Source of the DNA: Diplonema japonicum
Lineage: Eukaryota; Protista; Euglenozoa: Diplonemea
Reading direction: 5' to 3'
Length of the DNA: 64,000 nucleotides
Assembly: GCA_964019335.1 (NCBI GenBank)
Contig: OZ025651.1
Coordinates: 806,001 to 870,000 of the forward strand
Positions within the stretch are counted from its first letter, which is position 1, and each line of letters starts with the position of its first letter. Made by a program: the position numbers and the translations under genes. Positions 1 through 64,000 of this stretch are shown here, piece after piece. The notes beneath the pieces were generated by a model that saw only the letters and a list, made by a program, of their open reading frames with translations, searched no databases and had not been told where the DNA came from.

Positions 1-1
1 G

Positions 2-517
2 GACGACAGACGCCTTCAGAAAATGATGGAAAAAATGGGTGTGGCTCATCATGATAAGAAATCCAAGCTTGCAACCCTTGCATGGGACAACCCCACTGTG
101 TGTGAAGAACTCGCTGTAATCGATGGTAGTCCCGACCGTGAGCTCGCGGCTCTTCGCGAGTCTTGTAAGAACCTCAAAACTGAGATAGCTTTTTACACGC
201 GTGATATCGATGAGAAGACCAAACGGCTTCGCAGGTTGAAGTCCAAAAAGAGGCCTCTCCTGTCCCTGCAGCGATGGGCCCTCACCGCGTCGAAGACGGA
301 TCGTTCTGTGTATGGGGTGTACCGCAGAGTCCTCGAGGCGAACGGGCTTGCTCCCGAGCTCGTTCGCACAGCTTCCCGTCCTGCCAAGAACCGGTCTTCC
401 TCGGCCCGTCCCATGGGCGCTGTCGGAAGAAAACCCCTTGCACCGTGTAAAACCGCTGTTTCCGTGCAGAACCAAAGCAAGATGTTTATGCTCACGGGCA
501 GGCATGTGGGGTGTTGA
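2..517 (+). CDS. 3' part of a hypothetical coiled-coil protein (starts upstream of the window)
   Basis: Frame is open from the window edge to TGA at 515-517; coding-like composition; followed by a T-rich spacer. Confidence 0.7.
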   Translation, partial: DDRRLQKMMEKMGVAHHDKKSKLATLAWDNPTVCEELAVIDGSPDRELAALRESCKNLKTEIAFYTRDIDEKTKRLRRLKSKKRPLLSLQRWALTASKTDRSVYGVYRRVLEANGLAPELVRTASRPAKNRSSSARPMGAVGRKPLAPCKTAVSVQNQSKMFMLTGRHVGC

Positions 518-718
518 ACGTAAGCATTATTGGTCTCTCTTCTATCCCCCGCCCCTGCAACGGGGACAAATGTTGACTCCCTTTCTTTTAGATTTTGCCC
601 ATTCGTTTATGGTTAGTATATTTCTTTTTTTTTTTTTTTTTTTGAATTATTGCGTGTCAGTACTATGAATAGAAGAAAGGAAAACAAAAAAAAAAAGAAA
701 AGAAAAAAATAAAATACA

Positions 719-1426
719 ATGAACGGTGCACCAACAATCAACTCCGAGTACAGCTTCCCGAAGGAGAAGCTTGCTGAGTTCAAACAGGCTGTGAAAGATG
801 TCTTCTACACCCCAGAGGGGAAGGAGTGGGCGGTCTTTGGCTACAACGACGAAGGTAGCAGGTGCGTCCTGAGATCGGGTTTCGAGAATGCAGAGCTGGC
901 GAAGATCGGCGTTGCTTTCACTGCATTCCACAAGAAAATCGCTGAGTACACCACTGTTGAAAAGTGCCAGATCCATGCTAGTGAAGAAGATCTTGCGACC
1001 TTCAAGGCCACCCCTGCAGCGGAGAACGTGAAAGAGTTTTTTGTTGCAGTCCCAGGTGCCTTTCGCAAGGGGCCTTCCGACGCGAGCACCTTAACACTGT
1101 CACCTTACTTCTCTGTGAAGGACGCTGACAAGGTGAAAGCCTTTCTTCCCGAATTCTCTGCAGCCACCAAAGACGAAACCGAGTGTTTGTTCTATGGCTG
1201 GACGAAGAACACTGCCGACCCCACTGTGATCCACTGCAGGGAGGGCTACACCTGTGCCGCAGGGCTCATGACCCACCTTGGCAACGTGGACGCACTGCTG
1301 AAAAAAATGTTGGCTCCTGAGCTGGCTTCGATTTCTTACTTGGAGTGCCACGGGTCGCGTGCTGAGGTGGAAAAGGTCAAGGAAGCCCTTGTACCTCTTG
1401 GTACTGTCTTCTACTACACTGATTAG
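719..1426 (+). CDS. Tandem ABM-like (dimeric alpha+beta barrel) domain protein
   Basis: C-terminal half LSPYFSV...ETECLFYGW...HCREGY...AGLMTHLGNV...LECHG resembles the bacterial/algal ABM-like family; N-terminal half looks like a degenerate second copy; A-rich leader before ATG. Confidence 0.65.
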   Translation: MNGAPTINSEYSFPKEKLAEFKQAVKDVFYTPEGKEWAVFGYNDEGSRCVLRSGFENAELAKIGVAFTAFHKKIAEYTTVEKCQIHASEEDLATFKATPAAENVKEFFVAVPGAFRKGPSDASTLTLSPYFSVKDADKVKAFLPEFSAATKDETECLFYGWTKNTADPTVIHCREGYTCAAGLMTHLGNVDALLKKMLAPELASISYLECHGSRAEVEKVKEALVPLGTVFYYTD

Positions 1427-1445
1427 GATGTGGAAGGGAAGAAAA

Positions 1446-1608
1446 AGTGCTATGTTGGCAAGAAACGGGGATTCCTTATTTTTCAGATACTTAAGAGAAA
1501 CGTGTCCACTTCTTAAGAAACGGCCTCAGAATAAGGAAACGCTCCCGTATCCGTTTCTTTATTTTCAAAAAGAAACTTGGAAATGCGTTTCCTTGCCAAC
1601 ATAGCCCT
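1446..1608. mobile_element. MITE-like element with terminal inverted repeats
   Basis: AGTGCTATGTTGGCAAGAAACG (1446-1467) is the near-perfect reverse complement of CGTTTCCTTGCCAACATAGCCCT (1586-1608); nested internal inverted repeats (TTCCTTATT/AATAAGGAA, CTTAAGA/TCTTAAG); no ORF. Confidence 0.7.
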
Positions 1609-2204
1609 AGTAGTAAAATGGGTTTTTCAATTTCGCCAGTGCAGAGTACTGGAGCCACCTTATCCAATTTTCTTTTAAAAAATTCCTTTTCACTTTTACC
1701 TACGTTTTTAAGGGGTCACATGTGGGCATCCACACCTACCGTTTGTTTTGTTCGCGGTGGTCATTGCAAGAGCGTCAATACGTCTTGGTAAAAGATCGCC
1801 CCTTTTCTTTTTCTTTCCCATTCTTTACACGCGGCTTTTTCCCCCCCTTTTTTTTTAAATGTCTCTTTTTTTTTTTTTTTTTTTCTGGGCGTGAGGCGAC
1901 GACAGGGAGCGACACAAGAACAGAAAGCAAGAAACTATTCGAGAAAGATGAACGAGAGAGATGCAGTGCGAGGCAAAAGGTAGCCTTACCTCGTCGAAGG
2001 GCAAAGCGAGTGAAAAGAATCCCTAAAACAGGACACTGTTATTTTAAAACCACCCACCCTTTATTTTTAATACAAAATATAACAAAAAAAAAACTTTTTT
2101 TTCTCCTCTTTTTGTGCAAAAAAAAACCCCCCCACAGGAAAGGGGGAAGGGTGGGAGGGGGAGGAAAAGAACAAAAAAAAAAGGGTAAAGAAAAAGAAGA
2201 TACA

Positions 2205-2606
2205 ATGCTGAAAACCCTGTCTGTACTCTCGAGGAGGTACAAATCTGTGGGCCCTGTGAACCGAACACGGCCGGGGTACGGGGGCACAAGGCACCCGGTG
2301 TTGGACAGTGAGTTTCAGACCACGTTCTCCGGGGAGCCTGTGAACATAGAAGTCTCGCAAGAGAGAATCGCAAACGATATCAAATTGATGAAGAACGCAA
2401 AGTACCTTGAAAGCGACAAGACCTACAAAGCAACAAAATACGCATACTGGACAGTGGTGATCCTGGCGGTGTCGGTGATATACCACTTTTACAAATTAGA
2501 AATGTCCGCGCTATCCCAAAAACACGACGACCAACTGCTGCTGGACATCGCGGAAGAGGAGAAGGCAAAGGCCGCCATGATGGCCCGAGACAGAGCAAAA
2601 ACCTGA
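2205..2606 (+). CDS. Small single-TM protein with a mitochondrial-type presequence
   Basis: True start is probably ATG 2205 after an A-rich leader; MLKTLSVLSRRY presequence-like N-terminus; TM segment YAYWTVVILAVSVIYHFY; C-terminal coiled coil. Confidence 0.7.
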   Translation: MLKTLSVLSRRYKSVGPVNRTRPGYGGTRHPVLDSEFQTTFSGEPVNIEVSQERIANDIKLMKNAKYLESDKTYKATKYAYWTVVILAVSVIYHFYKLEMSALSQKHDDQLLLDIAEEEKAKAAMMARDRAKT

Positions 2607-2691
2607 ATTTTTTTTTTCTTCTTCTTTTTTTTTTCCAAAAGATTTTTCAAAAAAAATAAAGGCCACCACCACAAAAAAAAAAAGAAAAAAA

Positions 2692-4104
2692 ATGGGAGCA
2701 GGAGGCAAGGTTGATCCAAAGTCCAAGTCCAGCGTGCCAACTATGTTGGACACCGTGTGGAAAATCAAGGGGAAATACTACGATCTCTCGAAGTTCGCCG
2801 CGCAGCACCCCGGAGGAGAGAGGGCCTTGATGAACGCCGCCGCTCACCCAAGAGGCGAGTACTTCGTCGAGTCCTACCACCCGGACCCGGACCTCGTGTA
2901 CAAGGTGATCGAGAAATACGAGATTAAGGGCTCGATGCCGGAAATAAAGAACCCTGTGAAGGATGAGTACGAGTCGAAAATCGATTACACATTTGAACCT
3001 GACGGTTTCTACAGGAAGGTGAAGAAGGCGGGGATGCTCGCGCTGAGGGGGAAGAACAAGAAATCGAAAACGAACCTGAGAGGCGATGACATCTACCTCA
3101 TGGTAGACATGCTGCACCTCGCGTTCCTGTTCATCTCAACATTCCTTTTGTGCATGGGTTCTTGGAAGGCGGCCATCGCCACCGGAGTGCTTCGCGGTGC
3201 GGTTATTATGAGAATTGCTCACGTCGCTTCGCACTCATCGTTGTCACCATACCCGGAAGTAAACCACATTATGTACTATCTCAGCATGGTTTTTGCAGGA
3301 ACTACACCCGAGATCTGGTCCAGGAAACACGTGGTCCGTCACCATGTGAACACAAATGAAGACGATCTTGATGAGGACAGGATGGAACCCCTGAAGTGTG
3401 TGTTCAACGGCGCACCTTACTACGAGTTCCACAAGAACCAGCACAAGTATATTTGGGGATTTTACGTGCATGTTGTAGCGGCGTGGGCGATATCTGACAT
3501 TATTGGCAACAACTTCAGGAAGTCATGCGGCCCCGTCCCGTTCACTCCCAAGGAGACAATGCTCAACATGGCGACACAGTTTTTCCATGTTCTCTTCACG
3601 TACGCGCTTCCCATCTATTTCCAAGGTTTTTTCTATGGGTTGCTGCTCATTGAACTTAACACCGTGCTGACCTCTACTATCTTTGGGTTTGAGTTTATCG
3701 TCAACCATGAAATTGAGGGGTGTGACATTTACCCGGAGACTGTTGGGAAAACAGTCGACTGGGGTGCTTACCAAACCATCTCTTCTGCTGATTTCCACCC
3801 TCTTGGGTGGGGGTCGTGGTTTTTCAACCAGCTGACGGGTGGGCTGAACCTTCAAATCTGCCACCATCTTTTCCCCGGTATCCACTACCGTCATTACCCG
3901 ACGCTCACCAAGATTATCTATGAGCATGCGGAGAAGGAGAATATCCAGGCGCTGTACTCTAGTTCCGTCGTCGAGGCTGTCACTCGGCATTATGAGTTCT
4001 TGAAGAAAAGCAGCATTGAGGTATTATCGGGGGAGGAAGGGAAACAAAAAAAAAAAAAAAAAAAAAAAAAACAGTTTGCCAAAAACGCGAAAAAAGTTGA
4101 GTAG
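2692..4104 (+). CDS. Front-end fatty acid desaturase (cytochrome b5 fusion, delta-4/5/6 type); one intron at 4021-4074
   Basis: HPGG b5 motif; His boxes HVASH, HVVRHH, QICHHLFP; after splicing the protein ends ...SIEFAKNAKKVE with a KKxx ER-retrieval motif. Confidence 0.93.
   Translation: MGAGGKVDPKSKSSVPTMLDTVWKIKGKYYDLSKFAAQHPGGERALMNAAAHPRGEYFVESYHPDPDLVYKVIEKYEIKGSMPEIKNPVKDEYESKIDYTFEPDGFYRKVKKAGMLALRGKNKKSKTNLRGDDIYLMVDMLHLAFLFISTFLLCMGSWKAAIATGVLRGAVIMRIAHVASHSSLSPYPEVNHIMYYLSMVFAGTTPEIWSRKHVVRHHVNTNEDDLDEDRMEPLKCVFNGAPYYEFHKNQHKYIWGFYVHVVAAWAISDIIGNNFRKSCGPVPFTPKETMLNMATQFFHVLFTYALPIYFQGFFYGLLLIELNTVLTSTIFGFEFIVNHEIEGCDIYPETVGKTVDWGAYQTISSADFHPLGWGSWFFNQLTGGLNLQICHHLFPGIHYRHYPTLTKIIYEHAEKENIQALYSSSVVEAVTRHYEFLKKSSIEVLSGEEGKQKKKKKKKKQFAKNAKKVE
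4021..4074 (+). other. 54-nt GT-AG intron with poly(A) tract
   Basis: gag|GTATTA...A-run...ACAG|ttt; phase 0; removal deletes a spurious poly-Lys stretch from the desaturase. Confidence 0.8.
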
Positions 4105-4882
4105 GAAAAAAAAAAAAAAAAACTATGGCTTCCGACACTTTAATACTGTTTTAAAAAAAAGAAAAAAAAAAAAAAAAAAAAAAAAAACCCTCGATTCTCA
4201 TGGGCTTTGATCCCCGGAACAGGACAAAGCAAATGGAGAAAAACAAAAGTTTTTTTTTAAAGAACACTTTCACATGGCTTATTCGTGACTTTCTTTTTTA
4301 CCTTTATTTTCTTTTGAAAGCTAGAAAAGAAAAAGAGGGGATTACCCCGTTTTCTATTCCTTTCGAAGTGTCAATGGGTTTACCTGACACTACTTTTCCC
4401 CTTCCCCCCCCTCAAAGTTTACCGGAGCCAATTAGTTTTAAAAGTTCATCTTATTCGTTTTTGCCGTTTCTTTTCCTTTTCTTTCTTGGTTTTTTTTTTT
4501 TTTCTTTCCCCTCTTAAAGATCAAGGTCTTTGTTTTTATTTTGCTTTCCTTTTTTTTTTTCGATTTCTCATGCATTTCTTCCCTCCCCTCTTTTTTTTTT
4601 CTTCTTAGAAACGAAAAAAAAAAAAAAAGAGGAGGAGTTATAGGGGGAAGCAAAAACAGAATCAAAAAAAAAATGCCTGGGAAAAAAAAAAGTCTGGGAG
4701 GACCTTCATCTTTTTTTTTTCTTCTTCTCCCTTCTCCACAAGTTTTATTTTTTATTTCTCTTTTTTTTCCATCACGTCCCTCGTTTTTTTTTTTTTTTTT
4801 TCTTCTTTTTTTTTCTTCCTTTTTTTTTCCTTTTTACTATCCTCTTTACTATCCTTTAAGCAACACGTGAAAAAAAAAAAAA

Positions 4883-7501
4883 ATGGATATCGAGTTAAAA
4901 TGTCCCGGGAATATCTCGAAAGTTGTAGAAATCGAGGCGCACTGGAGCATCGGCGATCTGAGGAACGCAGCAGCCGAGATAATCGACTGCAAAAAACACC
5001 TCATAGAGCTCGTTATCGATGAAGAAATCTACGGCGAGAGCCGCAACAACGAATCTCTCGAAAACCTCGGTTTGCAACAAAACGAAGTGGTGACGGTAAA
5101 AGCCGCAACCAAGGCCGTGGCCCTCGCACGACTGGCCGCACGCGATATCACACCAACAGTTCCCCGTTGTAAAGCGGCAATGCTAGCAGGCCTCGTGGAA
5201 CTTGTAAGAGATTTCTTTGAAGCCGGATACGCCCCTTATGAGAGGGATTTGGCCCTGAAAACACTTGAGGCGGGACGACCAGGTATCGCCATGGTGATCC
5301 TTTCCACACCCACTGTACCACCTCTGATGCACTTCAACACCAATTTGCTTGGTATTGCCCTACGGAAAGGGTACCTAGACGTCGTTACAATAGTGTTGAG
5401 GAACCTTACTTATGTGAACCCGAATTGCTGTGTTTACCTCGAAGTCCCTTCTTCCAACTGGGAGCCTTTTTTTGACGTGCTTATGGAGCACAAAGTGCAG
5501 TTCGAGCTGCCCTGCATCGCCCACGTTGTGAACACCTTGACGGCGGCCAAGCTGCGCTATTTTCTTGCGAGGTACCCTCACAAGATCCCCCTGTCGTGTC
5601 TTGGTGGTGCCCTTTCACGCTCCGACGCAACCCATGCGGAGCTCATCCTCGACCACAGCCTCATATTGTCCGCCGGTACACTGCCTGCGTTGGCCCAGTC
5701 GAAACACCACCACCTCGATTCCAAAGTTGCACACGTTATCAGAAAGGTTTACAAGGACATCTATTATAAACCTAGCAAAAAAAGTACGACTCGGTGTCTC
5801 ATCCGTGCTTGTGGGAATGGGGCTATGGAGATCATCACCGCTCTGGTGGAGGCTGGCGGGGACGCCGGCGTGGGTTTGCTTCACTGCAAGGACGCAGCCA
5901 CTGCAAAACATCTCGTGGAGGAATGCCAGGCCGATGTGAACTATGCGGCAGCACCCCGAACGACGCCTCTGATCCGCGCGTGTGCTGTCGGGTTGGACTT
6001 CGTGAAGTACCTTGTGGAGAAAGGGGCTGAGGTGAACCGTTCTGCGGGGAACACATCAGCCGTGATCGTCGCCAGTAAGCACGGAAAACTCGACATTGTG
6101 AAGTACCTTGTTGAAGACTGCAAGGCCGACCCGACACACCGCACAGCCGCTGGCTTCGACGCGGCAAGTGCAGCAGCGGCTCACGGGCACCTTACCGTGA
6201 TGCAGTACCTGCTAAGAAAGATCAACCCCGCACGCAGTTACCCGAACAACATGAACCTCATACACGTCATGGCGAAGACGGGAACATATACCCGGGAACT
6301 CTGCAAGGCGACAGGTGAAAACCTCTTTGAAGCGGACAGTCTAGGGAGAGACGTCCTCATGTTCGCTGGGATGGGACGCGCCAAGGTACACGAGGATCTG
6401 GTGGCAGAATGCAAGGACCTCGCGTCCCGAACATCCGACGACGGGACGACAGCCCTGGGGTACGCCGTGCAGACCGGGCACGAGGACACTGTAGTAGCGC
6501 TGCTCGATGCAGGGAGCAATCCTAAAGCCGCCCTATCCAATCACACAAAAAACACAGTGATAGATGGGTACGTGCAAAGGACAAAATGGGATATAAATAT
6601 ATACAACAAGTTAAATGCTCGCATCACAAAGCGAAAAGGGCCGACATCCTTGCACTCCCTCATCGGCAGTAACGCTGGGTCTCGCAAGGTGAATAGAGTA
6701 ACAGCCGACTGCACCGTTTGGTGGAAAAATACCCATCGCGTCGAGTATTTTTTCGAGCTAGCGGCACGCGATCCTGAGCTAATCCTATATATATCCGACA
6801 GCACAAGCACGGAATTGAACGGTTTGCTCGCAGTACGCATGAAGAAGAACGGGCAGTCCATCCTTAGGATACTGGCGGAGAACGAATCAACACCTCTATG
6901 CGTATTCAGGAAGATACTTGGCAAGAACCAAGACGCAATGGGCACCCCTGACCCTGATGGTGTGTCTCCTTTCAGGGCTGCCTTGGAATACGGCCACTTT
7001 GATGCCTTTTACAAACAAAGACACTACGAAACAATACCCCCCAACGTGTGGCTTAACGAGTACGTGGGGCTACTGAGGGATGGAAAGAAAATTAAAATAC
7101 CCAAAACATCTGGGTACTCTGAAAAGCACGCGCACAACTGTGTAATCCGTATTTGTAGCCATTTGATCCCGACGCTCTCTGAAGATGAACAGGTCTTCTT
7201 GATCACGGCGTATCCAACATGGGAATTTCTGCATTTGTCTAGAAGGGTTGCCAATAAGATTTTGCCCATCTGTGTCACCCTTGGGCACATCGAAACCGTC
7301 ACCAGGATTATGGCGACAGCAGGGCTATTCTCGCTTCCATCGACAGTGGTGCTCCCCGAAACCAGCAAGAAGGGCCGTGACATGTGGGAAATCGTTTGTA
7401 AGAAGGTCCCCGATCCTCGCGCCTGTCTTGTTGCGGCGGTCGAGCACTATGATGGACACCCTGTTCAGTCCCGTTATAAGAAGCTTTTGAAAAATCTTTA
7501 G
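4883..7501 (+). CDS. Ubiquitin-like N-terminal domain + ankyrin repeat protein
   Basis: Ubl-like first ~75 aa; ankyrin repeats TPLIRAC...VKYLVEKGAEVN, SAVIVASKHGKLDIVKYLV, TALGYAVQTGHEDTVVALLDAG. Confidence 0.85.
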   Translation: MDIELKCPGNISKVVEIEAHWSIGDLRNAAAEIIDCKKHLIELVIDEEIYGESRNNESLENLGLQQNEVVTVKAATKAVALARLAARDITPTVPRCKAAMLAGLVELVRDFFEAGYAPYERDLALKTLEAGRPGIAMVILSTPTVPPLMHFNTNLLGIALRKGYLDVVTIVLRNLTYVNPNCCVYLEVPSSNWEPFFDVLMEHKVQFELPCIAHVVNTLTAAKLRYFLARYPHKIPLSCLGGALSRSDATHAELILDHSLILSAGTLPALAQSKHHHLDSKVAHVIRKVYKDIYYKPSKKSTTRCLIRACGNGAMEIITALVEAGGDAGVGLLHCKDAATAKHLVEECQADVNYAAAPRTTPLIRACAVGLDFVKYLVEKGAEVNRSAGNTSAVIVASKHGKLDIVKYLVEDCKADPTHRTAAGFDAASAAAAHGHLTVMQYLLRKINPARSYPNNMNLIHVMAKTGTYTRELCKATGENLFEADSLGRDVLMFAGMGRAKVHEDLVAECKDLASRTSDDGTTALGYAVQTGHEDTVVALLDAGSNPKAALSNHTKNTVIDGYVQRTKWDINIYNKLNARITKRKGPTSLHSLIGSNAGSRKVNRVTADCTVWWKNTHRVEYFFELAARDPELILYISDSTSTELNGLLAVRMKKNGQSILRILAENESTPLCVFRKILGKNQDAMGTPDPDGVSPFRAALEYGHFDAFYKQRHYETIPPNVWLNEYVGLLRDGKKIKIPKTSGYSEKHAHNCVIRICSHLIPTLSEDEQVFLITAYPTWEFLHLSRRVANKILPICVTLGHIETVTRIMATAGLFSLPSTVVLPETSKKGRDMWEIVCKKVPDPRACLVAAVEHYDGHPVQSRYKKLLKNL

Positions 7502-7867
7502 GTTTTCTTTTTTTTTTTAGAGAGAATTTCTTCCTGAACAGTGAGCACCCCCATGCACACTGAAATTGTATTCGAGTTTTCTTTTTGTTGGCAGGGGGCT
7601 CCTTCCCTCCAACAACACGCGTCCAGTTTCTAACCCAGTTCTGTTGTACGTTCTTTTTCTTTTTTTTTTTCTTTTTGCTTTTTTCTTTCTTTTTTTTCCG
7701 GTTCGATTTGCGCTAGCAAAAAGCTGCATTTCTGGAGGACAAAGTACTGAAACGCTTAACCCCCCCTTTTTTTTTGTCGCGTGTTCTACCTGTGATAGTT
7801 TCCTTCTAAATTAATCTTTTTTTATTATAGGAGGGAGTGGTTGGGTGGAGGGGGGAAGAAAAAAAAA

Positions 7868-8860
7868 ATGTCAGATGACGCAAGCTACGCACCCATCGAT
7901 TTAGGAAGGGCTGTGGAGGTGGAGGATATAGTGTGGACCCCGGTGAACAACACGGGAAAAGCGAGCACGGCAAAGGATGTGTTCCAGACCCCGAAACATC
8001 AAGTAATGCGCCCTTACAGACCCGACCTTGACAGGCCGAAGCTAAGCACTGCGGCATCTATGGATATGTGGACGGCAGGCATGGACAAGAACTATTCGAT
8101 AACACCATTGCAGAACCCTGCTGCATATTGGGTAAGCGGTCGGAGTGGAAAAAGGCCAAGCCGGAGGTCAACGGCAACAACGAGCAAGGTGTCAACGAGT
8201 AAAGTGTCAACGAGCAAAGTGTCGACGCTGCTGTCCTCCGCTACCTCATCACAGTTGAAATCACTGGGAACGTCTTTGCTCGCAAAAAAACCTGCCACCA
8301 CCACCGTCACCTCCCTTCCGTTCTCCCCTTCTTTGGGTATAACACCTGCTCCGCATTCTTCAACTCCCGACACGCAAGGTGCTCAAACATCCACTGCAAC
8401 CGTAACAGGAGCTTCTCTACCGTTTTCGCCGTCGTTGGGTATGACACCAGCGGCAGCTTCTTCAATTCCTTGGGCAGTGGCAGGAACAACAGTTGCAACT
8501 GGTGCTCCTACACCTATGACTCGTGATATCGAAGTTCCTATCTCCCCGTCGGTGCTGATTACGCCTTGCGTCATGACTGATTCTAATAATGTGCAGCCAG
8601 CTGTTTCAGCCACCTCGACTCCAGCATTTTTAGTGCCCCCCACACCTGCAATGTCAATGCAGTCATCTCATGTGCCTGCTTCTGTGGTCGATTTTACTCC
8701 TCTCAAGCCGGGTGCGCCCCTGTCTGGTCCTACCGGTGCTTTTTTATCCACCCAGGAACCTTTTTCTCAGGTTGAAGAGGGGTTGTGGCAGGATGCCGCA
8801 GATCAGTGGAAACGGAAGTTTAATGATTACATCAAGGAATGTGATGAAGTAGAGCTTTAG
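7868..8860 (+). CDS. Ser/Thr/Pro-rich low-complexity hypothetical protein
   Basis: ATG 7868 follows TTATAG acceptor and purine leader; internal TSKVS x3 and SLPFSPSLG x2 repeats. Confidence 0.7.
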   Translation: MSDDASYAPIDLGRAVEVEDIVWTPVNNTGKASTAKDVFQTPKHQVMRPYRPDLDRPKLSTAASMDMWTAGMDKNYSITPLQNPAAYWVSGRSGKRPSRRSTATTSKVSTSKVSTSKVSTLLSSATSSQLKSLGTSLLAKKPATTTVTSLPFSPSLGITPAPHSSTPDTQGAQTSTATVTGASLPFSPSLGMTPAAASSIPWAVAGTTVATGAPTPMTRDIEVPISPSVLITPCVMTDSNNVQPAVSATSTPAFLVPPTPAMSMQSSHVPASVVDFTPLKPGAPLSGPTGAFLSTQEPFSQVEEGLWQDAADQWKRKFNDYIKECDEVEL

Positions 8861-9311
8861 ATTTAGTTTTTTTTTGTGTTTTTCTTTTCTTTTTTTGTTC
8901 TTTAATATTTTAGATTTCCCCCTTTTTTTCTTTAGATTCTTACAACACAAAAAAAAGAGTCGGAGTGTTTTTTTTTCCTTTTTTTTTTCTTCTTTTAGGC
9001 GATCCTGTCGCATACTGCAGGTTCCCTTCAAAGACATCTTTTTTTTTCTCCCTCTCTTCTTTTTTTTTGTAAAGGAAAAAAACCCCAAAACCAAATCAAA
9101 AAAAAGTTTTAAAAACACCGGAGAAGGGGGAAAGAGGTACGAAACACTGGTTCTTAAAAGTTTATTTCATTTTGTTCCCCCCTTCTTGAGACTTTTGTTT
9201 CCCGATAACCCCCCCCCATTTATTTATTTCTCCCCCACCCTATTAATGAAGAAACAAAAGAAAAGGTGGGGCAAAAAAAGGGACCCCCCCACCCTCCCCT
9301 CCTTGTAAAGG

Positions 9312-12300
9312 ATGAACGTGTTCATAGTGAATGTGGACAAGACGCAGATAGACTTCGAAGCAGGAGAGAGAACCACGTTTAGAGAAGTGAGAGATGTAGC
9401 AGCGAAGGAATTCAATGCAATCGCACAGAACGTGTGCCTGACGCACATGGGAAAGACTTACAATGCTGACGAATTGGACCTCGAATTGTCTGTCTGCGGG
9501 GTGGCTCAGGACGATCCAATAGAAGTCACCCTCCCGCCTGGAGCAATAGCACGCACTCTCATAGACGCCGAACCCGAACTGTACGGGATGACCGCAGAGG
9601 CATTCATCCACATGTACCTCAGCGAGAGGGGCAGGAAATACAAAACCCAAAAGTGGCTGCAGCTATTCAAAGACTCGAAGGGCAACGCTGCGTGGAACGA
9701 ATCAAAAAGAGTGTTTACTTTCGCCGCGCCTTATCAGAACCCTCCCCTTGAACGCATTAAGCACGTCATCCAAATTGGGTACACTTCAAAAGCCTTCAGA
9801 GATAAGCTTGCATACCTCTTCTCCCACAGACGGATAGACATGGCATCAGATGAGTTCGTCGGGATGGCGATCGACGCTTGCGACACGTTTACACTGATGC
9901 ATCCGTCGCCCATGATCCAAGCGATTAAGAGGGGCAGCGTCCCTCTTGTCCGCAAGGCCTTTGCACGAACAGCCTATGACCGCGTGACTGCTGACGATAT
10001 GAAGTATGTTCTGATGAACCCGAGCTCAGAGGTTCTGCAAGTTTTTCTTGAGGAGAATTTCTGTTGGGCTACGGTGGGCATTGCGGAATGCATGAATCCT
10101 GCATACATACGAAGCCACGGGCCTCTCCTGAGGAAACACTTGAAGGGCGAGGATGTCAACGAAGCGATCACTGTCGTCAATAAGGTTCTCCTCCGAAAAG
10201 CGTGCGGCCACACCGACATAGAGGGGTTTCGGTTTCTTTTACAATGGTGCGCCGACGACACGGATAGTATCCACTTGAAACCCACCAACGGGGCTGCCGT
10301 GGTTGCCGCAGCAAGGAACCCAGACCCTCGCTTCCTCAAAGAGCTCCTCAAGGCGGGTGTCACTGCAAAAACAACAACAAAAGACGTACCCATCGTGGAA
10401 GCTGCAAAAAAAGGCCTGACGAGCAATGTGGAAACTCTCCTAGACGCTGGAATCCCTCTTTACAGGTCTCTCCTCGGGACGGCTCTCCAATTGGGAAACA
10501 CATCTCTCGTAACATTGCTCATCGATCGTGGCGCTGATGTAAATGCTCACAGAAACGGTGCTACCAACTTGCAACTGGCTGTCAGTAGCAGCCCTGCCTT
10601 TGTACCATTGCTGCTCGAACTCGGTTCGGATGCCAACAAGGTTTCTTTAAAGGAACGAAGAACGCCCCTCGAACTCGCTGCTGGCAATGGAGCCTGTAGT
10701 GTAATCGCAGCCCTCCTGTCCCATGGTGCAGACGCAGGGGTGGGCAACCCTTTGAAGTGGGCTGTCAGGTCAGGATGCCAAGATGCCGCAAAGATGTTGT
10801 TGACGCTCGACACCAACTTTCAACCCGCATTGGAGAAGGCAATCTTAATGGGACAGGACACGTTGGCCAGCGTTTTCCCTGTCGATAATGAGACGCCTTT
10901 CCTCAAACAATTTATGAAGGCCTGTTCCGACTCTCGTTTGCTGATGTATTTGCTGAACCGACGACCGAAAGAAGCGGCCAGCATCGTCACCATGCGTGAC
11001 AAAAAGGGACGGACTGTATTTCACGCGGTGGCTGCTCGGATGAAGGACGACCCGGAACCCGTTTTGAAAAAGCTTTTGGAGTTGGGTGCCGACCCTTCAA
11101 TCGGCAATGCAACATTGGCCTTCATTCGCAAATCATACCCAAAGTGCGTCAAACTTCTCATTGCAAACGGGAAGATCACTGTGACCCCCGAGATGATATT
11201 TAAGGCTGTCAGGATGCACGACACCCACGGGAGTTTAGGAGATCTCCTGACCGCGATGGGATCGGTGCCCCACGGTGTAATCACATACATCCTCAAAAGA
11301 GGTTGCTTAAGGTGCGTTCAGGCGCTGCACGAGAGCAACGTGGCGAAGCTCCACAATTACATTCCGGAGATTTTATCAAGTAAAAAACAAAACACTTTCG
11401 AACGTTCGAAGTGGCTGAGCGTGCTGCTCCCCAACAAGGAAGGCGGCGATAACGATCGGATCCTGCTGGCGGCGCTGAGACATAAGATTCACATGGGCGA
11501 GGAGGTCATGGAAAAGCTAAGCCCGGGGAGCAACTCTTTGAAAATAGCGATCGATAGCAGGACTTCGTACGACTACGTCACATGGCTGTTGACCGCAAAG
11601 TGTTCTGATCTGGATAAAGGGCTGCGTGCCGCGGTAAGAATAAAAGCGCCTAAAATTACGACCATGGTGCTTTTAAAGGGAGCAAAGGTGACCGCAGAGC
11701 TGCTGCATCGTGCTTTGATGGGGGAGACGAAACTGGGCTACAGTTACAGCACCCGTAGCACCGTTGAAGCGATGCTAGGCAGCGCCCCGCACCTTGTGAA
11801 TGCTACTAATGAAGACGGGGAAACGCTTCTAAAGCGTTCCGTTGAGTTAAACATTAAATGTGTAGCAAACAGGCTTATCACATACAAGACAATAGATGTG
11901 AACCTCGGTGCCCCTGTTCACATCGCCATAAAGCATCGACTTGATGACATTGCTGAAGGCCTTCTCAGAAGGGTTACCGATATCAACGCCCGAGATGTTA
12001 ATGGTGATACTGCTCTTCACGTTTTCTTTAAACGCAAGTTGAAGTGGAGATCTGCGTCGCTTCTGTGGGGTATACTGAGACGTGACCCTGACCTCAGCCT
12101 CAAAGGAAGCACTGGGGAAACCCCTTTCTGGACCGCCGCAAACCTTTCATACTCCGAAATGGTGAAGCTTATCAACGCCGGTTGCCCTCTGGACCCAGCC
12201 GTGGACAACAGTGGGGGGCTCACTCCTCTGATGGCCCTTTGCAGCAGTCCGTCCCCTAAAAAAATCAAAAGGTGCATCAGAAACCATGATGTTGTACAGA

Positions 12301-12455
12301 GCTTGGTATCTTGCATCAATGCCACCGATGATGATGGTTGGGACGCTGGTGACTACGTCGAGATGCGGTGCAAGAAGAGGGCACACACAGGTGTCACGAT
12401 CGATGAGCTACACTCGCTTGGGTTGAGAAAGAAAAGAAAGAGTGCTGCTTGTTGA
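9312..12455 (+). CDS. Ubiquitin-like N-terminal domain + ankyrin repeat protein
   Basis: 1047-aa ORF; Ubl-like N-terminus; many ankyrin repeats (LLIDRGADVNA, TPLELAAGNG, GRTVFHAVA, GDTALHVF). Confidence 0.85.
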   Translation: MNVFIVNVDKTQIDFEAGERTTFREVRDVAAKEFNAIAQNVCLTHMGKTYNADELDLELSVCGVAQDDPIEVTLPPGAIARTLIDAEPELYGMTAEAFIHMYLSERGRKYKTQKWLQLFKDSKGNAAWNESKRVFTFAAPYQNPPLERIKHVIQIGYTSKAFRDKLAYLFSHRRIDMASDEFVGMAIDACDTFTLMHPSPMIQAIKRGSVPLVRKAFARTAYDRVTADDMKYVLMNPSSEVLQVFLEENFCWATVGIAECMNPAYIRSHGPLLRKHLKGEDVNEAITVVNKVLLRKACGHTDIEGFRFLLQWCADDTDSIHLKPTNGAAVVAAARNPDPRFLKELLKAGVTAKTTTKDVPIVEAAKKGLTSNVETLLDAGIPLYRSLLGTALQLGNTSLVTLLIDRGADVNAHRNGATNLQLAVSSSPAFVPLLLELGSDANKVSLKERRTPLELAAGNGACSVIAALLSHGADAGVGNPLKWAVRSGCQDAAKMLLTLDTNFQPALEKAILMGQDTLASVFPVDNETPFLKQFMKACSDSRLLMYLLNRRPKEAASIVTMRDKKGRTVFHAVAARMKDDPEPVLKKLLELGADPSIGNATLAFIRKSYPKCVKLLIANGKITVTPEMIFKAVRMHDTHGSLGDLLTAMGSVPHGVITYILKRGCLRCVQALHESNVAKLHNYIPEILSSKKQNTFERSKWLSVLLPNKEGGDNDRILLAALRHKIHMGEEVMEKLSPGSNSLKIAIDSRTSYDYVTWLLTAKCSDLDKGLRAAVRIKAPKITTMVLLKGAKVTAELLHRALMGETKLGYSYSTRSTVEAMLGSAPHLVNATNEDGETLLKRSVELNIKCVANRLITYKTIDVNLGAPVHIAIKHRLDDIAEGLLRRVTDINARDVNGDTALHVFFKRKLKWRSASLLWGILRRDPDLSLKGSTGETPFWTAANLSYSEMVKLINAGCPLDPAVDNSGGLTPLMALCSSPSPKKIKRCIRNHDVVQSLVSCINATDDDGWDAGDYVEMRCKKRAHTGVTIDELHSLGLRKKRKSAAC

Positions 12456-12615
12456 TTACTTCCATTTCATGGTGAAGATTTTTTTTTTTCTGTGGTGGTC
12501 GTTGCAAGAGCGCCAATAGGAAGTATTGCACGATTCAGTTAACAGTATAGTTTTTTTCTTCTTCTTTTTTATATTCTCCTTTTCCTTTCCCCTTCAAACC
12601 CGCAACAGCTCCACC

Positions 12616-13704
12616 ATGCTGCGTCATTTCACCACCGCCACCCTTGTGGCAGCCGCATTGGCACAGAACTCATCCATTCCGGCACGCCCTTCTACCCCCA
12701 GTGTCTGTTCCGCTCTTGTCTATAGAGGCCGGCAGGAGTGTGGCAGTGGCTACATGCTGGCCGACATCGACACGCTCACTTCATGCGCTGGCTTCGTCTG
12801 CGAGAACATGATGGGGCCCTGGTCCATTGCACATGGGAAGGACATGACAAAGAAACTCGCTGGTTCTGGTTACGGATGCGGGATCATGGACTGGGACGGG
12901 ACTGGTGTGACCGATGTCGTGTGCATGCCCATTCCTGTCCCCCCACCTGTGGCAGCATGCAATACCCTGACCTACGGAGCAGAGGAGCAGGAGTGCAGCA
13001 ACGGGCAAACCCTTGTAGACATCAACACGCTCACAGCCTGTGCTGACTACATCTGCGACAACATGATGGGGCCCTGGTCAGTGGCGCATGGGAGCGACAT
13101 GATGAAGAAGCTTGCAGGGCCTAGCTATGGGTGTGCCGTGCAGAACTGGGACATGGGGAAGGGGACAGGTATCGGGGACGTGGTCTGCATGCCTGGGAAC
13201 ACACCACCTGCCCCCACACCGACCAGGAGGTGTGACAATCTACAAGCCGCGAAGTTTGTGTGTCCCCCTGGAACACAACTGGCTGGGCTTGAAAGTCTGG
13301 AGGAATGCTCTGACGTGATCTGCAACACGGTGCTGGGAGAGTACGCTATTGCTCACGGCAGCGACATGACAAAGAAGCTTGCAGGGTCTGGCTACGGGTG
13401 CGTAGTCGAGGACTGGGACGGTACCGGTGTGGGGGATGTCATCTGTGAACCGCTGTCAGGTGTTTGCAATTCTCTGAACTACCGGAACGAGGAATGCCCT
13501 GCAGGTGAAGTGTTGGCTGACCCTAAGGTAGTGAAGGTGTGTTCCACTTACATTTGCACCGAGTTGCTCGCACCAACTTACATGGCACATGGGAGCGACA
13601 AAACGAAAATGCTTGTTGGATCCGCCTACGGCTGCATCATCGAGGACTGGTCCGGCGGCAATGTGGGCAGCATCTGTATCCCGGCAACAACCGCGAAGCA
13701 ATGA
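12616..13704 (+). CDS. Secreted Cys-rich protein of 4 aerolysin-small-lobe (APT)-like repeats, copy 1
   Basis: Signal peptide MLRHFTTATLVAAALAQ; four ~75-81-aa repeats C-x-L-x-Y..EC..GY...C...MMGPWSIAHG.D..KKLAGSGYGC.I.DWDG....V.C.P. Confidence 0.8.
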   Translation: MLRHFTTATLVAAALAQNSSIPARPSTPSVCSALVYRGRQECGSGYMLADIDTLTSCAGFVCENMMGPWSIAHGKDMTKKLAGSGYGCGIMDWDGTGVTDVVCMPIPVPPPVAACNTLTYGAEEQECSNGQTLVDINTLTACADYICDNMMGPWSVAHGSDMMKKLAGPSYGCAVQNWDMGKGTGIGDVVCMPGNTPPAPTPTRRCDNLQAAKFVCPPGTQLAGLESLEECSDVICNTVLGEYAIAHGSDMTKKLAGSGYGCVVEDWDGTGVGDVICEPLSGVCNSLNYRNEECPAGEVLADPKVVKVCSTYICTELLAPTYMAHGSDKTKMLVGSAYGCIIEDWSGGNVGSICIPATTAKQ

Positions 13705-13747
13705 GTAATGAGTTCACACAGGTTTTCTATAGTTCTTTCTACTTTTT

Positions 13748-13876
13748 TTGGAAGATATAAACGACAGCTAGGCACTACGGTGGGTAGCAGGGAACGACCC
13801 CAAAAGGGGAGCATCATAAGGTAGGCACGCCACCGCGGCGGGCCGTTGCTAACCACTTCGTTCCTATCATAGTGAA
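13748..13876 (+). mobile_element. 129-bp 5'-truncated copy of the 3' end of the non-LTR retrotransposon at 51423-54555
   Basis: Identical by eye to 54427-54555; flanked by T7 on both sides; absent from the paralogous site (~16660-16670). Confidence 0.92.
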
Positions 13877-14256
13877 ATTTTTTTAATCTCTAAAGGCGAG
13901 GTGGGTGGATACCATTGGAGAGCTCAAAGAAGTACACCAAACGTGATTTTTTCCTCTTTTTTCCCCCATCGTTTTTTAATTTATCTGTGTGACTTTTGCT
14001 AACCTCTCCCTCCCGCCAGTAATTCTTTTTTTTCTCTTTTTTTCTGTTCGCCCATTTAAAATATCTCCACTCGTGTTCTACTAAAAATCGCTGTGTGATC
14101 TCTTTAGTGTCATTTACCTTGGGAAAAAGTATCTGATGACATTAAAGAAGTTTGCAGCACCCCGGCCAAAAATGATGATTTCACATATTCTGTGTCTAAA
14201 TTGTTAAAGAAAGTAGAAGACGAAATCCGTTTGTTTGTTTCTCTCTTTTTTTTTTT

Positions 14257-14613
14257 AGTGTGTACCCCCCACGAATGAGGACGACGAGTCCGAGGGACGG
14301 AGCGAAGTGTGCAGAACGAGACGGATAAGACGCCCCTTCCCTGCGGACGGGGCAAAGAGGGTCAAGTCGCTCACAGCGATCGGAGGCAAGGCTGCAATAG
14401 GCTTTAACAGGAGACCGATCTTCGCATCAAGACAGACAGCGCAAAAGCTACAGGAGTTGAAAGGGACATACAAGAAAGAACGCGTGTCGAGACTACGAAA
14501 AGCTTTAAAGGCGACAATAGGAACGAAGGCTATGCTCCAGAAGGGGAGCATTAATAGATAGGAACTCACACCACAAGAGGCTGTCCTCGAGTGGGATTGT
14601 CTTTTACTATGAG
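14257..14613 (+). mobile_element. 5'-truncated 3' end of a related, diverged retrotransposon subfamily
   Basis: Encodes RRPFPADGAKRVKSLTAIG...IGFNRRPIFAS...YKKERV...QKGSINR*, homologous to the element C-terminus RRAFPAQSCKNVRSLRSIG...VGFDRRALFAS...YRKERI...QKGSIIR*; flanked by T-runs; absent from the duplicate spacer. Confidence 0.85.
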
Positions 14614-15053
14614 TTTTTTTTTCTTCCTTTTTTTTTTCTTAAAGCGTCAACGTACTTACGTAGACTCCCTCTCTTTTCACTCTTTGTTCTCTTTCGCTCG
14701 GGAGGAGATGATGTATTTGCACCGCGGTGAGCACTCGCATGCACACTGATACTTCGATACATCTATTTGTCCCGCCTCTTTTTTCGCTCTGGCGGAGAAG
14801 ACACTCCTGCTCCATCTCGTATATATATATGTGTTCTTCGATTTCTTCTTATTCATAGTGAAGCATTTTGTTCTTTATCGTTTTATCTTAACGGTTTTGT
14901 CCCATTTTCTTTCTCCGAGCTTCTTGAGCTTGTGCGCTTTTTTACCTTTATCCTACCTCAACTTTTTTTTTCTTCTTTTTTTTTCCCTGTATTCTCCTTT
15001 TCCTTTCCCCTCAAACCCGCAACACTGCTTAAACAGCTCCAGGTTTATCCACC

Positions 15054-16634
15054 ATGCTGCGTCATTTCACCACCGCCACCCTTGTGGCAGCCGCATTGGC
15101 ACAGAACTCATCCATTCCGGCACGCCCTTCTACCCCTCCCAGTGTCTGTTCCGCTCTTGTCTACAGAGCAGGCCAGCAGGAGTGTGGCAGTGGCTACATG
15201 CTGGCCGACATCGACACGCTCACTTCATGCGCTGGCTTCGTCTGCGAGAACATGATGGGGCCCTGGTCCATTGCACATGGGAAGGACATGACAAAGAAAC
15301 TCGCTGGTTCTGGTTACGGATGCGGGATCAAGGACTGGGACGGGACTGGTGTGGCGGATGTCGTATGCATGCCCATTCCTGTGACAGAGTGCAGCGCTTT
15401 GACCTACAAAGCAGGCCAGCAGGAGTGTGGCAGTGGCTACATGCTGGCCGACATCGACACGCTCACTTCATGCGCTGGCTTCGTCTGTGATAACCTGATG
15501 AAGCCCTGGTCCATTGCACATGGGAAGGATATGACAAAGAAACTCGCTGGTTCTGGTTACGGATGCGGGATCATGGACTGGGACGGGACTGGTGTGACCG
15601 ATGTCGTGTGCATGCCCATTCCTGTGACAAAATGCAGCGCCCTGACCTACAAAGCAGGCCAGCAGGAGTGTGGCAGTGGCTACATGCTGGCCGACATCGA
15701 CACGCTCACTTCATGCGCTGGCTTCGTCTGCGAGAACATGATGGGGCCCTGGTCCATTGCACATGGGAAGGACATGACAAAGAAACTCGCTGGTTCCGGT
15801 TACGGATGCGGGATCATGGACTGGGACGGGACTGGTGTGACCGATGTCGTGTGCATGCCCATTCCTGTCCCCCCACCTGTGGCAGCATGCAATACCCTGA
15901 CCTACAGAGCAGAGGAGCAGGAGTGCAGCAACGGGCAAACCCTTGTAGACATCAACACGCTCACAGCCTGTGCTGACTACATCTGCGACAACATGATGGG
16001 GCCCTGGTCAGTGGCGCATGGGAGCGACATGATGAAGAAGCTTGCAGGGCCTAGCTATGGGTGTGCCGTGCAGAACTGGGACATGGGGAAGGGGACAGGT
16101 ATCGGGGACGTGGTCTGCATGCCTGGGAACACACCACCTGCCCCCACACCGACCAGGAGGTGTGACAATCTACAAGCCGCGAAGTTTGTGTGTCCCCCTG
16201 GAACACAACTGGCTGGGCTTGAAAGTCTGGAGGAATGCTCTGACGTGATCTGCAACACGGTGCTGGGAGAGTACGCTATTGCTCACGGCAGCGACATGAC
16301 AAAGAAGCTTGCAGGGTCTGGCTACGGGTGCGTAGTCGAGGACTGGGACGGTACCGGTGTGGGGGATGTCATCTGTGAACCGCTGTCAGGTGTTTGCAAT
16401 TCTCTGAACTACCGGAACGAGGAATGCCCTGCAGGTGAAGTGCTGGCTGACCCTAAGGTAGTGAAGGTGTGTTCCACTTACATTTGCACCGAGTTGCTCG
16501 CACCAACTTACATGGCACATGGGAGCGACAAAACGAAAATGCTTGTTGGATCCGCCTACGGCTGCATCATCGAGGACTGGTCCGGCGGCAATGTGGGCAG
16601 CATCTGTATCCCGGCAACAACCGCGAAGCAATGA
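15054..16634 (+). CDS. Secreted Cys-rich protein of 6 APT-like repeats, copy 2
   Basis: Near-identical paralogue of 12616-13704 with two extra 243-nt (81-aa) copies of repeat 1. Confidence 0.8.
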   Translation: MLRHFTTATLVAAALAQNSSIPARPSTPPSVCSALVYRAGQQECGSGYMLADIDTLTSCAGFVCENMMGPWSIAHGKDMTKKLAGSGYGCGIKDWDGTGVADVVCMPIPVTECSALTYKAGQQECGSGYMLADIDTLTSCAGFVCDNLMKPWSIAHGKDMTKKLAGSGYGCGIMDWDGTGVTDVVCMPIPVTKCSALTYKAGQQECGSGYMLADIDTLTSCAGFVCENMMGPWSIAHGKDMTKKLAGSGYGCGIMDWDGTGVTDVVCMPIPVPPPVAACNTLTYRAEEQECSNGQTLVDINTLTACADYICDNMMGPWSVAHGSDMMKKLAGPSYGCAVQNWDMGKGTGIGDVVCMPGNTPPAPTPTRRCDNLQAAKFVCPPGTQLAGLESLEECSDVICNTVLGEYAIAHGSDMTKKLAGSGYGCVVEDWDGTGVGDVICEPLSGVCNSLNYRNEECPAGEVLADPKVVKVCSTYICTELLAPTYMAHGSDKTKMLVGSAYGCIIEDWSGGNVGSICIPATTAKQ

Positions 16635-17217
16635 GTAATGAGTTCACACAGGTTTTCTATTTTTATTTACTCTAAAGGCGAGGTGGGTGGACACCATTGG
16701 AGAGCTTAAAGAAGTACACCAAACGTGTTTTTTTGTAGTTTTAAATATTGTGTTGTCTTCCTTTAATCTCCATATGCGTGAGTTTTGCTAGCACCTCCCC
16801 CCTCCCGCCTGTAATTCTTTTTCTTTTCTTTTTTCTGTTCTCCTGAATAAAATATCTCCACTCGTGTTCTACTAAAAATCGCTGTGTGAACTCTTTAGTG
16901 TTTTTTACCTTGGAAACGTATCCGGTGACATTAAAGAGGTTTGCGGCATGTCTAAATTGTTTTAAAGAGTAGAAGACGAAAAGAAGAAATCCTTTTTTTT
17001 CCTTTTTTTTTTCTGAAAGCGCCTTCTGAAGTTGCTTGTACGCCAGACGGTTTATAAGCAACCAAAGTAATTCATCTTTTTTTTTCTGAAAGCGCCAACA
17101 CGTACGTATGTGGACGCCTTCTCTTTTCACTCTTTGTTCTCTTTCGCTCGGGAAGAGATCGTGGCGTTAGCTGTGGCATATCTTTGTGAAGGCGGCTATC
17201 TTCTACTAGCTATAATG

Positions 17218-17267
<50 letters not shown>

Positions 17268-17450
17268 ATAGAGATCGAGGCCAGCTTTGTTCGGCTTTTT
17301 TTAAACCATTCTGCAAGATAAAACCGACTTTGCACAAAAACCACCTCTTTCTTTTCTTTCCCTTTTTTTTCCTTTCTTTTTTTTTTTCTTGGATAATATA
17401 TTTTCTAAAGAATACCGAACACAATAATAACAGGAAAAGGAGGGGGAGAA

Positions 17451-20400
17451 ATGCACCGACCTAAGAGAATCAAGCTGCCACCACCAGACGATGACTCGAT
17501 GGGAGTTGTTCTGTACTCTCGAGCCCACGCGGGGGTTGCTGTGGACCAGGTCAAGGAAGAGATTTATTCCTTCGGGGGTCGTTGCATAACAGACAGCTTC
17601 ACAGGCGACGAGCTTTCAAACGATCTATGGGTGCTGCCGAAGAATGGGAAATGGCAAAGGGTGCGTACACGAGGGAGGGCACCGTCACGGCGAAGCCACT
17701 GCGGCTCTGTGATGGACAGCAACGGATGGTTTTGGGTGACAGGGGGAAGGGACGGCGAGGGCAACATTCTACACGACATTCACAGATGCAACATAATGGG
17801 CACATCGACCCGTGAGTTTGAGTGCGTCTGGGAGATCTTTCAACTCCCGCAACCCATCCCTCCGATGATGGGCCACTCCGTCACCTGCAAGTTCGGTCAG
17901 CTGGTCCTATTAGGAGGCGTCCTCAAGGGCTACGAACCCAACACTTCAATCTACACAATCTCAACCCAAACTTGTACCTTTGAGTCGTCAGTACCACTGG
18001 CCATCGAGGATATCCCGGAAAGCCTTATAGTCCATCACTCCGGGCGGCCTTGTTTTTTCTCTTCGAAAATTGAAATATTACATGAGAATTTTGTGATCGT
18101 TTACGCTGGGCGGTCGTTGCTGTCAGATTCGACGGCTCCTGACAATGCGGTGCTGAACAGGGATGTTTTTGTTCTCTGTCTCTCGTCGATGAAGTGGGGG
18201 CTCTTGAAGCAAACGTGCGAGAACGACGGGAACAAAGAGATGGTGAGGGATTGCAATTGGTTTTACATGTTCTACTCCCCGCACTCGCGGACGCACGACG
18301 CGCTCCTCTGGAAGGTGCTGACACCACAAAAAGTATTCTACACCGGCGTCGACGAAGAGCAGCTGCTAAACAACTCCCTGACATGGATAGAAAACACACC
18401 CGAAGGAACACCTACAGGCGTTGCAATGCTTCCAGTACCACGAACCGGTGGTGTTACGGAATGCATAGGCGAAGGGCTCATTGTAGCAGGGGGGGTTTCG
18501 TCTGATGACACAGTTTTGTCGGATCTGTGGAAAATGACGTTGTTCAGCGAGAAATGGACGCAGCTTGTTGCGTTTACCGATCAGAAAAAAGAACCGGCGC
18601 CGCCTTTGATACAACCCCACCCTCCTGGAAGCCCTATGTCGAACTATTTCACGTCTGAGGGAAACACAACCCTCAGCGTGGATGGTATGAACAAGATCAA
18701 CGTGGCGCGGGCCAACCGTCTGTGGTCTCCCCCGGGGCCGAACCACAACAACGCGAAGAACTCGACGATTAACGTTTTGTTGAAACCGGACGCTCCTGCG
18801 AACTTTCGAAAAGACATCAGGGTCTTGTTCGACATGGCCGAGTCGTCTAAAACCCCCCCAGACTGCTCTGTCTGCTCGAAGCTAACAGGAACCCACCCCA
18901 TTGAATCTAACATCTCTCTGAAAAACATCACAGGCTCCGGAACAGTCCTTTCGGTTGTGGAGCTAGCGACAGACGTATCGCGATTCACCACAGACATCGT
19001 CTTCATCGAGGCGGTGAAGAGGTTCAAAGTGTGCATCAGACTGACCGCCACATTAGGCGAGGCAGCCAAACGACGGCAGTACGAACGCAAGCTCGCTTTT
19101 GAAGAATCGGAGAAACGTAGGGCCGCAGAAGTGGCGTTGCTGCATCAACACGACGAAGCACGTGAGCGCGCGATGCAGCTTTACGGACAGCAAGAAGACG
19201 AACGCATCAGGGTTCGATGCAAGGAAGCCGACGAAATGGAACAGATACGCCGGAACGAACACAAGCGACAGCGCGACGCGGAAGAATTCGAGAGGATGAA
19301 ACGGGAGTTCGAGGCTGAACGACAGCTCGAGCGGGACAGAGAGGAAAAAATGGAACAGCTCCGCAAAAAAGAAATCGAGACCATGCGTAACCGCGAGAAG
19401 GAAAAGGAGTCCTTGATAAGGGACCAAGAGGTGAAGTTAAAACGGCTGTGCATTGCAGAAGAAGAGCTCAACACCGGCCGTGCGCAGCTAGAACGTGAGA
19501 GGCTCATGATCACTCGCGAACGGGATCAAAATCTCCGAGAAAGACAGTGGGAAAAAGCAAAGGACGAGGAGTGGGAAAAAGAGCGCGCGAAACTATCACG
19601 GAAAACCGAGCTCCAACAGCAAACAATCGAAAAGCTCACCGCAGACGCAAAAACACTGAGCCAAGACGTCACAGACCTCAAAGTGGAGCTCGCTGAATGG
19701 AAAAAGAAAGCACAAGCCTGCCAGCTCAAACTAGACTTCTACGATGGCCGTGGCGACACAGAAGTCGACGCGGAATGGACCGCACGAAGGGACATCCGCA
19801 ACAAGGAGTTGAAACTCGCCAAGATGGGAAATTTCGAGCAAGGGTCTTTGAAACTACACATTAAACCGGTTGCGGTGGAGAACATACAGTACTTCATACA
19901 GGGCACCACAACCCCCGTCCTGCTCTCCAGCATCACAAAATTCTCCGTTGAAGCCAACGGAAAACCAGATACAAAGACGACCGTCCGCTCTGCAACCCTC
20001 GCCGTCGAGGTCAAAAACGGGCTGAGCAAAGGCGACGCACTATCCTTTATAAACACCGAGACGGACGACGACACCCGCACTATCACCACCTGCGGCGGAA
20101 CGACCGTCTACGGAACACTCGAGAAATCCCCTGAAAACAAAATAAAGGTTGTTTTGAAGGGCGAAAACGTTGGCGCTGCGGTACAATCCTGCGAAATGCT
20201 GATTTCCCGTCTCGGTTTCTACACGCCTTCCAAGGTCACCACCCTCGGGATCCGCACCATTTCCATCACGGTCACCATCAACAACACCATCGTGACGGCC
20301 TCCAGACTCTTGGAGGTCATTGCGCCCATTCTTACCCTGAAAGACCAAGAGAGGCAGATCGTGTACGTGGAGGGAAAGGGGAGTCTGGCTATCCTACCGA

Positions 20401-23400
20401 ATGTGTCTTTTCACGGCTTGGATTCGGTTGCTTTACATACAAGGCAGAGCGTCATGCAGTGCATGGTCTGCTCGACTGTTTTGAAGGAAGGGTTCGACAC
20501 GGAAGGAGGTCCGAAAAACGTATTTGTCCCCATCGAGGGCGAGAAAATAGCAGCGGGGGGCGGGTTCCTGACGTTCAGGGTCTTGAAAGGGTGGTCCGAC
20601 GACGATTACATGCTGCTTGAGGAGGGTTATGAAGTGAACGAATCAACGCTGACGATCACGAAGAATGACGAGCCTGATACGATTCTGGGGTATCTAAGGT
20701 CTGGCAAGCTTGGAAATGTTGTGGCGCCGCAAAGCCAATGCTTGATACATACTGCGCTGAGGAACAACAATGAAGCTACAAGCGCTCGGTTTATGTTGGT
20801 TTTACAACTCCCTGACGATGCGGACTGGGGGAAAACCGAGGCGCTGGCGAGGGTTCTATGTTTCCGGAACGATTCGCTGAACCCAACACGGCCGAGAAGG
20901 CTGCTGTCCATGTCGCACTGCGTTGCCCCGACCGTTTCGCAAGACGTCGCCGCACCCGGGGCCTCACAACAGCAACAACGGCAGATCGCAAAGAGAAATG
21001 CAAAGAAAAAAGAGTGGGAGAAGGAATACAGCTCAATGTGCATCGTCACAACGATGGGTCTAGAGGTACTGGTGATCAATGTGGACGAGCCGACTGAAAT
21101 CCACGTGGTGTCGTCGCACCTAGGCTACTCGTTCCCATACGAGGCAGGTGATGACTTGTCATCCATTTTAGACCCCCCAACACTGCAAGTGTGCAAAGGT
21201 GTAAAGGTAATCGACGAGGATACTGATGAGTTCCACGAAGGGTCGTTGAAGCTGTTCATGGACTGTCTGAGTGAAGGTGACACCATCGATCTGGACAAAA
21301 CCCTCTCGAAGACGATCGACTTCGACACAGTGAATAAAACAGTGAAGTACAACGGCAAAGACGTCGCCACCTATACCAAATGCCACGGGGAGATCAGCAT
21401 CGTCTTCACCGGTTACGTTGCTTACATCGACGCAGTCGAGAATCTCCTACAAACGGTCGTGTTTTACTGCGACCCGACGATGCCTTGCGTTCCCGGGCTG
21501 CGGGGTTTTGTAATTGAGCTCATTGTCGGTGAAGCCGAGGTTCTTTGCAAGAAGATAAACATCAACGTGTCCCCACCCCGATTATCCCTCCCGCCAACAA
21601 TCCAATGCCTTGAGTTCAGAGAAGGGTCCGTCCCCCTCGCGCTCGGCGTCTTTCAAATCCAAACGGAGGTTTTCCCGGTGTCCCTCATCAGTTTTAGAAT
21701 CGCGAAGGGCTCAGAAAGCGCAGACTGCCTTGGCCTCAGAAACGCGAAGGGGCCAACAGAAAGCGTCCAATGGCCAACAGGATTCTCGAAATCACAGCTG
21801 CCGTCGACGGCGATGGCAATCGCGCAGAAGGTCTACCTGCTCACATCGGAACAGCAAGACACACTGCACTTGTACATTTCATCCCCGCTACCGTGCGAGA
21901 CTGTGAAATCGATACTGAGGAGGGTGACGTACGTGCATAAATCGAAGAATCCGAGAAAGCTCGATAAACTAGTCTTGATATCGGTGTTGGAACTAACATG
22001 TCCTACAATCACGACGGAGTCATTCACGCAATCGAAGATCACCGTGCAGCCCTTGGACGATGCAACGGAGCTCAAAAACTACGCGTCGACGACAGAGGTA
22101 AACCTCGGTTCGGTGTCGGATCTCCGCGGCTGTCTGATCCTCCCCAGCGTGGTGGTGTACGACCCTGACACGGATGACTTCCGTGACGGGTACATCACGG
22201 TTGAATGCTGCAAATCCAGCGTCGTGTTCGATGTGTGTCCTATACGAACCCAACAATCACTGTACACTGACACATCAATCCATCCTATGATGGACGCGTC
22301 CGATTCATTTGAACAGGGAGAGTGTGTTCCTCAGCCTCGGCAAAAAGCGGTCATTCACAGAGATGGTGCCGGTGTGTGGCTTCACGATAACATACTGTCG
22401 TATGAAACTTGGCGGGAGTCGCATTGCAACACCGCTGCTCATCTTGGTTCCTTTGTCTCGACTGCATCGGAGATGCACAGCGGGAAGAAACCGTGCGAAT
22501 CGTCCGTGTGTTTTATACAGCTTTCTTCAAAGGGAACGGTTTCGCTTAACGGCGTCGCCACGCTTCTACGTAACATTACCATCAGACCCCCGTCGCCTGG
22601 GAAGTACCCTTTAACCGTTTCGTGCAATGCCGGTGATGCTCCAGACTGCAACGCCGCGTCGATTTCTTTTGTGATGGAGTTTAACCCGCAGGTATTCAGC
22701 CCATCGGGGATCGTTGTCGAAAGCAAACCCGACTCAAGATGCTTACCCGCATCAGGTGTTGTGGTAACTGGGCTTAACTTAAAAGAGGTCATTTCAAATA
22801 AAGGTTGTTTGCAAGCTGTGGTGGAGTCTCCTGAAACAGGTGAAACCGTCGCATTGGCAACAAAGGACACAACACCATCCTCACCATTGGCAATGCAAGA
22901 AGAGGGTATCTGGCATGGAAAATGTTATATTGGAGGGTATCGAAGTGTTCTAGGGGGTTTTGTACTACAGTTCGACGATAAGTCGAGCAAGGTTGATGTG
23001 AAGACGCTGACGGCGGTTCTGAAAAACATCGAGTACACCATTGAGAAAAAGAAGAACCGGGGGGACCTGTCAAGGGTCACAGTGGTCATTCACGAAACCC
23101 CCTCCGCAGCGAACTACTACAAGACCCACGCGGTGGACATAGCGGTAGTTCAGATGTCCACAACGTTGTTCTCAACGAAAAATCTAACCGAGTATGTTCA
23201 CGGTTCGATGCCAGTTCAATTGTTCCCCGGGTTCACATTCACCGCTGAGCTGCCTTTGGCAAACTCGGTTATCGAGATACGAAACCTGGGGTATCCTTAC
23301 TACAACCCAACGGACCAGCTGTTCCTCGACGATGCCATGGCGTCCTCTGACAGCATCGCGGATATTACACAGTCCGCGCTTGGGTACAAGATTACATTCA

Positions 23401-24107
23401 CCGAGAACGTCACCAAACAGGTTGTGTACTCGGCGATCCGAAGCGCGAGGTACTCCTGCAACACGATCGGGAAGCACGCGGTTGAAATCCTCCTCACGGT
23501 GCACTCCGGTGAAACAACGACACTTTACTCCAGGGTTTATTGGTCGGTCGTGACACCTGCTTTGCTCTCACTATGGAAATGCAACGGAAAAATCCAACCT
23601 TGCAAAGCTGCTGGGAAAGGCGTCGACATCGCCCCTCTAGCTGTTATCGATGTGGGTTCATCGAGACGAAAATCCTTGAAAAACGCGATTTTTTCAGCCG
23701 AATTGGCCACGCTTGATGTTCACCAAGCCCTCCGTCGATGTGTAGGGGGGCAACGGGAGGACCTGCAAACCACACCTGGCGACACCCTTCAATTTTCCAA
23801 AGCTGTCACGATCTCAAAAGCCGACGAGGTTTCCATCGGAGGTGCGGTGATTGGGAAAGCCCATTCGAAATCCTCTTCCCACATGGTGATCATGCTTGAG
23901 TCCCGCAAGGACACCGCCACCCCCCAAGCCGTCCAAGTCCTTATCAGGTCCCTTCAATTCTGCTCCGCAAAACCCGGCTCCGAGGCTGCGGTGAGGATCT
24001 CGCTACAAGACGGCAAAGATGGCCCGATCAATGGGGGTGTGTTTCTGGTAACGGCAAAGCAACAACAACAACTAACCCCGCCACTGGATTTGAAATTTGT
24101 TTTGTGA
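17451..24107 (+). CDS. Giant Kelch-repeat / coiled-coil / repeated beta-sandwich (cadherin- or adhesin-like) protein
   Basis: N-terminal Kelch motifs (IYSFGG, PSRRSHCG..FWVTGG, LVLLGG, PRTGG..LIVAGG); E/R/K-rich coiled coil ~aa 540-790; C-terminal repeats of type Y/F.EG....I...V.D.D...F..G.L ... LLR.V.Y. Confidence 0.8.
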   Translation: MHRPKRIKLPPPDDDSMGVVLYSRAHAGVAVDQVKEEIYSFGGRCITDSFTGDELSNDLWVLPKNGKWQRVRTRGRAPSRRSHCGSVMDSNGWFWVTGGRDGEGNILHDIHRCNIMGTSTREFECVWEIFQLPQPIPPMMGHSVTCKFGQLVLLGGVLKGYEPNTSIYTISTQTCTFESSVPLAIEDIPESLIVHHSGRPCFFSSKIEILHENFVIVYAGRSLLSDSTAPDNAVLNRDVFVLCLSSMKWGLLKQTCENDGNKEMVRDCNWFYMFYSPHSRTHDALLWKVLTPQKVFYTGVDEEQLLNNSLTWIENTPEGTPTGVAMLPVPRTGGVTECIGEGLIVAGGVSSDDTVLSDLWKMTLFSEKWTQLVAFTDQKKEPAPPLIQPHPPGSPMSNYFTSEGNTTLSVDGMNKINVARANRLWSPPGPNHNNAKNSTINVLLKPDAPANFRKDIRVLFDMAESSKTPPDCSVCSKLTGTHPIESNISLKNITGSGTVLSVVELATDVSRFTTDIVFIEAVKRFKVCIRLTATLGEAAKRRQYERKLAFEESEKRRAAEVALLHQHDEARERAMQLYGQQEDERIRVRCKEADEMEQIRRNEHKRQRDAEEFERMKREFEAERQLERDREEKMEQLRKKEIETMRNREKEKESLIRDQEVKLKRLCIAEEELNTGRAQLERERLMITRERDQNLRERQWEKAKDEEWEKERAKLSRKTELQQQTIEKLTADAKTLSQDVTDLKVELAEWKKKAQACQLKLDFYDGRGDTEVDAEWTARRDIRNKELKLAKMGNFEQGSLKLHIKPVAVENIQYFIQGTTTPVLLSSITKFSVEANGKPDTKTTVRSATLAVEVKNGLSKGDALSFINTETDDDTRTITTCGGTTVYGTLEKSPENKIKVVLKGENVGAAVQSCEMLISRLGFYTPSKVTTLGIRTISITVTINNTIVTASRLLEVIAPILTLKDQERQIVYVEGKGSLAILPNVSFHGLDSVALHTRQSVMQCMVCSTVLKEGFDTEGGPKNVFVPIEGEKIAAGGGFLTFRVLKGWSDDDYMLLEEGYEVNESTLTITKNDEPDTILGYLRSGKLGNVVAPQSQCLIHTALRNNNEATSARFMLVLQLPDDADWGKTEALARVLCFRNDSLNPTRPRRLLSMSHCVAPTVSQDVAAPGASQQQQRQIAKRNAKKKEWEKEYSSMCIVTTMGLEVLVINVDEPTEIHVVSSHLGYSFPYEAGDDLSSILDPPTLQVCKGVKVIDEDTDEFHEGSLKLFMDCLSEGDTIDLDKTLSKTIDFDTVNKTVKYNGKDVATYTKCHGEISIVFTGYVAYIDAVENLLQTVVFYCDPTMPCVPGLRGFVIELIVGEAEVLCKKININVSPPRLSLPPTIQCLEFREGSVPLALGVFQIQTEVFPVSLISFRIAKGSESADCLGLRNAKGPTESVQWPTGFSKSQLPSTAMAIAQKVYLLTSEQQDTLHLYISSPLPCETVKSILRRVTYVHKSKNPRKLDKLVLISVLELTCPTITTESFTQSKITVQPLDDATELKNYASTTEVNLGSVSDLRGCLILPSVVVYDPDTDDFRDGYITVECCKSSVVFDVCPIRTQQSLYTDTSIHPMMDASDSFEQGECVPQPRQKAVIHRDGAGVWLHDNILSYETWRESHCNTAAHLGSFVSTASEMHSGKKPCESSVCFIQLSSKGTVSLNGVATLLRNITIRPPSPGKYPLTVSCNAGDAPDCNAASISFVMEFNPQVFSPSGIVVESKPDSRCLPASGVVVTGLNLKEVISNKGCLQAVVESPETGETVALATKDTTPSSPLAMQEEGIWHGKCYIGGYRSVLGGFVLQFDDKSSKVDVKTLTAVLKNIEYTIEKKKNRGDLSRVTVVIHETPSAANYYKTHAVDIAVVQMSTTLFSTKNLTEYVHGSMPVQLFPGFTFTAELPLANSVIEIRNLGYPYYNPTDQLFLDDAMASSDSIADITQSALGYKITFTENVTKQVVYSAIRSARYSCNTIGKHAVEILLTVHSGETTTLYSRVYWSVVTPALLSLWKCNGKIQPCKAAGKGVDIAPLAVIDVGSSRRKSLKNAIFSAELATLDVHQALRRCVGGQREDLQTTPGDTLQFSKAVTISKADEVSIGGAVIGKAHSKSSSHMVIMLESRKDTATPQAVQVLIRSLQFCSAKPGSEAAVRISLQDGKDGPINGGVFLVTAKQQQQLTPPLDLKFVL

Positions 24108-24271
24108 TCCCCTACCCCCCCCTCCCCCCCCCCCTTATTTTGCTTTCCAGCTAAAACGGGGGCGGGCAAAAAAAAAGAAAAGTAAAACCGTTTCTTCTTC
24201 ATTCCCCCCCCCTTCTTTTTTCAAAACTTCACGGAGGAAGAGGGGAAAGGGGAGGGGAAATAATAACAATA

Positions 24272-25225
24272 ATGGGAGCGACCCAAGTGGACGTCCTCCG
24301 CAGATTACAACTGCAGATTCTGCGCCGTTCGGTGGAAGAGCAACATGTGGTGACGACATCTGCGAACATGATCAGAAACTACCTGATGAAGGTGAAGGAT
24401 GACGGGAGGTTCATCGAAATCGTGCGGAGGGCAAAATACAAGAGGGAGATGGCAATGAGGATCCAACGAATCTTAAGGGCAAACGTACTAAGAAAAACCC
24501 GTTTTATAGAACGATCCTACTCCACGTGGAAAGATGAAGAAAACAAGGTTCACTCCGAACACAAGCAAACAAGCGCAGTACTAGGCGCCACGCGTAGAGG
24601 GACACATGCTTCGTCAACTTCGAGAATCGTTGCAGGATGGTCACCCCCACAAACTTCGCAAACCGAGAAAATAAAAGTTATCGAAGATCTATACACCGAG
24701 AAAAAATCCGAATGGGTCAAAAAATTCCGGAAATCTCGTCGAAGACCGCCGCCGCCGTACCCAGCCTCCCTCTCATTTGGGGACGTGAAGAAGCTCCTCT
24801 TTACCGATTGGGACAGCGTACAGTCAAGGAAATGTGCAAAGAAACAGCAAGACGAGGAATTGGAAGCAACGTTAAACTCCACACAGAAATTTCGAGAGCT
24901 CGTCGCGCTTCAAGAAGAGTGGTCTTGCAAAGGCAGCAGCGAGGGTTCGCCTCTCAGGTCCAGCCCGAGCAGCAAGAGGTCCAGTGCTTCGTCGTCAAGC
25001 TCCTCTGTAAAAGTCCTTCATTGGCAGTTGTGTCAAGATGCTGATCGTGTGAACAAGGACCGTGTGAAGGCGCCCCGGAAGAAAGCCACGCCCAGCTTCC
25101 CGCTTCAGGAAACTAAACGGCGGCAACTTGTTTCGAAGAAGCCTGCGCCCCCGTCGTTTAGCAACTTCCCGCCCATCGCCGCTAAACCCCCTTTGACACG
25201 GGCGCTTAAGATAATCGGAAGCTGA
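24272..25225 (+). CDS. Hypothetical basic protein with IQ-like motif
   Basis: 317-aa ORF after a purine leader; AMRIQRILRANVLRK. Confidence 0.7.
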   Translation: MGATQVDVLRRLQLQILRRSVEEQHVVTTSANMIRNYLMKVKDDGRFIEIVRRAKYKREMAMRIQRILRANVLRKTRFIERSYSTWKDEENKVHSEHKQTSAVLGATRRGTHASSTSRIVAGWSPPQTSQTEKIKVIEDLYTEKKSEWVKKFRKSRRRPPPPYPASLSFGDVKKLLFTDWDSVQSRKCAKKQQDEELEATLNSTQKFRELVALQEEWSCKGSSEGSPLRSSPSSKRSSASSSSSSVKVLHWQLCQDADRVNKDRVKAPRKKATPSFPLQETKRRQLVSKKPAPPSFSNFPPIAAKPPLTRALKIIGS

Positions 25226-26550
25226 GATATATATTTTCTTCTTCTTCTTTTTTTTAAAAAAAAAGAACACAGAAGTTTCCCCACCCCCTCCCCACAGTTA
25301 ATTACAGATATGAATCTCGTGGTTTTCTTTGAGGTTGTCTTTTTTTTTTTTTTTTTTAGTTGGGGTTAATGCAAGCTGCCGCTTTAGGTGCTTTTTTTTC
25401 TTCTTTTTGCGGTCAGCTGCACCCCCATTATCCCGCACCGACAATTTTTTGTTCTTCCCCCCCCCCCCCCCCCCCCCCCTCCATTTTATTTCCCTATATG
25501 GTGTACTTTTTTTTTTCTAGTACCCTTCTGCCTCTTGTTTTTTCCTCCAGCATGAAGGCGTATTATTATTTCCTTATGGGTTCCCTTTTTTTTTTTTCCT
25601 GCTTGAGCAAAAGGAAAAAAAAGAAAAAGGGGGGGAAAAACAATATATATTGATAATGAATTGTTGTTGCTAAAAGAGTAGTGGTAGCATTGCTGGGCTT
25701 ATCCTTCTACAGGTTAATCCCGGCTGTGCACAAGCAACAATCAATCGACTCCTTTTTTTTTTCTTTTTTTTTTTTAAATTTATTTCACACAATCTGCGGC
25801 ACTACTACAGAAGGAGAAAAAGAAAGTTTTCTTTTTTTTTTTTGTCTTCTATCTTCAAATTCTTGATGCCCTTTTCTTTTTAAAGGAGTTGCGGCCTTTG
25901 TCGGAATCAAACCTTTTCTGGTTTTTTTTTCTTTTTTTCTTGTTCCTGTGCTGATACCCAGCAGACTTGAGGTGAGGCCCGCACAGTTAGAGAGTGTTAG
26001 TCCGGTCTACCAATGAAGGCGGTCGCCTCAGAGGGTGCAACTCGAGCCGGGTTTGCCGTTGTCTGATAATGATTTTTCTTCTTGATTCGTTTTGGTTTGG
26101 TTATTTCTCCTCCTCTCCTTTTGCACCCCTCTATTTTTTTTTTTCCCCTCTTCACAAGGGTTTTAACCCTTCTTTTTTTTTTTTTTTTTTTTTTTTTATC
26201 TTGTGATCTAAAAGATCATTAAAAAATAAATCTTTTTTTTTTTAGAAAGAAAAAAAAGGGGGGGAAAGAGTGTGACGTCCACACGGCTTTTTTCCTGTAC
26301 GCAAAAACGAAATAAAAAAAAGGGGGGGAGATGTGTTCCTTGTTTTTTAATGGGCTATCCTCCTCAAGTGGGATTTGCCCTTAAACATCGCCCCTTTTTT
26401 TCTTATACCCCCACCACACCCTTAGTTTCTTTCCATGCCTTCCATCTATTTTTTTTCCCCCCCAAAAAAAAACAAAACGCTTCTCAACGATGTGGGAAAA
26501 TCACATCCACAACAGGCATTTCTTTTAAAAGATTATTTTTCAAAAAAAAA

Positions 26551-27470
26551 ATGAGTGATGAAGGTTCACCAACATTAGGACACATGTCAGTATGAGAAAA
26601 AAGAAGAAAAAAAAAATCATAAAACAACAGGATGAGACTGACACAGATGACGAAGTAGAAATAATTATGGAAACGTGGAAGAAGGTCAAAGGGTCCGGCC
26701 CCTCCGAAACAAAGCAGAAACAAATCTCCCGGCAGGCCGCAAAGGTTCGATTCCTGAATTACCACGGAAAGCTCTCGACAAAGCCCTACTGGAAGTCACG
26801 AGGCAAAACAACGAAGGAAGGCCTTCGCCTCACATACTCTCCCCTCATCCCGTCCCACGGCACCGCCGCAAAATCAGTTTTAAACGCCAACGACGGCCTG
26901 ATGGAAACCTATTACAACGAAATGCTAGAACACTGCGATCCCGGTCTGTGCTACGCTCGGTACTTACTGAGGGTACACGGCATGGATGAGCTGGATGTGA
27001 CGCGAATTATTTCACTGAAATCAGCAATTCTAATTCTGAGGAAGATACTCAATATTGGTACACATGCTTTCATCATTGCTGTCGACGATTTGGCGCATAT
27101 TGGCCTGCAGGGAACGCCACAGTCTAGTAATGTGATAAACACAGTGAGCGTTATGATGGAACTGCAGTCGCAGTCCCCCGGTGGGCCTTTGACCTTCATT
27201 TTAAGCGGGCTCTCGAAGCAGCCTTTGCGTGTAGATCCCCTCACTAAGGCGGTGTATGATGGTTTGATATCGTCGCTCCGCGACGCCGCGGAATGGTCGT
27301 CTTGTTGCGCGCAATTGGTGCAGCAGTCGGAGGGGTACGATTTGCGGAGGCTTGAGAACATGTTCTGCTACCTGGCCGGCGAGGATTCGAGGAAAGAAAC
27401 ACCGGCCACCAAACGGATAACAAAGATGTTCCTCCCAAACGGCGACCTCAACCCCAGCGCGGTGGCGTGA
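26551..27470 (+). CDS. Hypothetical protein; exon 1 26551-26589, exon 2 26631-27470
   Basis: ATG after an A-run; removing a 41-nt GTATGA...AAAACAACAG intron joins MSDEGSPTLGHMS in frame to DETDTDDEVEII; FIIAVDDL is Walker-B-like. Confidence 0.7.
26590..26630 (+). other. 41-nt GT-AG A-rich intron
   Basis: Non-3n; its removal restores frame between the upstream ATG and the long ORF. Confidence 0.8.
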
Positions 27471-27555
27471 CCAACCTCTTTTTTTTTTTTTTTCTTTTTT
27501 TTTTTTCTCCCTCCTCTAAAAAAAAAAAGAGGGAGGCAAAAGAAATATAATACAC

Positions 27556-28488
27556 ATGGATGCCTCCACATCCAGAAGGGGTTTGGATGTGATCTTCACG
27601 GTGCCAAAATCTGGCGACACCGAGGTGTACAAGCATCTGGAGTTCATAGAAAATGAACATGAAGGTTTTGTTGGTGTTGTGCAGGATGGGTGCGAAGGGG
27701 CGTACGAAGTGGTCGGCACACAGGAGGCAGCCAACCACTCCATCGCAATAGACAAAAACGGCGAGCGAAGAGTGATACAGCGGTTGGAAAGGGAATGGGC
27801 AGGAGCGGTGTACGTCGGGCTCCGAAACAATCTCTGGAAAGTACCCCTCACCCCGATGAAGACACGGGCAGGGACAAAGAAAATCTGCGTCGTTACAGGG
27901 TTGTGGGGAGCGTGCAAAAGAGAGCTACACATACTGAAAGAGCTTTTAACGGGCGGTCTCAGCGAGGTGGATCTGGTGGTGAGCATATCCAGGCTCGTAA
28001 TATTGCTCGACCCCTGCACCACACGGGATGTTGACCTCCATGCTAGGTACGCACTGCTTACTTCGTGGATATCCGATTTGCGGGATTCTATTCAAATTGA
28101 TGTTTTGCACCCGCCTTCCCTCCCTCCTGCATTTCCCACGATGGGTTCGACTTGTGTGTCTCGTGCGACGCCTTGTGCGATGTCTCTGCCTTCGTCCGGG
28201 CTCCACATTCTGTTCCTCTCTTCGCCTTTCGTCGGAAGCATCGCCTCGGGGCTTTTGAAGCCGTCGTTGTTCGAGGGCTTCTCGGTACTTCCTGCCGCGC
28301 CCCACCTTGTTGTGTTCCCAGCCCTCGGGGATGTTCAGAGAAACCGTGGAAGTATATTGTCGTCGGCCGAAAGCAGTACACCGATGAACGCAGACGATAG
28401 GATTACCCGCGTGCCTGGGTTATCTGCTAAGAAGGTCCTTCTTATATCCGAAACGGGGCTTGTTAACGAAGTGATCATTGATGCTTGA
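27556..28488 (+). CDS. Divergent DNA polymerase B-subunit (POLD2-like, inactive phosphoesterase fold)
   Basis: KICVVTGL..LHILKELLTG..ISRLVILLDP..WISDLRDSIQIDVLHP..ATP..PHLVVF..RITRVPGLS..VLLISETGL follows the order of POLD2 motifs. Confidence 0.5.
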   Translation: MDASTSRRGLDVIFTVPKSGDTEVYKHLEFIENEHEGFVGVVQDGCEGAYEVVGTQEAANHSIAIDKNGERRVIQRLEREWAGAVYVGLRNNLWKVPLTPMKTRAGTKKICVVTGLWGACKRELHILKELLTGGLSEVDLVVSISRLVILLDPCTTRDVDLHARYALLTSWISDLRDSIQIDVLHPPSLPPAFPTMGSTCVSRATPCAMSLPSSGLHILFLSSPFVGSIASGLLKPSLFEGFSVLPAAPHLVVFPALGDVQRNRGSILSSAESSTPMNADDRITRVPGLSAKKVLLISETGLVNEVIIDA

Positions 28489-28568
28489 TCAATGGATCTC
28501 TTTTTCTTCTTTTTCTTTCCGAAAAAAAGTTTTTTTTAAGGGGAAAAAAAAGAAGAAGGAAAAAAAAA

Positions 28569-30773
28569 ATGCCCCGCTCGCGTCTTGCCGCGGCAGTGGC
28601 TGCGTTGTTGCTTGTGGTGTTTCTTGAATGGTACTCACGTCCAGGGATGATCGAGAGCCTGGAGGCCCCGATGCTGCGAAACACAACTGAGAGTCTGATC
28701 GAGCGAGCGATAGGACTGGAAAAGGAAATTGCAGGATTAGTAAGACTACTAGGCAAGGCCGAGAAGGGAAAAGGCGTTGTAGAAGGCACGAAGGACAGGG
28801 TCATCCAGGCCTATGACGATGTGGAACAATATGTCCGGCAAGAGGAAGGGTCGTTGGAGACGGGCGACGAAAGAAACTTCGACCGAATCTCAGACTGGAT
28901 TGAAGGGTTGGGCCCCGATTGCAGGGAACCAGAAAAAAACAAAAAAACAAAGAAACAACCCCCCGCTCCAAAACACCCAATAGGCGGCGGCGAGGCAGAG
29001 ATCAACTACGAGGACCTTGAAAACCCAAACACCCAAAAAAAACCGAAATCTGATGAAACATTTGACGAGACCATCGAAGACCCATGCGCAGACACCGAAG
29101 ACCACGAATGCCGACGATCCGAGATACGAACCGCCTTCAAGAATTCCTGGAAAGCGTACAAATCATACGCATGGGGTCACGATGAACTTAGACCGTCTTC
29201 GAAAGGCTTCCGAAACTGGGGCGATAAAGGGATCGGCCTGACCCTAATCGACGCCATGCCGTCACTATGGCTGCTCGGCTTCAAACGTGAGTTCAACGAG
29301 GCTGTGCAATGGGTTGACGAGGAGATGGACCTCAACATCGAAGGAAAGGTGTCGCAGTTCGAGGTCATCATCAGAGTGATCGGCGGTCTTATCTCCGCCT
29401 ATGAGGTTTCCGGCGAACAACACACTGTCCTCATTAAGAAAGCCGCGCTTCTTGCGGATAAGGTCCTTCACGCATATCAGACCAACAATGGGATTCCAGA
29501 TTCCACGATAGACCTTCAAACCCTCGAATCCTCAAACTCCGTTTGGAATTCCGGTTCCGCGGTTCTTTCAGAGCTCGCCTCCATCCAGCTCGAGCTACGC
29601 ACACTGTCATACCACACCGGCAACCCTTACTACGACCAGGTGGGTACTTGGCTGATCGATTTCATAGATTCCCGCGCACCCGCCGACTACCTCTGCCCGA
29701 CATTTCTCGACAAGGAAAGCGGAAAATGGGGCAATGACCATGTCACGCTTGGCGCAATGGGTGATTCCTACTACGAGTACCTGCTTAAACAGTATCTTTT
29801 AACAGGGAAGACCGAGGAACGGTATAAGATGATGTATCAGAAATCGGTGTCCGGGATACAGAAAAAACTTTTGAAACGGTCGGAGCCCTCCGGACAGACT
29901 TACCTGGCGGAGATGAAACGCGGCGGGGTGTACAACAAGATGGACCATTTGGCTTGCTTTGCAGGGGGCATGCTCTCGTTGGGCTCGGAGGAGGCCTCAA
30001 GCGACCACGATGAAAACATCAACAAAATCGCAGAAGGACTGGCTGAAACCTGCCACCTCATGTACAGCTCACAACAGACCGGGCTGTCACCAGAACTCGT
30101 AATGTTTCGCGGAGGCGGCGACATGGAAAAGGTCACAAAAGGCTCATATTACATCCTCCGACCGGAAACAGCAGAGACATACATGTACCTGTCTCGGTTC
30201 ACTGGGAAACAGAAATACCGCGAATGGGGTTGGGAGTTGTTCAAATCCGCAAATAAATGGTGCAAGACAGGATCGGGAGGCTTCTCCGGGATTCGCGACG
30301 TAGGCGTGGTGCCCCCTGTTCTGGACGATATCCAGCAAAGCTTTTGGCTGGCGGAAACGTTGAAATATTTATTCGTGTTGTTCTCCCCCGACGACGCTGT
30401 CATCGACTTCACGAAATGGGTTTTAAACACGGAAGGGCATCCTTTGAAGATACGGAAACGACAGCCGCTTGACTTGTGGTCTAAAGAGGCTGTTGCTGCA
30501 AGGGAGGTATACCTTGCTAAGCACGCCGACGACCGGCTGGAAAGCTTCAAGCCATTCCCCGTCGTTCTGTTCAGCCAGAAAACCTTCGACGCTACAAGAG
30601 CTCGCAATCTGAAGCAAAACAAACCAACTAATGATGAAGATCATGACGACGACACCGACAGCAGCTACGATTCCAGCTCCGGGTCCGACGGAAGCGACAG
30701 CGACAGCGAGTCAGGTGGTGGCTGGTCGTCTAGATTGGCCCGCCTCCGGAAAAAGGGCGAAGAAGCTCAATGA
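28569..30773 (+). CDS. MNS1: Class I alpha-1,2-mannosidase (GH47), type II membrane protein
   Basis: N-terminal anchor; AFKNSWKAYKSYAWGHDELRP, FEVIIRVIGGLISAY, GAMGDSYYEYLLK, MDHLACFAGG, YILRPETAE, QSFWLAETLKY, NTEGHP. Confidence 0.95.
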   Translation: MPRSRLAAAVAALLLVVFLEWYSRPGMIESLEAPMLRNTTESLIERAIGLEKEIAGLVRLLGKAEKGKGVVEGTKDRVIQAYDDVEQYVRQEEGSLETGDERNFDRISDWIEGLGPDCREPEKNKKTKKQPPAPKHPIGGGEAEINYEDLENPNTQKKPKSDETFDETIEDPCADTEDHECRRSEIRTAFKNSWKAYKSYAWGHDELRPSSKGFRNWGDKGIGLTLIDAMPSLWLLGFKREFNEAVQWVDEEMDLNIEGKVSQFEVIIRVIGGLISAYEVSGEQHTVLIKKAALLADKVLHAYQTNNGIPDSTIDLQTLESSNSVWNSGSAVLSELASIQLELRTLSYHTGNPYYDQVGTWLIDFIDSRAPADYLCPTFLDKESGKWGNDHVTLGAMGDSYYEYLLKQYLLTGKTEERYKMMYQKSVSGIQKKLLKRSEPSGQTYLAEMKRGGVYNKMDHLACFAGGMLSLGSEEASSDHDENINKIAEGLAETCHLMYSSQQTGLSPELVMFRGGGDMEKVTKGSYYILRPETAETYMYLSRFTGKQKYREWGWELFKSANKWCKTGSGGFSGIRDVGVVPPVLDDIQQSFWLAETLKYLFVLFSPDDAVIDFTKWVLNTEGHPLKIRKRQPLDLWSKEAVAAREVYLAKHADDRLESFKPFPVVLFSQKTFDATRARNLKQNKPTNDEDHDDDTDSSYDSSSGSDGSDSDSESGGGWSSRLARLRKKGEEAQ

Positions 30774-30956
30774 TGAAAAGAAGTTCGCCTAGTTTTTCCT
30801 TTTAAGATTTTTAATTGTTGTTTCCACTACTATTTTCCTTTTTTTCTCCTAAGCTTATTTTCTGCCCTTTTTTTTTAAATCCCCTCCACCCCCGCATATT
30901 ACACCATAGTGACAAAGTTTTTTTTTTTTGTTTTTTTAAATATCGTTTTTAAATAA

Positions 30957-32903
30957 ATGGACGCCAATTTTACAAGCGCGGCTGTAGCAAGCCGGCCTGC
31001 AAACAGCAGCCCTGCAGCCCTATGGCAACCCCCATGCTTCGGCAGCTTTTGGATGTACCTGAAAGGAAGCGGTGGCACCAAGAACAACAATATTAGCGGA
31101 GTACCCGACACCACCAACACCCGCGAAACACCCTTGCCCCAAGACGAAGGGGTAAGAAGACCCGGACACAAGCGACGGACCGCGAATGGTGCGGAAACGG
31201 CAACAACGGACCTAAAGGTGGAGATGAGAAAGCTAAGAGCAGAAAGGGATGCGACGGTAGCGAAAACAATTGAAGTAGAGAGCGAAATCGCAAGGCTGGA
31301 AAAGGAGGTCGGGGTGGAAAAATCAGAGGTCTCAGCCTGCCTGCCCAAGGTCGACGACACCGTGCAGAAGATACTCAACAAGGACACCACCGAGCATCTC
31401 ATGCAGTCCGATGCAATCCCATTCCACAAGAAAAAACTCCTGGAACGGATCAAAAAGCTACAGGACGCCCACGCAACAGGATCCCCGCATCTCTCAACGA
31501 TATACCAGGCTCTTTCAGCGTCGCTGACTGTTCCTGATCAGGCTATCGTCGACTCGCGTGAGGAGATAACCTCGGAAGCAGATTCGCTCATCGTTCTTCT
31601 TGAAAAAACCTTATGGATCCAGACAGAACACCTGACATCCGCAACGGATGAACCGCAGCCTTGTACAAGCTTGACCGACATGCAGCTTCAGGAAGCGAAG
31701 TTCCGGTCGCAGCTGCACATGTTGTCGTCTTCTCTGCAAACGATCACAAAAATGCAAACAGAGATCGCACAGCACACTTCTTCATCAGCAGAAGAGACGA
31801 AAAATGCGTTGTCAGGACTGCACAACGAACTGTCAATGGCGAAGGACAACGTAAAAGACAGAAAAGCCCGGCACGAGACAAGGTACAAAACAGAAATGGA
31901 CAGCCTCGAGAAGGAAATCGACGACTTGGGCACCAGGAAAACCGTTTTGGAATCGGACATCGAGGCGCACCGCAAGGAAATCGAAGGGAAGTACAACACC
32001 CTCCGAGAGCTCACTCAACTTATCACGACGAAACAGAAGATCCTGTCGGTTCGCAAGAACCTCGAGGATGACATCGCCGTTGAAGTCAACCACGCACAAG
32101 GCATCATCGCAAAGCGACTGTCGGAATGCAACTCCGGCATGACCATCGCTGTTGCCATCCTCAACATGACGGAGCCTGTCACGACGCTATGCAACGAGGT
32201 CCTCTCGAAGCATTTGCAGGCCATCGAGACCACCCATTCGGAGACGCAAAACCGTTTGCTTGACAGGTTGAAAGCCCATTGGGAACACCTTCTCAGCAGC
32301 AGAGCCACTCTCACCAACGACATCCGAATTGCACAGCGTGAGGTTCTCAAGGAAACATCCTCCGTAAGGGTGCAAAAAAGGCAGCAGACAGAAGCGGTGA
32401 TCCTGAACCTCCAGGAAAGATTACTGGCAGAGCGCACCGACGTGTTGTCAAGGAAACGCCGCGAGTTGGAAAAACTCGAAGAAGAGCTGGAAGAAATAGG
32501 GAGGCAGATCGAGAGCATTCAAAGCTCCATCCATCCAAGGATAAAAGCAGAGTTCACCGCAAAGTACAAAGCTGAAAAGGCCACCACACCTGTAACAGAC
32601 AAAGCTTATGAAATTCACGACTCTTTGACACTCATCTGCCACAGCAAAGCTGCCGACCCCGTTCCTATTGAAGCCCTGTTGGAAGTCCTCGATGGGTTGA
32701 CCTATGGGGGGGGTCTGAAGGCGCTGCAAGATCATCTTGCGACAATGCCTGCAACGCTCTCTTCCATCCGGCTCTCCGCCTCCATGATCCCCGAACTGCT
32801 GCCCACCCTCTCCCAAGAGACCTTTTCCGACAACGGGCGCTCGATACCCGCTCTGCTAACGGCTGTATCTGCGAAAACAGCCACACTTTTGAATGGGTGT
32901 TGA
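30957..32903 (+). CDS. Coiled-coil hypothetical protein
   Basis: 648-aa ORF with extensive heptad E/K/L content. Confidence 0.75.
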   Translation: MDANFTSAAVASRPANSSPAALWQPPCFGSFWMYLKGSGGTKNNNISGVPDTTNTRETPLPQDEGVRRPGHKRRTANGAETATTDLKVEMRKLRAERDATVAKTIEVESEIARLEKEVGVEKSEVSACLPKVDDTVQKILNKDTTEHLMQSDAIPFHKKKLLERIKKLQDAHATGSPHLSTIYQALSASLTVPDQAIVDSREEITSEADSLIVLLEKTLWIQTEHLTSATDEPQPCTSLTDMQLQEAKFRSQLHMLSSSLQTITKMQTEIAQHTSSSAEETKNALSGLHNELSMAKDNVKDRKARHETRYKTEMDSLEKEIDDLGTRKTVLESDIEAHRKEIEGKYNTLRELTQLITTKQKILSVRKNLEDDIAVEVNHAQGIIAKRLSECNSGMTIAVAILNMTEPVTTLCNEVLSKHLQAIETTHSETQNRLLDRLKAHWEHLLSSRATLTNDIRIAQREVLKETSSVRVQKRQQTEAVILNLQERLLAERTDVLSRKRRELEKLEEELEEIGRQIESIQSSIHPRIKAEFTAKYKAEKATTPVTDKAYEIHDSLTLICHSKAADPVPIEALLEVLDGLTYGGGLKALQDHLATMPATLSSIRLSASMIPELLPTLSQETFSDNGRSIPALLTAVSAKTATLLNGC

Positions 32904-33132
32904 AAGTACTTTCTTTATCTTTTCTGCCCGCCCTCCTTCGTATTAGTTGCCCCCTTCTCTTTTTTCTCGATGGCCCTTCTTTTTTTTTTCTTTATTTCTT
33001 ATTACACAAAAACGTTTCGTTGTACACTGGTAATGGGGTGTGTGGAGTTTTCTTTTTATTGTTATTACTTTTGTTCTGTAAACGACAAATAAACGAAACC
33101 AAGGAAACAAAGGCGGGGGAAAAAAAAAAAAA

Positions 33133-35634
33133 ATGGACGCCTTTACAAAATTCCTTGAGGACATCGACGAAGAGGAAGAATCCGGAATCTGCCCCCCGGA
33201 GGTGAGGGAACTCAACCGCATGCAGGCTTTGGACAGGCGGTTGGGGAAGAAGCTGGGGTTGAGGATGAGAGCTGTGTACCGGCCGAATCTTAAATGGGAA
33301 CAGAAGATAAGCACGATACAAGGCAACGAGTGGAAAGGGAGGAGAAACATGCTTTTGGAAGAAGAGGTGCATGTCAAGAAGATGTCAGTGTTGGAGTACC
33401 AAGAGCTGAAGAGAGTGATGAACACCGTAGCGGAGTCCGCGTCGAGATTCTGCGGCAGCAAGTACGACGACGTAGCGAACGACCCTCTTGCGGTGGTGCA
33501 ACAGAAAATCATCGACATCCTGAAGCAGATAACAGCTCGCTCAGAGAGGCTAACCGAGACAAAGGTCACAATACCAAAAGGCACTCCTCTTAAAATCGGC
33601 ATGTTTCAACAAGCGATCTCTCCAAACCACATCGACTCCCCCGCATCACCCCGCGCCAGGAAGGAACAAATCTCCGCTATCGAAATTCAAAAAAACCCGC
33701 AGATCTCACTATGGAAACAGGAGGACGACGATTGGACGAAACAGAGGCGCCAGAAGGTCCGCGAGCTTTTGAACTTCGATTTGAAGATGGTGACCAAGGA
33801 AAAGAAAACGCAAAACCCAGAGACCGGCGTGGGTCGTTCAACAAACGTTGCTCCCCCCCGCGGAGCCGAGCTGTCTCTGTTGAAAAAAGACCTCTTGGAG
33901 CTGCAGGAAAAACAGATGAGCGTGGAAACGACAAGAACCCCCAACAGCAAGGAACCCATTTGCTTCGAAAACACGCAAATATCACTGAGCGCATTCGGAA
34001 GCTTGGAGCTCATGCACAACAACACATACCATGCTGTCGATTCTGCGATAAACTACAACCATCAAACGGGCAATTTGACAACTGGGTCGGTCACCATGAC
34101 GCTACCGGAGAAGAATCGTGACGGGATCGTGATGCGGTTGAAGAAGATCACGGAGCTAGCGAGGGTGCCAAACAACCTCACAACAGAGATCACCACTGCG
34201 AACGTTGATGTTGAAAAACACCCTCCTCAGAACGAAGGCCCGCCAGGGTTGCTAGCATACGCTTTGGAGTACGCTTCACCATACATCCTCACCCCGAGAG
34301 ACCCTCCAAGAACCAGAGAAAACAACATTTCCACCCCTGCGTGTTTATCAACAACCGTCCGGAAGGTGGTCTCCCTGAGCCTGTGCTTTTTAACTGAACC
34401 AATTCTGCAAAACCTCCGATTGATATGCAGGGAGTTCCGAGCGTTGGTCGAAGAGCCCAGAGGGATGACGGAACGAAGACGGCGGATGATGGACATTTTG
34501 ACGCAATGTGGGATCTCGTTTGTCAAGCTTCCCAAAACCGTTTACCCGCTTGGCGCACCGGAAGGTTCTCCAACGTGCTACGATGGTCTTGGCCATGCAG
34601 ACCATACACTCCCAACACAATATGAAGAGACAGAAGAGGTCCACATCATGGAAAGGCCGATGACGGTTCTTCAATGGAAGAAGCTTGCGGGTAAGCTACC
34701 GATCGTCGCCCGCCTTGTCGGCGACGAGGACATCAACCTTTTATGCTACAACGTAACACCTGAAAGCTGCAACCGAAGGACCCGGTTGACCAAGAAGGAC
34801 GACGCGAAACCAGACGACTGTGAAGCCATCTTAGAACTCCCGTACAAAACCGCAACAAAAATCGCTGGTGTCCTAGCCGGCACGATACCAACATGGCAGC
34901 AATGGGAGGCCGGTGCAAGGGGAACCGACGAACGGCTGTATCCATGGGGGGACAATGTCGATGAAGCATTGGTGGCACGCGAGACAAAAATGCTCACTTA
35001 TTTGTTGGCCAACGCGAACAGAGGCCAGCGTGCGGACCACGGGTACGTGGAGCTCGCTGACATCGCGGCAAAATCGAGAGGGTTCAACAGAGCAGAGAGA
35101 TTCCCTAACCCCGACAGCACCACAGAGCACCCCATTCTCAAAGGCGTCAACCGACCCGGGAAGGAGTGGAACCTTGCTTCTGACACGTGCAGCGTGGCCT
35201 CTGGCGCGGTACTTTCGGGGCCCATTGTTCGGTCCATTTCAGACCTGTTTTCTCAGCAGGATCTTAGGTCGCATTCCGCTTCTTTTCAACGGTCTTTTTT
35301 CGCGTCGAACCACCGTGCCTTTTCAGGCCCTCCTTTGTACTGTCTGTCGCCTGAGCTTCATTTTGTTCCGCAGACAGGTGCATCTGTCGTAGAGGACACC
35401 TCGGAACCCGTGTTGCTTCCGGACAGTTATGACCTGCCCGAGCCGATCCCTTGTGTGCTGGCTTGTCATTTGCGGGCGGCGTTCCGAATCTCGTTCGTGA
35501 TGTCTGGTGTGCAGCCGCACCCGTGCAGGCCGAGGGAGAAGACCTGCTCGCGATGCTCCCGGACGTTTTTCTACGCGGACTCCTGCCCCAGTTGCAAAAG
35601 CTTTAACGAAGCTCTGGCGCAGTATGGAAAATGA
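33133..35634 (+). CDS. Protein with F-box-like motif and FGE-sulfatase (SUMF1-like) domain, C-terminal CxxC-CxxC
   Basis: LCFLTEPILQNLRLICREFR (F-box-like); IMERPMTVLQW...IPTWQQWEAGARGTDERLYPWGD...GKEW...AAFRI (FGE-sulfatase); CSRC...CPSC. Confidence 0.7.
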   Translation: MDAFTKFLEDIDEEEESGICPPEVRELNRMQALDRRLGKKLGLRMRAVYRPNLKWEQKISTIQGNEWKGRRNMLLEEEVHVKKMSVLEYQELKRVMNTVAESASRFCGSKYDDVANDPLAVVQQKIIDILKQITARSERLTETKVTIPKGTPLKIGMFQQAISPNHIDSPASPRARKEQISAIEIQKNPQISLWKQEDDDWTKQRRQKVRELLNFDLKMVTKEKKTQNPETGVGRSTNVAPPRGAELSLLKKDLLELQEKQMSVETTRTPNSKEPICFENTQISLSAFGSLELMHNNTYHAVDSAINYNHQTGNLTTGSVTMTLPEKNRDGIVMRLKKITELARVPNNLTTEITTANVDVEKHPPQNEGPPGLLAYALEYASPYILTPRDPPRTRENNISTPACLSTTVRKVVSLSLCFLTEPILQNLRLICREFRALVEEPRGMTERRRRMMDILTQCGISFVKLPKTVYPLGAPEGSPTCYDGLGHADHTLPTQYEETEEVHIMERPMTVLQWKKLAGKLPIVARLVGDEDINLLCYNVTPESCNRRTRLTKKDDAKPDDCEAILELPYKTATKIAGVLAGTIPTWQQWEAGARGTDERLYPWGDNVDEALVARETKMLTYLLANANRGQRADHGYVELADIAAKSRGFNRAERFPNPDSTTEHPILKGVNRPGKEWNLASDTCSVASGAVLSGPIVRSISDLFSQQDLRSHSASFQRSFFASNHRAFSGPPLYCLSPELHFVPQTGASVVEDTSEPVLLPDSYDLPEPIPCVLACHLRAAFRISFVMSGVQPHPCRPREKTCSRCSRTFFYADSCPSCKSFNEALAQYGK

Positions 35635-35758
35635 TAAAAAAAAAAAGGGGGGGGAACTTTCTGTTTACACAGAAAAAATATAGAGGGTCTGTTGTATAAT
35701 GTCATCCCCCCCTTTTTTTTTGCCCCCAACCGATTCTGCAGAAGGGGGGGGGGAAATA

Positions 35759-36724
35759 ATGCAAGCGAGTGTCGATGGGGTCATTGAAAAGCTTCTCGCG
35801 GTGCGAGGGTCCCGTGTCAAGACCGTCAGTTTGACGGAGTCCGAGGTGAAGGGGCTGATGATGTGCTCGCGGGAGGTTTTTTCAAGCCAGCCGTCCCTGA
35901 TTGAAATCGATGCGCCGGTTAAGGTGTGCGGCGACATCCATGGGCAGTACGCAGACCTGCTCAGACTTTTCGAGACCTGCGCCTTCCCACCAGAAGCGAA
36001 CTACCTTTTCCTCGGCGACTACGTCGACAGAGGCAAGCAAGGGTTCGAGACGATATGCCTGCTGCTCGCGTACAAGATAAAGTACCCGGAGAATTTCTTC
36101 ATGCTGAGGGGCAACCACGAGTGCGCCGCGATCAACAAAATCTACGGTTTTTACGACGAGTGCAAGAGAAGGTTCACCATAAAGACATGGAAGATGTTCA
36201 CCGAAACCTTCAACTGCATGCCTGTTGCCGCTGTGGTCTCTGACAGAATATTCGCATGCCATGGAGGGTTGTCACCGGAACTACGACACTTAGGTCAGAT
36301 TCAAAAATTACTTCGACCCTGCGATGTATCTGACAACGGTCTGTTTTGCGATCTACTATGGGCAGATCCTGAAGAAGGTCTTCAAGGATGGGGCGACAAT
36401 GATAGAGGTGTAAGTGTCACATTCGGTGAAGATGTTGTCGCAAGCTTCTTAGAAGAGCATGAGCTCGACATGGTGCTTCGTGCGCATCAGGTTGTGGAGG
36501 ACGGGTATCTGTTCTTCGCAAACCGGCAGCTCATCACGCTCTTCTCTGCGCCCAACTACTGCGGTGAGTTCGACAACTGTGGGGGCATCATGTCGATAGA
36601 TGAAACACTGACGTGCTCCTTTCAAATCTTGAAACCCTTGTCGCTCTCTGCAAAAAGACAGGCCATGCTGGTCGCGCAGGGTATAGCCGTCGACAGCAAT
36701 ACCGAAGCATCTTCTGCTAGCTAA
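35759..36724 (+). CDS. PP1: Ser/Thr protein phosphatase PP1 catalytic subunit
   Basis: [30 protein letters not shown] and the SAPNYC motif; ATG 35759 follows a TGCAG acceptor. Confidence 0.95.
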
Positions 36725-37119
36725 ACCACCGGATTGATGCCCCCCCGCTCCCCCGAGGCTGTTTTCAGCTTATCCTTTCCTCTTTCTTTCATCTTTTTTT
36801 CTCTCTTTTTTTGGTGTGATAAAAAAAAAAAGAAGAAGAATGAGGAGGTGCTGTGCTTTATTATCTACACTTTTTTTTTGAATTCCGTCAGGCTCGCCCC
36901 TTTCCCCCCCTCTGTATGCTCGGGCTTCTTTTTTAAGTGCACACTTAACGCCACTTAGTGTTGCAATCAAAGCCCTATTTCTTTTCGTTTTTTTTTTTCT
37001 CTTGTTTTTTTTTTTTTCTTCTTTTTTTTTCTTTTTTTTCCGGCTGTGCACAAACAACAATCAACCGACTCTTTTTTTTTCCTATTTACAATTACCCTAG
37101 CGCGCAAGCAAGCGCCATA

Positions 37120-37155
37120 TTATTTATTTTTCTTCGTTTTCTTTTTGCGTTTCAG
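37120..37155 (+). promoter_or_regulatory. Putative SL trans-splice acceptor (pyrimidine tract + TTCAG) of ICL; similar sites at ~7830, ~35741 and ~56574
   Basis: T/C tract ending in AG, then a 17-45-nt purine/A-rich leader and ATG. Confidence 0.55.
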
Positions 37156-37199
37156 GGAAAATATTCACTCATCACAGATAAGCCTACAAAAACAACAAC

Positions 37200-39017
37200 A
37201 TGTCTATGCGTACAGCAGGCCAGAGCATGCGTGCCCTCAAGAGCAGGAGGGGCCGTGCCTTCGGGACGGACGCCGAGGGCGTTGCGCTTGCGGACGAGTC
37301 GAAGCGTGTGCAGGAGTGGTTCGGGCAGGAGAGGTTCAAGAAGACGGTGAGGACGTGGTCTTCGGACGACGTTGCGAAGCTGAGGGGGTCGTTCCCCGAC
37401 ACGAAGCAGCGCTACCACCTTGCCGACGAGTCGGCGGCGAAGGCGTACAAGCTGTTCCAGAAGAACTGGGACACGAACAAGGCGTCGTGGACCTTCGGGT
37501 GCACGGACCCTGTGCAGGTGGTGCAGATGTGCAAGTACCTGGAGACGATCTACGTGTCTGGGTGGCAGTCGTCGTCGACGTGCTCGACCACGAACGAGCC
37601 CGGTCCGGACCTCGCGGACTACCCCATGGACACGGTGCCCACGAAGGTGGACCAGCTCTTCCGTGCGCAGATGTTCCACGACAGGAAGCAGACCCTGACC
37701 AGGTCGCAGATGACGCAGGAGGAGAGGGAGGCGACACCGCCGTGCGACTACTTCACCCCCATCATCGCGGACGGCGACACGGGGCACGGTGGGATCAGCG
37801 CCCTCATGAAGCTTGTGAAGCTGTTCGTGGAGGCGGGAGCCGCCGGTGTGCACATTGAGGACCAGAAGGCCGGTACGAAGAAGTGCGGGCACATGGGTGG
37901 GAAGGTGCTCGTCTCGACGCAGGAGCACGTGGAGAGGTTGAAGGCTGCTCGTCTGCAGTGCGACATCATGGGGACACGCACGCTGATCGTCGGGCGCACG
38001 GACGCCGAGTCCGCGCAGTACCTCGACAACAACATCGACCCCCGCGACCACCCCTTCATCATGGGGACCAGGAACAAGGACATCCCGAACCTCGTGGACG
38101 ACCTGAGGAGGATGGAGCAGGCGAAGCTGTCCCCGCAGGAGATGATGGAGCAGCAGACCAAGTGGGGAGAGAAGGCGAACGTGATGACCTTCGGTGAGGC
38201 GGTGACGGGGGAGATCCAGAACCTTTCGAAGACGGAAGCCTCGAAGAAGGACGCCCTCGACACCTGGAACAAGAACTACATGGAACTGTCGCACGTGGAG
38301 TCGCGTGAGCTTGCAAAGGACCTTGGTGTGGAGCTGTACTGGTCGTGGTACAAGCCCAGGACCAGGGAGGGGTACTACCGTGTGCTGAGCGGGATGGACT
38401 TCTGCATCCAGAGGGCGAAGGCCTTCGCCCCGCATGCCGACCTGCTGTGGATGGAGACGGACACCCCGAACGTGGAGCAGGCGAAGCAGTTCGCTGACGG
38501 GATCCACGCGAAGTACCCGAACCAGTTCCTTGCGTACAACCTGTCGCCGTCCTTCAACTGGGACGTGGCGGGGCTCAGCGACGAGGAGATGGGCAGCTTC
38601 ACCAGGGACATCGGTAAGCTCGGGTTCGTGTGGCAGTTCTGCACCCTTGCGGGTCTGCACAGCAACGCACTCATGGTGGACACCTTCACCAAGGACTACG
38701 CCCAGAGGGGTATGAGGGCCTACGTGGAGAAGATCCAGAGGAAGGAGAGGGAGTACGACGTCGAGACCCTCACCCACCAGAAGTGGAGCGGTGCCCTCGT
38801 CGTCGACTACCAGTCGGGGCTTGTCAACACCCTCTCCTCCACTGGCATCATGTCCAAGGGTGTCACTGAGGACCAGTTCAAGGCTACCAAGAAGGAGGCT
38901 CACGCCGAAGTCGGCTCCGAGGCCCCTGAGAGGCCCAAGAAGTTCAGGTCCAGCCTTGAGGAGCCCCGTACTCCCGACTTCGTTTACGATGACGCCGATG
39001 ACGCGAAGAAGAACTGA
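37200..39017 (+). CDS. ICL1: Isocitrate lyase (long eukaryotic type) with N-terminal presequence
   Basis: [66 protein letters not shown]; very strong GC3 bias. Confidence 0.96.
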
Positions 39018-39436
39018 ATTTTTTTAAAACAAGATTTATGCGCTAAAACGTGGCAGGGTTGAGAGGGGCTGAGAAAAGAAAAAAAGGAAGAAAAAAAAAA
39101 ACAAATTCTTTTTACCCTCCTTTTTTTTTTTATTCTCCTTTTTTTTCTTCTTCTTCTTTTATGGACTCACTATTTATTTTTTTCGTATTTTCTTTTTTTT
39201 TTTTCCCTTGTTGCGTGTGCATATTTTCGATGTTGTCCAAAAAAGAAGGAACGGGGAAAAAAAAAGTAGAATGAAAAAAAAAAGATAGGATGGAGGAGGG
39301 AGGGTAAGAGTGAGGGGAGTTGCTCCCTGTTTCTTTTTTTTTTTTTAAAGTGATTTCTTTTCTTTGCCGATTTTCTCTGCCTTCCCTTTTTTTGTCTTTT
39401 TGAAAAAAATAAATAAAAACACAATTCTCACAAATG

Positions 39437-39468
<32 letters not shown>

Positions 39469-39704
39469 GCTTTTTTTTTTTCCGTAAAAACACCAAAAAA
39501 ATGCTTCTTTTTTTGTAACATAAACAAAAAAAAAATAATAATAATAAAAAAAAAAAAAAAACTATTCCTCCAAAGAAAAAAAAAATAGTATCCTGGGATA
39601 TTCGCATTTCTTGTCTTCCTCTCCACCCATCTTCCCATCTGTTTCTTTTTTTTTCCCCTCCCCCCCCAAAAAATACCTTTTGTTGCGTGTGCTACATGTC
39701 GTGA

Positions 39705-39736
<32 letters not shown>

Positions 39737-39863
39737 CCATACTATTTTATTCCTCCCTCGAGTTGTCTTTTTTTTCTTTTTTTTGTTTTTTTCCTTTTCC
39801 TTTTTTTTTTGTTAAATTTCCTCCTTTCCCACACAACACAAAAAAAAGGAGGGGGGTGGGAAA

Positions 39864-42734
39864 ATGCAATTTTTAAAATACCGCAAGTCAAAGGTGCCGT
39901 TCTCCACCGACCCGTTATCCACGCGGTGCAAGGCTTATGAAGTAATCGAAGGTGCGGCCGAGACCGATCTGATCCGGTTGAAGAAAAACATCGGTCGAAA
40001 AACAATCCTGACCGACGACGAGATTCAAAAAAACGTGGCGCGGGACCTGTCTGCAAGCACCGATCTCGACACCCCCCTCCACGTCCTCAGCAAAACGGCT
40101 ACGGGCTTCCACGGAACACCCTTCCACCCCTTGGACAAAAACGTACCATTACGGGAGGTTTTAATATACTGGGCCCGAACCTTGCGAAGCACGGAAGCTT
40201 CGTTCACATCCGTGGCCGTCTGGGCGGACTGCATGCTCACACAGGTTAAGCGAGCTGTTTCCAACATCAGCCAGCCGAACATTCTTCTTTCTGGTTGCGC
40301 ATACATCTGCCTGACAAAGGTCATCCAGGCATCGTTAAAAATCGCTGTGAATAAAATTGCGATCCAGCCGTTTCTCGATGAGGTGTTTGGTTCAATATTC
40401 AAAGCGACTTCCAAGACATGCCTTGCTGGGGATTTTTCGCCATATTCGGAGATCCTACAGGGGCGGTATGAAGGTTTGTTCACGGGTTTCGAGCTTTACT
40501 CAGACCTTGCGTCCGTTGCGGTTGCTAAGATTGAGGAGCGGAAAAAAGAAACGGACAGCATTGCCGAAATCTCACGCGCACAGTCCTCCGGCAAGCAAGC
40601 TATTTTAGAATCGCGTGTAAGATCATGGCAAACCGCGTACCTCCGAACAGTTCTGCGTAGTTGGCGGCACACTGCACAGCGTGGCGCCGCCACTACGAAG
40701 GCCATCGAGAAGGTCACGGAAAAAACCCGAATTCAACACAAGTCCATGCTGCAAAGAATATGCTTCACGACCTGGCGAAGCGACACCCGGAACAAAATTC
40801 ACGAAAAACACACGCGCGAGCACCACCAAGCCACGAGAGACTGGAGGGAAACTAAGTCGAAGCTGCTCGTCGACGTGTCGTCTCTAAGCAGCGAACTTCA
40901 CCTGTTGAAACGCGATCTTCAAACAAAAATCGACGACCTCACGCAAAAATGCAGAAAAACACAGGAAGACGCCGCCGCAAAAATCGCCTCGATAACCGCT
41001 CGGCTCGACAAAAAAGACCAGCAAATCACCGATCTCGAACAAGAACTAACCGCCCGAGACGAGGAAATCATGGAATGGACGAAGCTGGCGAATTTTATGC
41101 TCGACAAATCGGGTGTTCAAAACACACACCACCCGTTCTTCGCGCTTCTCACCGACCGGTCTAAACGAGAACGGGAAAAAGCCGTCTTACAAGACAGGCT
41201 GAAGAAGCTAACAGACAAAACAGAGATACGAAAAACCGAGTATCAGCTGGAGATGCTTGACAATGGTACAGAGTACGAACTTCTTTACGACACCACTACG
41301 ATGCAGGATTTGCTGTCGACACCGAACTCGTTTGAAAAGATTTTGTTACGGTTTTGCGATTATGTTCTGGCGTGCAAAGGCGTCTCCCGTGCGACCCCCG
41401 TCGAGAACTTCACCACGGACTTCCAGGATTCAGAAATCGTCATCGTGCTGTTATCAACAGTATTCCCTGAAAAATGCGACCTACAAGCTCTTTTAAACCC
41501 ATCCCACGAGGCTCGCGCGCATGCTGTCATGAAATCCTTAAGCATCCTCGGAATGGACGGGTTCCTTTGTATAGACGATCTCATCATGGGCAGGGCGTAT
41601 CGCACTATGACGTTTATATCGTTGATATTCAAGAGGTACTGTAACTTAACATCGGTGGGGGAGATCGCTGAACGGCACCTGTCGCCGAGTACAGTGGAGC
41701 TCTCGGATTTCTCGGGGTATTCACCAGCGTGCTTGGAGACAAACAGGCAAAGGCTCTTCGAGAAAGCCGCAATGCTGGCGGGATCTAAAAAAGCCTGGCA
41801 ATACATGGGCGAAGTCACCGGACGCGACTTGGTGAAACGGTTGCAAGCCAAACTTACAAAAGAAGGCGATATTCTCGACATCAAAGCAAAACGGCAAATG
41901 GTCACCTACACAAGCCTGGACGAGGACCGCACACTTGACGTAGTCATACATGCGCTCAATTCAGCTGATGAATTAGATCTCTGCGAAGATGTCCTCACTA
42001 GCCAGTACGAGGTGATTCGATCGGTTTATCTGTACTACGTGCGGATCGATTTCGGGCAGAAGATGTCGCAGATGGGGTTCCTCTCGTTTTGCGAAGACTG
42101 CAAGCTTTTAAACACCTTCGGGAAAAAACAGCTTTTACAATGCCTCCAAACCGCCGGAAAAGGTACAGATGGACACTTTATATCCCCGTCTGTTTTCATA
42201 GAAACTCTCGTCAGAATCGCGTTTCTACGAAGCAGAAAAGCTGGAACGTGCTTGTCACGATGCTTGCAGAAGATATTGGAGGACACAGTAGCGCCGCATG
42301 CCATGCGCAGCAGTGTGGACGAGCTGCGAAGGTCCTTTCGTCATCAATCCGTACAAGCAACTTTTAAACGTTTCCATAGACAGCTTTACCGGGCTTTCCG
42401 CCTTTATTTGACGGGGCACAGAACTGATGAGGGGACGCTTGTTGTTCTTCATGAATCTTATCTTCGGTTCATCAAAGAGTGTAATTTGTTCGACGGTCGG
42501 TTTTCGTACCCAGATGCGCACCTCGTGTTTATCTCTGCTACGTGTGATGAGACGAAGACGACCTCGGTGGCGGGGCTCTGTTTCTCGGAGTGGCTTGAGG
42601 CGATCGCGTGCATCGCGCTGTACAAGCAACCGACACCTCTGGTCCCCACCAGCCAGAGGATCGACATCTTCATCCGCACCACGCTTCTCCCGAGGCTCAA
42701 GGAGAAGTTCAGACAGAACGGTTTGTTCACTTGA
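39864..42734 (+). CDS. Coiled-coil + calponin-homology + EF-hand-like cytoskeletal protein
   Basis: CH domain EKILLRFCDYVL..VENFTTDFQDS..LL..ARAHAVM..IDDLIMG; C-terminal EF-hand-like helices. Confidence 0.7.
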   Translation: MQFLKYRKSKVPFSTDPLSTRCKAYEVIEGAAETDLIRLKKNIGRKTILTDDEIQKNVARDLSASTDLDTPLHVLSKTATGFHGTPFHPLDKNVPLREVLIYWARTLRSTEASFTSVAVWADCMLTQVKRAVSNISQPNILLSGCAYICLTKVIQASLKIAVNKIAIQPFLDEVFGSIFKATSKTCLAGDFSPYSEILQGRYEGLFTGFELYSDLASVAVAKIEERKKETDSIAEISRAQSSGKQAILESRVRSWQTAYLRTVLRSWRHTAQRGAATTKAIEKVTEKTRIQHKSMLQRICFTTWRSDTRNKIHEKHTREHHQATRDWRETKSKLLVDVSSLSSELHLLKRDLQTKIDDLTQKCRKTQEDAAAKIASITARLDKKDQQITDLEQELTARDEEIMEWTKLANFMLDKSGVQNTHHPFFALLTDRSKREREKAVLQDRLKKLTDKTEIRKTEYQLEMLDNGTEYELLYDTTTMQDLLSTPNSFEKILLRFCDYVLACKGVSRATPVENFTTDFQDSEIVIVLLSTVFPEKCDLQALLNPSHEARAHAVMKSLSILGMDGFLCIDDLIMGRAYRTMTFISLIFKRYCNLTSVGEIAERHLSPSTVELSDFSGYSPACLETNRQRLFEKAAMLAGSKKAWQYMGEVTGRDLVKRLQAKLTKEGDILDIKAKRQMVTYTSLDEDRTLDVVIHALNSADELDLCEDVLTSQYEVIRSVYLYYVRIDFGQKMSQMGFLSFCEDCKLLNTFGKKQLLQCLQTAGKGTDGHFISPSVFIETLVRIAFLRSRKAGTCLSRCLQKILEDTVAPHAMRSSVDELRRSFRHQSVQATFKRFHRQLYRAFRLYLTGHRTDEGTLVVLHESYLRFIKECNLFDGRFSYPDAHLVFISATCDETKTTSVAGLCFSEWLEAIACIALYKQPTPLVPTSQRIDIFIRTTLLPRLKEKFRQNGLFT

Positions 42735-42933
42735 AAGAAAAAAAAAGAAAATAATAACGGGCATTTTTACATTTGCCCCCCCCCCCCCCCCAGTTAAAGT
42801 GATTTCCAAAAGTCCTTTTTTTTTTGCTGCTCTCTGTTTTGCATTTTTTTTGTGTTGAAGTTTCGTCGACAGGTTTTTTTTTCTTTTCATTTACACGGGG
42901 ATTTAAAAAAAAAAAACTATAAAAAAAAAAGAA

Positions 42934-44256
42934 ATGACCGACATCTTCACGCTCTGCGAGGAAGGCAAGGTTGAGGAGGTTGAGGACCTTGTGAAGGGGC
43001 ACCCCATCTGTATCAATGACTACAACAAGCACGGTGTGACCCCGCTCGGGTTGGCGGTTCAGAAGAAACACGTGAACCTTGTGAAGAGGCTTCTGGCTTG
43101 GGAGGCGGACCCCAACGCAAGGGCGACAGAGGAGGCAGGGACGTACAAAGGGTACACCCCAATGCACTTCGCATCGAAGAACGACGACGTGTGCTGCCTG
43201 CAACTCCTCTTCGAAAGAGGTGCCAGCCCGAAGCTACAAGGCAAGGACGGCTGGTCACCACTTCACACTGCCGCCTTCGCCGGCGCATTGGAATCCATCA
43301 AATGGCTGATCTCCAAAAAAGTCGATCTCAATGTTGCAAACGAACACAAGATCACACCTCTGATCCAAGTCGTGTCGCAAGGCAAGCTGGAAGCCTCAAG
43401 GCTCCTCATCAACGCAGGAGCGAAGACCACACTGAAGGACATCACGGGGGACACCATTTTCCACCATGCGATGCACTTCTCTATGTACAAGCTTTTTGAA
43501 GGCAGCTACACGCTCCCTGACATACAAATTGATGCAGCAGTCTTCCTTGCTCTTCATGGGGTGGACCCGGAATTGTTGAATCGAGACGGGCAGAAGGCGA
43601 CACACTACGTCGAAAAGGAGTTCGGTTCTAACAATTTCGTGATGGCTCTGAAGCTTATCCACATGAATCACGCCTCGCTGCTGAAGGGGGAGGGGGATAT
43701 CACCGAGAGGTGGAACTACCTTACTCTCTGCGCCATTAAGAACAGGCAGGTGTTCGAGAATCTTGGTGTCCCTGCACAGCAGGCGAAGGACCTCATCGAT
43801 TTGCTCTTCGCGTTCGAAAATGAAAGGAAAACGAAGAAGGACCCGAGCAAGAACAAAAGGGTCCCGAAGAAACGGGTGACACCCCTACCAGATAAAAAGG
43901 CTGCCCCTTCCGCTGCGACACCTCCACCTCCAACACGTGAGGAGGAGACGGACAATGCTGTGACCCCCGAGACGCCAAGCATCCCCAGCCCTGTTGTGAC
44001 ACCTGTGGAAAAAAATGTTACACCGGTGCTGCCCGTTCCCCAGTTGCCTGTTGTTACGCAGCAGGTGGTGCCCACAACTATTGAGCACAGGGTTGAAACT
44101 AAGGTGGAGAAAATCGTTGAGGTGAAGTGGCAGCACCCTTCTGTGTTGCCGCCGCCAGTTATCGATCTGCGCTGGGCCTACCACAACAGGGTGGCGATTC
44201 TGTGCTGTATAATCAGTTTTCTGCTGGGTTCCGCTCTCACACCCGTGAGGTGTTGA
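42934..44256 (+). CDS. Ankyrin repeat protein with C-terminal membrane anchor
   Basis: GVTPLGLAV, GYTPMHFAS, GWSPLHTAA, ITPLIQVV, GDTIFHHA; Pro/Thr linker; terminal VAILCCIISFLLGSAL. Confidence 0.88.
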   Translation: MTDIFTLCEEGKVEEVEDLVKGHPICINDYNKHGVTPLGLAVQKKHVNLVKRLLAWEADPNARATEEAGTYKGYTPMHFASKNDDVCCLQLLFERGASPKLQGKDGWSPLHTAAFAGALESIKWLISKKVDLNVANEHKITPLIQVVSQGKLEASRLLINAGAKTTLKDITGDTIFHHAMHFSMYKLFEGSYTLPDIQIDAAVFLALHGVDPELLNRDGQKATHYVEKEFGSNNFVMALKLIHMNHASLLKGEGDITERWNYLTLCAIKNRQVFENLGVPAQQAKDLIDLLFAFENERKTKKDPSKNKRVPKKRVTPLPDKKAAPSAATPPPPTREEETDNAVTPETPSIPSPVVTPVEKNVTPVLPVPQLPVVTQQVVPTTIEHRVETKVEKIVEVKWQHPSVLPPPVIDLRWAYHNRVAILCCIISFLLGSALTPVRC

Positions 44257-44673
44257 AATAATTAATTTTCATCCCCCCCATTCCCCCCTCCTCTCTTTAA
44301 AAATATTAGTTTTTCATAATTTTCTTCTTTTTTTTTTTTGGAATCTTTATTATTACTATTATTTTAGACCCTCCTCTCCTTCCCCATAATAACCCCCCCC
44401 CCAGAAAAAGAACATCGCGGTCGCCGTTTAATGGCACATGATTTCATAATTTTTCTTTTTTGGAAGTAATTTTTTTGTTTTTTTTTTGTCCCCCCTTTTT
44501 TTTGTTCTTTTTCATTTTTTATTATTCTTTCCACAACAACAAACCCCTCCCCCCCCCATACACAAAGGTGGAGGTGGTGGTAGCATACACTTATAAACCT
44601 GCCGCCCAAACTCCGGGAGGAACAAAAGAGAAAAAAATTTAAAAAGAAAAGAAGAGAAAAAAAGGAAAAAGAA

Positions 44674-46263
44674 ATGAGTGATGAGATGAGAAGGCGCGAT
44701 GAGAGAATAAGAGAGTTAGAAAGAGAAGTGGAGGAAGGCCTGATAGAAATCCACGATCTGAAAGAAGGGCAGGCAGGAGGGAGCGAGGGGAGGAGGATAA
44801 GGGACGAGAAAGTGGAGGAAAGCATCGGCGATCTCATCAAGGAGCTAGAGGAGGCCACGAAGAGAGAAAATCTCTTGAAGAGCAAAATCGCTTCGCTGGA
44901 AGCACAAGTGACGGGTGCGACAGCCGTAAAACTCAGTTTGCAGGAAGAAATCACACAGATCAAAAACTCCCACGTTGACCCTATGGTTACTCAATCACCC
45001 CCTACAACACCTGCCACACCCACTATCCCGGTGTCCACAGACCTGGTAACTTCCTTGCGATCACAACTTCGCTCTCGGGACGAGACGATCGCAACATTGA
45101 ACAGGAAACACACCCGTGAGAAGAGCGCGCTTCAAGCCCGTGTTCTCACCCTCGAACGAAGCCTCGGAGAAAGCAAAAAAGCCGGCCCAAGCATTAGCTC
45201 GAGATACACAACAGTGGCATCGGGTCAGAGTCCGGGGAAATCGAAACGAAGGGGCGCATCTTCCGGTAATTTCTTTTTTTTGGGGAAAGAAAAAAAAAAA
45301 AAAAAAAGACCCGTCCCGAAACGAGGTGTCATCACGGGGCAGAGCCCCCTCATCTGTCCGTTCCTCGAGCCACGTTGATTCCGATCTGTTAGACAGGATA
45401 AGGACTCATGTTGATAAAACAACAAGCAGGGTAATTTTTTTTTTTTTAAAAACTTTTTTTTACTCAAAAAAAAAAGGTGAGTATAATCCTAAAACAAATC
45501 GCGGAGGCGGAGGCGAAGCGGGGGAAGAAAAAGGGTGACGAAGGTGTCTCTATGGCCGCCTTTAAGAAGTCGCTGATCGCGTCTCAGCACGATCTTTCTG
45601 TGAGCAAGCAGATGCTCAACGAAGCGGAGGGGGTCACGAGCGGGGCGGTCCACAAGACGCGCAGTTCGCCGTTGAAAATAGGCGACAGGCGAAACCCCTC
45701 CCCTGCTCACCGGGGGAAGAGCCATAAGGCACCTATCCCACCCATTTCTCTCACTGAGCTCCGGATGAGGTATTTAGCAAGGAAAAAAAAAAAAAAATAA
45801 ATAAATAAATAAAATAAAAACCAGGTCTCCTCGCTTGCAGCTCTCACCTAAGCAACTTGTCAATCAACCTCTTACTGCGCGAGTTCCGTCTGCCCACTCC
45901 TATCACTCACACCGAAGTGATGGGTCCAGCAAAACAGCAAAATCACGAGGCTACGATTTCACTGGCCCACGAAGAACAGGGGTATGTAGGGGGTTAGAAA
46001 AAAATTCAAAAAAAAAAAAAAAAAAAAAAAAAACACAGAGTAGTGCTGTACTGTCTCCAAGACCAAAGGTATCATCTTACCGGGTTGGGTAAAAAAAAAA
46101 GGAAAAAAAAAAAAGAAATCTTGCTTTTTTTTCTTTGCTTCAGAACTTTTTCTTTTTTTTTTCTTTCTTTCTTTTATGCCCCCCCTACTTTTTTTCAAAA
46201 ATAAAATAAAATAAAATAAAAAAATAGAGGGGTAGCTCTAAGCACAGTGACAGGAACTCGTGA
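44674..46263 (+). CDS. Coiled-coil / Ser-rich protein split by 4-5 small A-rich introns (45266-45308, 45431-45476, 45770-45824, 45982-46038, possibly 46069-46227)
   Basis: Removing each GT-AG segment joins ORFs 44674, 45116, 45477 and 45835 in frame (..GASS-D-PSRN.., ..KTTSR-VSII.., ..ELRM-R-SPRL.., ..RRTG-SSAV..). The end is either TAA 46092 or, with intron 5, ...PRPK-RGSSKHSDRNS* at 46263. Confidence 0.78.
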
Positions 46264-47414
46264 GGCAGGAGGGAAACAAAGGAAGAAGAAAAGGGGAGGG
46301 GGTGGGGGGGAGGGGAGATATTTAAAAAAGATTTTTTTGAATGGAGGGGTTATGGCACAAGGTAATCCTCCCCCCCCCTTTTTTTTGGTGTTCTCGTTTT
46401 ATTTTTTCGGTTCGCTCCCTTTGCTTTCTTGTTACTTTTTACTGTTTTGTTTCAAAAGGAAAAAAAAAAGGAAATATTTGCCTCCGAAGTGTCAGCTTCC
46501 CCCTTTTTTTTTATACAATTTATATAAAAGCCGCTTTCTCACCCCCATCCCTCGTGCCTCGCTTTGTTCGCTTTTAAAAAAAAAAATTTTTTTTTTTAAA
46601 AAAACACTAAAAAAAATAAAAAGGCTAGTTCTGTCGCGAAACCAATCTGAGTTAAATAGGGGGAAGTGCTGATTGTGTGAGAGAGGGAAAAAAAAAAAAA
46701 GGCAAAAAAAAAAGAGTTTTTTTTTATATTTGTATCTTCATTTGTGTTTCCCCCCTCCCCACTTTCTTTTTTTTTTTGTATTCAAATGAATTCCCCCCTT
46801 CCCTTACCCTGTGCCCATATTTACTTTATTCTTTACCTCCATCCTCATCCAAAAGAAAAAGAACAAAATAAAAGAAAAAAGTGGTGTACACAGGGAAGGG
46901 GGGAGAGATGGAGAGGTCAAGTTGACCTATTCCCCCTTCTTTTATTTATTTTTTTTTGTGAATAGCTCTCCAAAACTAAAAAAGAAAAATGAGTTTATTA
47001 TTTTTGTTCCCCCCCCCTAAGTGAGCTGACGTTGCTTTTTTTTAAAGTATTTTCTTTTTTTCCTTCTCTTCTTTTTTTCTTAGAGTATAATATGAACAAA
47101 AGAAGAGGAGATGGGGGAATGGAAAAAGAAGTATTGGGTGTGTTTGCTTTTTTTTTTTTTATATTTTACTTTTTGTAGTAAGTTTTTTTTTTTTTTTAAA
47201 AAGAGAAGAAAAAAAAGGGGAAAAAAAAATTAACAAAAAGAAAAGAGAAGAAAAAAAAAATGTCTTTCCAACTATCACTTTCCCACCCCACCTCCCTCTT
47301 CCCCTCCCGTCCCTCCGCATTCCCGTATCTTACCTTAACTGCTACATTTTTCTCGCAAAGAAAAAAAATCCCCACCAGGTGATAAATTTGTGTTCTTTTT
47401 TAAAAAAAAAAAAA

Positions 47415-48103
47415 ATGTTTCGCAACAGGTTGGCATCCCAGGCGCGCAAACTGCACCATGTTGTGTTTGTGGAGGACCACACGATAATGACAAGAAATGC
47501 GAATAGAATGGTGGCGTTGGAGGAGACGATGAGGAAGCTGGAGGACCGCTTGAAGCAGGACACCTGCAACGTGGTGATGCTCAACTCAGGCTACTTCAGA
47601 GAAAACAAAATCTACAAGTTCGGAAAAGGAGAATTCGACGCCGAAAGAGTGTGCGATCTGGACGGGAACAAAGGGGCATCTGGTGTCTGGGGCAACATTG
47701 GCAGACATCTACGCAAATATGAAGATGGCGAGTGCTACGTTCTGATGGTCACGAACGGAGCGGACGAGTGCTCAAGGCACAGTGGGGTTCATGGTATGCA
47801 GAAAATGCTAGCAGAAGTCAGCATGCGAAAGCCAACATTAAAGTTCCTGGCCTCTTGTGTCGGTTTAGATGTGATTCGTTCAAAGGAAAGGGCTTCCATT
47901 ACCGAAGGGTGTGCGTGGTCCGGTGCCCCAAACTTGTTTCTTAACTGTGACGGCAAGGATGCTGACGGAACAGACCTCTCGTCTGATGAGGCCATGCGGT
48001 TCTTTTCCATGATGGCTGCACCTAGCAGTTCGAGCATCTCTTCGGTGAAGAAGAGTGCGAAGCCGCAGGATTTTTTGAACGACCGTGTTCATGCCGCACC
48101 ATC

Positions 48104-48110
<7 letters not shown>
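47415..48110 (+). CDS. Degenerate vWA-like domain protein, possibly mitochondrial
   Basis: MFRNRLASQARK presequence-like N-terminus; HVVFVEDHT and YVLMVTNGAD resemble vWA strands with a decayed MIDAS. Confidence 0.55.
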
Positions 48111-48140
<30 letters not shown>

Positions 48141-48419
48141 GAGAGATTTGTGCTTTTGAATAAGCCTTCTCTCCCATGTGGTATAAATTATAAATACATA
48201 TGAGAAGCGGAAAAAAAGAAAAAAAGTTTTTTTGCTCTCCACAAAAAAAAAAAAAAAAAAAAAAAAAATGAACGTTTTTATCTATTTATTTTTCTCTCTC
48301 TTCCTCTCTTTTCTCCCCCTCTCTAATTTTTCTTCTCGGTTTTCTTTTTTTTTTTTTTCTAAAAACACAACCACGTAAAAAAAGATTTTTCTTTTCTCTT
48401 TTTTTTCTTTTCTTTGTGA

Positions 48420-48680
48420 GGATAACATGGAAATATAAGAAGTGCATCATGTGTTGTTCGCTGTTGACCTCCACGTCGGTCATCACCGGTAGCGCCCGAG
48501 TGGGAGAACGTAACAGGCAGAAAACTGCACGAGCGCCGAATCTTGGTTACCCGGGACGCCCCCGGCTAGGATTGAGTTGCACACCGCGCATTAAGAACAC
48601 GACGCGGAACGCAGAAGCGCCCCCTGTAACCAGGTAGATCGTTGCACACTTAACGCCACTTAGTGTTGCAATCAAAGCCC
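48420..48680 (+). repeat. Dispersed repeat / retroposon 3'-end remnant
   Basis: Shares GCATTAAG.ACACGACG.GGAAC.CAGAAG and CCCCTGTAA.CA.G.AGA with 51198-51280, and the CCCCTGTAA block with 49000-49050; last 38 nt identical to 36938-36975. Confidence 0.7.
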
Positions 48681-50229
48681 CATCCCCCCCCCTTTTTTTT
48701 CTTAACATGCTCTTCCCCCCTCCTCCCCCGCCCCTATTTCTTTTTTAATTGCTTTTCCCCTCTTCTCTCCTGCATTTTTTCAAGAAGACAAAGAAGGGGG
48801 GACAGATAAGAGAGGGGGGGGGAAAATGTTTTGAGTGGTGTGTATTAATGACCGCTCGGAGTGATGTAGCTGCCAAATACCTACGTGACAAGAGGTGATG
48901 ACCACTCAATTCTGAGGACAATGGCGCCGGTGATCCAGTAAAGAAGTCCATCAGATGTGTGGAAGAGGCAATCTGCACGGGCACATAATCTTGTACTTAA
49001 GGACTACAGCTCGTCCGAGGTATGCCCCTGTAATCAAGTAGATAGTACTTTGCCTCCTTTTTCTTGCACTTATCGTCTTCTGCGGAAGCGCATTGCAGTT
49101 TATAATAAGTTAACTTCGTCTTCGCGCCGTAGTGCAAATAAAGGACTGCTGACTGGGGTGGTCACATCAATGACGATCCTGAGGACTGGCAACCAAAGGG
49201 GGGGGGGGGGGGGGGGGAAGCCATCAGTCGACTGTGGAAAGACAATATCCATGCCACAAAAGGTGCGAACGTCTCAACACACTTCCGGTCGGTCTGTAAG
49301 TTGTTTTATTTCACCATTCGTCATTTGAGTCACTCACTCTTCGCTGCTTTCACTGCACCTATATTCCCTATCGAAAAAAAAAAACAAGTAAAAGTCACAC
49401 TTCTTGCAGGTTGTGAAATTTATACATTGTGCTGTCTATTTTAAGTAAGAATGACAAGTCCACCACCTGATATCTGGAGAACAACAATACTCACTTGGAC
49501 ACCAACGAATTCACTTGAACACCTACCATGGAGTAACAACCCTCACCCTCAAGCAAGAGATGGGGAATCTGCTTGAAGATCCATCAGAGAAGATCCATCT
49601 GAGAGGTTTAAAAGTGTAAAGAAAATGACCTCTATTGAAGCTAAGAATAAGAATGGTGACCTCACCAAAGCTATTTCTTCGTGTTGAGACAGACCCTGAG
49701 ATGCTGAGATGCTTTATTTAAGTGAAGGGTACTGGAACCGCACAAACGCGGCTGGACATGGTTGAGGGAAACAGCGGAGGAGCCAAAGCAGCTGATCGTA
49801 CATGAACACCGAATAAAGGAGGTCAGGAGCTGGGGGGAATGTGTCTGGAATGCCACACCCTTAATAGAATACAAAACATTCTTCTTTATTTGTGTGTTTT
49901 ATGGTAAAAAGAAGAATAACATACTTTGTTGAGACGGTTCGTACAAACCCTACACGTCCTGTTGAGTGCTTGTACACATGCCGCATTGAACATATTTAGA
50001 GATACTAAATAAGCAATCGGGTTTAATAGGATTCTCTCCTGTTAAACCTTTTTAACTGTAGTAAGCCTTGTGCCCGTGTCCGTGGTCTAACCTTGCTTCA
50101 AACTTCTTGTTTATTTGACCTCTTACAATGTCTTTCTCGACAAAAACAGCTGATAGCTTCTGCGGGTTTCTTCCATAATATGTAGGCAAACATAGAGTCG
50201 AATAAAAAAACAATAAAGGTTTACTGACA

Positions 50230-50960
50230 TCTTCTTTAGGTTGCCGCCCGCATGCCTTGTTGTCATCGTGCACCGAGGAACGAGTCCTGAGTCAACCAGC
50301 CAGCGAAAATAGCAGGACATTGCGCATGTTGTATAAGAGAAACAACAATACTGTGCTAGGAGGTAGTGCATGCTGACCTAGGGGGAGGCAGACAGGGTAC
50401 ACACTTCTTCGGTATAGCAGCTCATAACTGGTATTCTAGTTCCAGACGCATGTGGGGTACAGGTTCGACGAGATGGTGCGGAAGACCATGTCGAGGGTGT
50501 GCGGCATGAAGTTCGAGAACGGTCGAAAAATGACAGCAAACAAAATTGTCCATAAAAGTTGGCAGGCTTGGGGTGAAGAGCTGTCGGGAACACCTGCGTG
50601 GCTAGCAATCGACGATGCAGCTGCGCAAGTGGCTGGATCCCAAATACGAGCATGGGCTGGAAGGGGGTGTATGGTGGAGCTGGCTTGTCCCGAGATAGTA
50701 CCAACACGGGGCTGCAGATAGTCCCAACACCCGCGTGTTCTTCCCAGGTGGGGTTGAGGGTTCCCGCCTGCTGGCCCTGGTAGCTGTCATCGTGCACCTG
50801 ATGTACGAGTCCTGTGTCAACCAGGTAGCGAAAACAGCTGGATTTTCGGCTCTGAGTGCGGAGCAGTATAACCTCCCGAAGTATGAAACGGAACTCGCCA
50901 AGACATGTGCGGCCTTTGTGCCATTCACAATAGAGTTTTCAGGGGGCTCACCGAAGTCAG
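50230..50960 (+). pseudogene. Decayed restriction-like-endonuclease (CRE/R2/NeSL-type) retrotransposon C-terminus, partly duplicated
   Basis: LLALVAVIVHL..S...A..AG..A..AE.Y.L.KY.....FVPFTIEFSGG matches the RLE pattern D-V-T-V-V-H..AE..K..KY..FVPF.VE..GG; a second degenerate copy of this segment lies at ~50258-50330. Confidence 0.55.
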
Positions 50961-51422
50961 TAGTTTCTTTTTTTTTCATAATGAAATGGTCACTGCATTA
51001 CTTTCTTTATTAACGGGCTACGCGGCCGAAGGCGCGTAAGGGGACTGGGTTCCGCGGCCGAAGGCCAAGATTTTAGGCGAAAATTTCCAACATGCCAAAA
51101 CCTGTGAGTGAAAATTCAACATGCCAAATAGGGCCAAGATTTTTCCGAAGCCTATTTGTTCTGATAAGGGGGATTTTCAGCCTACCGTTTTGTCCACACG
51201 CATTAAGGACACGACGTGGAACTCAGAAGAAGCTACAACTCGGACGCGGTGAGCCCCCTGTAATCAAGCAGACAGTTCTTGTGCAGGGTACCACCAATCC
51301 CGGCTTCCTTTAACTCATAATATTTTTTTTCTTCTAAAAACATCGTTTTTTACATCCAAATCGTATTGATTGTGTGCAGGGGGTTGTCTGCTTTCCCCCC
51401 CCCTAACTCTCTCTTTTTTTTT

Positions 51423-54400
51423 ACGGAAGAGATTGTCGGTGCGGTGTGCGACCGACAAAGGAAACTGGTGAAGCTGAAACGGTGCGTAGAGGCTGCCCAG
51501 CGACAGATTGAGGACCACCTTCGGAGGGGGCACGTAGGACAACTTCCGCAGGTGACCCACAATACCCTGAAGAACGCCAATGCACGATGCGTGAAGCTAG
51601 GTATTGACTGCGCCGTACCCATGCACGGCTCCTTGGAGAGCATCGAGGAAGCTATCGCTGAAGTGCATGACGTGGCGGGGAGACAGCGCTCTGCACGGAA
51701 CAGAAGTGTAGCCGGGCTGAGGCCTACGAGAGAACGATTGTCTCGAACCTGGAAGAGGGTAGGAGGCACCTCAAGGCGCTGCTGCGGGGAACGCAATGCG
51801 AGAGGTCTGTGGCGGTGGACGTTGGGGACGGTGTGACGGCGGACCCACAAGAAATGGACGAGGTGTTCAGGGAGGCGTGGAAAGGGATCTTCTGCTCGGA
51901 AAGACGAGAACCGCAATTCTCCGATTTCAGGAAGAAGTACGAGGAACACATACAGCACCAGGAAATGCCGAGGACAGAGATTACGGGGAGGCTGCTCCAG
52001 GAGGTGCTGGGCCGCAAGCGTCCTAGGGGCGCGTGTGGAGTCGACGGATGGCGCAACGCAGAGCTGAAGAGGCTGCCCAGGTGGGTACTGGACGGACTGG
52101 CAGACCTGTTTAACCTGATCGAGAGGGAGGGGAGGTGGCCAGAAGCCATGTGTACGGCCCTGGTGTCGCTAATACCGAAGGGGGCAGGCCTCGGCCCCTT
52201 GGACCACAGGCCGATTACTGTCACCAGCGCGGTGTATCGACTATGGGCGTGCGCCAGGCTGAGGACGGTTCTCCCGTGGCAAGAACGGTGGATCTGCGAA
52301 AGACAGCACAGCTTTCGGAAGGGGCGGGGCACGGAGACGGCACTACTGGACCTCCTAGCTCAGTATGAAGAGGCGATGTTGGAGGGTAAGGAGCTGGTGG
52401 GCGTGGCTCTGGATTTTGCGAAATGCTTCGACCTGGTACCGCAGCGGCTCACCTTCGAGCTAATGCGGAGCCTTGGGCTCGAGTCGGGTGTTGCGTGCGC
52501 AATGGAGGGCATGTACTCACAGATTACGCGGCGGTTCAAGTACCCCTTTGGGGTGGGCGGAACCTTCAGAGTGACCAATGGGATCCTGCAAGGGTGTCCG
52601 CTGTCCGTGATCATGATCAATGCGCTCATTGCGGTCATGCTTAAGGCGCTGGAAGCCGGTGGTGACCTCGTGACGATAGCCTATGCGGACGACGCCTACA
52701 TGCTGGCTAAGCTGCGGGAGGCACTACAAGCGGCGACGGACGGTGTCATGGAGTTCTGTACGATAACGGGCATGGAGTTGAATATACGGAAGACGTCGGT
52801 AGTGAGGTGGACGGAAGAAGAAGGAAGGTAAGGCTCAACAAGGTCGACAAGCATAAGGCCTTGGGAACTATGCTGAACACGACAGCATGTGGCACGAGCT
52901 GGAACGACGCCGCGGTTACTGCAAGACAGAAGGTGGAAAGGCTGGCTTCGACCCAGCTCTCTTTTCAGAGGAAGGAGAGTCTCATCAGAACTCATATTAT
53001 GCCGGGACTGCTCTTCAGCTCGAGCTTCTCTCCGCCGAGTGACTGGAGTCTCAGTCAGCTTAAGGCTCGATCGTGAAATGCCTGTGGGGCCCCCACTACA
53101 GAGGGAGATCTCCAGACGTGGTACTGTCAATCCTGGCGCGAGCGCACCGGGTGGACCCGCTGTGTGCCGTAGTGTACAGTGCTTTGATGATGCTGAGGAG
53201 GTGCTGGCTGAGGCAGGACGGGGCAATGACAACATGGACGCAGTTGGCACAGGCGTACGGAACTTCTGGGCAGGTGAGGCCGAGGGGGGTCGTAGGAAAT
53301 GTGCTCCTGAGGTGGCTCCCGGCGATCGGGTGGAAATGGGAAAGGCTGGCAAGCTGGCACAGGGGAGAGAATCCTGGGCACGACCTCAGGGAGGCTCTGC
53401 GCAGGATGAGGACATCGGGTATTGTGAATGCACGAAGCACGATGGCCGGGCTTGGGATGGGCGCGGCCCCTGCAACGAACGCTTACTGGATGAAGTGCAG
53501 CGCACGCAGACCTCTCGAAGCGTGGCGGGTGAGGAGGATAATCGCCGGGGCGGTGCCGTACCTCAGCCCGTATGCGAAACAAGTTTTACTCTCCCCTCCT
53601 GAAGAACCTGATGAGGAGGGAGGTGAAGGGAGCGAGGAAGAAGCCGACCACCTGGGTAGGGGGAGGACGGACAAAGCAGCGGGAGCGCTCAATTGCGATG
53701 TTTGTGATGCCGCGAAGGGCAGCACAGTTAGGTTGCTGCGACACCAGCTTTGGGAGTGCGAGGTCGCATTGGAGGTGCAGAAGAAGGAGGTATATACCGG
53801 TCTGGTCAGGAGCGAAAGGTGGCCGGTCTGTTTGGAGCTGCACGGGATTCTCCCGAGGAAGGTCGTGTTCCGCGGTTTGGAGAAGTTGCAGAGGTATTTG
53901 GCAGAGGTGGTGAGGCGCAGGGACGATGCTCTGGCGGTGAAACGGTTCGCGGTTGAGAAGGAACCGCCGTGGATGGTGACGACTCAAGGAAGGCGTTTCG
54001 AGGCGCCAAAGGTTGTGGAACTGTACAAGCTCAAGCTGACCCCGCAGCTCAGGGAGTATGGTGATCAGGTGCTGAGATGGCTGGCTACGCTGCGGTGGGC
54101 GGAGGAGGGAACGTCCGTGTCGGCGATCGAGCTGGCGATTGACTTCGAGTGCTACACGAAGAAGACGCTGGGGGTTAACATCAACACGACGATTGACATC
54201 GACAAGAAGGCGGTGAGGATCAAGCGGGTCCTGGATACGCTGCAAGCGACATGGATGAGGGAGAAGAGGAGACGCGCTTTTCCGGCGCAGTCATGCAAGA
54301 ACGTGAGATCACTGCGATCCATTGGCCGCGACCACGTCGTTGGCTTTGATAGGAGGGCCCTGTTTGCATCGGGGCTGACGGCGACCAAGCTGAAAGGACT

Positions 54401-54555
54401 GAGAGAAGATTACCGGAAAGAAAGGATTGGAAGATATAAACGACAGCTAGGCACTACGGTGGGTAGCAGGGAACGACCCCAAAAGGGGAGCATCATAAGG
54501 TAGGCACGCCACCGCGGCGGGCCGTTGCTAACCACTTCGTTCCTATCATAGTGAA
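51423..54555 (+). mobile_element. 5'-truncated non-LTR retrotransposon (RT, zinc knuckle, C-terminal domain), frameshifted
   Basis: RT motifs GVDGW, LIPK, RPITVTSAVYRLW, LDFAKCFD, GILQGCPLS, YADD; CDVC..HQLWEC knuckle; ORF broken near 51750-51810, 52820 and 53070; stop at 54503; ~50-nt 3' UTR; T9 run on each side. Confidence 0.93.
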
Positions 54556-54893
54556 TTTTTTTTTCTTTTCAGTTTGGTGGGTTAAAGTTGAAAATCGAAA
54601 AAGAAGTGGAATTTAAAGGAAAAAAAAAAAAAAAAAGTTGGTAAGTTAGAATTGTACCGTAAATATTATATCCCTTTTGAACTATTCTACTCAATTTGGG
54701 TCCTTTTTACGGGACATAAAAAGAGACAAATCCCGTTTTAAAGAAGAAATTTTTGAGGCATGCAAGCACGCTCTTCCCGTGGTCCTTTCCAACCACTCCT
54801 CCCTCTTTTTTTACTCCTTTGCCTTCTCCCGCTGCATTCATTCTAACGAAAAAAAAAAGGGGGTGGAAAAAAAAAAAGAGAAAGAAAAAAAAA

Positions 54894-56447
54894 ATGCCCC
54901 AGCCGATGTGTGGTTTAGAGGCAACAGCAAAGGGCCTCCATGGAGTGTGGTTGTCGGTGATCCCACAGAGAAATGAATTGGCCGCGGACATGGTTGCGGT
55001 GAGCCCATGCATCCTACCCATGGAGCTCTGGGTGAGGGCAAAGACTAAGGGTCCGCTGGAGGGAACAATGAAATGCTGCGGCAACAAAATATGCAGAAAA
55101 CGGGACGAAGAAAACAAAGGAGAAGCTCCTGTGTTCCTGCCTGTGACAATCGGACGAGATCCCGTGAAGAGACCCAACTCCCGTCTGTCCACAGACCCAC
55201 TGACCGCCATTTTATACCTTCCCGGGTACTTGCTAGTCCATCCCGAGGTGTGCGAAAACTATGTCTTAGAAAAGGTCTTCACAGGGTGCTTGGTAGACAT
55301 GTCGAAAACCCACTTGAAAACCCTTCAGGGCAGGATGGACAAGTTTGCGAAAACTGCTGGGAAAGATATTTTTCTGAGGACGGAGGACTTCCCGGTTCTG
55401 AGCCATGTTGTGGCCGCGATGGTGGTGTTGAACGAACTGGGATACATAGACGGTGGAGCTGCGGGTTTGGAATACAGAGAAAACATCAAGAAAGCTGTCA
55501 TATTAGAGGCGAATAAACGACGAAGAATATTGGCTGGTACGACAGCAGAGGTTGTCAATTTCGAACCCATGCTGAAGAGGTTGCTAGGCATAGTTGACGA
55601 AGTGACGTCTGTGAGGCGGTTGGCAGGGTTCGATTTCACCTTGGAAGCAGCAAGCTCTACCGACACTGATGTTGAACCCCCGTCTGAATTCTCCGTGAGA
55701 ATGTTTCGCAGCGTAGCGGCATCGAAAACTCGCGACAGGCTCGGCCACGCAGATGTGTTCTCCACCGATTTCAGAAACTTCCAGTCAGACGACGGGTGCA
55801 TCATTGACCTACCAGTCGCAGACGACAATCCCTTGAAGAATATTGTTCCAGATGGGTATGTCTATGAAGATTCCTTCATCACCGAAGATGAGGAAGCTGA
55901 GCTGTTAAAACTCACTGAACCCCGTCTTCAATACGGCCATGAGGGTATGCTCAGACGCGTTGCTCACTTTGGATACAATTTCCTGTACCCCGCGGGGGGG
56001 ATTGATTTGAAAAACCCGGACCCTGAAGGGTTGCAGCCGTGGATCGCGAAGCTTGCTCGGAGGATCGAAACGCGTTTCAAAGCCGTCCCTGGAACACTGT
56101 CGCAGATGACCGCCAACGAGTACAACCCCGGACAGGGAATCGCACCTCATTTCGACGATTTCGACACCATCGGGGAGCTTTTGTGCACCATCTCCCTCGG
56201 TGCGGAGACGCTTCTTACGCTTACTGACACCGTCACTACTACTTCCTTGCAGGTCCGGCTTAAGCGTCGGTCCATTGGTGTGATGACAAGGGATGTGCGG
56301 TACAAATGGACCCACGGGGTGCCGAAAAGAATGACCGACCCGGCTGTGACCCCAGGCGAGAAAGCCCTTGCTCGGGGGCACCGCATTTCGCTAACCTTTC
56401 GCAACGTGCCTCCGAACAAGGATTGGAGGTTGGACGGTGAAAAATGA
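54894..56447 (+). CDS. AlkB-family 2OG-Fe(II) dioxygenase (ALKBH8-like catalytic domain) with unknown N-terminal region
   Basis: FITEDEEAELL, RRVAHFGYNF, QMTANEYNPGQGIAPHFD (HxD), ISLG, RYKWTHGV (H), RISLTFR (RxxxxxR). Confidence 0.88.
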   Translation: MPQPMCGLEATAKGLHGVWLSVIPQRNELAADMVAVSPCILPMELWVRAKTKGPLEGTMKCCGNKICRKRDEENKGEAPVFLPVTIGRDPVKRPNSRLSTDPLTAILYLPGYLLVHPEVCENYVLEKVFTGCLVDMSKTHLKTLQGRMDKFAKTAGKDIFLRTEDFPVLSHVVAAMVVLNELGYIDGGAAGLEYRENIKKAVILEANKRRRILAGTTAEVVNFEPMLKRLLGIVDEVTSVRRLAGFDFTLEAASSTDTDVEPPSEFSVRMFRSVAASKTRDRLGHADVFSTDFRNFQSDDGCIIDLPVADDNPLKNIVPDGYVYEDSFITEDEEAELLKLTEPRLQYGHEGMLRRVAHFGYNFLYPAGGIDLKNPDPEGLQPWIAKLARRIETRFKAVPGTLSQMTANEYNPGQGIAPHFDDFDTIGELLCTISLGAETLLTLTDTVTTTSLQVRLKRRSIGVMTRDVRYKWTHGVPKRMTDPAVTPGEKALARGHRISLTFRNVPPNKDWRLDGEK

Positions 56448-56603
56448 GGTTTATTTTTTTCTTTTTTTTCTTCCCCCCCCGTTGGATCTGTCAATGATCA
56501 AAAAAAAAGAAGAAACAAGTTTTCTTTTCCATTATTATTATTTCGACAACGCTACCAAAATATTTTATTTGCAGAACGGGGGGAAGAAAAAGAAAAGAAG
56601 AAA

Positions 56604-57458
56604 ATGCTGCTGCCTCTCGAACTTCCTGAAGGCGTGACAGACGGCGAGGATTTAATCCTCAGGCTTTCTAAAAAGAAGGACGGGGCAGTACCCGAGGACG
56701 CGAGACCGCTCGTCGAGCAACAAAGCGTGCCCGCGCAAAGGCGGAAGCGGTCCACCACCTTCGTCGCACCCTTGTCCCTGAGGATGTGGGGGGAAGGAGG
56801 AGCCCGCCCCGGCCTGGCCAGGAAACTGGAGAACATGATAAAGAAGGAGGTGAAGACCGCAAAAGGCAACGACGAGGCGGTCCTGAGAGTCTACCAGGAG
56901 GCCTTTGGCTGCTTCATAGAACAGTTCCCATCTTACAAATGCCTGTTGTCCATGATAAGAATTGCTTACGACGATCGGGCTTCATACTGCTCAGTACTGG
57001 AGGAGAGGGAGAAGCGCTTGAAAGACGAGCTGGCTACATGTTCCCAACAGGCTCTGGCCGACATGAAAACTTGCGAAACAGAAGCGCAGAAGGTAGTTCA
57101 AACAGCTGAGAACCAATCTCTTGACTGGCAGCACAAGTACGAGGACTGCTCCATAGAGCTCAGTACGTTAAAATCCCGACTTGAAGATCTGAGCATGCTC
57201 AACACCCAATATGAGAAGCGCATCGCGCAAGACCAAAAGGAGAAGGAAAAACTCAGATCCACCTTGGCCTACCTCGGAGACGTGAGCCACGATCTCAAGA
57301 AGAAAATAGAGTCGCAGCAACTTTACTACAAGCAACAACAGGAGACCTTCCGCGCACGGGAGGGCTCCAACGAATACCTCATGGAGGCGCTGCGGGGGGA
57401 GATCTCGGTGCTGGAAGAGAAACTTCGAAAGGCCACCTCAAGAAAAAAACTGACATGA
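56604..57458 (+). CDS. Coiled-coil protein with TSNAXIP1-N-like motif
   Basis: LRVYQEAFGCFIEQFPSYKCLLSMIRIAYD followed by a long coiled coil. Confidence 0.65.
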   Translation: MLLPLELPEGVTDGEDLILRLSKKKDGAVPEDARPLVEQQSVPAQRRKRSTTFVAPLSLRMWGEGGARPGLARKLENMIKKEVKTAKGNDEAVLRVYQEAFGCFIEQFPSYKCLLSMIRIAYDDRASYCSVLEEREKRLKDELATCSQQALADMKTCETEAQKVVQTAENQSLDWQHKYEDCSIELSTLKSRLEDLSMLNTQYEKRIAQDQKEKEKLRSTLAYLGDVSHDLKKKIESQQLYYKQQQETFRAREGSNEYLMEALRGEISVLEEKLRKATSRKKLT

Positions 57459-57701
57459 CCCCCCCTTTTCTAAGGGTTGGGTTTTTTTTTTTTTTTTTCC
57501 TTCTTTTTTTTTTCTCTTGACTTCTTTTCGGACTTTTTCATTTGACAAAAAGAATAACCACTGTAAAGTGAAAAATGTCGGACGGACAAACTCCCGGACG
57601 CGAAAAAGACCCCCCCCCCCCCCCCCCGGATGTTTGTCTTTGCCAAGCCCACCTCTCCCCTTCGTCTGTTGAGAGAGGCGTTCCTTGAGTGACGTAAAAA
57701 A

Positions 57702-57770
57702 TGAGATCCCCAGATTCGAACTGGGGTTTCCAAGACAAGGGGCCTATGTAGTAACCACTTGGGTGATTTT
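57702..57770 (-). pseudogene. tRNA-like remnant (A box, B box and T-arm)
   Basis: Minus strand reads ..ATCACCCAAGTGGTTACTAC...CCCCAGTTCGAATCTGGGGATCTCA: intact T-arm with GTTCGAATC and a D-loop-like AAGTGGTTA, but acceptor and anticodon arms do not pair. Confidence 0.5.
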
Positions 57771-58011
57771 TTTTCCCGTGTTTGTGCCCCATATTGTCAA
57801 AGTACCCTTGCTGTACAGTGCAAATAGGGCTAACGTGAATATAAAGTACTTTATATTCACTCATAAAGTAATTCTCATTCCTGCCCCTGTTTTTGTTTTT
57901 TTTTCTTATAAAACAAGCGTGAAATCTATCGTGTGAAAATAAAGTGAAAGCGTGAAATAAAGTGAAGTGTTATTTTCACCCCACACTTGAAAATCTAAAG
58001 GAGCCTTCTAA

Positions 58012-58533
58012 ATGACGACTCTGAACCAGACGAAGGTGGTGGAGGAGACCTTAACAAGGATAGCCGGGCACAAAGGAGTGCTGTGCCTGTTGGTGGTGAG
58101 CCCGAAAGATGGTTCTGTGTGGAAGAGCTCGGTCACGGCACCGCAGCAGTTCGATGAAAGGAAGTTGGCGTTACACGCGGAGAAGCTCCATGCATTTGTG
58201 AACCTTACGAGGAGCATCGTGAGAACCCTGGACGTGGATAATGATTTGATCTTCCTCCGAGTACGGTCAAAACGGCACGAGTTCATAATATCTCCTGAAA
58301 AAGGTATAAAAAAAATTTTTTTAAAAAAAAAAAGAAATGCAGAGTACATCCTCATCGTCGTTCAAGACTACCGTCTCACCCCACCGGGCAGCCAGCCCCA
58401 ACAGCAACAGCAACAACAGCAGCAGGTTCCACAGTCCCCCGAACCCGTCCGGAAATCTTCGACAGAGGTCAAAAAGAAAACGGTAGTGAAAGACGACCAT
58501 GACCAAAGCCAGCCCCAAGAAACCGCGGCATGA
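58012..58533 (+). CDS. DYNLRB: Dynein light chain roadblock/LC7 with Gln-rich tail; intron 58304-58342
   Basis: VEETLTRIAGHKGV..RSIVRTLDVDNDLIFLRVRSKRHEFIISPEK; removing the 39-nt intron restores the conserved ..PEKEYILIVVQ. Confidence 0.92.
   Translation: MTTLNQTKVVEETLTRIAGHKGVLCLLVVSPKDGSVWKSSVTAPQQFDERKLALHAEKLHAFVNLTRSIVRTLDVDNDLIFLRVRSKRHEFIISPEKGIKKIFLKKKRNAEYILIVVQDYRLTPPGSQPQQQQQQQQQVPQSPEPVRKSSTEVKKKTVVKDDHDQSQPQETAA
58304..58342 (+). other. 39-nt GT-AG A-rich intron
   Basis: aag|GTATAAAAAAATTTTTTTAAAAAAAAAAAGAAATGCAG|ag; interrupts a conserved roadblock motif. Confidence 0.9.
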
Positions 58534-58664
58534 GGAGAAAAAATGGGGACTTTTGGTCTTTTTTTCTTTTTAAAAATAGTTTTTAAGTTGTTATATATGT
58601 TTCGGAAAAAAAAAAAAGTTTCTTTCATTGAACAACAACAAAAAAAAAAAAAAGAAGGGAGGAC

Positions 58665-59282
58665 ATGCAGCACACTTCGTTGGAAGGCCTGTTGGAGGAT
58701 AAGCTTAAATCGGAGATTCTTGGAATCTACATTCAAGGCAGTCGTCTGTGGGGATGTGCGGTGAAAAACAGCGATTTTGATTTGTTAGTGATCGTGAAAA
58801 GCGACATTCCTAAGGGCTCAACACACATGGGAACGCAGTATGACGTGACCTACAGTGGGGAGAGGGTCTTCCTGGACAGGCTGAGGAATAATTGTTTGTA
58901 TGAAGTCTGCGCTGCGGCCTCACCAGAGGAATTTATCATAAAGCGATACGTGAAAATGCCCACAGACCTGTCTGAGATTTTGAATCGAAAATACCTGAGG
59001 AAGTACCTCGAAGATGAAACCGCCAAAATCCACGCGCTCGGTGAAAAATTCGCCTCCAAAAATGACGTGAGAAAACACGCAAAGCTTTACACCCATGCGT
59101 ACCACCTCCTCTTTTTGGCCCACCAGTTCAGCACCACCGGGTCAATAAATAATTTCTCCGGTGATCTCAAGACATTACGAGGGGTCCTCACCCTGCTCCC
59201 TGAGTCGTGGGAAGCCCCAAACTGGGAAAAAGCAGGCACAATGTACAAATCGATGGAGGCAACCGCGTTGTCTTCGCTTTGA
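58665..59282 (+). CDS. Pol-beta superfamily nucleotidyltransferase with helical C-terminal domain
   Basis: IYIQGSRLWG....SDFDLLVIV (hG[GS]..DxD) followed by K.YTHAYHLLFLAHQF..TGSI. Confidence 0.8.
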   Translation: MQHTSLEGLLEDKLKSEILGIYIQGSRLWGCAVKNSDFDLLVIVKSDIPKGSTHMGTQYDVTYSGERVFLDRLRNNCLYEVCAAASPEEFIIKRYVKMPTDLSEILNRKYLRKYLEDETAKIHALGEKFASKNDVRKHAKLYTHAYHLLFLAHQFSTTGSINNFSGDLKTLRGVLTLLPESWEAPNWEKAGTMYKSMEATALSSL

Positions 59283-59462
59283 AATTCAAGAGGGAAAAAA
59301 AAAAAAAAACAAACCTAACCCTTGTGTTTTTTTTTTCTCTCTCTCTTTTTTTTTTTTTTCTTCTTTTGCAAGAACGAGTCTTTGACATCGTCTAAACAAA
59401 AAAAAAGGGGGAACGTTGGCAACGTGTGTTTACGGGGGGGGGTTTCTTTTTGTTTACACAAA

Positions 59463-62114
59463 ATGTCGGAAGCTAAACCGAAATTGAAGTCCATCATCAA
59501 CACGCTGGTCTCGCACAAGTCAAGGCGCCTCGACATGCAGGGCGAGAAGAAGCAGTCGTGTAGAACCGTGCTCGAAGCAGCGATGAAAAGGCAGTCTCTT
59601 GTGGAGTCCGAAGACGGTACGGAAGAACCGGTTTTATACAACGAGGGGTCGTTTATGGTGAATGAAGAGAGGTACTTAGCGATGCAAGGGCTGAAACATC
59701 ACAGGATGATCACGAAGCACATCGAGATGCTGGCGGATCAGCATGGGGGATCCGTGGAACTAGTAGAGGACCTAAAACGATCTTACGAGCAAAAAGAAGC
59801 CTTCGCGCAACGCCTCGTCGCGAAAAAAGAAGAACGGCTCGCACACCAATCAGCACGCGAAGCCACACACGTCGATAAGCTCCGCAAGAAAATAGAAGAC
59901 ATGAAAGGAACCCCTGAACCGGACAATCCTTATAACGACAGGGAACCGAAACGATGGGATTTGTTCTCCGACTCCGAGACAGGCCTGGAAAAAGAAAACA
60001 CAGTCCTCAAAAGGGAGGTTTCCGCCTTGCAAGAAGCCCTTGGGAACGAACAGGGAACCGTCGCGGAGCTTCGCATTGCTGCGTACAACGATCAACAGCA
60101 AATCACCGACCTCTCCAAAGCCTACCAAAAAACAACCCGGGATTTCTACAAATCGGCAAGAGCCGCGTTGCATAAAACCCAAGTTCTTCGAGCCTCCCTC
60201 GACACCATCACCGCGTCTGTTCACCCTTACATCACCTCAACCCTCCCATCATTGGTCATTGACGCTGCGGAAAGCCTGTTAAAACCCGACCCCCTGCTTC
60301 ATCAATGGGTCGTCAAAGACCTTCAACTCGAGGCTCAAACCCGCGACATCACCAAATCGTTTATAACAACACTTTTGGCGGCTTATAAAGCAGTGCAGTC
60401 TGCATGTGTTTGTGTCGATGCGAATTTTACGCCTTCAAGCAACACGGAGGGACAAGCTCGGGGTTTGGAGCAGGTTGTGAAGAATGTTGACGACGAGCTT
60501 GACAGAAAGAAGCTTTTCACGCTTTCAAAAGGCGTTGCGAGCACAATCTGCAGCCAGGTCAAAAATATGGAAGAAATCGTTCGGAGCGCAAGTGTCGACC
60601 TAAAGGCTGCTAAGGAAGAGCTTGCCATGATGAAGGTTGTGGTTGAGTCGCTCTCTGACGCCAACGCAAAGAAATCTGAAGAACTCTCCGCGGCGAATGC
60701 ATCCCTCGTGTCTTGCAACGAGAAGCTACAAGCTGCGGAGGAATGCAACCAGGTTGTCAACGAAACTGCGCACACCCCCACCCCCGCCAGACCATCTATC
60801 ACTACAACGCGGCTCGCTGTCAAAGCCGTTATCCACCACAACCGGTACAAGAACGCAGAGCGACGTGTTTCATCTCTCATGTGGGCGGCATATCAACAAC
60901 AAGCGTCTGCACTACTACAACCGACGGTTGCCACAATGGAGAAGAAGGTGTCGGAGGTGTCTATGCAAGTAGGATCGTCCCTGAACATCACGGAGTTTGA
61001 ACTGCCCGGGGCCATGCTTGACCAATCGATTGCATTACAGTCACGCAGCACCATTCCTGAGCCTCCCCCGGAACCAAAGCCCCCTCCCCGACAGGAACCT
61101 ACAATCGTTAAGAAAACCGAAGACCCCGAACCCGACCGGCAAACACTTCTGAACGGTAAGATCTGCAAGGTGTGGTGCTGGCGCTGCGGAGGCGGGCCCT
61201 TTCGGAACATCGGGCCGTGTCTCGTCTGTAAAACGGTGCTGTTCTACGGGGTCAACATCGCGGAGGAAAAGAAGAAGTTCATGTTCGAGGAGTACGAGCG
61301 GACGCTGCGGAAGTGGGTGCAAACATACAGGCAGCAACCTCCGCAAACCCCAAAGGACGAGAACACCATAGAAGGCAACCCTGTCGTGGTGGAGTACAAG
61401 AAGCACAAGAGACCGTCAGTGTCGCCACCCTCCTTCGCACCACACCACATTGAGAAACACGACAAAAGGCCCATGGGGGCGAGACGACAGCAGTCCATCG
61501 TACTTACAGAGTATCTGAAAAAACGTGAAATCTGCTTCCCTGACGATGGACCGTATCTCGGGCCGGAGGATGAGGATGACGAGCAGCTGCCCTTCTTGTG
61601 GAAGAAGAAGCAAAACCCCTGCGGAAAAGGTCTGCTTCAACTGGAGCTTCTCAACCCTGCCTTTGAGGAGCTACCTGAGTACAGTCGGACGACCATCGCA
61701 TCGACTGCAAAGGGTGTGACGCCTTACCTTTGTAAGGGTATTCTCGCCCCAAGATTAGCTGGAGTTGGGATCCCTCACCAAGCATCTACACCACCGGCTA
61801 GCCCGCCTGCCTTGAACCCGAAGGCCTTCCACACTAGTCAACGGAGGCGGCTGGGACGGCACTACCGTACTTTGCAAGGAAGCTACCCAATGTCGGGGCA
61901 GGAGTTAGCGCTCACCCCGATGCCTGACAGGGAGTGGGCATTGACAAAGATTCCACCCAAGAAGCCCGATCACAAAGAACAGGCCGCCCTTTATCCTTGC
62001 CCGCCAATATCCATCCCCACCGCTACCACGCAACAGCCTACCTGTTCCTTCAAGGAGTACCTGAACCTTGTTCTGCAAGATAAAGGGAAGGATCCCCCGT
62101 TGCCGCCTTTGTGA
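59463..62114 (+). CDS. Coiled-coil / Pro-rich hypothetical protein with a CxxC-CxxC motif
   Basis: Long ORF; the poly-Phe extension upstream of ATG 59463 is spacer; CWRC..CLVC. Confidence 0.72.
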   Translation: MSEAKPKLKSIINTLVSHKSRRLDMQGEKKQSCRTVLEAAMKRQSLVESEDGTEEPVLYNEGSFMVNEERYLAMQGLKHHRMITKHIEMLADQHGGSVELVEDLKRSYEQKEAFAQRLVAKKEERLAHQSAREATHVDKLRKKIEDMKGTPEPDNPYNDREPKRWDLFSDSETGLEKENTVLKREVSALQEALGNEQGTVAELRIAAYNDQQQITDLSKAYQKTTRDFYKSARAALHKTQVLRASLDTITASVHPYITSTLPSLVIDAAESLLKPDPLLHQWVVKDLQLEAQTRDITKSFITTLLAAYKAVQSACVCVDANFTPSSNTEGQARGLEQVVKNVDDELDRKKLFTLSKGVASTICSQVKNMEEIVRSASVDLKAAKEELAMMKVVVESLSDANAKKSEELSAANASLVSCNEKLQAAEECNQVVNETAHTPTPARPSITTTRLAVKAVIHHNRYKNAERRVSSLMWAAYQQQASALLQPTVATMEKKVSEVSMQVGSSLNITEFELPGAMLDQSIALQSRSTIPEPPPEPKPPPRQEPTIVKKTEDPEPDRQTLLNGKICKVWCWRCGGGPFRNIGPCLVCKTVLFYGVNIAEEKKKFMFEEYERTLRKWVQTYRQQPPQTPKDENTIEGNPVVVEYKKHKRPSVSPPSFAPHHIEKHDKRPMGARRQQSIVLTEYLKKREICFPDDGPYLGPEDEDDEQLPFLWKKKQNPCGKGLLQLELLNPAFEELPEYSRTTIASTAKGVTPYLCKGILAPRLAGVGIPHQASTPPASPPALNPKAFHTSQRRRLGRHYRTLQGSYPMSGQELALTPMPDREWALTKIPPKKPDHKEQAALYPCPPISIPTATTQQPTCSFKEYLNLVLQDKGKDPPLPPL

Positions 62115-62924
62115 CCGATTGTTTTTTGTTGTGTGTTTTTTTTTTCTTTTCTTTTTTTGGAAAAAAAAAAAAGAAAAAAGGAGGGGAAAAGATTCTTCCG
62201 ATTCTTTTTTTTCGTTCCCCCACCAAATGACTGGGACAGGTTTTTGTTTCGTTCTTATTATTGTTTTGAAGGCCTGGTATTTCGGTTCCTCTCTCTCCAT
62301 ATAGACAGAAGATCTTGTACCACCTGCATGCAACATCTCGTGCATCTCATCGAGGCTCGCTGTCATCGTTCTCTCATCGCTGTCGTCTGGGTGTTCCTCA
62401 CAAAAGCTGTCATCCTTCGCCTGAGAAGGGAAGCCCCCTCTTACCGTCTTAATGATAAGCGATTTAAAAGGAAGAGAAAAGAAAAAGGAAACGATGACGT
62501 GTTAGCGCAGGACGCTGGAGGTGAACTGGTTTCAAAAAGGGTTGAGCACACGTTGTGATTTTGTTGTTAGTTGACTTCACGTGCTATGGGGGGTCATGGG
62601 TCATGGGTCATGGGGGTCATTTGAAAAATCTGAGGCTTCCTGATGCAAATGTCTAACGCTATATATGTCTAGCCAGTTTTTATGTCCATCGATCCGAGTC
62701 CTTCGGAAGAACCACACAGTCGTAAATGGCTTTCAAAAAAAGGGGGTAACCGTCCAGTGGTTTTAAAAAGGAAAAGAAAAGAGAGATAAAAGTGACAAGT
62801 TGTGCATGAGGTCTTATTCTTCTTCGACGCCTTCCCTTTTGCCGCGACGCTCTATTTGCACGTATGAAACAATGTCTTCTGCATCTCTTCAAAGAAGTCA
62901 GAAGGGGAGGAAGAAAAGAAAAAG

Positions 62925-64000
62925 ATGGAGGTGTTCGTGCAGGACGCTGGAGGCAAACGGCACTTGCTGGTGTTGCAGGAGCGGGACACTGTTGCAGAGG
63001 TGACAAGAGAAGTGGAGAGGGTGCTGGGGCACGTGAAGGGGTGCACGGAGCTGAAGTACGAGGGAGTGGTGGTGGTGGATATGGTGGGGAGCACGAACTC
63101 CTTCTCTGGGCTGACGGGTATCACTGCAGGAGACGACATCGAAGCTGTCTGCTCGAACGCAAAACTGAAGGCAAAACTCAAGTCAGGAGAGATCACTTTC
63201 TCTGCCTCTTCTCCTGCTTCAATGCGCTGCAGCCCTGAAATCGTCCTCCTCGCAATGGAGCGGGATGCCGACCTGCTCCGCCACGCCTCTCCCTCCCTGA
63301 GGGGAGACAGGGATTTCATGCTGTTTGCAGTGGCTGAGAGCGGTTTCGGGGTGTTGAAGCACGCAACAGGGGACTTTCTCACCGACCCCCACTTCATGAC
63401 CTCCGTAAGCCGGGATGAACGACACCTTGACATTCTGCTGCACTTTTCCAAAAAGATTGTAGAGATGGACTGGAAGGTGCTGTTGCTGGATGAAGCCACG
63501 AACAAGAAGCTTCTCCCGTCGGACCCTGATTTCTGTCGGAAGGCCACGATGCTGCAGCAGTATTCCGCTCTCCTGGAAGTCTCCGAGGCTCTGTGGTGTG
63601 AGTGCGAGGAAGGAGTTTGTTTGGCGGCCGCATCATCTCTCTTGACAACAAAAAAAGCAGAAGGGGAATCCTTGTCGGGTGTGGTTCCCATCCTCAGGAA
63701 ACTGCTAAAGAAGCACTCGGTGGAGATCTCCTTCAAACAAAACATGGGGGAGATTCTTGGGGCGTTCTTACTGGGAATGCAGGTGGAGGTGAAGCACGAC
63801 GAGCTCGGAAGGCTTGCATCGCTGACACTCCATTCGCCTTGCTTGGTGATTGACTTCACAGGAGCGTCCCATGTGGCGGTTAAGGAGGAGCACGTCTCTC
63901 TGATGTTGAACTTTCGACACGTGAGGCTGAAGGGCGTGGGGGCTGATATAACTGACTCCTTTCTGAGAGGACATCACGGCCTGATCCACTTGAACATCTC
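62925..64000 (+). CDS. Ubl + DUF4116-like repeat protein, runs off the window end (not in the ORF track because it has no stop)
   Basis: MEVFVQDAGGKRHLLVLQERDTVAEV (Ubl-like); PEIVLLAMERDADLLRHASPSLRGDRDFMLFAV (DUF4116-like); open to position 64000. Confidence 0.8.
   Translation, partial: MEVFVQDAGGKRHLLVLQERDTVAEVTREVERVLGHVKGCTELKYEGVVVVDMVGSTNSFSGLTGITAGDDIEAVCSNAKLKAKLKSGEITFSASSPASMRCSPEIVLLAMERDADLLRHASPSLRGDRDFMLFAVAESGFGVLKHATGDFLTDPHFMTSVSRDERHLDILLHFSKKIVEMDWKVLLLDEATNKKLLPSDPDFCRKATMLQQYSALLEVSEALWCECEEGVCLAAASSLLTTKKAEGESLSGVVPILRKLLKKHSVEISFKQNMGEILGAFLLGMQVEVKHDELGRLASLTLHSPCLVIDFTGASHVAVKEEHVSLMLNFRHVRLKGVGADITDSFLRGHHGLIHLNI

Follow-up and report, generated by a model that had tools for sequence, protein, structure and literature searches.

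Tandem APT-type modules homologous to aerolysin domain 1 in two predicted soluble proteins of the diplonemid Diplonema japonicum

Two genes of Diplonema japonicum, lying within a window of 64,000 nucleotides of contig OZ025651.1, encode proteins that consist of a predicted signal peptide and tandem cysteine-rich repeats. An earlier sequence-only reading likened these repeats to the small lobe (domain 1, or APT) of the bacterial toxin aerolysin, and the papers that a literature search turned up deal with the APT domain solely as a component of aerolysin and pertussis toxin. The locus raises the questions of whether a eukaryote carries this domain free of any toxin, where it came from and what the proteins may bind.

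Two genes and their products

Both open reading frames are present on the plus strand (Table 1), as that reading had described, each with a hydropathy-based leader followed by four or six repeats. Every repeat is 73-79 residues long and contains six cysteines (24 in total for gene 1 and 36 for gene 2), and the repeats are arranged in the order A-B-C-D in gene 1 and A-A-A-B-C-D in gene 2, where the third A copy is the one quoted in the earlier reading. Over their last 1013 nucleotides the two genes share 99.3% identity, with two synonymous and one non-synonymous codon differences over 969 coding nucleotides; they are best explained as recent duplicates. The short retroelement copy lies outside the protein, in the flank 3' of gene 1, and gene 2 has none.

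Table 1. Features of the two genes, in positions of the window
Feature	Position	Strand	Description
Gene 1, 362-aa protein	12616..13704	+	Predicted signal peptide and 4 APT-type repeats (A, B, C, D)
Gene 1 predicted signal peptide, aa 1-16	12616..12663	+	From hydropathy; similar leaders in D. japonicum homologues; cleavage before Gln17 inferred
Gene 1 repeat A	12706..12930	+	
Gene 1 repeat B	12958..13194	+	
Gene 1 repeat C	13231..13452	+	Tyr at the aerolysin W45 position
Gene 1 repeat D	13465..13683	+	W45 position lacks an aligned aromatic residue
Copy (137 bp) of the window's non-LTR retroelement, 3' end	13748..13884	+	99.3% identical to 54427-54563
Gene 2, 526-aa protein	15054..16634	+	Predicted signal peptide and 6 APT-type repeats (A1, A2, A3, B, C, D)
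Gene 2 predicted signal peptide	15054..15101	+	Same amino acids as in gene 1
Gene 2 repeat A1	15147..15374	+	Modelled unit; matches aerolysin residues 6-77
Gene 2 repeat A2	15390..15617	+	
Gene 2 repeat A3	15633..15860	+	
Gene 2 repeat B	15888..16124	+	
Gene 2 repeat C	16161..16382	+	
Gene 2 repeat D	16395..16613	+	

Signal peptide, transmembrane and GPI calls were all made from hydropathy only. The N-termini are compatible with a signal peptide (best nine-residue mean of 2.23), and we rejected the idea that the Met-Leu-Arg start marks a mitochondrial protein, given the hydrophobic core, the matching leaders of homologues and the six-cysteine modules. Past residue 35 the 19-residue hydropathy of the window proteins never exceeds 1.23, compared with 2.05-3.15 in the membrane-anchored homologues described below, and by the same measure neither protein has a transmembrane segment or a hydrophobic GPI-type tail at its C-terminus. 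A cytosolic tail with a tyrosine motif is likewise absent from both. The repeats fill both proteins and leave no pore-forming large lobe (PF01117); a profile of that lobe, run against the window's 1223 stop-to-stop frames, found nothing (best E of 6.9), and the large-lobe profile likewise found nothing in 84 module-bearing proteins. The proposal that the proteins lack a lobe, a membrane segment and a GPI-like tail thus stands.

The genes sit amid eukaryotic genes of similar GC3 (0.65-0.66), and bacterial contamination was rejected in view of this like composition, the same-strand cluster of eukaryotic genes and the pyrimidine tracts ahead of both starts. In short-read contigs, the upstream flank of each gene and the first A-A junction are present in three of four runs, one of which four may be the source sample itself. 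Contig depth over the common B-C-D part is about twice the single-copy level in runs X1 and X2 and about six times in X4, where depth is not to be read as copy number. No RNA run is listed as containing the stretch, and X11 is RNA only by guess.

Fold and homology of the repeat

The model of repeat A1 of gene 2 has a pLDDT of 93.5, and all eight Foldseek matches at E<=0.001 are aerolysin (1pre_A, TM 0.78, r.m.s.d. 2.2, 28% identity). A VIA comparison superposes the model on aerolysin domain 1 with Z 10.8 and an r.m.s.d. of 1.6 over 71 residues, and among 48,161 chains aerolysin alone reaches a Z of at least 8; pertussis toxin S2/S3 follows with Z 6.6 and then C-type lectins with Z<=6.0. The pertussis toxin chain is also similar by Foldseek (TM 0.72), so that the predicted fold superposes on both toxins, whose domains have a reduced C-type-lectin-like fold. 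A previous model built from six rows (pLDDT 50.8) had given nothing with Foldseek and one weak VIA match, to aerolysin at Z 2.9, which served as a lead only.

Sequence profiles lead to the same family. A profile containing eukaryotic rows only retrieved aerolysin in all 12 of its PDB matches (E 0.0012-0.0023), the addition of two bacterial rows brought the E value to 0.0003, and hhalign to the aerolysin-type sequence gave a probability of 95%, the homology covering aerolysin residues ~14-77. Single-sequence searches of the PDB did not find aerolysin (P0001 had no matches and P0036 four chance matches), nor did a profile of five window repeats, which returned chance matches to CheY; alignment depth is therefore needed. 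On 1160 shuffled bacterial proteins the repeat profile scored at most 6.0 bits, so the repeat pattern is not a product of chance. The Pfam check suggested by the earlier reading gave a divided answer, as the window proteins taken whole have no match to APT (PF03440) and one repeat reaches 12.7 bits (E 0.13) against a gathering cut-off of 25 bits, while two of the 23 homologues scanned pass it (P0011 with 29.4 bits and P0036 with 31.6 bits). Weak Pfam matches of the window proteins to FG-GAP, zinc-finger and other families were rejected as fragmentary and due to chance. With the eukaryote-only profile, Foldseek and VIA in agreement, the homology of the window repeats to aerolysin domain 1 is confirmed, and the lack of any significant profile or structural match, which the earlier reading had named as counting against it, did not occur.

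The shared features extend beyond the fold of the whole unit (APT PF03440; PDB 1PRE and 9FMX; 25-28% identity) to the first and last core cysteines, to Trp at the W45 position and to Tyr at the Y61 position. Aerolysin, however, is bacterial and has a single copy of the domain with two cysteines attached to a pore-forming lobe, whereas the window proteins belong to a eukaryotic host and have four to six tandem copies, each with six cysteines and below the Pfam cut-off. Pertussis toxin S2/S3's N-terminal APT domain (PDB 6RO0 and 1PRT) shares the fold at 19-20% identity; the window proteins lack its AB5 B-oligomer domain, and the PDB profile searches gave no sequence-level match to it. Animal C-type lectin domains, such as tetranectin and the carbohydrate-recognition domains of the mannose receptor, are more distant (Z ~4.6-6.0, 7-15% identity), and since the 76-residue model aligns to domains of 100-125 residues, most of the long loop region is absent from it. 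A Ca-site motif was looked for without success, and Pfam Lectin_C has no match to the window proteins at E<=10; the likeness of these short repeats to a full-length C-type lectin domain is thus one of fold only.

Bacterial kin and membrane-anchored relatives

By profile, the nearest bacterial relatives are not toxins but toxin-free APT modules with four cysteines, mostly from Myxococcota and scattered among other bacteria; the eukaryotic profile scores 81 against these in hhalign, compared with 41 against aerolysin-type sequences. They share with the window proteins a tandem layout of leader plus modules, and four of the six cysteines, including the second pair, are common to 56 of the 57 bacterial modules. 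A precomputed PF03440 label is carried by 21 of the 57 bacterial matches, which are hypothetical proteins. The modules occur free or fused to MVL and DM9, an OAA-family sugar-binding domain, DUF642, beta-trefoils or a GH18/EndoS-like endoglycosidase, and also joined to multicopper oxidase, delta carbonic anhydrase, metallopeptidase and kinase. In contrast to these, the eukaryotic modules have a third cysteine pair, Pro-rich linkers and membrane-receptor forms, and the Arg, Asp and Ser positions that are strongly conserved in bacteria are variable. A search of viral contigs for bacterial-type relatives gave 22 pattern matches, none of which was confirmed.

In the best tree the eukaryotic modules form one clade (support 99/99) nested within the bacterial set, and the sister of this clade is bacterial both there and in the tree with aerolysin as sister. 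An AU test on 74 columns does not reject a clade of eukaryotic and aerolysin modules (p 0.326), and a direct origin from aerolysin is accordingly permitted by the tree. These data suggest that the eukaryotic module is likely to be of bacterial origin and to have been acquired laterally, in keeping with that part of the sequence-only reading. A mobile binding module, used by toxins among others, is more likely than its further suggestion of a repurposed toxin domain, because the nearest bacterial kin are the toxin-free four-cysteine modules. A single gain of such a module would have preceded the split of the six diplonemid species in which the family was found; the third cysteine pair would then have been acquired and the repeats expanded, an expansion that may still be under way.

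The suggestion that the proteins are secreted and soluble is compatible with the predictions for the window pair but does not describe the family as a whole, since nine homologues are type I membrane proteins, in which an M6PR/Atg27-type receptor's anchor and tail carry one to three modules. The Pfam M6PR/Atg27 match of these homologues spans only profile positions ~160-260, and APT modules fill the lumenal part, in place of the M6PR-fold (MRH) lectin domain. A YxxPhi motif is found within the last 25 residues of seven of the nine; the AP-3 motif of yeast Atg27 is given as YSAV (PMC5940307). By analogy, the membrane forms are likely to sort cargo, with the modules capturing it and the tyrosine motif directing it. 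Receptor forms are over-represented in our collection because the M6PR tail was part of the profile with which 1.84 billion representatives were searched, and 150 of the 1576 matches were listed, of which 128 have no module. A 'longer' homologue search returned P0003 alone, and neither the 99 pattern matches to the window repeats in metagenome contigs nor the 81 to P0036 in genome contigs were confirmed as relatives.

The putative glycan site and the function of the modules

Besides W45, we take I47, M57, Y61 and K66 to be the glycan-site residues of aerolysin domain 1. This domain is described as binding N-linked glycans, with W45A disrupting the binding (bioRxiv 10.64898/2026.07.29.741567), and the APT domain of pertussis toxin as holding an N-glycan site (PMC12002313). 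In the window, repeats A and B have Trp at the W45 position, C has Tyr and D has Thr; across the eukaryotic modules this position is Trp in 31 of 56 and aromatic in 45, repeat D being among the 11 without an aromatic residue, and the Y61 position is Tyr in 38 of 56. The A repeats retain the W, I and Y of the site, have Ala at the M57 position and, in one of the four A copies, Lys at the K66 position.

On the basis of the predicted fold, the glycan binding of the toxin domains, the residues mostly kept at the W45 and Y61 positions, the sugar-related partners of the bacterial modules and the place of the module in the membrane receptors, we think it fairly probable that the window proteins are soluble multivalent lectins that bind and cross-link food, prey or host glycans outside the cell or in feeding or lysosomal compartments. 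Each module would be held by three disulphides and offer one glycan site around the Trp and Tyr aligned with W45 and Y61, and four to six modules on Pro-rich linkers would provide avidity.

A shared C-type-lectin-like fold by itself proves no function, and such folds often bind proteins. The modules may thus keep the APT fold and yet bind proteins, or form a disulphide-locked unit of a cell coat, mucus or extrusome; all six cysteines are kept in 56 of 56 eukaryotic modules while the putative site itself differs widely among them, and the bacterial fusions include enzymes that do not act on carbohydrate. We consider this unlikely, as an aromatic residue is mostly retained at the W45 position, mannose-type lectin domains and an endoglycosidase repeatedly accompany the module in bacteria, and the module occupies the ligand-binding slot of the M6PR/Atg27-type receptors. 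A location inside the cell, where the soluble proteins would act alongside the membrane forms as lumenal adaptors or equivalents of shed receptors and collect glycoprotein cargo, hydrolases for example, bound for the lysosome or food vacuole, is in our view improbable. The mature proteins are acidic (pI ~4.5) and the nearest single-module relative of repeats C and D is a membrane form, P0004, with a terminal YSSV, but the soluble forms show neither a retention nor a sorting signal, and the four to six modules and recent gain of repeats would better suit avidity at an external surface.

We attach very little probability to a defence against toxins, the decoy idea of the earlier reading, in which the proteins would mask the glycoproteins of the cell in competition with aerolysin-type toxins. 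The fold and key Trp are those of the toxin lobe, and Leishmania, also a euglenozoan, is reported to be attacked by aerolysin, but that killing is described as dominated by the GPI site of domain 2 (bioRxiv 10.64898/2026.07.29.741567), a binding lobe would not trap the toxin but compete with it for the receptor, and such a role would not call for a family of this age and diversity, whose nearest kin are not toxins. Equally remote is an aiming subunit of a two-part cytolysin with its pore-forming partner encoded elsewhere in the genome, for although in eukaryotes pore domains of the aerolysin family are joined to many different binding domains (PMC5654971) and diplonemids are reported to be predatory (PMC10161547), neither the window nor the 84 module-bearing proteins contain the lobe, and the bacterial kin are toxin-free too.

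If the modules are lectins, a broader but tentative interpretation, to which we give rather less than even chances, is that APT is a mobile bacterial carbohydrate-binding module and not a speciality of toxins, which diplonemids gained once, swapped into M6PR/Atg27-type receptors and multiplied in soluble form. Lineage-specific glycan recognition would be the outcome, with soluble proteins coating or clumping prey and membrane forms drawing cargo marked by glycans into the lysosome or food vacuole. Were this correct, the toxin-free eukaryotic family and the toxin-free bacterial pool would make APT a binding module of general use that toxins borrowed, and its modules would provide small, disulphide-stable and non-toxic domains for defining glycan specificity. 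Little is understood of how diplonemids, described as abundant marine flagellates, feed (PMC10161547), and the module family names candidate proteins for prey recognition and cargo sorting in the tractable D. papillatum, where the members DIPPA_15423 and DIPPA_05207 are both annotated as hypothetical.

Two tandem genes and their surroundings

Both genes belong to a row of eukaryotic genes that all lie on one strand (ankyrin, kelch, GH47, phosphatase and isocitrate lyase). The encoded proteins share an identical 16-residue hydrophobic leader at the N-terminus, followed by units of 73–79 amino acids with six cysteines each and short, often proline-rich linkers, which bears out the signal peptide and four or six repeats described in the sequence-only reading. 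That reading also held that a transmembrane segment and a pore-forming lobe were absent, and indeed hydropathy reveals no second hydrophobic stretch in either protein and the aerolysin pore-forming lobe profile matched none of 1223 frames of the window.

Coordinates in the window of the repeat genes and a neighbouring retroelement
Feature	Position	Strand	Description
Gene 1 ORF	12616-13704	+	362 aa, repeats A-B-C-D
Gene 2 ORF	15054-16634	+	526 aa, repeats A-A-A-B-C-D
Non-LTR retroelement, RT	51854-52831		
Non-LTR retroelement, ORF	53187-54503		

The two genes are a recent tandem duplication: they are 99.3% identical over 1013 nt, and across 969 coding nt three codons differ. Within gene 2 the A copies differ from one another by 3–7 amino acids. 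Short-read contigs contain the unique upstream flank of each gene and bridge the A1–A2 junction in three of the four runs compared (X1, X2 and X4); the full stretch is not covered by any single record, and one of the runs could be the source sample itself. The contig common to both genes (15839-16808) has around twice the single-copy depth in X1 and X2 and around six times in X4, which weakly suggests that copy number varies. In X11, a run labelled as another organism, a divergent copy shows 20 differences across 16135-16808.

Gene 1 has in its 3' flank, unlike gene 2, a 137-bp stretch (13748-13884) that copies the 3' end of the retroelement (54427-54563), is very deeply covered by contigs of all four runs and resembles a short dispersed retro-element in UTRs. 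Between the genes is a second high-depth repeat (14306-14560), and short ORFs of 84-104 aa overlap it. Directly behind the reverse-transcriptase ORFs comes an ORF of 517 aa encoding a 2OG-Fe(II) oxygenase (AlkB-type) domain (51854-56447 overall), and the isocitrate lyase gene (37200-39017) has a GC3 of 0.90, compared with 0.59-0.66 in eight other measured genes.

Fold and relationship of the repeat

Pfam alone gives a weak signal: APT (PF03440, the small lobe or domain 1 of aerolysin) is unmatched by either protein, one repeat alone gives E 0.13, and the five distinct window repeats as a profile found no aerolysin in the PDB; the proteins are not formal Pfam members. With homologues added the signal became clear: a 25-row profile without bacterial rows returned 12 PDB matches at E≤10, all of them aerolysin over domain 1 (E 0.0012-0.0023), and adding two bacterial rows gave E 0.0003.

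The AlphaFold2 model of gene 2 repeat A1, built from 28 rows with no templates and no aerolysin row, has a pLDDT of 93.5. All eight Foldseek matches at E≤0.001 were aerolysin (for 1pre_A, TM 0.78, rmsd 2.2, 76 columns, 28% identity), followed by pertussis toxin (TM 0.72). Across 48,161 chains, VIA-align found aerolysin residues 6-77 (Z 10.8, rmsd 1.6, 71 aligned) as the sole match at Z≥8, with pertussis toxin (Z 6.6) and then C-type lectin domains (Z≤6.0) ranked below. This structural evidence comes from the predicted model of a single repeat; the remaining repeats are tied to it by homology (76-97 bits). It is nearly certain that the repeat is homologous to the APT domain, as the sequence-only reading had claimed; of the checks proposed there, the structural one against domain 1 succeeded, and the profile one failed with Pfam APT itself but recovered aerolysin, and nothing else, from the PDB with the homologue-built profile. 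Unlike aerolysin, the window proteins have no pore-forming lobe and are not toxins.

Diplonemid family, bacterial relatives and origin

A profile search of 1.84 billion representatives gave 1576 matches, 150 of them listed; the module occurs in 22 of those listed and is of the six-cysteine type in 21, comprising 13 named diplonemid proteins, 7 ENA records and one further protein. Every named homologue among the matches listed is diplonemid (Diplonema japonicum, D. ambulator, D. papillatum, Flectonema neradi, Rhynchopus euleeides and Lacrimia lanifica), and, as 11 of the 13 stem from transcriptome assemblies, those species express the family. Layouts include soluble proteins with 2-6 modules, type I membrane proteins and a WD40 protein with three modules; in the last (P0032, R. 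euleeides) a leader and the beta-propeller precede the APT-type modules.

Nine membrane proteins (P0004 and 8 of 23 scanned) score above the ATG27 or Man-6-P_recep threshold solely across anchor and tail, and carry 1-3 APT modules where the lumenal domain would be; the search profile contained an M6PR/Atg27-type tail and therefore favoured membrane forms, crowding out other matches. A YxxPhi motif lies near the end in seven of the nine, terminally in four (YSSV, YQSV, YHNV, YTSV). Yeast Atg27 is reported to combine a lumenal M6PR fold with an AP-3-binding YSAV motif (PMC5940307, PMC8008256).

The diplonemid family is a new toxin-free, six-cysteine APT variant with soluble multivalent and receptor-type proteins. 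Our literature search, with subscription papers and bioRxiv supplements outside its scope, found no paper linking diplonemids with aerolysin, and the papers listed for the APT domain and aerolysin were all about toxins. PF03440 led to method or database papers only, aerolysin with C-type lectins and myxobacteria to a general review, and diplonemid lectins with horizontal gene transfer to unrelated papers. Snail biomphalysins do possess a small lobe, and no lectin motif was detected in it (PMC8047071). The words 'lectin', 'toxin' and 'aerolysin' are missing from the main text of the genome paper on D. papillatum (PMC10161547), as are 'aerolysin', 'PF03440' and 'pertussis' from seven text supplements. 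There DIPPA_05207 is annotated as a hypothetical protein and shares its orthogroup with one 'Ahoya' protein, a tentative hint that the module, or else its anchor, may extend past diplonemids.

The profile search of representatives also yielded bacterial P0036, a leader plus three four-cysteine modules, which exceeds the Pfam APT cut-off (31.6 bits). Through it we reached 57 proteins, of which 21 were pre-labelled PF03440 and those with names came mainly from myxobacteria (Sorangium, Corallococcus, Archangium, Cystobacter), 30 genome loci (chiefly in Myxococcota, plus Nostoc, Shimia and Oligoflexus) and 21 metagenome loci. In a sample of 301 genomes from the phylum to which one locus (L001) belongs, 17 contained the module. 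Pfam already labels part of these toxin-free members automatically; no pore-forming lobe was found in 58 bacterial proteins scanned.

Cysteines are nested: aerolysin-type modules have two, 56 of 57 bacterial modules four, and 56 of 56 eukaryotic modules six (two short eukaryotic ones left out). On the eukaryotic profile bacterial modules reach 24-54 bits, with a median of 39, against 10.5-11.6 for three of the aerolysin type, and hhalign scores are 81 (eukaryotic-bacterial), 58 (bacterial-aerolysin) and 41 (eukaryotic-aerolysin), the bacterial set being selected for likeness because the eukaryotic profile was used to find it. In a tree of 116 rows and 74 columns, with a bacterial subset, no pertussis rows and three aerolysin-type modules as the root, the eukaryotic modules group in a single clade (99/99) within the bacterial set, but constraining eukaryotic and aerolysin modules together was not rejected (AU p 0.326). 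The lateral gain proposed from sequence alone is likely, as a single event from bacteria.

Putative glycan site and proposed role

Aerolysin domain 1 is reported to bind N-linked glycans, with binding disrupted by W45A (bioRxiv 10.64898/2026.07.29.741567), and an N-glycan site is reported in the pertussis APT domain (PMC12002313, PMC11610972). Repeat positions 40, 42, 53, 57 and 62 align with aerolysin W45, I47, M57, Y61 and K66, respectively. The last four aerolysin residues are those we take to line the glycan site. The A repeats carry W, I, A, Y and then K or M, B retains W and Y, C carries Y and Y, and D is without the first aromatic; the amplified repeat is thus the closest to the toxin's site. 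The modules probably bind glycans. A non-lectin or structural role for the module is unlikely.

We lean towards soluble lectins as the whole reading. Each module would bind glycan weakly, 4-6 modules supplying avidity and cross-linking, and the soluble proteins would travel the secretory route to act extracellularly or in a feeding or lysosomal lumen; D. papillatum is reported to be a predator that has gained many carbohydrate genes laterally (PMC10161547). The membrane forms may catch glycan-bearing cargo and sort it via the tyrosine motif. That the soluble proteins are purely lumenal adaptors seems improbable; service as a toxin competitor or as the aiming subunit of a split cytolysin is in each case very improbable.

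Bacterial modules occur singly, in tandem or fused to other domains. Partners are a GH18/EndoS-like endoglycosidase, beta-trefoils, MVL with DM9, an OAA-family sugar-binding domain and DUF642, but also a metallopeptidase, delta carbonic anhydrase, multicopper oxidase, kinase and solute-binding protein. Two Nostoc frames of 1044-1049 aa (L014:2012-5143, L015:2030-5176) place an APT-type module between an OAA-family sugar-binding domain and an FGE-sulfatase domain (Pfam scan of L014), and a 306-aa frame (L040-L042:2291-3208) joins three lectin-type folds, MVL, an APT-type module and DM9 repeats (scan of L040). P0207 of Algicola sagamiensis consists of a leader, two APT-type modules, the second with the top bacterial score on the eukaryotic profile, and the GH18/EndoS-like endo-beta-N-acetylglucosaminidase, and offers a direct test case of APT as a carbohydrate-binding module.
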